From the NCBI GenBank assembly GCA_000165345.1, contig CM000436.1, positions 352,001 to 416,000 of the forward strand: DNA of 64,000 nucleotides. The letters are read 5' to 3'. Shown here piece after piece: positions 1 to 64,000 of the stretch. The position numbers and the translations under genes were made by a program. Every line of letters begins with the position of its first letter. Position 1 is the stretch's first letter. The notes beneath the pieces were generated by a model that was given only the letters and a program-made list of their open reading frames with translations, was not told the DNA's origin and searched no databases.

Positions 1-193
1 ATAAATATTTACAACAGGTCTAAGTAAACTTCACAGGCTTCAAACACTTTAAAACTTGCAAATTTTCCTGCTGTTCTTTTTTTTTTTGGAAACCTAAAAA
101 TTACCTTTCCCCCTTAATTTAATTATTTCTTTTCTCCTTACCCTATTACCGTTATTGCTCCTTTATATAAGATTTTTTTTTGAGGGGTAAAAC

Positions 194-224
194 TTTGGCG
201 CCATACGTGGCGCTTCTTGGCGCC
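194..224. promoter_or_regulatory. Cluster of three E2F-like GGCGCC sites upstream of centrin
   Basis: TTTGGCGCCATACGTGGCGCTTCTTGGCGCC, about 300 bp upstream of ATG 525. TTTGGCGCC(AAA) is the classic over-represented Cryptosporidium upstream motif. Confidence 0.5.
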
Positions 225-524
225 TAAAGTTGAAATTATTATTTTGTGAGAGCATGTAAAGGAGATATAATGTGGGGAAATAGGTTGTAATTAAAATTGG
301 AATACAAGGAAAGGAAGAATTAAATAAATTGAGACTAAATAGGCGGAAGATAGATAATAATATATATTAAATTTGGTGAATTTAGTGGAAAATTTACGGC
401 CTATTTGAGTTTTAAAGTCTGTTAAAAAACGACGGATTATAGCATATATTGAAAGAAAGGGAATTAATTTAAATAAAATAGAGAGAGATAGTTTTCAATA
501 TCGTTTTAAGAGTAATTTTGAACA

Positions 525-1022
525 ATGAAGAGAAGAACATCACCAACTAGAAAGAGAGGAAATGAGTGGCCAGGTTTGACTGATGATGAAATTGAAGAAA
601 TAAGAAAAACCTTCAATTTATTTGATACTGATGGTTCTGGAACTATTGATCCAAAAGAAATGAAGGCAGCTATGCAAAGTTTGGGATTTGAAAGTCAGAA
701 TCCAACAATGTATCAATTGATCGCAGATTTGGATAGAGAAGGTTCTTCAGCCATAGATTTTGAAGAATTTTTGGATGCAATAGCATCAAAGCTTGGTGAT
801 AAGGATAGTAGAGAAGGGATTCAGAAGATATTTGCAATGTTTGATGATGATAAAACGGGAAGTATTACATTGAAGAATTTGAAAAGAGTAGCGCACGAGT
901 TAGGAGAGACAATGACTGACGATGAACTAAGAGAGATGATTGAGAGAGCAGATAGTAATGGAGATGGTGAAATTAGCTTTGAAGATTTCTATAGTATCAT
1001 GACTAAAAAGACTTTTGTATAA
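525..1022 (+). CDS. Centrin (caltractin), EF-hand calcium-binding protein
   Basis: 165-aa ORF starting at ATG 525. It has four EF-hand loops ([36 protein letters not shown]) and a basic N-terminal tail typical of centrins. Three GGCGCC (E2F-like) sites lie 300-330 bp upstream. Confidence 0.85.
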
Positions 1023-1092
1023 ATTAAAACTTGAAAATAGTAATATTAGTATTGAAATTTTTGTTCAACTCTGTTTGAATTTATTTCATAAT

Positions 1093-2679
1093 TTATTTTT
1101 TTGAATTACCAGATTCTTGGTCATTTAAATATTTGTTGAGCATCTTAGGAATTTCTTCTTGTATTGAAATACTTGTATCCCATAGAAATGAAAATAGGTG
1201 TATTATTATTGAACATATAGAAATCCCAAAAAGGCTATATATAAGAACTTGATTAGGTATTAGTTTGTAATTAAGCTTTATATTTGATGCTAAGAGGAAT
1301 ATATAATAAAGATCGGATTTAAAAAGCCAAGAATTTGATAAATTTGTAATATATATAATATTAGATATTGGAATTAAGACTATACCAATAATAAAAATCA
1401 TAGAATTCATTGGAGTTTGTGATTTAACTAAAACATGTATTGGTAAACAATAGCATATTTTTTTAGCCAATAGATTCCAAGTATAACATATACATGATCC
1501 AATATATATTGGTAAAATCATTGAGAATATTATAAAAATCATATTAATTAATTGATTACCACTATAATTTGGAGGATTCTTGACAACAATATGAATGATT
1601 AATGTTGCATATATAGATATAGTTAGTAATAATGTAAAGAACATTTGTACTAATTTAATAATAATAAAGGTGATATTTTGTCCTTTAGTCCTGAATCTCT
1701 CCTCCAAATTCTCAAAATATGAGCTTAATGCAAATACCTCACTTTTATATTTATATATTTTTTGTTTAAGAGCTCTTGTTTCCTGCCAAGACTTTAAATA
1801 TTTGCTTGTGTAGAATTCTGATTCAAGTCCTTTGGAGCTTTGATCAAACTTTCTTTTCAGATTCTCTCCTTTATTTGATAGTGCTTTAGAGATTACATAG
1901 ATTTCTTTTTTCTTTTCTTGATATAAATGAATATCAATTAGTTTTGGTCTTCTAATGATTGAAATTAAGTAGTTAATTGGAATCAAAACGCTAGCAACTC
2001 CAATAAATAATACATTAAAAATATACCCAATAAATAATAATAATCCAGCTGTTGCTATGGAGAATGTTCCATTAAAAATTAAAGGATCACTTGCACAATT
2101 AGCTTCATTGATATAACCAAGTAATGTTAATCTTATGCATGTCTCTTTTGAAATGCTACCTAAGTGAATTTCTTTGAAAATTGCATAATTACCACCAATA
2201 AAGATCCAACAAAATAATGTAGATAAGAATGAAGCTAGATATGGAGTGTAAGATCTATTTAGTCCAATTTTTGTATCAAACTGGGTTTCATAATAAAATA
2301 TTGAAAAAGGAATAACCAAAGAAGTGAATAAAATATTCAAATACATCACTACCATAAACAAAGCTCTCATATTAACAGTTCTGAATTCTTGAGACCCAAT
2401 AATTGGATATTCATTAATAATATTCACTGGAACTAACATAAAGTTTATCCATATTAACTGTAATCCTAGAATTACAACTATTCTTGTTACTAAAGCTTGT
2501 GTAAAAAATCCTAAAAAAGTTTGGTGAGTCAAAGTGGGAAATAGCTGAAAAACCTTTAGCAAGTTTACTTACCTTTTGAATCTTCAGCATCCTCGAAAAT
2601 ATAAATTAACCTTAGATTAATAAATAAAGCGATGGAATTGTAGAATATTATAAAACAAATTAAAATGAAATCCATAAAT
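1093..2679 (-). CDS. LMBR1-domain-like multi-pass membrane protein (two exons; 5' end model uncertain)
   Basis: The ORF-track entry 1093..2562 starts at TTG (not ATG) directly after an in-frame TAA. About 9 predicted TM helices flank a central cytoplasmic coiled-coil loop (KEIYVISKAL...ETRALKQKIYKYK), and the size (about 490 aa) fits LMBR1/LMBRD. An upstream exon (about 2573..2679) encodes a TM1-like peptide FICFIIFYNSIALFINLRLIYIFEDAEDSK that resembles the human LMBR1 N-terminus. It is followed by a GTAAGT donor at 2572 and a CTTTTTTAG acceptor at 2511 (62-nt intron, phase 1); exon 2 is 1093..2510. The only ATG (2679) is out of frame by one base. Confidence 0.5.
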
Positions 2680-2817
2680 AATAATTCATAGCCTGTTTCA
2701 AATATTCTATGTTAACTTAAATGTTTTTTCCTTTGTTATTTATTAATAAATGTGAACTTATTTTTTTTTTTTTTTGCACTTCATTTAATTCATTCGTTTA
2801 AATTACGTCATTTTAAA

Positions 2818-2826
2818 TTTGGCGCC
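2818..2826. promoter_or_regulatory. E2F-like TTTGGCGCC site in divergent LMBR1-like/SMC5 promoter
   Basis: Exact TTTGGCGCC between the divergent starts at 2679 (-) and 3097 (+). CGTCA, ACCGGTA and CACGTAAT motifs are adjacent. Confidence 0.45.
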
Positions 2827-3096
2827 TAAATAAATTCATGAACACTGTACCGGTATTCATGCACAATTTTTTTTTTTTCAGTTAATATATTTATCCACAT
2901 AAATCACACGTAATTAAAAATAATTGCATTAATCATTTTGCTAAAGAAGGTAATTGAGAAACTTTTTGGAGTTATTTTTCCTCAATTCCATCTTTCCTTT
3001 ATGCAAATTCTAAGAAATATATTATAGTAACTGAATGAATGAGTTGATTGACAAATTTTGAGTTAATGATAATACTGATTAAAATTCATAAATTTA

Positions 3097-6000
3097 ATGA
3101 CTGTAATAAGTAAAAAAGGAAGATTAAAGAAAAATATTTGTGAAAGTGAACATGAAAATGATGATAAAGAAAAACAAGAAGTTAATAAAAGTAATCGAGA
3201 ATCTGGAAAAATCGAAAATGGTACATTAATTTCAATAGAACTAGAGAATTGGATGAATATAAAAGGGCCAACAAAGTATTGTTTTAATAATGGGGTTAAC
3301 ATCATTACAGGATTAAATGGGAGTGGTAAAAGTAGTGTGGCTTGTGGAATTGCAATTTCATTAGGATATGATACTCATATATTAGCTAGAGGTCATTACT
3401 TGTCATCATATATTCGTAATGGAAATACATCATGTAGATTATTAATAGCAATAAATAATGAAAAAGAGCATGAGAATCATTATATATCAGAAATTGAAAG
3501 AGTTATCACAATTGTAGAATCTAATAGAGCTAATAAGTCAAATTTGCAACCAGAAATTAGATCAAGTTGGAAATTAAATGGTAAGAAATGCTTAGAAAGG
3601 GATATAATAGCCTTAAGGAAAGGGTTAAACATTCAATTAGATAATATGGTTGCATTTCTAGCTCAACAAAGAGTTAGTCAGTTTGGTTCTCAAAGTCCTC
3701 AAGAAATATTTATCGATACTTTGAGAATCATTTCCAATGGAGAAAATTTAAAATCCAAAAATTCTCAAAATGAAAATATAATGATTGATACTACTATACT
3801 ATCTGAATATAAATTTAATGAAAATGATTTATTGAATGTATATTACCAATTTTTAAATATATTTAAGGACTCAAAAGATTGTAAATTAAGACTCAGAGAT
3901 CATGAAACAAGATTATCACAATTAAGTAATGAAATATCGAAATCCAAACAAAATGAAATTAAATATATACAATACTTGTTAAATAAAATGGGAATCTATT
4001 TGATCCATTTTTTTCAATCATTGAATGATATTTCAAATGATAAAGTTAGTTTATTAAATTTAGATGAGAGAAAAAAGAAAGTTATTAAAGTTATTACTGA
4101 AACAAGAAATGAACTCAAAAAATTGGAAAATGAGTCTTCAAAGATTTTTAAAGAACTTGAATTGGCTAATAAAAAGAAAGAAGACTTTTTAAGAAATTTA
4201 CAACATGATAAACTTGATACACAATTTAACTCATTAATGAATAATTTAGATCAAGTAATCAAAAAGTTACAAGAAAGTTACACAGATCCAAAGCTTTTAC
4301 TTGAAAGATATCGATTAAAAATGAAAGGAATACAAGATCAGATAATTGATATAGAAAATAAAATAAAGTATAGCATGGAACAATTTGAGAATGAATGGAA
4401 ACCAACATTGGTTAGATGCAAATTATATGAAGAAGATCTCCCTCATAAATTTGATAAAGTTACTGCTGAGAAGAAGAGAAAGCTATTAGGAGAAAGTCTG
4501 AGTGAAGTTTCTACCAAAAAAATAACATTACAAAAAAATATTAAGGAATTTGAGTTTATGCTCTCAAAACTAATTGAAAAGAAAAATTCTATTAATTCTA
4601 TTAATCCTGTAAACTTTAGAGAAAAGGTTCTGAGAGAAAAGTATCTTAAAAATATTAATCAAAAGGCCTTGTCAAGTTCCAAAAGAGAAAATATTCTTCA
4701 ATATTTTCAAAAGTTGAATGAGTATTCTGCTTTTGAAAATTATTTGCCAAAAAAAAAAGTAATAGGACCAATTGGAAGCTATATTTCTGTTAAGAGTATT
4801 AAATTTCAAACATTAGTTGAAGCATTTCTACAACAATTTCATTATTACTTTATCTCGGAAAGAGAGGACGTTAAATTGTTAACAGAAAGGTACCGTTTAA
4901 ATGTTTTAACATTGTCTAATTCAAAAACACCAATTTACCCAAAACTTGATGATGAAATGAAGAGTCTAGGAATTACAGGATTTCTACATGAACATTTGGA
5001 TTTTGAAGATGATACTATGAAAAACATACTATATCAAATTTCTGCTCAATTCTTCACATGCGTAATTATTGATAATCCAACATTATCAGTTGAAGAAATC
5101 CAAGAAGATCAAATTCTATATAAGATTTCAGATTGGTTTAAAAGAAAATACGATCAACCTGGAAACAAAATATCCAATAATATTCATCTGTTTATTACTC
5201 AACAAAATGTTGAAAATTATCTAGATTCAAAGAATGGAATTTTATTTAAACTTGTAACTTCTATATATAATCCAAATTCAAAAACTATATCGATGATCAA
5301 TCTTGGAGATAAAATGAATACAGTATTATTAAATAAAGATATAGTCAAAGAAGAAAACTTTGAAATTGAGCAAGTTAATCATCAAAAAAGTTCAGTTGAA
5401 ATTGAAATTGAACAGTTAGAATTGAAGATTAAAGAATCTTATAATACTTTTCAAGAGCTTAAGGAACAATACGATGGAGAAACTGCTCTACTTAATATGA
5501 TTACTGAGTGTATTAGTAATGTTCCTTTTTTATTTGAGAAAATATCTAGTTTGAAAAAAAGACTTGTTAATCTTGAAAAAGATATGAAAGAAAATACTCC
5601 AAATGAATCAGAAATCAAATTAAAGAATCAAAAACTCATTAAGTCTGCATTTATGGGTCAAAATCCATTGGATGATTTATCAGAGTCTATCGTTTTTAAA
5701 ACCAGTATATTTAATGAATTAAACAAAATTAATAAACTATTTCTAGAAATTTCTACTCAAGATTTTACTAAAAATAAGGAATTGAATGAAAAAGTTATTC
5801 AATTAAATACTAATTATTCATCATTTCAAAAAGAAATCATTCAAAAAAAAGAAGAAATAAGAAAATTTGAATTAGAAATGAATCAAGTTAATGAAGATTA
5901 TGATAAAATTATATCTAATTTGGATATTAAAAGAAAGGCTTCAATAGATTCTTATCTTCAATACTATTCAACTTATTGTCAATATTATAAGAGATTAAAG

Positions 6001-7379
6001 TATAATGATTTTAACAAAGGTTCTAATTCTAATCATAAATCAAATGAAAATATTTATGAATTTATTTATAATAAAATTGGTAAATGTGAAAATAATCAAT
6101 CTCAAGATCAAAATGATTGTGATAATGATAAAATCAATAGATCAAATTGGGATAATCATATTTCTGATGTTCCAGGTGTTAAATTCTTTTCATTTATAAT
6201 AAATGGAAATAAACCCTCATCAATTAATTGTGAGAAGATTCCTGATTATTGTTTAGAAATGATTAGTCAAGTATCGTCTGAGTTTGGACTTCTTAAATGT
6301 GAAAATTTACAATTTAAAGAAATAATGAATAATACATTAAAATATTCATCAAACTTGAGGAGTTACAATAATCAAATATTAAATCATGGAGAAGAAGAAA
6401 TGAAAGAGAATACTATTCTAGAAGATAATGAAGTTAAAGTAGGAAAAAGAGGTATTAAAAAGATTTCAAAAAATAATTCTTCTAATCATTTAACTCTATT
6501 TGATATTTTACTTGATAATGATGAATATAAAATAAGATATGAAAATCTATTTAATACAATAACTAGCTTAGAAGCCAAGACTCATAATACAAACTTAGAA
6601 AGAATGGCAGATTTAGAACAAGAATTTGAGATTTTAACCAAAGAAAGCCAAGATTTATCTAAAAGGATTATTATATATGAAGATTTTGTTTCTAAACATT
6701 ATAAGAAATGGATTGATCAATTAAAAATGATTGAAGATGTAGTTTCTCATTGTTTTGGAATTTTTATGAGATTTATTAATGATAAACATAATGGAAAGAT
6801 TATTATTCCTTTTATTAATAATTTTCTACTTTTTATGAATACTTCAATGGATACAGGTAATGAAGCTATATTTAATTATTTTGTTGATAATTTTGAAAAT
6901 GATTCAAAACTTAATATAATGGTTAGATTTAGTCCTGATGAAGATTTAAGATTATTTTCATCAAACTCAATTTCAGGAGGTGAACAATCTCTTTGTACTA
7001 TTCTTTTTATATTATCTTTACAGGTAAGTTTGAATGAATAAATATGGAAATATATTTATTTTTCTATCATTTATAGGGACTTTGTAATGGAAATTCATTC
7101 AAGTTATTTGATGAAATTAATCAAGGATTAGATAATTCACGAGAAATTAAACTAATGGAACTTTTAGATATTTTAACAAATAAAGAGAAAACCGAAAATT
7201 TATTAAAATTTAAAGAATATGAAAATAATTATGGAGAAATATATGAGAATATGAAAATTTCATCAAATTATAAAGATAATCAAATAATTATTATTACTCC
7301 ACATATCTTCCCAGGAGTAATTTTTGAGAACTTTTCAATACACTTTGTATTAAATGGTCCAGGATTTATAATAAATTAG
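3097..7379 (+). CDS. SMC5: Structural maintenance of chromosomes protein 5 (SMC5), two exons
   Basis: Exon 1 is 3097..7023. It carries an N-terminal Walker A (ITGLNGSGKSSVACGIAISLG), long coiled coils, and the ABC signature SGGEQS near its end. A GTAAGT donor sits at 7024 and a TTTATAG acceptor ends at 7076 (53-nt intron, phase 0). Exon 2 is 7077..7379 and encodes the Walker B/D-loop FKLFDEINQGLD and a ...ITPHIF...VLNGPG tail matching SMC5 (human PFRVVDEINQGMD ... FFITPK ... VYNGPH). Confidence 0.8.
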
Positions 7380-7392
7380 TTCAAGTGTATTT

Positions 7393-8787
7393 TTATTCGA
7401 GAAATTCTTGAAAAAATTTATACCAATTTGGATTATCTTGTATTCTTACAATAATGAATCCAATAGAGCCAAATCTCCAAATTAAATTTAAAGCAAAAGA
7501 AATTCTTCTAATTAAGCTGGCTAATTTAGGAGAATCAATATTACCATGGAAATTATTATGATTACCAATTCCAACACAAAAATAAATATCAACAAATTTT
7601 CCTTTAAATGATTTTTGTGAAAGTTCAAGTTCTTGTTGAGTAATTTTAAAATGATGAATATTTTTTGACAAGATTTCTTCCATATTAGCTTGGAATTTAT
7701 ATTTAATTATCATAATAATAGTAAATATGACTAAATTAATGGTTTCATTTCTATTAAAATTATGTAGATCAACAACAACTTGAGAATTATGATTTGATTT
7801 GGTTGAAAAGTAATCAATAAAATAATTATTTTGTGAGTTAAAAACAAGATTAAAGAGTCTTTTTTGAAGATTAAGTCTATCAATTTTAATAGAATTAATT
7901 TTATGTTTAAATTCTTGACTCTTTATTGCTTTATATTCACTTATATTAGAGTTATTTAAGATATTATTAAGTTCAGAATATTTTAATTTCAAAGACAAAT
8001 TCAAATCTTGAATTTGATTTTGTAGAATTTCTATTTCTTTCAAACTCTCTTTACTCCTAGAACTAAGTTTCATGTCTTTAATTTGTATTGAATTTGATTC
8101 ATTTCCAGGTCCTTCTGGTGGCCAATTTTTATTTTTTCCTTCTTTAACTTTGAATAATCTTGGAGAATTGAATATTTTAGTTAGAATACTACTAAATATA
8201 TTCATTTCATAATGAATTAACTCACTTTGAATCTCAAAAATATTCCATGGTTTTTTCCCCAGCTTAAGAATATCCCTTTGTATGCTATTATTATTATTAT
8301 TACTACTCTTTAAGGGATTTATCGGATTACTACTAGTTTGTTGATTTTGCGTGCACACAGACAAATATGACAATTTATTATTTTGTTTAAGAAAATCTTT
8401 CATATAAGTATCCAATTCATCATTTTGAATCTGATTAAAGTAGAAATTTAAGTTCAAATATCTATTAAAATCTATATTATTATTTAAATCCTGATATTGT
8501 TTGTCAAATTCACCGGAATTTTTAGAAGATTCTTGAAAATCGAACTGACAACAATCATTATAACCCTCTTTGATTGAAATTTCAGATAACTTCTCATATA
8601 ATTCGTTTATAATATTATTCATTTCATTTTCGTAACTATACTCTTTATCGCAGCTAGATAACTGTTTACATAGCTTAAGGTTTTCCTTAACTAAGTAATC
8701 AAAAATGTCTCCTATTATAACATCAGGGATATCACTAAAAATCTCAGACATATGCTTAACCACATTGTCACGAGTGTATGATTTCAT
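7393..8787 (-). CDS. CUE-domain plus Smr-domain protein (Cue2/N4BP2-like putative endonuclease)
   Basis: 464-aa ORF with ATG at 8787. The N-terminus has a CUE-like motif (MSEIFSDIPDVIIGDIFDYLVKENLKLCKQL). The C-terminus is Smr-like (VVVDLHNF...ETINLV ... IYFCVGIGNHNNFHGNIDSPKLASLIRRI). The middle is N/S-rich low-complexity. Confidence 0.45.
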   Translation of the reverse strand: MKSYTRDNVVKHMSEIFSDIPDVIIGDIFDYLVKENLKLCKQLSSCDKEYSYENEMNNIINELYEKLSEISIKEGYNDCCQFDFQESSKNSGEFDKQYQDLNNNIDFNRYLNLNFYFNQIQNDELDTYMKDFLKQNNKLSYLSVCTQNQQTSSNPINPLKSSNNNNNSIQRDILKLGKKPWNIFEIQSELIHYEMNIFSSILTKIFNSPRLFKVKEGKNKNWPPEGPGNESNSIQIKDMKLSSRSKESLKEIEILQNQIQDLNLSLKLKYSELNNILNNSNISEYKAIKSQEFKHKINSIKIDRLNLQKRLFNLVFNSQNNYFIDYFSTKSNHNSQVVVDLHNFNRNETINLVIFTIIMIIKYKFQANMEEILSKNIHHFKITQQELELSQKSFKGKFVDIYFCVGIGNHNNFHGNIDSPKLASLIRRISFALNLIWRFGSIGFIIVRIQDNPNWYKFFQEFLE

Positions 8788-9623
8788 TATTTATTCTTAA
8801 TATTACTTTTAATTAAATTATTAAGTGAAATTTTGTCCCCAAAACAATCCAACTCAACTAGACCTCAAACACCATATAAATTACCGTTCACTATTCCATT
8901 CATCCTAATAATGGATAGCTTTTTTTTTTTTAATAAAAAATTAAAATTTATTCTAATAAATTAATTTTTTTTCCCCCGAAACCATATTCCCGCTCAAAGT
9001 CACCTGGTACATGTGAAAAAGGATGTGTGCAATGGTAGAGACTGACATTTGTGACAATGGAACTCAGTAATTTAAAAAGAAAAAGAAAAGAAAATTCTTT
9101 TTAACTCAGATATTTAAACATATTTCCGTTCATTAATAATAATAATAATAAAATATAAATATATATGTTAAAAATAAATATTTATTGAAATTATTTAATT
9201 AAAAATTAAAATAATTGGATCCACATAAATTATTTTATTATAATTACGTGTATTAATAAAAAACACCGGTATATGCAAGTAAAATTTGCATGTAAAAATA
9301 GCTTACGTGGCATGATTTTTATTTTTATTTTTTTATTTTAAATTAATAATTTAAGTATAAAGAATAAATGGTAAATTAATTTTTTTAATTCAAATGAATA
9401 ATGTCAATTGGTAAAGATAAATATCTAATCGTGAATTTTTGGTACTTTTATTTCTAATATAATATAATTAAAGAAAATTGTTAGATGGAATTAATAAATT
9501 TGGATGAGTGAAAATATTTTCTGTCAAGTTAAAATAGTAAAAAGTACAAGTAAAAAGAAAAATTATGTTGATAAAAGTTAAATAATAACATTTCAAATAT
9601 AATAAATTAAAAATTTTGGAAAT

Positions 9624-12335
9624 ATGTTAATATCAAAGTTATTTAAAAGAAAAACAACAAATACATTGAATCATGTGGATAATGTAAATGTTGAGACTGA
9701 TCAACTATTTGAACTTAAAAAAATGGTTATGGAAAAATACAAAAATTTGATGAGATTAAAAAGAAATGATCAAGATCAAATAGATTATCGAATTTATATA
9801 GAATCATCATTTATCAATGATTCTTGTTTTTTGCCTCCACTTTTAATCGATAAAAAACCAGGAACAAAGCTTACAAAGTTAAATAATGATCAAGCACAAT
9901 TTTTGTTGTTAATGTTATTATATAATCAACAACTATCATTTCAAGAGAATATAATAAATCAATCAATTAATATTTGTTTGAAGGAACAATATATATTAAT
10001 AGTAGAACAAATGGTGAGAAGTTTAATGTTATCAAAGAAACAGAAAAAAATGGTAGTAAAATGGAAGAAGTTGAATAGTAATGTAGAATTATTTCCAATT
10101 AGTAATTTTGTGAATATTACTTCGAGTAATATAATACAAGGATTTATTGGAGATTGTTCATTTATTGTTGTGTTATCTTTATTGCTAGAGCATGAGAAGA
10201 AATTTGATTCAAATTTATTATCAAATCTGATAAGTCCAATAAAATTCTCAATAAAGAATCAAAATCATCAGAATCAAAATAATACTAATGGTTATCAAAA
10301 AATTCATAATTATGAAAATAATAATAATAATATTAATGAATTGGATGATGTGTTATGTCTTTATAAATGTAAATTATTAATTAATGGTATTTGGAGAAAT
10401 ATTTTTGTGGATAGTTTAATTCCTATTGATTCTGGAAATAATTGTTTGTTATCACATTTTGATTGTAATAAATATTATGGTATAACCTTAATTGAAAAAG
10501 CATATTTAAAAGTTATGGCAAATAGATATGATTCTGTTGAAAGTAATCCTTCAATAGATTTATATTATTTAACAGGATGGATACCTGAAACTATTTCTAT
10601 TAAATCACATTATGAAAAAAAAGGGAGCTATTTTCTAAATTTATGGAATCGTATAAAAAAGCCAATACAAAATGGATATTGCTTAATGGCTTTGGGTACT
10701 AATGAAATTAATTCAAATATTGATAATCATGCAAGATTAAGTCCTAGTAATTATAGAAGTTCTCGAGATAAACCACTTAATAGATTTGATAATGAAATTG
10801 ATAATAATCAGTTAGAATATAAGTTTATTTCAAAAGAAGATATTTGTAAAAAAACTGGATTAGTAACTAAACATGCATATCAAGTTTTAAGAATTGTTGA
10901 ACTAGTTAATCAAGAAAATGATTCTATTCGCAGATTAATTTTATTAAGAAATCCATGGGGAAAAATCAGTTGGAAAGGAAAATTCTCAAAATATGATAAA
11001 GAAATATGGACTAATGAACTTGTAGAATTATTAGGTAATCATTTTAATTATAAAGTTAATCAAGATAATGGAATTTTTTGGATTGAATGGAATGATATAT
11101 TGAAATGGTTTTCACATATATATTTAGCTTGGGATCCTGAAAAAGTATCCAAACATTTAAAAAAAGTACATGGTAAATGGTTACCATGCCCACATAATTC
11201 AATATTAAAAGATGATTTACATCTTTTATATTTTTATCCTCAATATAAGTTATCTATTGATACTAAGTTAATAAATAAATTAAAAATGGATCATTCAAAT
11301 TTATTGAATGAAAAAGAATTCATTAATCGAGACATTAATAAACCACAATCAAATATTAATGATTATAAAAGATTAAAGTTACATTTTGATTCAAATCAAA
11401 ATGATTATATTGAAGATTATTCAAAAAATAATCTATTTGTAAGAAAATGGAAAAAATCCGATATTATTGATTATGAAAATTATAATGTTGGTGATATTTG
11501 GATTGTATTAAATAGACATATTGATTATTTGGAAGCAAAAGAATTTGATGATAATTACAATAAGCCAGATATTAATAATATACCTTTTATGTCAATAAGT
11601 ATATTTAGAGGTAGAAGCCGAATAGTCACTCAAGAAAGGTTACCAATTATGCAAGGTGTCTATAGTAATGGTAATGTAATTACATTCAAAACAAGTATTT
11701 TTCAATTATTAAGAGAATATGAACATTTTGATTTACAAGAAAATAAAGATTTTGTATTAGTTATTACTCAATATCAAAGTAATAAAAGTTTTAATTATAC
11801 ATTAAATATATATAGTAATTTTGAAATGAGTATTAAGTTATTGGATTCTTATTTTCAAAAGATTATATATCCTATTAGTAATAATTATAGTTTTATAGAA
11901 ATTAATGGTAAAATTCTACATTATAATTATAGTGAAAGATATTATATTAGTTTAATGAGAAATTCAAAAATTAAATTGGTTCCTGCTATATCTAATAAAT
12001 ATTTTAATTTAAAAAGCGAAACAGATAAAGTAAATACTTTAAATTCATTTAAAAGTGAGTTATCTGATGAACATTTCAGAGTTTTAATATTATTAGAAAT
12101 TAAAGAAAAATGTAATAATTTCAAGTTAAGGATTTTTCCAGAAACCTTTGATGAACAAGACAAAATCACTAAATTGAGTTCCAGTAATGATTTATATAAT
12201 AATAGTAATTGTAAATTTACTACATCCATTTGCAGTTATGGTAATTACTTTATTTTGATTGATTTCAAAGAAAAACAACAAGATTTTGTAAAAGGCAACT
12301 TTTTTAAGCTTATTATTTATTATCAAAAAATTTAA
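9624..12335 (+). CDS. Calpain-like cysteine protease (peptidase family C2)
   Basis: 903-aa ORF starting at ATG. The catalytic triad motifs are present: QGFIGDCSFIVV (Cys), TKHAYQVLRI (His) and LLRNPWGKISWKGKF (Asn). It has a long C-terminal extension. Confidence 0.75.
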   Translation: MLISKLFKRKTTNTLNHVDNVNVETDQLFELKKMVMEKYKNLMRLKRNDQDQIDYRIYIESSFINDSCFLPPLLIDKKPGTKLTKLNNDQAQFLLLMLLYNQQLSFQENIINQSINICLKEQYILIVEQMVRSLMLSKKQKKMVVKWKKLNSNVELFPISNFVNITSSNIIQGFIGDCSFIVVLSLLLEHEKKFDSNLLSNLISPIKFSIKNQNHQNQNNTNGYQKIHNYENNNNNINELDDVLCLYKCKLLINGIWRNIFVDSLIPIDSGNNCLLSHFDCNKYYGITLIEKAYLKVMANRYDSVESNPSIDLYYLTGWIPETISIKSHYEKKGSYFLNLWNRIKKPIQNGYCLMALGTNEINSNIDNHARLSPSNYRSSRDKPLNRFDNEIDNNQLEYKFISKEDICKKTGLVTKHAYQVLRIVELVNQENDSIRRLILLRNPWGKISWKGKFSKYDKEIWTNELVELLGNHFNYKVNQDNGIFWIEWNDILKWFSHIYLAWDPEKVSKHLKKVHGKWLPCPHNSILKDDLHLLYFYPQYKLSIDTKLINKLKMDHSNLLNEKEFINRDINKPQSNINDYKRLKLHFDSNQNDYIEDYSKNNLFVRKWKKSDIIDYENYNVGDIWIVLNRHIDYLEAKEFDDNYNKPDINNIPFMSISIFRGRSRIVTQERLPIMQGVYSNGNVITFKTSIFQLLREYEHFDLQENKDFVLVITQYQSNKSFNYTLNIYSNFEMSIKLLDSYFQKIIYPISNNYSFIEINGKILHYNYSERYYISLMRNSKIKLVPAISNKYFNLKSETDKVNTLNSFKSELSDEHFRVLILLEIKEKCNNFKLRIFPETFDEQDKITKLSSSNDLYNNSNCKFTTSICSYGNYFILIDFKEKQQDFVKGNFFKLIIYYQKI

Positions 12336-12557
12336 AAATATGTTATCACAAGATTTATTCTAAATATTTTTTTACACGTCATTTTTGCATGCATGCAATA
12401 ATAATTTATTAAAAAGGAAGTTGATGTTTAATTTTATTAAAAATTTATTTAAATAAATAAACAAATTTCTTTGTTTTTTTTCTCTTTTTTTTGGAAAATT
12501 GTGTATCTTAAATAATTTAAAATCTGGTAGTGTTATATATACTTATAGTTAAATAAG

Positions 12558-13439
12558 TTACGTAGGAATAGGCTCAGAAGCTTCAACGGAAACATTGTCA
12601 GATCTTATATCAGCAGGTGAGGATATTAAGGTTTGATATTTAGAAGCAATTTGTCTTCTTGATTCTTGACAAATAGTTTTTACGACATCATTGATAGTTG
12701 GTCCTCCTAGTATAGATGCAGATTTTCCGTAAGTATCGAAAACCACGTTACAAACTGCATTAAATTGATCATGACAAGAATTACCAGTACAAGTCTTATT
12801 ATTTATTTCCAATAATCCAGAACTTACAAGTCCAACAAAAAAAGTAACACAAACTTGAAGAAAAGTCTCCTTGTATAAAACTTCCAAGGCTGGAACTTTA
12901 AACTTTTTTTTAGAAGGAATTGATAATCCATTTTTTATTAGTTGTTCTTGAATTAAACTATTTATTGTACTTTCATCTAACCATGTATCCATAGATAACA
13001 AGAATTTAGTACATTTTTCATAATCCAAATCTCTAAATCCAAGATCTAAATATGGATTACTTGTGAATAAACATATTCCAAAACCTTTAGATGAAGATTC
13101 TTTTTGCATTATTTCCTTAATATCTTTATTCAATTGTTCTATTGATGGTTTTTTAAAAAGTTCATTCAAAAATGAACCACCAGAAGCTAAATTACCAGTA
13201 TTTTGTTGTGGATTATTTACTATAATAGTAGTAGCTTGAGTACTTGTAGAAGTTGTAGGTAAATTGGCATTATTAACCAAATTTGGAGGTAATAATCCAC
13301 TATTTGCTAATAATTGTTGAGGAACTAATTGTCCAAATACATTATTTCTTAATCCATACAACAAATTAATCTTAATAACAAACTCAATAATAATTAATAG
13401 TATTATCCATTTTCTATATCTTATAACACAATATTTCAT
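12558..13439 (-). CDS. Hypothetical protein with N-terminal signal-anchor, Cys-containing
   Basis: 293-aa ORF starting at ATG 13439. There is a hydrophobic N-terminal segment (WIILLIIIEFVIKINLL). I recognise no domain. A (CCTCTTT)4 repeat lies upstream. Confidence 0.4.
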   Translation of the reverse strand: MKYCVIRYRKWIILLIIIEFVIKINLLYGLRNNVFGQLVPQQLLANSGLLPPNLVNNANLPTTSTSTQATTIIVNNPQQNTGNLASGGSFLNELFKKPSIEQLNKDIKEIMQKESSSKGFGICLFTSNPYLDLGFRDLDYEKCTKFLLSMDTWLDESTINSLIQEQLIKNGLSIPSKKKFKVPALEVLYKETFLQVCVTFFVGLVSSGLLEINNKTCTGNSCHDQFNAVCNVVFDTYGKSASILGGPTINDVVKTICQESRRQIASKYQTLISSPADIRSDNVSVEASEPIPT

Positions 13440-13575
13440 TCTTTATATATAATAAAATGTTATATTATTATTTGTATATTTAACATTTAAGAATATATTA
13501 AATACTATTTCCAACATTTGAATTTTTCTGTGTGCAAACAAATTCACTGTATTAATATTATACCCATACCTCATT

Positions 13576-13603
13576 CCTCTTTCCTCTTTCCTCTTTCCTC
13601 TTT
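13576..13603. repeat. (CCTCTTT)4 heptanucleotide tandem repeat, intergenic
   Basis: cctctttcctctttcctctttcctcttc, about 140 bp upstream of ATG 13439 (-) and downstream of the MED14 stop. Confidence 0.7.
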
Positions 13604-13789
13604 CCTCTTCTCTATTTATAAATTATCAAAGAAATATCAGCATTATTCTTTCCTCTCATACCTCTATAATATAAGCAATATATATATTCAATTCTCTTTT
13701 CTTTGAAATAGAATAATTCAAGTCTAAAATTGACCATTCAAGTTTTTTTATACAATTCGGTCACCATTTATCCTTCCAGGTTAATACAA

Positions 13790-22210
<8,421 letters not shown>

Positions 22211-22305
22211 CTTCAACTAATTTGCAAACTTCTTCCTCCTTTTTCCTTTTCCTTATCCCATATAATCCTCTTACCTAAATTTTCACTGCTTGACTTTGCC
22301 AAATG

Positions 22306-22314
22306 TTGGCGCCA
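22306..22314. promoter_or_regulatory. E2F-like TTGGCGCCA site about 100 bp upstream of MED14 start
   Basis: Exact palindromic TGGCGCCA core. Confidence 0.45.
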
Positions 22315-22696
22315 TTTCCCCACCAAGAAATTCTAAAAAGAAATATAATTGGGGTAAAAATCATCAGTTTTTGATGAAATTTATTTGAAACTAAGCAAAT
22401 TGAGATGGAATATAATTATTACTATTAGATTTATCTTATTTTATGAGTGAAATTCAAGAGAAGCTTTTTCAATAGTATTTCCCCTAATTTCCTAATTGAC
22501 TTTTTCAAGCTTACACAATATAATCAATACTGACATGGACAAATCTGAATATAAAGAAAATTAAAATTAATTGAAATGCAAATTAAGTTAAAATTAAATT
22601 AAACTATTAAAATATTCAAAGGTGAAGGCACTCAGCCAATTCTTTGATTTTTTCTATTCTTAAGGAGTTTGCTCACATGAGCAAAAGTTGAATTAC

Positions 22697-23779
22697 TTAC
22701 TCCGATAATTTTGATCGGATAACCTTTATTAACCACTTCTCGATATCTACAATACAGTCAATTTCGAATCTCTTTTGATCCTGCTGCATTTGCATGCAAA
22801 ATGTATTCCACTCTGATTTTGATTCTTGAGAAATCTCATTTGAACTCATTAGTCTGTTTCTGGTATTAATTATTCTCGAAATTTCATCTTGTGTAATATC
22901 AAAAACATTATATGTAGCTATTAGCTCGTTCTCTATCAACTTCGAAACAGGAGGAACTTTAATTGGCAAAAGTTTTGGGATACTAAAACTTGAATCATAC
23001 CAAGTGCCTGATTTACCTCCCATTATATACGTTGCTGCTATTGAAAGTCCAAAACAGTCGTAATCGCATAGAATCCAGAACTTTGTATCTTCTGGAAGAT
23101 CTTGACTTAGTCTGTATAGTAAAGTCCTAGTAGGTAGATCCGAAAATCCTCTAGCTGTAATTAATATACAAGAATTATCAAACTCTTTATGAAATCCAAA
23201 TTCTAAAAGTCTTTGGAAAATAGTATCCTTTTCAACAACCAAAACAAACTTGATCTTTGAATAGTAGCTAAACTTTAAACCATTCATACCCTTGAATAGA
23301 TAAGGACTTATCGAATGCCCCATACTTTCAAAAATGGACATACAATCCAATCTAACCTCTCTTCTTCTTTCACAAAATCCTATTTCGTATCCTTGAATTA
23401 TCAAAGGACCTCTTATCCTCCCTCTAGCTGTGGAAACCACGTTCAAAAGTTCTCGAGGAGTCTGTACTAGATGAGTTACTTGTGCAATATATTTGTCTGA
23501 AATACTTTGTTTTGTATATAAACTCGGATTATTATAATAAATATCTCTTAAAGTCGAATGGAAGCCTTCCTTGACATTTCTATGAAGAATATTCATAACC
23601 GAAACCAAACAAGTTGAATTGTAAATTTGACTCCTACTTCCTCCATTTATTAACTCCCTTATTATGCTACATACTGAACTTTCCAAACGACTTGTAATTC
23701 TTTTATCTTCACCTTCTAAAACAAGAAGCTTATCCTTACTTTTACCTCTCTCAATCAAATTCCTCTCTTCTTGCACCAT
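22697..23779 (-). CDS. SPO11: SPO11 / topoisomerase VI subunit A homolog (meiotic DSB transesterase)
   Basis: 360-aa ORF with ATG at 23779. It has an RDIYY catalytic-tyrosine motif and a Toprim domain with VVEKDTIF (Glu) and LCDYDCFG (DxD). ILITARGFSDLPTR matches the Spo11 motif LITGKGFPD. Confidence 0.8.
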   Translation of the reverse strand: MVQEERNLIERGKSKDKLLVLEGEDKRITSRLESSVCSIIRELINGGSRSQIYNSTCLVSVMNILHRNVKEGFHSTLRDIYYNNPSLYTKQSISDKYIAQVTHLVQTPRELLNVVSTARGRIRGPLIIQGYEIGFCERRREVRLDCMSIFESMGHSISPYLFKGMNGLKFSYYSKIKFVLVVEKDTIFQRLLEFGFHKEFDNSCILITARGFSDLPTRTLLYRLSQDLPEDTKFWILCDYDCFGLSIAATYIMGGKSGTWYDSSFSIPKLLPIKVPPVSKLIENELIATYNVFDITQDEISRIINTRNRLMSSNEISQESKSEWNTFCMQMQQDQKRFEIDCIVDIEKWLIKVIRSKLSE

Positions 23780-24083
23780 TACGCCATCACTTAATCACAC
23801 TTTCTTCTTCCATCCCACCTATTATTTTATCCCATTATATGACTTTTCCATAAAATCCCTTTAATTTCAAATATATTAATCCTATCAAATCGAAAAATAG
23901 CCGAAACCTTGGCTATACTTCGCTCCAGAAAAAAATTCAACAATTTAATTTCTCAGATTCTTCCTTCCCTAATATTGCCAAATACATTACAATTTTTTCA
24001 TGTCGCCTTCATTTTATATTTTTTCCCCTTTGGGCTCCTCTTGCATGCAAAACTCCTCATTAATAAAAATTGGTACACCAAAC

Positions 24084-24092
24084 TTTGGCGCC
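24084..24092. promoter_or_regulatory. E2F-like TTTGGCGCC site in SPO11 / gene 24638 divergent intergenic
   Basis: Exact motif, 305 bp upstream of the SPO11 ATG (minus strand). Confidence 0.4.
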
Positions 24093-24637
24093 TAAATGTC
24101 ACTCGACGTTAATTACCGTCAACCTTGGCAATTTTATTGCCGGCAGCATTTAGAGGTAAAAAAATAATATAAAATTGGTACCTAGTAAAAATTTGAGAGT
24201 TTTAGGTGCTTTTCTAGCCAAATTTTTTGAATTTCGGTATACTTTTCTAGATATATAATTGGAGTTGCTGTTTGTAGGGTTACTGGATATTATTGGATAT
24301 CAATTATAAGAAAGGATTTGATAAAATTTGGTATTGAAAATCAATTTTTTGGTATTAAAAAGGTTTTTTGGATTTTTATTCAGCTTCTAAGTGCTTATTT
24401 AGCAGAATTTTTTAACAATATTCTCAAAGCAATAAATAAGTTAAGTTTCTACTTTTCTTTTGGTATTTATATATTTTTGAATGCCTTTAATTAAAATTAT
24501 TAAATCGCATTTTTTAGACCCATTGCCTCAGGATTCAAATATAAAAGAGTTTTCAAGAGATAGAATACGGAGATAGGATTAATATTCGAGATTGAATCAC
24601 AGTGATTACTATTTTTCTGTTTATTTTAAATAATCAT

Positions 24638-26515
24638 ATGTGGCATAACGTTTCAAATAATTCATTGGCAAACTCATGTCTTCACAGACTTGATGATTAT
24701 TTTCGACATGAAAGTTCATCAAGTTCATCACAACTTATTCAGAATGGTATAATTCAAAGTAATTTAGGAGGTAATCATTTAATTAAGACATGTTCCTCTC
24801 CAATAGGTAACCCCCAATATTACCCTGGAAAAGATATGGAGTGCATAAATGCTCCAAGAGACCAAGAGAGAGTACTTAATAGCTATAAAAGCTTTCTAAA
24901 TATGGATAGAGTGATGCCCTGGATGTTAAACATTGATTCTTTTAACTTACCAAATAGCAACCAACAACCTTGTTCTCCTTCTTCACCTCCTAACAGTATG
25001 AATCCTGGGCATCAATTTGGCTTAAATTCGAATCCTTGTCAGAATCCGAATATGAATTCTAGTACATATGTTAGCAATCAATACCAGAATTCTCAGCAAC
25101 AACATAGCTTGCATAACTATAATCGTATTGATGATTTAAAATACATGGAGAAGATAAATTTATTTGCGGAACGTAATCCTCAATTAGGACTGAATAATGT
25201 TTTTAGTGCATCTCCAGTCAAGAGTGATACATCTACAGCAACTCCTTCATCTATGAGGTCAATAATTAATGATGGGTTTTTCAATAATTATCAAGATGAT
25301 AGAAAGTCTAGTATTCAAAGTTACTTTTCATCCGGAACAAGCAATCATCATGGATATGGTTTAAACTTTAATGGAGGAAATAGTACAGCTAGTAGTAGTT
25401 ACAATGGGAACAATAATGTATTTACAACTGGTTTAGGAGGGACAAATTTTGGAGGAATGGAGCATTATCGTTTAGGAGATGTTCCACCTCTTAGTTTTAG
25501 TTACCTTGATAAGAATAGAAATGAAGCTTACTACACCCAAGCAAGTAACCTTTTGAAGATTCTGAGTCCATCTTGGATTCTTTGTATTGATATTGCTGCC
25601 ATTTTACTTACTAATACAGATAATAAGATGGCATTAAGCAACATTGGTCCTAAACTATCATGTTTTGCCAGAGACGCTTTAAGGCAAATTAAGCAGAAGA
25701 AACTTTCAAGATTTATTAAAGAACATAGTAATTTCTTTGATATAAGAAGACCTTCTCCTTCACACTCTGCATTGTATGTTACTTTGAAATTTCCTTTGCC
25801 AAATATTGTTCAACAATTTCTACCTTCAATAGTCCAACTAAGGAAATATGAATTAGAAAGAAATCAGATGAACAATAATATCCAAGCAATGAATGAATTT
25901 TCTGAGAATGATTTGGAACAATCTCAAAATGTAAACTCAACAGCAACAGTGGTAATGTCGGAAGAAAGGGTGAATACAACTTCAAAAGAAGGTAGTGCAT
26001 GTAAATTGTCAGAAGATACTGACAATAAAGTGGAATGTACTTCAATTTCAAATAAACAGCAGTTTGACCAAAATTTAACTCAAAAAAAGAATTTAGAAGA
26101 GAAGAATTGTGTAAATGATCAAATTCCTAGCTCTGTAAAGTCTTATCAAGCTTATGAGTGTTGGTTGTGCGTAAGGGAGTTTGCAAATGTTCTTATTCAT
26201 CAACCAACACATACAATGGAATTAAGGGAAATCGGGGTTCTAATGTCTCAAAAGGCAAAGATTCAAGCTAAAAGAAATAGTTCAAAAAAGAATTACAAAT
26301 CCTTTTTATTATCATACCCAAAATTGTTTAGGATTTTTGGTAAAGATGATAATCACTCTATTCAATGGATTGGGTCCAGCCAAGACTTCATCAAATTGAA
26401 CTCAATTAAATATCAACCATCTCAATCAGATGATGAATTATTTAATATACCAACTTTAAATCAATCACATTTACAATTTTTGTTCAATCTTAACAACTCT
26501 TCAATGTCACTTTAG
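24638..26515 (+). CDS. Hypothetical S/N-rich protein with two possible OST-HTH/LOTUS-like modules
   Basis: The ORF-track start 24602 is GTG, and the first ATG is 24638. The N-terminal half is low-complexity. Two similar segments (ILLTNTDNKMALSNIGPKLS...KLSRFIKEHSNFFDI and ECWLCVREFANVLIHQ...NYKSFLLSYPKLFRIFG) resemble winged-helix OST-HTH repeats. This is a weak call. Confidence 0.35.
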   Translation: MWHNVSNNSLANSCLHRLDDYFRHESSSSSSQLIQNGIIQSNLGGNHLIKTCSSPIGNPQYYPGKDMECINAPRDQERVLNSYKSFLNMDRVMPWMLNIDSFNLPNSNQQPCSPSSPPNSMNPGHQFGLNSNPCQNPNMNSSTYVSNQYQNSQQQHSLHNYNRIDDLKYMEKINLFAERNPQLGLNNVFSASPVKSDTSTATPSSMRSIINDGFFNNYQDDRKSSIQSYFSSGTSNHHGYGLNFNGGNSTASSSYNGNNNVFTTGLGGTNFGGMEHYRLGDVPPLSFSYLDKNRNEAYYTQASNLLKILSPSWILCIDIAAILLTNTDNKMALSNIGPKLSCFARDALRQIKQKKLSRFIKEHSNFFDIRRPSPSHSALYVTLKFPLPNIVQQFLPSIVQLRKYELERNQMNNNIQAMNEFSENDLEQSQNVNSTATVVMSEERVNTTSKEGSACKLSEDTDNKVECTSISNKQQFDQNLTQKKNLEEKNCVNDQIPSSVKSYQAYECWLCVREFANVLIHQPTHTMELREIGVLMSQKAKIQAKRNSSKKNYKSFLLSYPKLFRIFGKDDNHSIQWIGSSQDFIKLNSIKYQPSQSDDELFNIPTLNQSHLQFLFNLNNSSMSL

Positions 26516-26865
26516 TGAATCATTCTTACCAAATTTCCTTGATCAAAAAGCCCAATTTAGTTTCAATAAATGAACTATTTCTGAACAAAATGTGTATAAT
26601 ACAAGTTAAGTGGATTAAAACTAACTTAAACGTTGAGGTTTAGGTTGTTTAAAAAATAAAAAAGTATCGTTTCGAAACAGTTTTCTTGAAAATTTGCGAG
26701 TGGTATTGTAGTGTGTTTTCTAAAAATTGTTATTTGATTTTTTTTCTTTTTTTTGCATTATTTTAAATTCACTGTTTACTTACACGTAATTAACTTGTCA
26801 GATTTTTTTTTTTTTGCTATTCAATTTTTATCTTGCATGCACTTAGACTGTAAAAATTTGCATGA

Positions 26866-26874
26866 ATTTGGCGC
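26866..26874. promoter_or_regulatory. E2F-like TTTGGCGCC site plus TGCATGCA upstream of nucleotide-sugar transporter
   Basis: TTTGGCGCC at 26866, with TGCATGCA at 26833, about 240 bp upstream of ATG 27112. Confidence 0.4.
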
Positions 26875-27111
26875 CTATTTGGCTTTGCCACGTCATTGAA
26901 AGAATTATTTGCCAAAATTGACAAATGATGTGACAAAAGAAGTAATATCAAAAGAATCAGAAATTTAAGTGTTTATGTTTACTAATAATTTATTGATCTG
27001 CCGATGAAGAGATAATCGGATTAATTTTGAAAAAATTGCAATATTTTGACATAAAATATAAAAGAGATTTAAAGGAAGAAAAAGAAAAAAAAGCAATAAT
27101 ATGGATTAAAA

Positions 27112-28398
27112 ATGATAGAGCTTTCATTGGGAAAACCAAGTCCTGAAAGAGGAGGTGATAATTCATTGATTAGTTTTCAGAAATATTATGAATTTGAAAA
27201 AGATTTAACAATAAATAGCCACGAGAATAATAACACAGAAAATTATGATATAAGTAATAACCAATTTGTCAATGTTGGAAAATTCTTAATCATTGAAGAT
27301 GAAAATTTTCAAAACAAAAGAGAAATAGTTACAGAACCTGTTATAGAAGTTAGAGAATTAATTAATACAGAATTAAATATTAATCAGCCTTCAGATTCTT
27401 TTCAATTAATGAAGGTTGAAGAATCTATTACGAGCATTTCAATTTCCATTACCATCTATATGATTGTGAGTATTTCAATAGTATTCTTGAACTATAAAAT
27501 TTTTTCAGGAATCATTGAATTTCCAATATTTGTTTCTTGGTTTCAACAACTAGTTGGGTTGGCAATCTTTCAAATTCTAAAAATTTATAAAAATCACCTA
27601 AGATTTGAATTGACTGAATTTACTCACTTTGATCATTTTGAATGGGAAACAGGAAGACATATGATACCATTAGCATTGTGTTTTATTGGAATGGTTTCTT
27701 TGAGTAATATATGCTTAAAACATGTATTAGTTTCAACTTATCAAGTTGCAAGAAGTACAACGATTATTTTTAATCTAATTCTTTCATATAAAATATTAAA
27801 ACAGAAATCTTCAATTTTTACTGTAGCATCTTGTATTATTGTAATGATTGGGTTTACAATAAGTGCATTTGATTCAAATACATTAAATTTGAATGGAGTA
27901 ATTTATGGGGTATTTTCATCAATTATACAATCATTTTATAGTGTATTGATAAAAAAACAGCTAAATATTGTTAATAACAATCAAATTCAACTCTTATATT
28001 ATCAGTTAATTTTATCTTCAATAATGTTTATACCTATTCTGATTGTTACTGGTGAAATCAGATTTTTTTTTATATTATTTGACATTAATCAAGGAATATT
28101 CAAAATATGTTTATTATTAAATTTCTTAATAATTTCCGGTGTTTTGTCAATACTAATCAATTTCTCAACTTTTCAGCTTATTAAGAAAACAAACTCTATA
28201 ACTTTTAATATTATTGCTTTACTAAAGTCATGCATTCAAAGTATTGGCGGGATTTTATTTTTGAATGAAATAGTTACTTTTCAATCTATTTTTGGAACAG
28301 CTCTAACATTATTTGGAACGTTTATGTATAGTTTTAATTCAAATAATAGAAACTCAATAAATAGTATGGAATATCAAGATTTAGAAAATAGAAATTGA
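27112..28398 (+). CDS. Nucleotide-sugar transporter (SLC35/TPT family, DMT superfamily)
   Basis: 428-aa ORF starting at ATG. It has a roughly 120-aa hydrophilic N-terminus followed by about 10 TM helices with SLC35-like blocks (FPIFVSWFQQLVG, ALCFIGMVSLSNICLKHVLVSTYQVARSTTIIFNLILSYKIL, LLYYQLILSSIMFIPIL). A paralog lies at 44923..46176. Confidence 0.7.
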   Translation: MIELSLGKPSPERGGDNSLISFQKYYEFEKDLTINSHENNNTENYDISNNQFVNVGKFLIIEDENFQNKREIVTEPVIEVRELINTELNINQPSDSFQLMKVEESITSISISITIYMIVSISIVFLNYKIFSGIIEFPIFVSWFQQLVGLAIFQILKIYKNHLRFELTEFTHFDHFEWETGRHMIPLALCFIGMVSLSNICLKHVLVSTYQVARSTTIIFNLILSYKILKQKSSIFTVASCIIVMIGFTISAFDSNTLNLNGVIYGVFSSIIQSFYSVLIKKQLNIVNNNQIQLLYYQLILSSIMFIPILIVTGEIRFFFILFDINQGIFKICLLLNFLIISGVLSILINFSTFQLIKKTNSITFNIIALLKSCIQSIGGILFLNEIVTFQSIFGTALTLFGTFMYSFNSNNRNSINSMEYQDLENRN

Positions 28399-28791
28399 GT
28401 TGAACTCAAAATAAGTGAATACTTTAAAATTTTTTTTGAAAAAATATTAATAATAATTTCTTTATACTAAATTGATTTGATTTATACAGTTAAGATTTAA
28501 TTTAACTGTTTTTTTATTAAAAGTGTATACTTGAGATTATGAAATGATATAGCCAAATATAGTTATTTTGTAAAAGATTTCAACTTGATCAATATATTTT
28601 ATTATTTTAAGAAAAAAAAAACGAAAACATATACATTAGTGAAATTTATTCTTAGAAAGTATAACTTCATTAAAGTATATGATAAAGGATTTGATTTTCA
28701 ATTTTTGGGTGAAAGCAATCTGATGATTATAATATATTTTTTGTCAAAAACTTTTTTCATTTAGTAGCCATTAAAATTATTTACACACGAA

Positions 28792-28802
28792 TTGGCGCCA
28801 AA
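28792..28802. promoter_or_regulatory. E2F-like TTGGCGCCAAA site upstream of gene 29120
   Basis: Exact half-palindrome GGCGCCAAA, about 320 bp upstream. Confidence 0.4.
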
Positions 28803-29119
28803 TGATAAAGACTTTAAAAAGCCAAAATTAAAAAAGAAAATATAATTAAGTAAAAAAATAAATAAATAAATTGAAAAATAACGAGATTTGAGATAAAAAA
28901 GGAGCTTGGGTATAAAAACAAAGGATTTAAATATATAATAATCGGATTAGCGCAAATATTTGTTGAAATATTGTAACATTTATTAAGTTTCAAATAGAAA
29001 ATAATAATTGGTCTTTATTAGAGGTACTAAGTACTAGTTAATATAAATCAGTAATAACTACAATGTTAAGTAAATATTATTTCTAATAAACTAAAGGTAT
29101 TAGGAAGTAATTTAGAAAG

Positions 29120-31654
29120 ATGGTATTATGTAATGCAATTGTAGGAAATTATGATGAAAGTAACTTTAAAACTATTCCTGAAAGACTTTTAATGGAGAGG
29201 AGAATGATAATGTCTAGAAGTTCAGATTCAAATAGTATATATATACTATTTCGTGTAATACCGTCTGATAATGACTTGATCCCCAAAGAAAATCAAGGAC
29301 TAGTAATAAATTATTACTCAATGAATAAATCTGAAGAAAATAATAAGAAATATCACTATTTGGTTCCAATCTACAATGATTATAATGTTTTTTGCTATTG
29401 GATTTCAAGTAGGTATTTAAGAATTAAAAAAAAAGAGTTCTGCTTTACAATAAGTGATTTTATAAAAGAATACTGGAAGCAGCCTGTTTTTACTCCAGAA
29501 TTCTCTGAAAATACTTTGATGAGTAATAATAACATTTTATCCTTTGAGAATGTATCAAATGATTATCCGGGTTATAATAGAATAATTAATATAGAAAGGG
29601 AGGAAAATGTTCAAATGATTTGTATCAATTTGAAGTATAGAAATAAAGACTTTATAATTATAGAAAATTTAATTGAATCTGCAAAAGCTTTATTAGCTCC
29701 AAGTTCTGTATTTAATGGAAATAATACAATTAGAGACTTTATTACTGAGGAGCAAGAACAGGTGAATAAATTGGAGAATGAACAGAAACAAGAACAAGAA
29801 CAAGAACTAGAACTAGAACTAAAACAAGAACAAGAACAAGAACAAGAACAAGAACAAGAACAAGAACAAGAACAAGAACAAGAGCTAGAACAACCAGAAC
29901 AAGAACTAAAACAAGAACTGGAACAAGAAAATGAGCTTGATCAAGATCAGGATCAGAAACAAGTCCTAAATATAGAAGAAATGCGTGAAAATGAAGAATT
30001 AGGAAATGAAGTCGACATAATATCAGTTATATCATATAAGAAAGATCAAAAAGTCGCTTCGAACGAATATTCAATGAAGGAAGAAGAGGATGTTTTAAAG
30101 AATGAGATTGATTACAAATCAATGTGCATTTCAACTCAAACAAATAGTAATGAAAATTTACAATTACTTACGATTTGTTCTGAAACAAATGTGAATATTA
30201 CTCAGAATAAAAAACCAAACTCCGTAACTTCAAATTCTTTAGTTGTTAATAGAGAAGAAGTAATTATCAACCAAGTTCCTGAATATAGTATTAAGAAAAA
30301 TACTATATCAAATACTAACGAATGCCAAATTACTAATTCCCCTCTAACTTTGGATGCAGCAATTACTCCCATTACTACTCCAGTTAAAAGAAGTGCCAAA
30401 AATAAAATAAACAATCAAAATAATGAAATTCTTCCGGAAATCTACTCAAAAACCGACATAATTAAAAAAAACTGCTCAGCTATACAAAATTTTGATAATT
30501 TTTCGTCCACAAATAATTTTAATACATGCAAAACACGTAATCAAGTTAACTCATTTTTACCGCCTGACATACAAATTGACACCGGTATAGGTAATACTAA
30601 TCAAATAAATAGAGAAAAGTTAATATTAAATAGAATAGAATCAGCAAGAAAGAATGTCAATTTAAATCATAGAATACACAGTGGAGGAAATTTTTTTGGT
30701 GGATATATTCATGCAAATCGAATCAAAGTACCTAGTGAAAATGGAATTTGTGGTGGAATCAATAACTATAGTATATGTACAAATAATCACATAGGTGGAC
30801 CAATAATCAATAGTAGCAACCGAATTAATGGGAACTATAATGCCAATTTTGATAATAATATTGACATTCTATCAAAGAAATTTAATCGTGCTATTGGCAA
30901 AGCTGACTATTTATTGGAGCAACTAAGCAATAGTGGTGATTCTAATAATAAATTTCAAAGAATTAAGAATGAAGTAGATTCTTATAATGAAAATTATTCT
31001 AATAGAAAAAGTAGACCAGCAAATTCATCTTCTAGTATTATTAACAGTTTCCAAAATCATTCATTTGACTTTCAAAAAAGTGCAAATAATCAGACTTTAT
31101 TTGACAATACATTTAATATTAGAGATGAAATGCTTGAAAAAAAAGTTCAAACATTATGCAATAATCATAATAATAATGATAATAACATTGCAGAGAAAAT
31201 TATCCAAAAAAAAACAAAGAATTTTAATTATACGAGAGAAAGTAACTTATCAATAGTAAATAGTAATCAACTTGAGATAAAGAAAGTTCTTGTAGATGTT
31301 CAAATAAATACTCAGCTTGACGATTCTAACGATAAAAGTGAGAAAAATGTTGATTCTTTGGAAATATCTCAGACTAAATTAAATCATAAAGAAAACTTTA
31401 ACCAAGTAACTGACTTGGAAAAAGTCGCAAAAACTCTTGAAAAAAAAATAGAAACTATAGATTTGGATGGGAAATTGAAAGAATCTGATTCAGTTGAAGT
31501 TGAAGAAGTTGAAATTAGAAGAAGATCAATCATTGATCCAGAATTAGTTGAGGTAGATTTCTATGTAAATGGAGGAAAACTCAAGAGTTCATTTTCAATA
31601 TTAAATATATTACTTAGTAGATGGAGTGGTATTCCCATTGTATCCAAATTATGA
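29120..31654 (+). CDS. Hypothetical protein with (EQ)n acidic repeat
   Basis: 844-aa ORF starting at ATG 29120. It contains an EQEQEQ/ELELEL block encoded by a GAACAA hexanucleotide repeat (about 29787-29900). The long N/S-rich remainder has no recognisable domain. Confidence 0.45.
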   Translation: MVLCNAIVGNYDESNFKTIPERLLMERRMIMSRSSDSNSIYILFRVIPSDNDLIPKENQGLVINYYSMNKSEENNKKYHYLVPIYNDYNVFCYWISSRYLRIKKKEFCFTISDFIKEYWKQPVFTPEFSENTLMSNNNILSFENVSNDYPGYNRIINIEREENVQMICINLKYRNKDFIIIENLIESAKALLAPSSVFNGNNTIRDFITEEQEQVNKLENEQKQEQEQELELELKQEQEQEQEQEQEQEQEQEQELEQPEQELKQELEQENELDQDQDQKQVLNIEEMRENEELGNEVDIISVISYKKDQKVASNEYSMKEEEDVLKNEIDYKSMCISTQTNSNENLQLLTICSETNVNITQNKKPNSVTSNSLVVNREEVIINQVPEYSIKKNTISNTNECQITNSPLTLDAAITPITTPVKRSAKNKINNQNNEILPEIYSKTDIIKKNCSAIQNFDNFSSTNNFNTCKTRNQVNSFLPPDIQIDTGIGNTNQINREKLILNRIESARKNVNLNHRIHSGGNFFGGYIHANRIKVPSENGICGGINNYSICTNNHIGGPIINSSNRINGNYNANFDNNIDILSKKFNRAIGKADYLLEQLSNSGDSNNKFQRIKNEVDSYNENYSNRKSRPANSSSSIINSFQNHSFDFQKSANNQTLFDNTFNIRDEMLEKKVQTLCNNHNNNDNNIAEKIIQKKTKNFNYTRESNLSIVNSNQLEIKKVLVDVQINTQLDDSNDKSEKNVDSLEISQTKLNHKENFNQVTDLEKVAKTLEKKIETIDLDGKLKESDSVEVEEVEIRRRSIIDPELVEVDFYVNGGKLKSSFSILNILLSRWSGIPIVSKL
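29787..29900 (+). repeat. GAACAA hexanucleotide tandem repeat (coding, EQ repeat)
   Basis: (GAACAA)n with GAACTA/GAGCTA variants, in frame inside CDS 29120..31654. Confidence 0.8.
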
Positions 31655-31777
31655 TTCTATCAATACAATAGTATTACTATTATTATAATTTATTAATATA
31701 TAAAAGACGCTATATTATGTTTTTATTTAGACTATTTGGTTATATAATTTATTTTGAATAAGGTATTATTTAATATT

Positions 31778-32689
31778 TTACTTTTTTTTCTTTTTCTTGT
31801 TTAATTTATTTATAATAACTCCTAGTGTAATTAATCCAATAATATTAATAACAGTAATAATCAAAAGAATCCCGAATTCAATTATAGTAGGAAACATACC
31901 AAATTTATTGTTTTGTCTTATACATAACTGTCTTATTGATAATAAATCAGCATTTGAAAGACTTAATGGAGAAGTATTTTTTGGCAGAACCCATATATAT
32001 TGACTAGAATCTTGATGAAATGGATGTTCAAGCATTTTTGCTGTTATTTTATAATAAGTTGGACATTTTTCCAATCCAAGACCAAGTATGGAAATCTCAT
32101 TACTAATAGTCTCAAAGTATTGTCTAGGTTCAATTAATGAAGAATCATCTGGATCCACTGAATATATATGAATAGAAGCTTTATTTTTTGCATCTTCAAT
32201 TTCATTCTTTTCATTGAATATTCTATAGTTAACATAAATAACATCAGAGAAACCATATGGTCTACTAGACTTTGGATAATTTAAAATAATTCTTTGCTCT
32301 TTAGTTGGTCGTTGATTTATTATGATTGGCTTTGAAACTAATCCATTTTCCACTAAGTTATTAATATTCACAAAATTTTTAGTTCCATTGAGTATTAATA
32401 TTAAATAATGACCAGGAACTACGTCATCAGTAATAGTAATTGAATATGATCCGGTATTTGGCATATTCCATCTTTTTAAAGAGATTTCTTTAAGTTTTTC
32501 ATAAATATTGTTATCATTAGAATTCATCAGATTTTTATCTAAAATCAGGAAATCTTGAATTTTTACCAAAGATAAATCAATTATTTGCTCTGGGAAAAAG
32601 TACCAGCTATTCCAATTTAATGCAATACTTTCCTTTTTTGACACTTGGTCATTGCTATTTTCGTATCTTAATTGAGCTGTGTTTATCAT
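31778..32689 (-). CDS. Hypothetical C-terminally membrane-anchored protein
   Basis: 303-aa ORF with ATG at 32689. A single C-terminal TM (ILLIITVINIIGLITLGVII) is followed by KKKKKK. There are several N-x-T/S sites and no signal peptide. Confidence 0.4.
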   Translation of the reverse strand: MINTAQLRYENSNDQVSKKESIALNWNSWYFFPEQIIDLSLVKIQDFLILDKNLMNSNDNNIYEKLKEISLKRWNMPNTGSYSITITDDVVPGHYLILILNGTKNFVNINNLVENGLVSKPIIINQRPTKEQRIILNYPKSSRPYGFSDVIYVNYRIFNEKNEIEDAKNKASIHIYSVDPDDSSLIEPRQYFETISNEISILGLGLEKCPTYYKITAKMLEHPFHQDSSQYIWVLPKNTSPLSLSNADLLSIRQLCIRQNNKFGMFPTIIEFGILLIITVINIIGLITLGVIINKLNKKKKKK

Positions 32690-33403
32690 TACTTCTTATT
32701 ATAAAGAAAACTTGTAATATTATTATTTTTATTGTTTAGCCTGATTAACTTTTGAACAGTAACATTCGAAGCAAAATAAGAGAAAAGAAAAGCGAAAAAA
32801 ATATTGGGATTCTCCTATAGCAAAATGAGTTCATTATTTTGCTTATTCTATTATATTTATTATTTAATAGGAGAAAAATATAAAAATAATCCAATAAAAA
32901 AGATAATTATAATTAATAAAAAAGTAAAAATAAATCCCTTCACAAATATTTCTGAACAAACGAGAATACGTTCATTATCCATTTAAATATTCAAAAATTA
33001 TATTCCTCAGGAATAAAATATATACTTAAAAAATAATAATTAAAGCGAAGACAAGTCATTCTTTTTTTTTTCCTCCTTAAAACATTCTTATACATGTGAG
33101 GAACTCTTACATGCAAATTATTATGACCTTTATTTAATAATTATTTAATACAAATTTCCAAATATAACTTTTTCCAAAATACTAAATTTTTCTTCTATCC
33201 ACATGCAATTGCGTGTTTGCATTTGCATGCATAAAATATGTAATTGCACAAATACCGGTATGTAAGAAAAATCTTATGTGGACAAAAAAATGATATTAAC
33301 GGGTTCATTGAGATAATTTTTTTTTCTTTAAAAAAAAATTAGTTAATAATTGATATAGTAATGAACATATGAAAAATATGAGTTGATAAAGAAAAACGAA
33401 CGA

Positions 33404-34303
33404 TTAGTTGGTGCCAGTAATTCCGTGGCCACGAGTGGAAGAAGCTGTAGATAACGGCTGCTCAAGTTCTGGATTGTGTGTAGGACAGCACTTAAAGAGC
33501 TCCATCATTGCTGATTGGACCTTAAGCTTAAGTTCTTCAATATCCATGTCTTTAGTAACTTGAATTGGATCACCATAAGCAACGTAAGCAGTTCCCAAAT
33601 CAAGAAGAGGTTCTCCTAAGGGCCAGAGAGACCAATTATTATGGGAAACAACTGGAAGAATTTCAGACTCATGCTCAATTGCAAATTTAAAGAAGCCATT
33701 TTTGAATGGCTGTAATCTTCTAAGTTTAGACCTAGTTCCTTCTGGATAAATTACTTGACCAATACCCAACTTTTGAAGTTCTGCGCATCTATTAAACATG
33801 GGTTCAATTGTACCACTCTTGATTCCCCATCCGCCTTTCTCCTTTGTGAAGTAAATTGGAAGATCATAAGTTAATGATATAGCACAATTTACAATGGGTA
33901 CTTTAAGTAAGTCAGCTTTGTATACATATTTAAATTCCCAAGGAAAATGAGTTGAAGAAATTATCCAAGGATCAGCTGTTGATAAATGGTTAGTCATTAT
34001 AAGAGTGTTACTCGGCTTATAGTTTCTTTTCGGCTCCCTAGTTATTTTAACTGTCCAAAAAGGATTTGTCCAAATTACTAGAAGAGCATTCCAGAATCTA
34101 AAAGCTTGTCCCATAATTATTATCTTGAATTTTTCATTATAAAGAAGGTAAGGGAACAGAAATATCCAAAGTAAAATTTGAGTAATTAATCCCAAAATAA
34201 TTGAAATACAAATCATTGAATAAGTGTAAACTGTTACAATAAATCTTAACCATTTTGGGTTTGAAGACTTTCTAATCGAAGTCATTGTTTGCTCCTCTGC
34301 CAT
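33404..34303 (-). CDS. Lysophospholipid acyltransferase (AGPAT/PlsC-like)
   Basis: The ORF-track start 34321 is TTG, and the first ATG is 34303. Acyltransferase motif I NHLSTADPW (H-x4-D) and motif III YPEGTRS are present. The N-terminus has two TM helices. Confidence 0.75.
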   Translation of the reverse strand: MAEEQTMTSIRKSSNPKWLRFIVTVYTYSMICISIILGLITQILLWIFLFPYLLYNEKFKIIIMGQAFRFWNALLVIWTNPFWTVKITREPKRNYKPSNTLIMTNHLSTADPWIISSTHFPWEFKYVYKADLLKVPIVNCAISLTYDLPIYFTKEKGGWGIKSGTIEPMFNRCAELQKLGIGQVIYPEGTRSKLRRLQPFKNGFFKFAIEHESEILPVVSHNNWSLWPLGEPLLDLGTAYVAYGDPIQVTKDMDIEELKLKVQSAMMELFKCCPTHNPELEQPLSTASSTRGHGITGTN

Positions 34304-34516
34304 TCTTTTAAAATTTCTCAAGTAATATCAGCAAGCTCCTGTTAGAATCAATGATTTTCTTCAAATAATTTCCACTGATGAATTAAAAAGAAAAAAGGTT
34401 AATTCCAAATATTCTTTTAAACAACTACAGCTTTATTATTGTTATTATTGCTACTATTATTTTCCCTCTTTTAAGGTTGTAAATTCTTAATGGAAAAATA
34501 GTACCTATTTGGAGAC

Positions 34517-34538
34517 TTGCCCGCCAATTACGTGGGGT
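34517..34538. promoter_or_regulatory. E2F-like TTGCCCGCCAA plus ATTACGTGGGG in divergent AGPAT / primase promoter
   Basis: GGCGGGCAA on the complementary strand, between ATG 34303 (-) and ATG 34906 (+). The primase large subunit is a canonical E2F target class. Confidence 0.35.
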
Positions 34539-34905
34539 ATAAATGTAAATATAAATTTTACATGATAATTGAAAGAAAAAAAAATTGAAAAAAAAAATAT
34601 ATATAATAATATATTGAGATACAAAATTTTATCAACCAAGTTTTGATTATTATTTTAAGCTGGAGATCTCATTTTATTCTTGACTTTTTACAACAAATTA
34701 TCATTTAATGTAATCAAGAAAAAGATATTAAGTTCAAGTAACGTTAAGGGAACACATTAATACAATAATTAAAAGTCAATTATTGTTTTTTCTTTCTTAA
34801 TCTAAAAAAAATACTTATATTAATAATATATATATGTATATTACAGTCCTATATTCAGTAATTCAAGAGAAATAAAGTTTTTCTTCAATTTATTATAAAA
34901 CAATT

Positions 34906-36613
34906 ATGTTATTGGGATCGCATTTAAGAAAAAATCCTATAGAAATCCGAGATTTACAAAAACCATTTAAAAATAGAAATAATATTGGTAAGTTAATCCA
35001 TCAAATTTTTTTTTTTATTATTTAATAATAACATAATTTCAGAATACGATCAAAATCCATACAATGAAAATGTTTTTCAAGAATGCTCTTATGTATTATC
35101 AACTTATGACGATAGTTCTCTCTTTTCATTAAATTTGAACTCATTAAGCATCAATTTATTTAGAGAATATGTTACGGATAGATTGGCAATTCTTCATTTT
35201 ATTGACTCTAAATCGAAGCTCGAAGATAATAATACAAGAACTTTAACAGATTCAACAAATAGATCGTTATTAGAAAAACTTCTTTCTGAAAAAGGATTTA
35301 AATTATTTGATTCTTTAACTCCAATTAATAAAACAAGTCCATCGCATTTAGAAAATTGTTGGAGAAAAGATCTTTTAAGTCATTTCTTACTTAAGCTATG
35401 CTTTATGAACAATAAAGAAAAACAAGAATGGTTTATTGAACAAGAAATTAAATTACTTTTATTTAAATTATCCACAATAATTAATAGTAATTTATTCAAT
35501 CAAAAAAGAGATAATATTAAAAGCAGTAAATCATTTATTATTGAAAAATTACTCAAAATGTATGGCGTCAATTATCCTATTTGGAATTTAGACCAAATTA
35601 AAAATCAAAATAACATTAATGATTCTGAAACTCATCAAGCAAAAAAACTTTGGGAAGATGCTGTTTCTGTTATAACAAATGGACATCTTATTAAAAGATT
35701 ATTTAAAATACCTTTTTGGCCAGATGGATTTAGATTTATTAAAAATAGAAAATACTTCATTAAAGATGGAATATGTTTTATTCCTGACACTGAAATTGAA
35801 TCATTATTTATATATAAATATAAAAAAGAACTAATTAACTCATTTATTAATTTAAAAGAAAATGAAATAATATTAGAAAAAACTATCCTTTCAGATCAAA
35901 GAGTTTCATCATTAATTCGAGAAATTTCAGAATTTTATTTCACAAGTAATGATTTTAGAGGTGGAGGATCATTATTATCATCACCATTTAATTCTTTATC
36001 AGAAAATCAAGCTATTGAAAACTTTAAATTAGATACTTCAAATATATATCAAGTTTATCTTTCTTCATTTCCATTGTGTATGCGTCATCTATTTGAAAGT
36101 TTAAAAAAAGATCATCATTTAAAACATTGGAGTCGTCTTCAACTTTGGTTATTCCTTAAAGGATGTGGAATGAAACTTGAAGAACAACTTTCTTTATGGA
36201 AGTCACTTTGGACTGATGCTAATTCTTTTGATAAAGAAATTAAATATAATATTCGTCATGCTTATGGGCAAGAAGGAAAAAGAAGTAATTATTCACCTTA
36301 TCCTTGCAATAAAATTATTAATGGATTACCTCTTCCTGGAAATGGACAAAATCATGGATGCCCTTTTAAAACTTTCGATAATTATCCATTACAAAAATTA
36401 TTACAAACTTATTATGGTCATATTATACCCAATGAAGATATTAAAAATATTACACAACTTTCTAAATCTGGTCATTATCAATTATCTTGTATACAATTAT
36501 TTAAATCATTGCATTTAAAATCTGACTCTGATGGTATTGGTAATCATCCAAATTCATATTTTAAAAAATCTATTCAAAATCATATTAATATTGAAAATAA
36601 TAAAAATAATTAA
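34906..36613 (+). CDS. PRIM2: DNA primase large subunit (PriL/PRIM2), two exons
   Basis: The ORF-track entry 35135..36613 starts at TTG. An upstream exon (ATG 34906..34987, phase 1) has a GTAAGT donor at 34988, and a TTTCAG acceptor ends at 35042 (55-nt intron). The exons join in frame. The C-terminal Fe-S domain is diagnostic: LWLFLKGCGMKLEEQLSLW...YNIRHAYGQEGKRSNYSPYPCNKII...HGCPF. Confidence 0.8.
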
Positions 36614-36624
36614 TTAGTATTAAT

Positions 36625-39600
36625 TTATAATAATATTTTTATTTTCCAATTATAGTCACCAAAATTTATTTGATTATCATTTTCTTCAAGATTTATTTCT
36701 ATTGAATATAAACTTCCTCTTATTAAATTATTATCTCCAAAATATTTACTTTTAATTAATTTATATTTTAATTTTTGAAAAATTAATGAATTATTATTAA
36801 TAGTATTTTTTTCCAATATTATTTCTTTTGGTTTTATCATTATACCTTTAATTTCTATTTTATTAATTTTTTTATTATATTTATGATTAATATTATTAAT
36901 TTGCTTAAATTTGAATATATCACTTAAATCTTCATCTAATAATGATAATATATGATGATTATCATTATTATAACTCATTATATTATTTTTTAATTTATAT
37001 TCTTTTTCTTTAATATAAATTTCAAATCCAAAATTTTCTTTAAATAATCTTAATTTATCTTTTTGGTAATTTTCATCAAATGTTGATAATAATATATTTT
37101 TCTCCATAATATTATCAATAATATTTAAACAATAATTATCAATATTTTTCTTAAAATTATTATGATATAAAGTAAATATTATATCATCAAAAATATATTC
37201 ATTTCTTAAATATGAATATGTTTCACCATCATCTAAATAAATACTTCCTTCTGAATGTAATGTTAATATATCAATCATATAATTATTATAAACAAATTCT
37301 TCATTTATATAATCATAAGATGTTATTTTTGGAAATAAAATCTTATTTTTAAATTTATTACTATCCAATAATTTACCAGTTAAATATATTATTAATTTTA
37401 TTGGATTTTTTAATTGTTCTTTGCTTGATAATATATTAGATTTTGAAGAATATGGTATAATACTTCCTCCTTTAACAAAATCTGGAGTACTATTCATATA
37501 TTTATTATCAAAATATTGTTTTTTTGAATCAATATACATTTCTTCAGTATATAAATTATACCATATTTTATATAAATAATCTTTATTATTATTATTATAA
37601 TTAAAATTACATATATAATAATGTAATTGTATAATTGTAAATAAATTAAATCCAATCGAATTTATCATAAATGAATCTCCAACCAAAAAACTATTATTAA
37701 TTGATCTTAAATTAAAATCTTTTTGATTTAACCAAAAAAGTGGTTTAATTATTGGAATACCATAAAATGAATATTTAGCTAATAATGTATACCAATATGG
37801 AATTAATGAATATCTTAATTCAATGTACTTTTTTACAATTTTTGATGAAAAAATAAAATCCCTGCTTATTGAATTCATTGAATTATGAATTCTGTAAAAT
37901 GGAAACCATATTCCTAATTGAAACCATCTTATTAATAAATCATGATTAACAATCCCATCAAATCCACCAATATCTGATCCTGTTAGTGAAAAGCCACAAA
38001 TTGCATTTCTAACATTTGTAATAGTTGTATAATAATAATAATTCCGACTAGATTCTGTATCTCCTGTCCAAATATTTGAATATCTATGTGATCCAAACCA
38101 AAATGATCTTGTTAATATAAAAGGACGTCTTTCTCCTTGAAATTTTCTGATTAATCCATTAAAAGCATATTTAACATGATAAAATGAATATAATGAATGC
38201 ACTTGTCTATCATCTAAACCATTATTTCCAAATTCAACTTGTTTAGGTAATGATAATTCTGGTAATTTAAATACTGATGGCTCATTCATATCTAACCAAT
38301 ATCCTATGTTTTCATGTACTTTATACATTTCTTGAAAATATTTGGAATAGTAATTTCCAACATTTTTTGAAAATAAATTCAAATATTTGGATGGTCCTGG
38401 CCAACATTCACCAATAAAATCATAAATTTGATTATTTTTAGGATAAGAAAGATTTGGTATTTTAATCCATGGTGAGTCAAAAGGTCTAGAAATAAATCTT
38501 GAATTACTTATATTATCTTGCTTTATGATTAATTGAATCTGACAATTAACTTTTAAAATTAAAATGGGAAATATTTTAATGATAAATAGAAATCTAAACA
38601 TTCTTTTATAACTTAATGTTATTCTTGAGAAATTTTTATTGCAATACTTTAATTTTTCAAAAAATGAGTATACAAAATAACCTTTATTAATATTAATATG
38701 TGGATCTGAAATAATTATTAAATGTTTATTTTCATCTTTTAATTTCTGGATCATTTTATTCATATTTGGAAAAGCTGTTTTATTCCATGTAAAATATTGT
38801 TTATCAAAAGTATGTTCAATATCCAACCAAATACTATCATATGGTATATTATTTTTCTCTAATAAATTTTGAATAGTATATACTCTATTTTCACTTGTAT
38901 ATTCCCATTTACTGTAATGAAATCCTAAAGAAAATCTTGGAGCAAAATATGGAAATCCCATAATAATTCCTAAATTATAATATAATTCTTCTAATTGTGT
39001 TGAAGTTAAAATCACCAAATCAAGAATTCCAGTTTCAGAAACCCACCATGTATCCAAATATTTTTCTGAATTAAAATTATTCATTTTATTAATTTTTACA
39101 TATGTATCGGAAGGATTAATCCATAATATACTAGAAAATAAAACTTGATTTTTTTGTTCATGATCAAAATCACTGATAGAAATTAACATAGGAGAAGAAC
39201 CATATATTGGATCAGTTGAATTGAGTTTGTATTTATAATTGTCAACATTATAAAATCTATAAGGTTCATCAAAATCTTGCAAATTTAATGAAGTTGTTTT
39301 TTCTGCTAATCCATATGTATCATTACATGAATGTATTTGAATGTCAGTTCCTACAGCAGTTGGCCCATAGTATTTATAATCAACAAAATTTTCAAATACT
39401 TCTTGCCAAATACCCCTTGAATATATATCAACAGAATCTATAATATCAATAATATCTTCTCCAAAATAAAGAATATTTTTAATGCTTTGCTTTAAACGTT
39501 TATAAAAATTGAACCATTTGAAATTTTTAAAATTATATATTGTTTCTTGTAATACATCTTTATAGCTATTTATATTGATTTTACGATTAAAATGAGTGTT

Positions 39601-40332
39601 TATTGTATTAGTTTGGGAATGAATTCTTCCACTCCTGTCAAAATTAAAGAATTGATTACCATTAATAGTAGCAATTTTCTTATTACAAAGAAAAGATTCT
39701 ATTTTGAAAGGATTTAACTGTATCTCAAGAATATATTTACAATTATCAGTTTCCTTGGATTTTTTGTAAACAATTTCTCTAATAATAGTCATTTTTATTA
39801 GGTTTTTACTCATCTTGATATGAATATCAGAATCTTCTTCATTGATTAAATACCCCCCTACCAAGTTATCTTTAAACATTACTTCTTTTCCAACTTTAAA
39901 TCTTTTATAATCTGATAGTCCTGTACCAGTATCATCAATTTGAAGTCTGAAAAACCCTAATTTGAATATAAATAAATTACATTTTAAAAATGGAATTTTG
40001 GGATAATTTGTATTCTTCAATTCAAAATATAAAGTACTACACTCTTCTGAATTTCTTAAATCCAAGTTAGAATTTTTTTTACTTAATTTACAATTTTTGA
40101 AAAATTCCAATTTTTCTGGATTTACCGACCATATTGAATTAATTGCATCTTTTTTCTTATTATCTCCATTACTATTAGATTTTTTCCTAATATATTCCAC
40201 AAACTTTCTATATCTAAGACAAAATGCGTTTTCTTTACATTTTTTAAATTTCGTCTCATTCGAATTGTCAAAGTTGATTATAAATAAGAATAAAGCCCAC
40301 AAAAAGAATGAAACAGAACCAAACTTCATCAT
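36625..40332 (-). CDS. Glucosidase II alpha subunit-like glycoside hydrolase family 31 (signal peptide)
   Basis: 1235-aa ORF with ATG ATG at 40332. It has a signal peptide. GH31 blocks are present: DEPYRFYNVD, DSIWLDIEHT (approx. DIEHT), GYWLDMNEP (nucleophile region), and RRPFILTRSFWFGSHRYSNIWTGD...GSDIGGF. Confidence 0.8.
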   Translation of the reverse strand: MMKFGSVSFFLWALFLFIINFDNSNETKFKKCKENAFCLRYRKFVEYIRKKSNSNGDNKKKDAINSIWSVNPEKLEFFKNCKLSKKNSNLDLRNSEECSTLYFELKNTNYPKIPFLKCNLFIFKLGFFRLQIDDTGTGLSDYKRFKVGKEVMFKDNLVGGYLINEEDSDIHIKMSKNLIKMTIIREIVYKKSKETDNCKYILEIQLNPFKIESFLCNKKIATINGNQFFNFDRSGRIHSQTNTINTHFNRKININSYKDVLQETIYNFKNFKWFNFYKRLKQSIKNILYFGEDIIDIIDSVDIYSRGIWQEVFENFVDYKYYGPTAVGTDIQIHSCNDTYGLAEKTTSLNLQDFDEPYRFYNVDNYKYKLNSTDPIYGSSPMLISISDFDHEQKNQVLFSSILWINPSDTYVKINKMNNFNSEKYLDTWWVSETGILDLVILTSTQLEELYYNLGIIMGFPYFAPRFSLGFHYSKWEYTSENRVYTIQNLLEKNNIPYDSIWLDIEHTFDKQYFTWNKTAFPNMNKMIQKLKDENKHLIIISDPHININKGYFVYSFFEKLKYCNKNFSRITLSYKRMFRFLFIIKIFPILILKVNCQIQLIIKQDNISNSRFISRPFDSPWIKIPNLSYPKNNQIYDFIGECWPGPSKYLNLFSKNVGNYYSKYFQEMYKVHENIGYWLDMNEPSVFKLPELSLPKQVEFGNNGLDDRQVHSLYSFYHVKYAFNGLIRKFQGERRPFILTRSFWFGSHRYSNIWTGDTESSRNYYYYTTITNVRNAICGFSLTGSDIGGFDGIVNHDLLIRWFQLGIWFPFYRIHNSMNSISRDFIFSSKIVKKYIELRYSLIPYWYTLLAKYSFYGIPIIKPLFWLNQKDFNLRSINNSFLVGDSFMINSIGFNLFTIIQLHYYICNFNYNNNNKDYLYKIWYNLYTEEMYIDSKKQYFDNKYMNSTPDFVKGGSIIPYSSKSNILSSKEQLKNPIKLIIYLTGKLLDSNKFKNKILFPKITSYDYINEEFVYNNYMIDILTLHSEGSIYLDDGETYSYLRNEYIFDDIIFTLYHNNFKKNIDNYCLNIIDNIMEKNILLSTFDENYQKDKLRLFKENFGFEIYIKEKEYKLKNNIMSYNNDNHHILSLLDEDLSDIFKFKQINNINHKYNKKINKIEIKGIMIKPKEIILEKNTINNNSLIFQKLKYKLIKSKYFGDNNLIRGSLYSIEINLEENDNQINFGDYNWKIKILL

Positions 40333-40745
40333 CCAAAACTTGTCTTTAAATTTAATAACTTTGTTTTTTGCATTGAAACTGCTTGTTTGTTATTGTCTTT
40401 TATTCATGTGAGAATACTAATTTCAATATAATGGAGTGAAATTTTAAAAATATTTTTTTTTAAATTTAATTATTCTCATAATTTGTAGCGCTCTAATAAT
40501 TTTTTAAATTTTTTTCGATTATAATAAATCTTTCTATAATTCAATCAAAATGCTCCATTTTTATACAAAAGAACTTTATATGATTTCTAATTCTTTAACC
40601 TTTATCCTCATCTTCTTCCTTTCTCATTCTTCTAGTATCACTATAATTTGTACTTTAAATTTAATAATTCATACAATTATTTTTTAACAATATTCTTCAC
40701 GAACTCTTTATTAGATTATTTAGATTTTTTTTTCTTTCAAATCAT

Positions 40746-40824
40746 TGTCCACATGCAATTTTCAAACTATTGCAATTCGTAATAATGACGTCATTTAATT
40801 TTTTACTTGCATGCATTGCATGCA
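40746..40824. promoter_or_regulatory. Motif cluster TGTCCACA, TGACGTCA (CRE-like palindrome) and TGCATGCATTGCATGCA in GII-alpha / PP2C intergenic
   Basis: TGTCCACA is at 40746, TGACGTCA at 40786, and TGCATGCATTGCATGCA at 40808-40824. GCATGC is the AP2-type motif over-represented upstream of apicomplexan genes. Confidence 0.35.
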
Positions 40825-41468
40825 GAAATGCAAGCAGTAGGTAGAAGGTGGGATTAGAATTGAATTAATTTTTTGAAAAATTGGAGAATTAGATTATAAT
40901 TAAAGATTTATGAATGAATAAATTTTTATTTTAATATATATATAAGTGTTCAAGAAGAATATGAAAATGACTAATTTGATAAGTTTATATGAGCTAAATT
41001 AAATTGGAATGAAATTTCTCAAAGATTTGGTTATTAATCAATATTTTTCAAAACTTTGGTAAATGGTTTAATGTGTTAATTTTAAATTTTTAAAATTTAT
41101 ATATAAATATTATGGTTTAAAATGAAGAAAGAATACCTAAACGCCTTTTTTTTTTCTTTGTATAATTTGGAGTCTTTATCTATTATATTCCAATTTAAAA
41201 TGAGGTAAAGTAAACGAATAAATGGAATTTCAACATTGTTAATTTGATTATTTAATCTATAAATATTCGCATTCTTTTTTATATATTAAAAAAAAATGCA
41301 TGTATTACTGACTAGTTAAATACAGCTATGCATGTCTTGTCTGCAGCTAAAATATAAAAAAGAATAAAAATAGAAAAAAATTGATTATCAGGACTGGACC
41401 ATAATTTAAATACAAATTTCAAAGATATAATAAATTTTTGTAAGTTATTATGTGAGTATTTTAGTAAA

Positions 41469-43727
41469 ATGTTAATGAATGGATATGAAAGAAGAGTATT
41501 TGTGGAGTCTAAAGAGTGTGAGGCTGGTATAAGGTTTCTTAAAAGATTATCAAAAGAGTTAGAAAGGCAAAATGGAAACAATAAGAATAATAAAGAAGGG
41601 ATAATCTTAGCAATGGCTGGAATTTTGGAAAGAAATAGACAAAGATTAATAAGAGAAACTAGAGATCAATTGTTAAATTTAAAAACAAGAATAATATGCG
41701 AAGATGAAATAGAAGAAATTCAAAGAAAAGATATAGAAAAAAGTAGAAAGAAAATGAATGTAGAAGAGGGAAATAGAAAAATTAAGAAAAGTATTCTTAA
41801 AGAAGAAAAAAAAAAGGAAATAAAAGAGGGAATAAATAAATCAAAATTAGTATTTGGGGAATTAGATGAAGAAAAAAACCGTGAAGATAGATTTATAATT
41901 AAGATAGAAAATGGGAGGAATGAAACAGGATCTTGGGAAGATCCTATTCCTAGTAATAATGGCGTTCCATATGATCATTTTGAAAGAAGGATATATGATA
42001 AATATGTTGACTATTGGAGGAATTCCAAGCTATCAGTACCGTTTTCAACATGGATTAGCGGAGAAAAAATGGATAGAAAAAGATCATCATCAATCATGTC
42101 CTTTGAGTTGATTGAAGAGAATAGCAGCATAAGTTGTAAAAGTATTCAAGAAGCAATATATAGAATAAGAAGATTTGAACAAGATTTTCAGGCAATTCCA
42201 AAAGAGATAATTTTTCCACTCATAGAAAAAGGAATATTAATAAATAATTCCAAAAATACATTGGATAATTTCTCTGGAAATACTTGGAAAGATAATAATT
42301 ATAATCATTTAGAATTTAATAGAGCAAAAATAAAAAATCAAGATATCATTGAAAAGAATCAACTAAATTTACAATCTTCATTTAAAGTACCTCAAAGTTT
42401 GTTTTTTTCAATGGTAATAAGTGATCATGAGAATATGATTCATAGTAAATTAAGTAAAACTGGAATAATAACTAATGAACAAATTAAAGGAAATGATAAA
42501 AAGATGACTAATTTAGTTATTAACAATAATGATTCTTTATTAGAAAAAGATAATATTAATAAAAAACAATGTAATTGTGACTTTTATAAATTAAGACAAA
42601 AGTTTATTGAAGAATATAATTTATATGAACTTATTGGGTCAAATTCAAATCTTGAAAAATTAGATCAATCAATGGAAAGTAATTTGAGATTATGGATGGG
42701 TGCTTATTATTTACCACGTAATGATAAAAGGGCTCGAGGTGGAGAAGATGGATGGTTTTTATCTGAAGATTTACAAAGTATGGGAGTAGCTGATGGAGTT
42801 GGAGAATGGGAAGATTTATCAGGAAAAAGTGCCCGTGTATTTTCAAATTCTATAATGAAAAATTCACTTCAATATATCAAAAGTAATAGAGATCGAAGTT
42901 TAGAGAAGCCTTCTATATTAGCAAAAGATTCATTAAAAGTAGGTCTTGATCATTGTGAAAAAAGTGGTGTACATGGCGCAAGTACTGCACTTGTAGCTTG
43001 TTTTGATCATTATTCTGGAAATATTGGATTTGCTAATATGGGAGATAGTGGAGCACTTGTTCTAAGAAGATTACAATTTGATACTGGTAAGTTGGAGATT
43101 GTTAGAAGGGTTAAAGAAATGCAACATGAATTTAACTGTCCATATCAATTTGCAAATCTACCTCCTGAACATGAATGGGATGAATTAATTGAAAAAGGTT
43201 TTCATGATATTGTAAGACTTGCAAAGATTGAAAAAAAAAACAAAGAAGATTCAAATATTATGGATGATAAATATTCAATGCAGTTAGCTTGTGATGATCC
43301 TGAGTTATCTCAATTATTAGAAGTTCCATTAAAAGAAGGTGATATGGTTATTCTTGGCACTGATGGTCTTTTTGATAATTTATTTGATTTTGAAATTACC
43401 AGCATTTCTGGTTTATCATTTTCTCCTATTGAATCAAAACTTTTTTATAACTGTCTAGATTATACTACTACTCCAATGGTAATAGCAAAATCAATTGCTT
43501 TATCAGCATATTACAAATCACTTGATCCATTTTCCAAAACTCCTTTTGCAAATCAGGCGAAAAGATTTTATAGTGGTGGTAAAAACTCTCTTTTTGAAAG
43601 CCAATCTTTTTCTGGGGGTAAAGAAGATGATATTTCTGTTCTGGTTGCTTGGGTTGTACATAAAGATGATTTTGAAACTTTAACTAAAAATTCACCTCAT
43701 TATTGCGATATTTCAAAAAAGTTATAA
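41469..43727 (+). CDS. PP2C-type protein phosphatase (PPTC7-like PPM domain) with K/E-rich N-terminal region
   Basis: 752-aa ORF starting at ATG. The C-terminal domain has GVADGVGEWEDLSG, GASTALVACFD, ANMGDSGALVLRR and ILGTDGLFDNL, typical of the PPTC7/SpoIIE-like PP2C subfamily. Confidence 0.7.
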   Translation: MLMNGYERRVFVESKECEAGIRFLKRLSKELERQNGNNKNNKEGIILAMAGILERNRQRLIRETRDQLLNLKTRIICEDEIEEIQRKDIEKSRKKMNVEEGNRKIKKSILKEEKKKEIKEGINKSKLVFGELDEEKNREDRFIIKIENGRNETGSWEDPIPSNNGVPYDHFERRIYDKYVDYWRNSKLSVPFSTWISGEKMDRKRSSSIMSFELIEENSSISCKSIQEAIYRIRRFEQDFQAIPKEIIFPLIEKGILINNSKNTLDNFSGNTWKDNNYNHLEFNRAKIKNQDIIEKNQLNLQSSFKVPQSLFFSMVISDHENMIHSKLSKTGIITNEQIKGNDKKMTNLVINNNDSLLEKDNINKKQCNCDFYKLRQKFIEEYNLYELIGSNSNLEKLDQSMESNLRLWMGAYYLPRNDKRARGGEDGWFLSEDLQSMGVADGVGEWEDLSGKSARVFSNSIMKNSLQYIKSNRDRSLEKPSILAKDSLKVGLDHCEKSGVHGASTALVACFDHYSGNIGFANMGDSGALVLRRLQFDTGKLEIVRRVKEMQHEFNCPYQFANLPPEHEWDELIEKGFHDIVRLAKIEKKNKEDSNIMDDKYSMQLACDDPELSQLLEVPLKEGDMVILGTDGLFDNLFDFEITSISGLSFSPIESKLFYNCLDYTTTPMVIAKSIALSAYYKSLDPFSKTPFANQAKRFYSGGKNSLFESQSFSGGKEDDISVLVAWVVHKDDFETLTKNSPHYCDISKKL

Positions 43728-44052
43728 AGTAATATAATATAATGCTCCGATATTTTACACAAAATTATATTGAATATATAATTATTAAAGAATAGAATAG
43801 TTAGTGTTAGTAAATAGTGATAAATAATAGTTTTATATTATGTAAATAAAAAACTAATAATGCAACAGTTTTTTTTTAACTATTAATTGATAATAAACAA
43901 GAGATGAAAAAAAGAAAGACTTTAATGATAAGCTTAAATTAAAACTATTACAGCTGAATATTCATGTTATTTGCTAAAATTATGATCTCATTAATTATAG
44001 CTCTAACAAATTCTGTAATTTAAATATTTACAAAACAAATTAAAATTTCAAT

Positions 44053-44062
44053 TTTGGCGCCA
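44053..44062. promoter_or_regulatory. E2F-like TTTGGCGCCA site upstream of small two-exon gene
   Basis: Exact motif about 95 bp upstream of ATG 44156. Confidence 0.4.
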
Positions 44063-44155
44063 TTTCAGGTCATGATCTTTTGACTATAATTTATTAAAGA
44101 AAAAATTAAAAAAAAAAAGGTAATAGTAATAATAAAATAGCAATACATGTGATTC

Positions 44156-44801
44156 ATGAATTTTATTAGGAATTTTATTAAAGGAAGAAGAGGTATATCG
44201 CAAATTCGATGGAGGAAAGAAACCTCTTTAGAATCAGAAATTGAAGATAAAGATAATGATTCCAATGAAAATGAGATAGAATTTTGCAGAAAATCAAATT
44301 ATCCAAAAAATTCATGTGAAGCACAGTGGATGTTGGTAAGTTCTGAGAAATATTATTAAAAAAAATTGGTGAGACAATTTGAATAATTAAAGAGATAATT
44401 TTTAGAAAAATATAAATTATCTTTTTTTTTTTTGTTGTTAATTTTTAATAATATTTACACAAAAATATAAATAAATATATAAATACTTGAAAACTTTTTT
44501 TTTATTATTCTAGTTGTATTCCTGTATAACTTCAATGGAAGATCATCCAAGCGAGGCTAGTCTTAAATCTGCAAAAGATTTTATTAGAAATATTCCAGAT
44601 CAATGTAAATTTACTCAAATAGAAGATACATTTTCAGAAGGAATAAAAGATTTTGATAACGCTATTTCCACTGCAAACTCAAAGAGAGAACTTCTTCTTT
44701 TGTTATGTACAATTGAAAACAAATGTAGGCATAAGTTAGGAAAGCCATTAGTCTCTTGTAATTATTCTGAGATAATGAAAAGATGGTATAAAAAGGATTA
44801 A
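44156..44801 (+). CDS. Small hypothetical Cys-containing protein, two exons
   Basis: Exon 1 is 44156..44335 (ATG start) and ends ...CAG TGG ATG TTG before GTAAGT at 44336. A TTATTCTAG acceptor ends at 44513 (178-nt intron, phase 0). Exon 2 is 44514..44801, and the ORF track lists it separately with a TTG start. The joined product is about 161 aa. A TTTGGCGCCA site lies 100 bp upstream. Confidence 0.4.
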
Positions 44802-44922
44802 TGAAATAAAATTCTTTGAATTTAGATTTACGATATGATAAGAATTTAAAAAAAGAAGACGATTAATATATTGTTGATAATACTGAAAATATATTAATAA
44901 TATAAATGGTAATTTAATAGCT

Positions 44923-46176
44923 TTACTGAATTTCTCCATTAGATTTAGAATAATTTATTAGATTTTCATCCAATGATCCGATTTGAGATACCTTTCTGTA
45001 TTTGCTATTCTTAATTAATTGATCATAATTGTTTGAAGAGTTGAAATGCTCATTATCATAGAAATTATCATTAATTTCAGGTTTTTTACCACTATCATAC
45101 TCTAAAGAAGATGAGCCTGATATTGTAGAATCATGATCATAATAGTTTTCTTGTTGAATAGGTTCTTGTTGTTGTAGCTGGTGTCCAAAGGTTATATTAA
45201 AGCTTTCATTCAAATCAATATTTTTATTTGGAATAAATTTAAAAAGATTTGAAAAAGAATAAATAGCAGATCCTCCAATTGTCATAACCAATCCCAAAAT
45301 AGTTGAAAATTTAAGCTCTTCGTTATTTAATAAAACTCCAATTAAAGTTTGAGCTCCAGATTTAACATAGCCTGTTAGATTATAAGCTATAGGAGATGTA
45401 GTATGAATACACCATATTATAATTATCCCAAGGAAGAAATTCAATATACCACTAATTAAAATAGGGCCAAATTTAATTATAAATTCTCCAAAATCTAAAG
45501 TATATAACTCAATGAATGCATTGTGTTCACCAAATATAAAGATTGGAATAGCTGCTAAAAATGAAGTAGTAAGAGCATTATACCAGTAAACTTGGGATTC
45601 ATCATTTATTTTCTTTGAAACACTCTTTATTTGAACAGTATATATTGATTGAAATAAAGAAGAAGTAGTTCCTGATAATATTCCATAGAATCCTAAAGTA
45701 GATGAATCAAGAGAACCAATAATAAATCCCAATATAACAATTCCACATCCAAAAATACATATAGTTGAAATTTGCTGCTTTAATATAAAAATTGAAAAGA
45801 TTATATTAAAGAATAGTGTCAAAGACCTTGTAATTGCATATGATGACATTGGTACATATTTCAAGCAAAGATTGGATAATAATATAAATATTGTGCAAGA
45901 TAAAGACATAGGAAAACAGTCTTTAGCTTTTTCATATTCAATTGATGGTTTTGAAACCAAATTATCAATCCCAAATAAACTCAAGGTTGCATATGCTATT
46001 AAATAGAATATCATTCCACATACTTGTTGTATCCATGTTGTAAATAGTGGATAACTAAAACTCCCAATAAATATTCTTTTATTCAAAAAAACCAAAGCTA
46101 CTGATACAAGGCCATAAAGTATCAATGATAATGCTTTTTTGAATTGAAATGTTTCATTCTCTTTACCCTTTTCCAT
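44923..46176 (-). CDS. Nucleotide-sugar transporter paralog (SLC35/TPT family)
   Basis: The ORF-track start 46257 is GTG, and the first ATG is 46176. There are about 10 TM helices. It shares motifs with the 27112 gene (YPLFTTWIQQVCG versus FPIFVSWFQQLVG; LSNLCLKYVPMSSYAITRSLTLFFNIIFS versus LSNICLKHVLVSTYQVARSTTIIFNLILS). The C-terminus is a hydrophilic tail. Confidence 0.65.
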   Translation of the reverse strand: MEKGKENETFQFKKALSLILYGLVSVALVFLNKRIFIGSFSYPLFTTWIQQVCGMIFYLIAYATLSLFGIDNLVSKPSIEYEKAKDCFPMSLSCTIFILLSNLCLKYVPMSSYAITRSLTLFFNIIFSIFILKQQISTICIFGCGIVILGFIIGSLDSSTLGFYGILSGTTSSLFQSIYTVQIKSVSKKINDESQVYWYNALTTSFLAAIPIFIFGEHNAFIELYTLDFGEFIIKFGPILISGILNFFLGIIIIWCIHTTSPIAYNLTGYVKSGAQTLIGVLLNNEELKFSTILGLVMTIGGSAIYSFSNLFKFIPNKNIDLNESFNITFGHQLQQQEPIQQENYYDHDSTISGSSSLEYDSGKKPEINDNFYDNEHFNSSNNYDQLIKNSKYRKVSQIGSLDENLINYSKSNGEIQ

Positions 46177-47098
46177 TTTTAACTTCACAACTGTGCTTTT
46201 ATCCAGCACAGAGTGATTCTTTGCAGATCTTCTTAATCTAATTTTTTCAATATTCACAATTAGTGGTTTAGGAGTACTTAAGCCAATTAATTTTTACTCT
46301 AAATACTTATCTAATTAAAAAAGAAGGAAAAATGACCTTTGGCGCTTCTCACATTAAAATTTTATTATCAAATAATAATTGATAAATATATATATAAATA
46401 TATATATATTTTTTTGTATGCAACTATTAACTCTCTTAATCTCACTTTGCTCCAAGTTCACTTTTTTTATCCTTTCCTCTTTACACCTAAGCTAAGAATT
46501 CAATATTCTTTTCATTAACTGTTATATTATTTGCCATACATATTTTTCTTTTTACCAAAATAAAAATAATAATTATAATAATATTTAAATTTATTGATTT
46601 ACGTGTAATTAAAATTATTAATTTTTTTGTTTAATATTCAATTACGTGTATAATGAATTTCATGTGGACAAATTGTTATTGATAATTTAATGCAAACACC
46701 GGTATTGAAATAAAAATGGCAATACCAAAAGCAATGCATGTATATGCGCATGCATGCATTGCTAAAAAAATAGAAAAAATAGTTGAATATATTATTGAAA
46801 TTTAATTTAATATTAGCTTTTTAAAAAAAACTAATACCAATTTTGCTAGTACAAGTTTGTGAATAGAAAGTTACCAACATGAAAACTGATGAATAGGATA
46901 ATTCACTAGTGATCACTTAAGGGATAAATAACAGAAGTAATATTAAGTAAAGAAATGGAATTTAAATTCTGTGAATACTTGTTAAACTAATATATTTAAA
47001 CTAAATATATATTTATTTGTATACAATATGTAGAAATAATTTAAAAGTATAGGCTAGAATACATTAGAAAAGAAGTAAATGACTCGAATCAAAATCGT

Positions 47099-50000
47099 TT
47101 AATTACTTGTACGTCTCTTTTTACTTTGCTTGTTTTTTCTTTGTTCAGTAATTTCATCAAAAGTAATTGGCTTAACTGAGGAGTTACTAGCAGCATCTTG
47201 TTCAAGAATCTTTAATATGCCATTGTTTAAAGATACAATTTCCATTTGATTCTTAAGTAAATGATGAATATATATCTTCAGGTTAGAAAGAACAGAACGA
47301 ATGTTATATTGAGGAATTCTATCATTTCTAGGATCAGATGACTTTGTCCAAACATTAAGATAACCACCTGCGGAATTATTTTGGCCAATAATAGGAGAAA
47401 TAGTGTTAATAGAAGAAATCCAGTGTATGAAATGAGTTTGTACTAGACATAAAACTGTTCTAGTTAATGGCTCCAGTCCATAAAATGACAAATTCTTATT
47501 ATTAATAGGGTTTTCTGTTAATTGTTTTGAATTTAATATTGAATGATCATACATTAACTTGAGCACAGATTCTACCAAAATTAACAGTTTTTCAGCATAA
47601 AGTAAAGGAAGAGACCAAACAACTTCTGCAAGTAAATTAGATGATATCTTCTGAATTGATAATAGAACGTACTCCTGAACTGAATATTCACCAATTTCTA
47701 AAGGAGAAGGAGGAGGAGGGATATTGTTAGAACCTTGTGACTTGTCCTCTTTCTTAATTTCATTTATAGCAAGGTTATATTTTAATAAGTCAATATAATA
47801 ATTATAAGCAATGTCGATAACTTCCATGAGCTTTTCTGTTGATTTCAAAGATTCAAATGTTTTACGTGTTGGACGAGACATAACTGAAACTGAGGAAAAA
47901 TTTTCTGCATAATCATTTGTATTCCCCTGAAGGATTTCTCTCTCAAGCTGTTCTTCCTGTTCTTTTTCTCTTTCTTCTTCAAGAAATAGCTGCTGGTCAG
48001 TTCTAAACCAAACTCTAATAGTTCTATCCAAGAACCCACAAATAATACGATCACCATCAAAAGTTAAACCCAAGCAAAGTATTGGAACTTGACCATAAGT
48101 AGATTTTTGGTGTAAAATCGTAATCAGTTCCCCCTTATCCGTATCCCATAGCTTCAATGATCCATCTCTTGCAGTACTTACAAGGTAATGAGTATCTCTA
48201 ATGAAACAAACTTGAGTTACACATTCATTGTGAGCATGAAATGATCTCTGAATATTACCAAAATCCAAACCCCAAATTTTGATCGTTTTGTCAGCACTAC
48301 CAGTTGCTACAATCGTATTATCATGAGAAACATCCAGACATGCAACTGGTAATGAATGACCATATAAGACCAAAAACTGCTTTAAAGTATCTGCATATAA
48401 TACTAAAACAGTATTGTCTAATAAAGATACAACAAGATATTTACCATTTGGAGTAAATTTGATTGCTAGACCTTCTTCTAAAAGTGGTAAAGTCTTGCTT
48501 AACTTAATGGTTACCTGCCCCTCATCACCATTAGAGTCTTCCTCAAGGCCAAAGTTATATAGATTCAAAGATTTGTCTTGTGCAACTGATACAAAACTTG
48601 TATTATCGGGGCATAATGCTAAAGATTGGATTGCATTTTCGTGTGAATTATCCAAAGATTGTATTAACTTACAATTAGAAATATCATGTAACTGTATACT
48701 CCCTTGTTTTGTTCCTGATATTGTATAATCACCTCCAGGAACAATAAATCCACAAACAGGATTCTCAGCAATCATCGTTCTTACACATCCAAAGCCTTTC
48801 ATATTCCAAATTTTAATTGTATCATCACCAAAAGTTGCAATAAACTTATCATCTTGAGAAATATCGATAGCCCTAGGTATTCCTCTATGTCCCTCATTTT
48901 CAATCCTCCTAAGTACATTACAAGCACTTGCTTGAGCAGAAGAACCTGATTCATCATTTTGAGAGCTTGAATCATTATCTTTAGACTTTTCTTTGGATCC
49001 AATTTCATTAATAAAGCTTTCACTCAGAGAAATGTATCTTAGTGAATTGTTCCCCAATCCAGCAATAAATGTATTACTAGTGGGATCAAAATCAATACCC
49101 AAAAGACGAGTTCCAATCATTTCTTCTTCTGGAATCAATAGTCTCTTACCAAGTGAAAGAGTTTCGTAGCTTCCAGCAAAGATATTAGACTCATTAGATT
49201 CAACATTGGAGTCTCTATTTAGCTTCTTATTAAGTTTTTTAATTCTTTGACTGATTTTATCTGAATCAAAGTATGAAAAAGATTCAATTGAATTTGAATT
49301 TGTAAAGGCAAAAATAGTTCCATAAAAGTCATCCACTAGTTCGATTTGATTACTATCATAATAATCTGACCATTTTGAAAGTAACTTGATAACTTTTGAA
49401 GATTTTCCACCTTGAAATCTTGGTATTCCACCATAGTAAACTGCCAATTTAGATTCTTTTTCAGTATTTTCTTTAAAAAGTGGACAATTTTCCACAGCTT
49501 GATCATTTGGTAATAATAAATCTTTTCCAAGACCAGTTACATGATGGGTAAGTCTATATATTGATATCTCTCCACTTGATCCTGCTGTGAATAATCGATT
49601 ACATAAAGGATTCAATAATATACTATAAATTTCTCCTTTATGCTTTGTTAGGGTCTGAAGACAAATTTGATTTTGAATACTCCAAATCTTAATTGTACAA
49701 TCTTTACTTGATGTAATCAAGATGTGTGGAGTATCTTCCAAAATAATTTTAAACCTTGAATCAGAGTTTGCATTCCCTTTATTGTTATTACCTATTTTGT
49801 TTTGATTTAATTCGCTATCTTCTTTTGTCCAAAGCTTAGTTTTGTGAACAAACTCAATATCAGTAATTTCATTTAGATGGCCAGAATACCTAAAAAGTCC
49901 CTTTCCAGAAAATGTATCCCATAATGTAACTTCAGTGTCAAAACTACCACATGATAAATAATTTCCACTTCTACAAAATTTCAATGCTGTAATATTCTTT

Positions 50001-50383
50001 CCATGACCATGAAAAGTATGAATAACAGATTTTAAAGAAATATTCCATACCCTCACACTACCATCTGAGTATCCTACCGCTATAATCTCTGGTTTTTTTG
50101 GATGTCCACATATCGCTGTTACGTAATGAACTATTGAAGGAATACCTTCGCCTGAATAAACTCTTCCTACAGTTTCAACAGAAAGTGTTCTAGCAATAGT
50201 TCCAGTCTTCATATCTAAGATTAATACTTTTTCTCCTGAAATACTTGCTCCATACCTTGTTAAATCTTGTTCATTTTCTAGTTTCAAACCTTTTTTGAGT
50301 AACTTTACTCCATTTTGAAATGCTGATGTCAGCAAGACCCCATAGGATGACTCAGGGACATACCTCAAGTATGACTTAACCAT
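47099..50383 (-). CDS. UTP12: WD-repeat protein WDR3/UTP12 (DIP2) of the SSU processome
   Basis: 1094-aa ORF with ATG at 50383. The N-terminus MVKSYLRYVPESSYGVL matches WDR3 (MGLTKQYLRYVASAVFGV) and yeast Dip2 (MVKSY). It has multiple WD40 repeats and a C-terminal Utp12-like helical domain. Confidence 0.8.
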   Translation of the reverse strand: MVKSYLRYVPESSYGVLLTSAFQNGVKLLKKGLKLENEQDLTRYGASISGEKVLILDMKTGTIARTLSVETVGRVYSGEGIPSIVHYVTAICGHPKKPEIIAVGYSDGSVRVWNISLKSVIHTFHGHGKNITALKFCRSGNYLSCGSFDTEVTLWDTFSGKGLFRYSGHLNEITDIEFVHKTKLWTKEDSELNQNKIGNNNKGNANSDSRFKIILEDTPHILITSSKDCTIKIWSIQNQICLQTLTKHKGEIYSILLNPLCNRLFTAGSSGEISIYRLTHHVTGLGKDLLLPNDQAVENCPLFKENTEKESKLAVYYGGIPRFQGGKSSKVIKLLSKWSDYYDSNQIELVDDFYGTIFAFTNSNSIESFSYFDSDKISQRIKKLNKKLNRDSNVESNESNIFAGSYETLSLGKRLLIPEEEMIGTRLLGIDFDPTSNTFIAGLGNNSLRYISLSESFINEIGSKEKSKDNDSSSQNDESGSSAQASACNVLRRIENEGHRGIPRAIDISQDDKFIATFGDDTIKIWNMKGFGCVRTMIAENPVCGFIVPGGDYTISGTKQGSIQLHDISNCKLIQSLDNSHENAIQSLALCPDNTSFVSVAQDKSLNLYNFGLEEDSNGDEGQVTIKLSKTLPLLEEGLAIKFTPNGKYLVVSLLDNTVLVLYADTLKQFLVLYGHSLPVACLDVSHDNTIVATGSADKTIKIWGLDFGNIQRSFHAHNECVTQVCFIRDTHYLVSTARDGSLKLWDTDKGELITILHQKSTYGQVPILCLGLTFDGDRIICGFLDRTIRVWFRTDQQLFLEEEREKEQEEQLEREILQGNTNDYAENFSSVSVMSRPTRKTFESLKSTEKLMEVIDIAYNYYIDLLKYNLAINEIKKEDKSQGSNNIPPPPSPLEIGEYSVQEYVLLSIQKISSNLLAEVVWSLPLLYAEKLLILVESVLKLMYDHSILNSKQLTENPINNKNLSFYGLEPLTRTVLCLVQTHFIHWISSINTISPIIGQNNSAGGYLNVWTKSSDPRNDRIPQYNIRSVLSNLKIYIHHLLKNQMEIVSLNNGILKILEQDAASNSSVKPITFDEITEQRKNKQSKKRRTSN

Positions 50384-50483
50384 TTTAATACACTAATCAA
50401 CATGTACTCCTAACTTTATTCCTACCCAACAACTTCCAATCAAAAAATCAATTTTGACGTTAAATGTTTTTTTTAATTATTTT

Positions 50484-50507
50484 TTTGGCGGAACTTTACC
50501 GCCTAAA
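50484..50507. promoter_or_regulatory. Inverted pair TTTGGCGG ... CCGCCTAAA upstream of WDR3/UTP12
   Basis: TTTGGCGGAACTTTACCGCCTAAA is an inverted GGCGG/CCGCC pair with an 8-nt spacer, about 100 bp upstream of ATG 50383 (-). ACCGGTA, GCATGCG, CACGTAAT and TGTCCACA follow within 130 bp. Confidence 0.4.
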
Positions 50508-50867
50508 TGACTTTTTTTTTTTGCTAACGATAAATACCGGTACATGATAGTAATTTTTAAATGAGCATGCGCCACGTAATATATCAAAATATAAATAAAA
50601 TAAATTTGTCCACATGACATTTTGATGATTTTATTAAATAAATAAATACATAGTCTCAAGAAATGGAGGTTTTTACATTAAATTTCTAAGTAATTCGTGA
50701 ATTTAATGTGGGATTATTGACATATAATATAGAGTTTGGAAACAAATATAACTAATTAAAGAAAAATGGGTTTATATAAATTTATATAGGAGGGGGGCCT
50801 AAAATATTTCTAAATATAAAGAGATTTGCAGAAGAAGTTGCATGCAATAATCCAACACATTAATGAA

Positions 50868-61322: not shown

Positions 61323-64000
61323 ATGACGTATGATGAGCATCTAGAACTGCGAAACGATCTTTATCAGACATCGCTTAGACTTTTTCGCAGTGATATAAAA
61401 TGGCTATCCGAATATATTCCCTCAGTATCAAAATGGCGAGTAAAAGTAATGCTGAAGGAGGAATTGGGGAGTTTTACAGGTGACAACTGTCCAAATAATC
61501 AATCCTCAACATATGGAAAAAGAATTTTTGGAAAAAATAATTTAACAAGTTCACCTCAACCTGAGGAAAACTTGGTAAGTATTAGCAATTCTGAAGGTTC
61601 ACCTAATTCTAATTTAAAACATAATTTATGTGATATCAACGATGCTATTATTAATAAAGAAGAGATTTCAATAAAAATTCCTTCTATACCTTCAAATTCT
61701 GAATCTCCCAATAATTCATTTTATTCGAACGGTGTATTTGCTACAGATAGTGAGAAAACAAACTCCGGTATTAATCATTTTGATAATGCATGTAAAATTA
61801 ATGTGGATAAAAATGACGAATTGCCGGTATATGACAAATTACATGTGGATAATAATAAAAATAATGAAATAAAAATTGAGCAAAAAGAATCTGTGTGTGC
61901 AAATGAAGAACAAAATGAAAAAAATGGATTAATTTTGAGTATTAATTTTGAAGATAATGAGAAGAGTGAGGTTAATGAATTTAATCAAGGTGAAGCTATA
62001 AATAGAGATCAAAGTGAGAGAGATGAGTTTAGAACTTACAATATTTTGACAGGTAAAGATGGTAAGTATTCCAAGGAAAAAGTTACCAATATTTCTTCAT
62101 TTGGCCTAACTTTATGGGAATATTTACCTTTGGTAGCAATATTGAGTGGCTGTACTGGAATATTTATTATTTTTAGACTATCTTCAGCAATGTATAGATA
62201 TTCTGTTCTATCTTGTATAATTTCTCATTTGATAACTTTTCTCTTAATTGGAATTCCCTTATCACAACTTGAGTTTTCTATGAGGAAAAAAGGTCAAAGA
62301 TATGGATTTTTGGAAGCAATGCAATATTTTAATCCTAAATATGTTGGAATAACCATTTTAAGTTTGGTTACAGTTATGATAATTTTTCTATATTCTGTTC
62401 AGATTATTAGTTCTTTGAGCGTTATATTGCATAATATCTCAAAGAAAGCATGGAGAATAACTTTTGATGATACATTAGTTTGCAGTCAAATAAATAATTC
62501 AATATTCCCAACAAATGGTGAACTAATTGATACTATAAAATCTGGAAAATTAACTTCAGAAAGACTCAACAATGCATACTCACTCTGTTCTCTTTCTTCT
62601 ATCTGTAATATGATTATTCCTTTCTTCCAGGATACAAATGGCATGATGAATGCTATCAAATCTTATATTACAACCTCTGAAACAGGAAATACCACAACAA
62701 ATTCCAGAGTTTTGGATAATTCAAACATTGAATTTTTTGAGAAAATCGATAAAGCTACAAATAATACTATTGATTCTCCATACTCTCCCAATTTTCCAAC
62801 ATGGTGTTTGCCTTCACCATCGAAAAAATTACGTAATTTGATGGTTTTGCAACAAAGTGGTTACCAGGAAACAATTTACTTCTCTTTAAAAAATGCTATA
62901 ATTAATACTGAAAACTTGTTTGAAACTCAGATCTTTCCTATGAAGAAGCCTTTGAAATGGTTTAATTCCAATTTATTAGCAAGAATTGTTGGAATTTCAT
63001 TTGCATTTATATTTATAATATTATCAATAAATGGAGGAGGAAAGCTTTATAGAGTTGCATCATTCTTATCATTTCTCTCTCTTATGACGCTATTTCTTAC
63101 TGCTTCAATTCAGATTGTTGCTAATGATATTCAACTTAATATATTCATTTCAATTCTAGTCACTCAGGAAGGAATTGAAAATCTATTTTCTCCAGCAATA
63201 TGGTACTGCTCAATAAACAATACTCTACTCTTCTTTGGAATTTCATTCTTAATTACAATGTTCCCTTTGAAGGAATTAATCAGAGAAGATTACAATACTA
63301 ATACTTCGAATTCTTTAGGTTATGAGAAAGATCATTTTTATGATAAATTTACGTATGATCACGTTAGTTCCAGACCAGAAGTTACTAAGAATTCGATTTC
63401 TTCTATTTTTGAGACTGAAAATCAAAAATCTGATAAAGTCCCAATTGGCTTCAAAAAACCAAGAATTGGTGAAATCACTCTTAGAAAGCATGTTTCCAGG
63501 ATATATAAATCAGTTTATAACCAAGAAATTGAAAAAAGTGATTTAAAACACAGAAATATTGAAGATTTTTCTATTGAAAATGTATCTAAAGTCCCAATCA
63601 ATTATAATAATGAGGAGAATACTATCAGTCAAAATCAAAATGTTAAAAATATGGCTTTAGAGTCCTGTCCAAATGGTCATGATGAACATAAACATTTCCC
63701 TTCTTTAATGAGCGCAGCTAATTCTGCTGTGTTCTTTCTTGCATGCGTAATGATATCGTCAATGGTTGTTTTAATATCTAACGCAGCTCTAATTTCCCTC
63801 TCTGAATCTCCATATACTCCTTTACTTCTTCCTTTCAATGAAAAGTATAGTAATGTATTTAGTAATGGCTCAATTAAAGGAAGTATCAATTATCAAGGAG
63901 TTTATAGACCAATTACAGAATCAGATCCCTATGCAAATAACAGAGCTTATTATTATTTTGATGGTTCAATGTACAAAGGATTTGAATATTTTAATACTTC
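61323..64000 (+). CDS. 3'-truncated multi-pass membrane protein (absent from ORF track); weak SLC6/NSS-like TM1-TM2 motif
   Basis: I checked the frame codon by codon from ATG 61323 (preceded by an in-frame TAA at 61317) to the window end and found no stop: at least 892 codons. There are about 9 or more hydrophobic helices (for example LWEYLPLVAILSGCTGIFIIF, ITFLLIGIPLSQLEF, GITILSLVTVMIIFLY, ARIVGISFAFIFIILSI, AVFFLACVMISSMVVLI). IGIPLSQLEFSMRKKGQ resembles the NSS-family GIPLFxLExxxGQ block. The N-terminal roughly 250 aa is hydrophilic. An E2F-like TTTGGCGGGAA site lies at 61131. Confidence 0.5.
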   Translation, partial: MTYDEHLELRNDLYQTSLRLFRSDIKWLSEYIPSVSKWRVKVMLKEELGSFTGDNCPNNQSSTYGKRIFGKNNLTSSPQPEENLVSISNSEGSPNSNLKHNLCDINDAIINKEEISIKIPSIPSNSESPNNSFYSNGVFATDSEKTNSGINHFDNACKINVDKNDELPVYDKLHVDNNKNNEIKIEQKESVCANEEQNEKNGLILSINFEDNEKSEVNEFNQGEAINRDQSERDEFRTYNILTGKDGKYSKEKVTNISSFGLTLWEYLPLVAILSGCTGIFIIFRLSSAMYRYSVLSCIISHLITFLLIGIPLSQLEFSMRKKGQRYGFLEAMQYFNPKYVGITILSLVTVMIIFLYSVQIISSLSVILHNISKKAWRITFDDTLVCSQINNSIFPTNGELIDTIKSGKLTSERLNNAYSLCSLSSICNMIIPFFQDTNGMMNAIKSYITTSETGNTTTNSRVLDNSNIEFFEKIDKATNNTIDSPYSPNFPTWCLPSPSKKLRNLMVLQQSGYQETIYFSLKNAIINTENLFETQIFPMKKPLKWFNSNLLARIVGISFAFIFIILSINGGGKLYRVASFLSFLSLMTLFLTASIQIVANDIQLNIFISILVTQEGIENLFSPAIWYCSINNTLLFFGISFLITMFPLKELIREDYNTNTSNSLGYEKDHFYDKFTYDHVSSRPEVTKNSISSIFETENQKSDKVPIGFKKPRIGEITLRKHVSRIYKSVYNQEIEKSDLKHRNIEDFSIENVSKVPINYNNEENTISQNQNVKNMALESCPNGHDEHKHFPSLMSAANSAVFFLACVMISSMVVLISNAALISLSESPYTPLLLPFNEKYSNVFSNGSIKGSINYQGVYRPITESDPYANNRAYYYFDGSMYKGFEYFNT

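Follow-up and report, generated by a model that had tools for sequence, protein, structure and literature searches.

Human LMBD1 (LMBRD1), the lysosomal cobalamin transport escort protein (PDB 24vc, 24vd and 24ve), is the only relative of solved structure that we found for the Cryptosporidium protein described here. In Toxoplasma, TgLMBD3 (TGME49_222200) has been reported as a plasma-membrane protein of the apical annuli that belongs to LMBD orthogroup III and crosses the membrane with nine helices arranged 5+4 (PMC10857790). This 5+4 layout, in which a long cytosolic helical loop parts the two sets of helices, is that of the LMBD domain itself, and orthogroup III is reportedly retained by all apicomplexans and lost in animals (PMC10857790).

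The window analyzed is a stretch of 64,000 nucleotides of Cryptosporidium parvum chromosome 8 (assembly GCA_000165345.1, contig CM000436.1, positions 352,001 to 416,000 of the forward strand). It is AT-rich, with about 26% G+C, and positions 1093..2675 of its minus strand almost certainly hold a two-exon LMBR1-family gene with a 62-nt phase-1 intron and a 506-aa product. The product belongs to the LMBR1-domain (LMBD) family, of which it is a divergent representative, and has nine transmembrane helices, again arranged 5+4. Human LMBD1 is matched over residues 12-450, and the LMBR1 domain and a PF..FYYE motif after TM3 are common to both proteins, but in the aligned region human LMBD1 is without the YYxHPDDK-type acidic loop after TM1, and those sequences in the profile alignment that come from outside Cryptosporidium are 14-25% identical to the window protein. 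We would regard human LMBD1 as a relative by homology rather than as an established orthologue. TgLMBD3 resembles the window protein in being a 9-TM, 5+4 LMBD protein, a likeness that is a lead only, orthogroup III being one of four LMBD orthogroups. With human LMBR1 the common element is the Pfam family, PF04791, by name, and two distant relatives carry the automated name "LMBR1 domain-containing protein 1" rather than LMBR1.

Structure of the gene and its reading frame

A mechanical search for open reading frames presents this gene as a 489-aa ORF at 1093..2562 of the minus strand that begins at a TTG (2562-2560), and the same 489-aa ORF is given by automatic calls. The first-pass annotation, made from the letters of the window, took this TTG for a pseudo-start and proposed a hidden 5' exon, joined in phase 1 across a 62-nt intron, and each of these proposals is borne out. 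The TTG (2560..2562, minus strand) lies inside the intron, and an in-frame TAA (2571-2569), within GTAAGTAA, stands two codons before it. The exon-2 frame is open for 17 codons into the intron until this TAA in the donor, and a prokaryote-style ORF finder therefore calls a TTG start.

Direct translation from the minus-strand ATG at 2675-2673 reads MDFILICFIIFYNSIALFINLRLIYIFEDAEDSK in one frame into a GTAAGT donor. The coding part of exon 1 (2573..2675, minus strand) is 103 nt long, comprising 34 codons and the first base of Gly35, and its product holds TM1 (about residues 3-27) and an acidic loop, FEDAEDSK. The G of the glycine codon is at 2573, followed by GTAAGT at 2572-2567, with which the phase-1 GT-AG intron of 62 nt begins (2511..2572, minus strand; GTAAGTAAAC...ACTTTTTTAG); the intron extends through the CTTTTTTAG acceptor up to 2511. 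If the frame from ATG 2675 is left unspliced it runs for 36 codons (MDFILICFIIFYNSIALFINLRLIYIFEDAEDSKGK and then a stop), reading MDFILICFIIFYNSIALFINLRLIYIFEDAEDSK-GK-stop, and the read-through is ended by a TAA at 2567-2565, in the donor. When 2573 is joined to 2510 in phase 1, the computed splice gives a 1521-nt coding sequence of 506 aa in which the upstream peptide, ...ICFIIFYNSIALFINLRLIYIFEDAEDSK, is connected with GFFTQALV.... Exon 2 (1093..2510, minus strand) encodes residues 35-506, which comprise TM2 to TM9 and a long helical loop, and has its stop codon at 1095-1093. An internal Met59 codon (MLVPVNII...; 2437..2439, minus strand) is the start in older 448-aa models from C. hominis and C. 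canis.

On the model that we propose, transcription would run leftward out of the region common to this gene and the divergent SMC gene, and a single U2-type GT-AG phase-1 intron of 62 nt would be spliced from the pre-mRNA, placing the 103-nt first coding exon onto the long second exon to give the 506-aa protein. Exon 1 would supply Met1, the first transmembrane helix and the acidic loop, and translation from ATG 2675 would then produce a nine-helix LMBD membrane protein, with no frameshift, indel or recoding needed. We infer the removal of the intron from the mRNA from general statements in the annotation papers: the introns of the 2022 CpIA annotation are stated to be 100% RNA-seq-supported, and the same work corrected the N-terminus of Dnmt2 and those of another 523 genes (PMC8744675), while an RNA-seq reannotation of 2015 added 451 introns (PMC4637869). 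The biochemical role of the 506-aa protein is likewise one that we infer. In the parts of the annotation papers' supplements that we consulted, the intron of the LMBR1-family gene is not listed.

Family membership and predicted structure

The Pfam LMBR1 model gave no match to either the spliced or the Met59 protein, and none of 12 Cryptosporidium orthologues matched it, even at E <= 10. With Pfam silent on the Cryptosporidium proteins, family membership rests on profile-to-profile homology. An orthologue profile searched against 1.84 billion representative proteins found 335 relatives at E <= 0.001, many of which align from their own residue 1-8. Twenty relatives were scanned with Pfam, and 19 carry PF04791, which begins at residue 6-11 and scores 68-146 bits (cut-off 31.9), the remaining one being the C. 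serpentis orthologue. The missing direct PF04791 match is a detection limit and not a structural feature of the family.

Comparison by hhalign with genuine LMBR1-domain proteins gave a probability of 100% and an E value of 4.7e-50 over query residues 1-471 (448 columns), with exon 1 aligned to the family TM1 and FEDAEDSK to the HPDDK loop ("YYxHPDDK"). A profile headed by the window protein matched human LMBD1 (E 3.2e-31); when the PDB sequences were searched with a Cryptosporidium-only profile, a chance match was all that came back (E 2.1). The first-pass annotation called the gene LMBR1-like and likened its upstream peptide to the human LMBR1 N-terminus; the family assignment holds by way of profile comparison with LMBR1-domain proteins. 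A search with the spliced protein returned Cryptosporidium proteins alone, the best match being 98% identical and 506 aa long, and two further word-indexed protein searches gave Cryptosporidium proteins or unnamed transcriptome ORFs only. The nearest relatives outside Cryptosporidium are protists (the apicomplexan Siedleckia, Platyproteum, ciliates) and a chytrid fungus.

An AF2 model built from 57 sequences reached a pLDDT of 85.2 and a pTM of 0.85; AlphaFold run from the 12 orthologues only gave a pLDDT of 48.9 and was unusable. The model from 57 sequences has helices at residues 3-27, 37-68, 82-109, 123-146 and 184-220, a helical hairpin at 228-308 between TM5 and TM6, and then helices at 314-343, 354-385, 402-428 and 456-480. 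The helix at 3-27, which is encoded by exon 1, has a block-mean pLDDT of 85-96. Hydropathy peaks agree with this layout, as does the published 5+4 description of the domain (PMC10857790), and they clearly support eight of the nine helices. Foldseek found nothing in the PDB at E <= 0.001, and comparing the fold with those of solved structures was uninformative, with no match over the whole fold and none to LMBD1 from the structure libraries. A TTG start would lose TM1, and a start at Met59 would lose TM1 and most of TM2. Exon 1 contributes the first of the transmembrane helices and so takes part in setting the membrane topology; any tagging or knock-out of this gene therefore needs the true N-terminus.

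Conservation of the intron and alternative readings

The splice signals in the window are a GTAAGT at 2572-2567 and TTTTTTAG ending at 2511. GTAAGT occurs at 29 sites in the window, where 20.6 are expected, and five of 100 shuffles reach 29; with no enrichment beyond chance, we rejected the motif alone as evidence for an intron. The evidence for the intron is conservation across species, which at the level of sequence is decisive, and not the motif. Besides C. parvum, we compared loci from nine lineages in total: C. hominis, chipmunk genotype I, C. ubiquitum, C. canis, a Logan assembly, C. felis, C. ryanae, C. xiaoi and C. muris. Nine species have a 103-nt exon 1 and a 51-91 nt intron bounded by GTAAGT or GTATGT and AG, all in the same phase. 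The remaining comparison, with C. muris CMU_025220 (502 aa), has one solution only that reproduces the deposited protein, namely a 121-nt intron after nt 103. Alignment of the orthologous locus had been suggested as a check in the first-pass annotation, and it places a phase-1 intron after nt 103 in all ten Cryptosporidium species, each with GTAAGT or GTATGT as the donor and an AG acceptor. As the intron is kept in C. muris, it was present before the intestinal Cryptosporidium clade and the gastric one diverged. Its length is 51, 59, 60, 62, 65, 66, 74, 91 or 121 nt depending on the species, and all three remainders modulo 3 are represented. The AG has a T-rich tract ahead of it, and in several species a candidate branch-site sequence, similar to CTCAC/CTAAC, lies 10-25 nt upstream.

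The pattern of substitution differs between exon 1 and the intron. Differences from C. parvum in exon 1 at codon positions 1, 2 and 3 number 0, 0 and 9 in chipmunk genotype I, 2, 1 and 16 in C. canis, and 5, 1 and 17 in C. felis. These mainly third-position substitutions show a constraint of the coding type. Identity to C. parvum is 0.82 in exon 1 vs 0.54 in the intron interior for C. canis, and 0.73 vs 0.39 for C. muris; leaving out the near-identical C. hominis, the ranges are 0.73-0.91 for exon 1 and 0.39-0.68 for the intron interior. The spliced 506-aa product is gapless against its orthologues at the junction and colinear with the LMBR1 family. A spliced junction was sought in metagenome contigs, with no match, and an Rfam scan of positions 1..8000 found nothing.

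Several other readings of this 5' end have to be weighed. In the first-pass annotation the ATG was placed at 2679, offset by one base from the frame of the exon-1 peptide and with a stop after 20 codons, and it was suggested that the removal of a single T would repair the N-terminus, the cause being a homopolymer indel of the assembly in the T runs, a bona fide +1 frameshift or the use of another start. What speaks for this is solely the T runs at 2652-2670, and these are indeed present (2670-2668, 2665-2662, 2659-2657 and 2655-2652), but they do not disrupt the frame. The ATG reads directly at 2675-2673, it shares the frame of the exon-1 peptide in one continuous run to the donor at 2573, the unspliced frame has 36 codons before its TAA rather than 20, and no base needs removing; the "repaired" MDFILIICF... 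has one I more than the true N-terminus, MDFILICF.... Positions 693..3075 of the window, which include the whole gene, are exactly matched in two C. parvum chromosome-8 records (CP029787 and CP141125), the C. hominis record has no differences in exon 1, the exon is 103 nt in ten species, every one of which starts MD(F/L)IL, and the deposited proteins match the product exactly. We give next to no credence to an indel, a frameshift or an alternative start here, and the claimed frameshift, which the sequence itself refutes, is evidently a counting slip, one base having been lost within the T runs.

A gene with no intron that starts at the internal Met59 (ATG 2439; 448 aa), the similarity upstream being non-coding, is the form used in the public C. 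hominis TU502/UKH1 and C. canis records, but throughout the genus residues 1-58 show protein-level conservation with a third-position bias in their substitutions, and they align to TM1 and TM2 of LMBR1-family members for which complete transcript ORFs supply the N-termini. A nine-helix bundle that is modelled with confidence would also lose TM1 and most of TM2 if translation began at Met59, and we see only a slim chance that this start is correct. The 62 nt might instead be retained and translated, as in the annotated coding sequence of chipmunk genotype I, where the 60-nt equivalent is without a stop and a 526-aa read-through model has been deposited. The C. parvum read-through, however, stops two codons past the donor, there are four stops in the exon-1 frame, and in eight of the ten species the intron has a length that is not a multiple of 3 or contains stops. 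The use of another acceptor has a precedent in the C. felis record, which splices 3 nt upstream; in C. parvum, the only other AG that follows a T run upstream ends at 2545. An acceptor at 2545 was rejected, as the intron would be 28 nt and the frame would be broken, 103+34 nt being phase 2 where exon 2 needs phase 1. Retention or another acceptor has hardly any probability in our judgment, and a Met59 start and intron retention are both very unlikely. The two-exon gene with its start at ATG 2675 is the reading that we follow below.

Public records and surrounding sequence

The two-exon model is a re-discovery of a deposited gene model, in which the intron and exon 1 were already known. By exact-sequence look-up, the 506-aa product is residue for residue that of C. 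parvum cpbgf_8001280 / CPATCC_0001340, and the accessions QOY39880.1, WKS79378.1 and WRK33876.1 are identical to the spliced product. The cpbgf_8001280 / CPATCC_0001340 gene has the same implied 62-nt intron and the same neighbors, with no difference from the window gene, and the gene span in the public C. parvum chromosome-8 records is 1583 nt, that is, 1521 + 62. Models of 506 aa have also been deposited for C. hominis, C. tyzzeri and C. meleagridis, and the correct two-exon model is already present in current records for C. parvum, C. hominis, C. tyzzeri, C. meleagridis and C. ubiquitum. In every species the gene has a centrin-like EF-hand protein of 165 aa as its neighbor on one side and an SMC_N protein on the other.

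Several public records of the LMBR1-family gene nonetheless remain wrong, and where a Cryptosporidium gene has a small 5' exon an ORF track of the prokaryote style is misleading. The older intronless models XP_627036.1, C. hominis XP_667812.1 (448 aa) and that of C. canis (448 aa) have the exon-2 sequence in common with the window gene but are without exon 1, and so miss TM1 or TM1-TM2. The C. parvum record of 2004, XP_627036.1 (491 aa, "partial"), starts VNLLKVF..., right after the TAA at 2571-2569. The C. canis model starts at Met59 despite an intact upstream exon 1 and intron, and older C. hominis TU502/UKH1 records have the same start and length. In the C. felis model the acceptor taken is the upstream one of an AAG/CAG tandem, giving SKA-GFF at the junction. 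The C. andersoni record is of 489 aa vs 502 aa for C. muris. The 526-aa protein of chipmunk genotype I (L003 2501-4081, SCFC02000041.1) translates the stop-free 60-nt intron; the resulting insert of 20 residues, GKFLTENFSTFSHLSLPNFI, is in no orthologue, and the read-through model looks like a misannotation.

The older locus number of this gene probably does not run in parallel with the current one. In the supplementary table of Isaza et al. 2015, the cgd8_1280 row gives a C. parvum/C. hominis identity of 1.0 and a dN of 0 (PMC4637869). We considered cgd8_1280 as the window gene and rejected it, since these values fit the neighboring centrin instead. Of the 506 residues of the LMBR1-family protein, 11 differ between C. 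parvum and C. hominis (0.978), a value that agrees with the cgd8_1290 row of the same supplement (PMC4637869). As the cgd8_1280 row fits the centrin and the cgd8_1290 row fits the LMBR1-family gene, cpbgf_8001280 is probably not the old cgd8_1280; the window gene is probably the old cgd8_1290. No papers came up in full-text literature searches for either cgd8_1280 or cgd8_1290, and in the annotation-repair papers (PMC4637869, PMC8744675) we found no statement on the LMBR1-family gene itself.

Upstream of the gene, an out-of-frame ATG at 2689 opens a 9-codon ORF (2660..2689, minus strand; MNYYLWISF and a stop) that overlaps the main start codon. An upstream ATG lies 14 nt before the main ATG (13 nt in C. 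ryanae and C. xiaoi) in nine of ten species, C. felis being the one in which it is absent. The upstream ORF has nine codons in C. parvum and its close relatives and seven in C. muris, each overlapping the start codon; the leader around it is otherwise poorly conserved. It is doubtful that this putative conserved overlapping uORF throttles translation of the LMBD protein, and the ATG might just as well have arisen by chance in a leader rich in A and T, or be located ahead of the point where transcription begins.

The intergenic region between the LMBR1-family gene and the divergent SMC gene contains a GGCGCC palindrome at 2821..2826, and GGCGCC is found 95-160 nt upstream of the LMBR1-family ATG in seven of nine species. 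We take this palindrome to resemble the E2F-like box of Cryptosporidium promoters. GGCGCC palindromes are present in both intergenic regions flanking the gene pair, with three GGCGCC/GCGCC-type copies near 195-230. The SMC_N ORF itself (3097..7041, plus strand; 1314 aa) ends just past a GTAAGT at 7024, and removal of a 53-nt intron (7024..7076, plus strand) lengthens it to 1409 aa, the product length in CP029787. SMC_N records give 1409, 1394 or 1314 aa, so the public models of this neighbor also disagree. Farther along the window, a local G+C peak of 0.36 and a strong AT skew at 14-16 kb both trace back to CAA/CAG codons in long poly-glutamine tracts, which belong to the C-terminal third of a 2808-aa ORF (13790-22216, minus strand).

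Follow-up and report, generated by a model that had tools for sequence, protein, structure and literature searches.

A Cryptosporidium-restricted multi-pass membrane protein with diverged SLC6/NSS-like similarity across its first three membrane segments

Apicomplexan NSS-like membrane proteins are among the known systems closest to the locus reported here. Plasmodium GEP1, also designated NSS2 (PF3D7_0515500, PY17X_1116300), comprises 905-960 residues with 14 transmembrane segments (TMs), has GC-alpha as a demonstrated partner, and exhibits a gametogenesis phenotype. Besides GEP1, the diverged NSS proteins of Plasmodium include NSS1, NSS3, and MAATS1, and these proteins have been described as having "diverged considerably" from NSS. 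In Toxoplasma gondii, SLF (TGGT1_208420) is a subunit of the guanylate cyclase complex, a protein of 143 kDa with 16 predicted TMs that is SNF-like over TMs 1-13; a BLAST survey reported it as absent from Cryptosporidia and gregarines. Here, we compare with these proteins, and with the SLC6/NSS carriers themselves, the product of a Cryptosporidium gene found at the end of a window of 64,000 nucleotides (the whole stretch of DNA that was analyzed), in which all features given below lie on the + strand.

The initial annotation had described a reading frame without a stop from ATG 61323 to base 64000, and the re-translation of 61323..64000 indeed returned 892 stop-free codons with no in-frame stop, while 39-122 stops interrupt each of the five remaining frames of this region. 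The upstream in-frame TAA was also found, although it does not adjoin the start codon as had been described: it occupies 61317..61319, two codons upstream, and is followed by AAG at 61320-61322 and then by the ATG, which is the first start past this TAA and matches Met1 in all orthologues. The absence of the frame from the supplied ORF track had been ascribed to its running off the window; the tool leaves out ORFs that cross an end and lists none beyond 60930, and the absence is therefore a window-edge effect. By extending the sequence past 64000 on public contigs that show 0 mismatches to the window across 17,689 nt, the stop was located, revealing an intronless, single-exon gene of 1,604 codons that would end at the window-equivalent position 66137. 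The window holds codons 1-892 plus 2 nt (61323..64000), the 5' 56% of the gene, as traced by the lack of a stop, the identical contigs, and the accession names. The gene (CPATCC_003959) lies at ~405 kb of a 1.38-Mb chromosome record; its product is C. parvum XP_627058.1/EAK89363.1, which carries the annotation "hypothetical protein" or "Large protein with possibly 18 transmembrane domains". The claim that the gene would be invisible holds for the supplied track but not for GenBank, where C. parvum, C. hominis, C. tyzzeri, and further species have it annotated as a transmembrane or hypothetical protein; a literature search on the identifiers of the gene gave no match. The "missing ORF" as such is ordinary: the window ends inside a gene that was already annotated.

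Across the genus, the orthologues range from 1,383 to 1,605 residues (1,604 in C. parvum), and hydropathy analysis of the full-length protein delineates about 15-17 hydrophobic segments with several loops of >100 residues. Seven of these segments fall in the window part, in agreement with the many hydrophobic helices initially noted, and the hydrophilic N-terminal extension, previously estimated at ~250 residues, spans about 250-260, the first hydrophobic segment beginning at residue 265. The parts are arranged as a ~260-residue, presumably cytosolic N-terminal extension with a conserved 45-residue head, followed by the 15-17 segments with their large loops and by a conserved C-terminal tail. 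The head (residues 1-45, MTYDEHLELRNDLYQTSLRLF..WLSEYIPSVSKWRVKVML, 61323..61457) exhibits 80% identity to C. canis and invariant columns, and produced no family match, while the remainder of the extension (residues 46-254, 61458..62084) is variable, hydrophilic, and Asn/Ser/Glu-rich, with 39.8% identity to C. canis and indels between species. Hydropathy and alignment place segment 1 at residues 265-290 (62115..62192), segment 2 at residues 293-316 (62199..62270), which has GIPL at its end, and segment 3 at residues 338-370 (62334..62432), in which FLYSVQIIS stands opposite GLYYNTIIS of B0AT1. A large loop of 176 residues follows TM3 (residues 371-546, 62433..62960), as delimited by alignment and composition, with four invariant Cys (387, 422, 428, and 495) and three N-x-S/T sequons; its place is that of the glycosylated, disulfide-bearing extracellular loop 2 in eukaryotic SLC6 proteins. 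Segments 4 and 5 (residues 547-573 and 578-600, 62961..63122) are separated by a basic INGGGKLYR turn, and segment 6 (AIWYCSINNTLLFFGISF) comprises residues 631-653 (63213..63281). A long hydrophilic loop (residues 654-792, 63282..63698; 31.7% identity to C. canis), poorly conserved save for PRIGEITLRKHVSRIYKSVYNQE, leads to the highly conserved segment 7 (residues 793-827, 63699..63803; 86% identity to C. canis). The loops that join TM2 to TM3 and TM4 to TM5 are rich in K/R, and that between TM5 and TM6 is acidic. The predicted topology, with the N-terminus inside and the big Cys- and sequon-bearing loop between TM3 and TM4, is consistent with that of eukaryotic SLC6 proteins, a pattern that is not specific to SLC6.

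The alignments delimit an SLC6/NSS-like module at residues 270-371 (62130..62435), corresponding to B0AT1 residues 42-142 (TM1-TM3). Within it, the GIPLSQLEFSMRKKGQ block (residues 310-325, 62250..62297) had been likened to the GIPLFxLE...GQ signature of NSS. This likeness is upheld for the end of TM2, the inside loop, and TM3, where the similarity is significant and NSS-only in the PDB, but it does not extend to the whole YY pair, whose second Tyr is Ser. In NSS, the block corresponds to G(I/V)PL..LE...GQ, where TM2 passes into the first inside loop, and in the alignment of six species G310, I311, P312, Q315, E317, F318, R321, K322, and G324 are invariant within it. When the window protein was compared with the PDB using phmmer, B0AT1 was retrieved at E 4.6e-4, and the six-species profile produced 33 matches at E<=10, 33 of them NSS. 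The sub-profile of TM1-TM3 (residues about 265-372) was likewise exclusive to NSS (35/35 matches at E<=10), with E-values of 5.1e-6 for B0AT1, 0.13 for SIT1, and 0.12-0.2 for LeuT. Using hhalign, the comparison of TM1-TM3 with 76 SLC6 N-terminal fragments gave a probability of 91.7% (E 7.9e-7) and a score of 40.3, against 9.1 for the reversed template and a mean of 12.6 (sd 3.5, max 28.9) for sixty column-shuffled decoys; the whole family alignment gave E 6e-5 to 1.8e-4 with the same fragments. Scores above the best reversed decoy were attained by 126 of the 133 real NSS sequences, and the 26.6 bits of B0AT1 were reached by 0 of 301 decoys. Farther along, the best B0AT1 site of the TM4-5 profile was the colinear one (residues 206-239, TTGK), with a weak 2.1 bits that 3% of decoys also reached. 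As judged by these profile comparisons, the TM1-TM3 similarity to SLC6/NSS is specific and statistically supported, and very diverged.

The reading we consider best, at slightly better than even confidence, is that the protein derives from NSS, is confined to the genus and greatly expanded, and remains carrier-like while lacking the canonical Na1 site. Membrane helices 1-3, and probably also helices 4 and 5, would descend from SLC6/NSS (LeuT fold, TC 2.A.22), and the protein as a whole would constitute a fast-evolving NSS derivative that may still move a small solute by alternating access, or sense one in a carrier-like manner, an amino acid being the most plausible solute. The canonical GLGNVWRFPY block had initially been reported as not recognizable, and the aligned stretch is GIFIIFRLSS; the aligned TM1 reads T-G-I-F-I-I-F-R-L-S-S in all six species, with only the Gly and the Arg of the motif kept. 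Canonical Na1-site coupling has probably been lost, because in all species examined the Na1 Asn position of TM1 is an invariant Ile and the substrate-gate Tyr of TM3 (the second of the YY pair) aligns with Ser. GEP1, an accepted apicomplexan NSS-like protein, is no closer to SLC6 in the same hhalign test (E 2.4e-4). The initial annotation had offered a divergent NSS-like transporter and a lineage-specific protein with an N-terminal extension as alternatives; both descriptions seem to apply, the protein being Cryptosporidium-only and NSS-similar in TM1-TM3, and only their mutual exclusion is not retained.

The alternative that survives best, which we hold to be rather unlikely, is that of a Cryptosporidium-specific multi-pass protein of no NSS ancestry, in which the TM2-TM3 likeness (GIPL..LEF..G) would reflect convergence or an accident among hydrophobic helices, or, in a variant, that of a protein in which only an N-terminal piece of three to five helices is NSS-derived and fused to unrelated membrane domains. 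In its favor, the likeness is limited to about 100 residues, and the family searches were negative: Pfam SNF (PF00209) was unmatched at E<=10 by the window protein, the full C. canis orthologue, and ten isolated TM segments, and NCBIfam was unmatched at E<=10 by window residues 255-892 and the whole C. canis protein; the full C. parvum product likewise has no recorded Pfam match. Membership of the NSS family is not established. The TM1 profile alone gave no signal relative to decoys, and beyond TM5 no NSS similarity was detected, since neither TM6 nor segment 7 nor any of the C-terminal half exceeded decoys, while PDB searches with the sub-profiles of TM4-6 and later segments returned either no match or unrelated, non-significant ones. 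Four by-eye resemblances, which contradicted one another and did not exceed decoys, were rejected: AIWYCSINNTLLFFGISF (W....NN..FFG.SF) as the unwound NSS TM6 motif (W..A.Q.FFS.G.G.G), SVNFMLALTAGIE..LTWY as TM7-like or TM10-like, FAISSAC as TM8-like, and AKYFSP as TM11-like; the first three also had no NSS match in the PDB. Other NSS profiles were also run in hhalign, one set built from ten prokaryotic NSS of plasmid records and another from SERT, DAT, GAT1, and B0AT1 (queries validated against the PDB, B0AT1 corresponding exactly to PDB chain residues 2-634); their scores lay close to those of reversed decoys, the monoamine and GABA carriers SERT, DAT, and GAT1 and the prokaryotic NSS being barely above them. 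The roughly 15-17 hydrophobic segments are too many for a plain 12-TM carrier, and they offer no simple correspondence to a 12-TM core. The AlphaFold2 models of C. ryanae residues 201-1383 and window residues 258-655, which relied on six-sequence alignments, had pLDDT values of 31.8 and 37.8 and were unusable.

The same alternative also draws on the taxonomic range. When 1.84 billion representative proteins were scanned with the profile, three clusters were returned, every one of them from Cryptosporidium, with zero relatives beyond the genus; two metagenome scans found zero relatives, and a word-indexed protein search with the TM core gave no match, a search that seems limited to query-like lengths and that missed the C. 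meleagridis orthologue, which is 85% identical. Additional sequences from C. parvum, C. hominis, and C. tyzzeri were >94% identical and added no diversity to the alignment. The protein family is detectable only in the genus Cryptosporidium. Against an origin outside NSS, however, the unbiased PDB scan returned NSS only, from three lineages (B0AT1, SIT1, and LeuT) and all at TM1-TM3, the composition-matched decoys came nowhere near the real scores, and the order of TM1, TM2, inside loop, TM3, large Cys-rich outside loop, TM4, basic turn, and TM5 is colinear with that of eukaryotic SLC6.

A second alternative retains the NSS descent and discards transport: the protein would be a membrane cofactor or sensor of a P4-ATPase-type guanylate cyclase, like GEP1 and SLF, and would control cGMP signaling in egress, motility, or gamete activation. 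This function appears improbable to us, and the narrower proposal that the Cryptosporidium protein is the counterpart of SLF/GEP1, an NSS-derived membrane cofactor of guanylate cyclase argued by analogy, seems a shade more doubtful again. In its favor, GEP1 and SLF are both diverged NSS-like proteins of apicomplexans and both bind guanylate cyclases, the Cryptosporidium protein resembles them in its long N-terminal extension, number of TMs, and size class, it has lost the canonical Na1 Asn as well as the substrate-gate Tyr, and the SLC6 likeness of GEP1 is equally faint. Nevertheless, when the GEP1 sequences of five Plasmodium species, rebuilt from Supplementary Fig. 4 of the GEP1 paper, were aligned with the Cryptosporidium family by hhalign, no significant relation was found; the best stretch, 24-27 columns long at the border of TM3 and the outside loop, had at best an E of 0.012-0.054, with reversed decoys scoring close behind. 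Moreover, the SLF paper reported SLF missing from Cryptosporidia, and the HMMER scan of 1.84 billion representatives retrieved no Toxoplasma, Plasmodium, or other non-Cryptosporidium protein at E<=1e-3.

That the frame is a chance ORF or a pseudogene is refuted and has a negligible probability, its absence from the supplied track being all that spoke for it, since 892 stop-free codons would arise with a chance of 1.1e-33 (GC 0.297, 0.0815 stops per codon, from the base composition of the stretch), intact full-length orthologues exist in at least eight species, synteny is conserved, and the divergence among codon positions is typical of coding sequence. Orthologues that are colinear and single-exon lie in syntenic context. 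The divergence from the C. canis orthologue amounts to 0.285, 0.204, and 0.622 at codon positions 1, 2, and 3, and this third-position excess reveals purifying selection on the protein. The ORF is confirmed as a real gene, previously annotated yet uncharacterized.

Cryptosporidium ranks among the major causes of diarrhoea in children and is almost wholly dependent on salvage. To our knowledge, few Cryptosporidium transporters have been assigned so far. Conserved, confined to the genus, and equipped with an SLC6-like entry module, the present membrane protein is a candidate for carrying or sensing nutrients, and it has no close host homologue. Were the protein instead the counterpart of SLF/GEP1, the platform of a cyclase and an NSS-like partner would be ancestral to all Apicomplexa, the reported gap in the cGMP machinery of Cryptosporidium would be filled, and a parasite-specific membrane component would take part in its egress and gamete signaling.

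Compared with the described systems, the Cryptosporidium protein resembles SLF in a comparable size class and TM count, a likeness drawn by description only. With GEP1 and the Plasmodium NSS proteins, it shares the apicomplexan origin, the polytopic architecture, the long cytosolic N-terminus, and a Cys-rich loop after TM3, and, as in GEP1, the faint SLC6 similarity is concentrated in TM1-TM3. Unlike the SLC6 carriers, which have about 500-650 residues, it reaches 1,383-1,605 residues with about 15-17 segments, and it exhibits no detectable TM6, TM7, TM8, or TM10 motif. What it has in common with B0AT1 (SLC6A19), SIT1 (SLC6A20), and LeuT is a TM1-TM3 region alignable over about 100 residues, which keeps the Gly and Arg of TM1, the G-I-P-L that ends TM2, E317 (matching the Glu in LEF/LEL), a basic inside loop carrying G(Q), and, in the YY pair of TM3, the aromatic residue at the first position, together with the predicted inside N-terminus, the large Cys-containing and sequon-bearing loop after TM3, and the G-K turn between TM4 and TM5 at the colinear place.

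Translation from the ATG at 61323 on the forward strand to the window edge at 64000 bore out the 892 stop-free codons claimed by the initial annotation, the remaining five frames over this interval containing 39-122 stops. At the stop frequency expected for a GC content of 0.297 (0.0815 per codon), 892 open codons would arise with a probability of ~1e-33. The in-frame TAA described upstream is present (61317-61319), although it lies two codons before the start with an AAG in between, which is immaterial. The ORF lister leaves out ORFs running off the source (its last entry ends at 60930), and the gene is missing from the track for this very reason, as had been proposed. Its supposed invisibility is a window-edge artefact: absent from the track, the gene is nevertheless already annotated publicly as hypothetical. 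The same lister starts the upstream FH2 formin (58009-60930, forward strand; 973 aa) at a GTG, probably six codons too early; the public annotation gives 967 residues (locus 11716-14619, equal to window 58027-60930). The window as a whole is AT-rich, with GC of about 0.22-0.36, and a 2,808-residue ORF on the reverse strand (13790-22216) carries long imperfect TTG/GTT trinucleotide arrays, especially at 14360-15999, which read as CAA/AAC on the coding strand, that is, as poly-Gln/Asn tracts, and cause the local spike in GC (0.36) and AT-skew (-0.335).

The stop beyond 64000 was found on public contigs located by the exact sequence of the neighboring 422-residue phosphatase. Two of them, GCA_031892065.1 CP029787.1 and GCA_035232765.1 CP141125.1, match the window at every one of the 17,689 bases they share with it and carry the gene as a single exon of 1,604 codons, whose end would correspond to window position 66137. 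The 90% cluster of its product includes XP_627058.1/EAK89363.1 ('hypothetical protein [C. parvum Iowa II]', in UniProt 'Large protein with possibly 18 transmembrane domains'), CPATCC_003959, and the C. hominis and C. tyzzeri orthologs; a literature search found no mention of the gene's identifiers, and the gene is annotated but uncharacterized. The allele in GCA_048859185.1, labeled C. parvum (locus L012 of a public contig, 15012-19829), differs from that of the window by five residues and a one-codon insertion. Beyond the window, the immediate downstream neighbor (public-contig locus L014, 20366-21269) starts about 540 nt past the gene's stop and encodes ~1,205 residues with no Pfam match on record in C. 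parvum; in C. canis, the product of the syntenic gene (1,191 residues) matches CCDC89, but only faintly.

The first protein search retrieved a colinear C. canis 'transmembrane domain-containing protein' of 1,561 residues, 58% identical from Met1, and the C. canis contig and the window have in common the upstream neighbors RPC5, PHAX, CID, Y_phosphatase3, and the FH2 formin. Identity to the C. parvum protein was 96.6% in C. tyzzeri, 94.5% in C. hominis, 86% in C. meleagridis, 61% in C. canis, 47% in C. ryanae, and 38% in C. muris/C. andersoni. Relative to C. canis, the hydrophobic blocks were 80-86% identical, the 45-residue N-terminal head 80%, and the hydrophilic stretches 32-40%, with differences of 0.285, 0.204, and 0.622 at codon positions 1, 2, and 3; as judged from these sequences, the ORF codes for a protein that purifying selection maintains. 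A two-sequence membrane-domain profile searched with HMMER against 1.84 billion representative proteins recovered three clusters only, all from Cryptosporidium (represented by one protein each from C. meleagridis, C. ryanae, and C. muris, with C. andersoni grouped in the C. muris cluster), which fits the earlier option of a lineage-specific multi-pass protein; two scans found no relatives in metagenomes. Matches from the word-indexed protein search appear to be confined to proteins near query length, and its negatives are read accordingly: queried with 892 residues, it missed a 1,603-residue ortholog of 85% identity, and queried with 100 residues, it gave only fragments of <175 residues.

The annotated hydrophilic N-terminal extension of 250 aa and the many hydrophobic helices were both recovered, as ~260 residues preceding seven hydrophobic segments in the window part (residues 265-290, 293-316, 338-370, 547-573, 578-600, 631-653, and 793-827). 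Over the full length of the protein, such segments number about 15-17; several loops exceed 100 residues, and the C-terminal tail is conserved. The loops joining TM2 to TM3 and TM4 to TM5 are basic, that between TM5 and TM6 is acidic, and the 176-residue post-TM3 loop bears three N-x-S/T sequons along with four cysteines that are invariant; these features therefore place the N-terminus inside and a large loop outside after TM3, the same arrangement as in eukaryotic SLC6 proteins. The N-terminal head (window 61323-61457, MTYDEHLELRNDLYQTSLRLF..WLSEYIPSVSKWRVKVML) and the C-terminal tail (ILDDVYESLKVP..ELYS..LGKMPQKLII, L014 about 19590-19826, beyond the window) are conserved in all Cryptosporidium species, match no known family, and may be cytosolic interaction modules.

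Similarity to SLC6/NSS transporters was concentrated in TM1-TM3. Against all PDB sequences, phmmer with the window protein matched B0AT1 (SLC6A19; E 4.6e-4, residues 271-371) and next, weakly, LeuT; NSS proteins made up 33/33 matches of a six-species profile at E<=10 and 35/35 of a TM1-TM3 sub-profile (B0AT1 5.1e-6, SIT1 0.13, LeuT 0.12-0.2). With hhalign, E was 1.8e-4 against 30 SLC6 N-terminal fragments and 7.9e-7 against 76 (91.7% probability, score 40.3, 88-93 columns including TM1), where the reversed template scored 9.1 and 60 column-shuffled controls averaged 12.6 (sd 3.5, max 28.9). Local hmmsearch ranked 126 of 133 real NSS sequences above the best reversed decoy (top 29.4 vs 2.6 bits), and the TM1-3 profile scored 26.6 bits on human B0AT1 (a sequence exactly matching residues 2-634 of the PDB chain), with 0/301 decoys near. 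The best TM4-5 site on B0AT1 was colinear (206-239, INGGGK aligned to IETTGK) at 2.1 bits, reached by 3% of decoys. These alignments suggest that TM1-TM3, and probably TM1-TM5, are most likely of SLC6/NSS origin.

The NSS-like call of the initial annotation is thus partly supported, through TM1-TM3, but formal NSS membership, at the sequence level, fails on curated profiles and the TM1 motif. Neither Pfam SNF (PF00209; ten isolated segments included) nor NCBIfam matched at E<=10. The GLGNVWRFPY block is, as described, not recognizable: the aligned GIFIIFRLSS keeps just Gly and Arg, the Na1 Asn being an invariant Ile, and an invariant Ser aligns with the TM3 substrate-gate Tyr. TM1 by itself, TM6, segment 7, and all of the C-terminal blocks could not be told apart from decoys, and their sub-profiles matched no NSS protein in PDB; hhalign against SERT/DAT/GAT1 (sequences validated against the PDB), ten prokaryotic NSS from plasmid records, or mixtures only marginally exceeded reversed controls. 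The protein beyond the NSS-like part is unassignable. By-eye motif likenesses in TM6, TM7, TM8, TM10, and TM11 were dropped as mutually inconsistent and unsupported, and two AlphaFold2 models, at pLDDT 31.8 and 37.8, were too poor to use. A lineage-specific polytopic protein, unrelated or just partly related to NSS, is the main rival; set between these profile and motif results and the TM1-TM3 similarity, it appears unlikely. We lean toward a genus-restricted, greatly expanded NSS derivative, which might serve as a carrier or a carrier-like sensor without canonical Na1 coupling.

Strongly diverged NSS-like proteins are known in Apicomplexa. Three from P. falciparum had 'diverged considerably' (Martin et al. 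2005) and appear in current listings as NSS1, GEP1/NSS2, and NSS3, alongside MAATS1. Gametogenesis requires GEP1, a 14-TM protein that binds guanylate cyclase alpha; Toxoplasma SLF, a guanylate cyclase complex subunit of 16 TMs, is SNF-like over TMs 1-13 and reported absent from Cryptosporidia and gregarines. That the Cryptosporidium family is a functional counterpart of these guanylate-cyclase partners seems improbable. Its comparison with GEP1 (five Plasmodium sequences rebuilt from Supplementary Fig. 4 of the GEP1 paper) fell short of significance (E 0.012-0.054 for 24-27 columns where TM3 meets the outside loop, decoys nearly equal). GEP1 itself aligned with SLC6 at an hhalign E of 2.4e-4, and this accepted apicomplexan NSS-like protein therefore lies at least as far from SLC6 as the Cryptosporidium family does.
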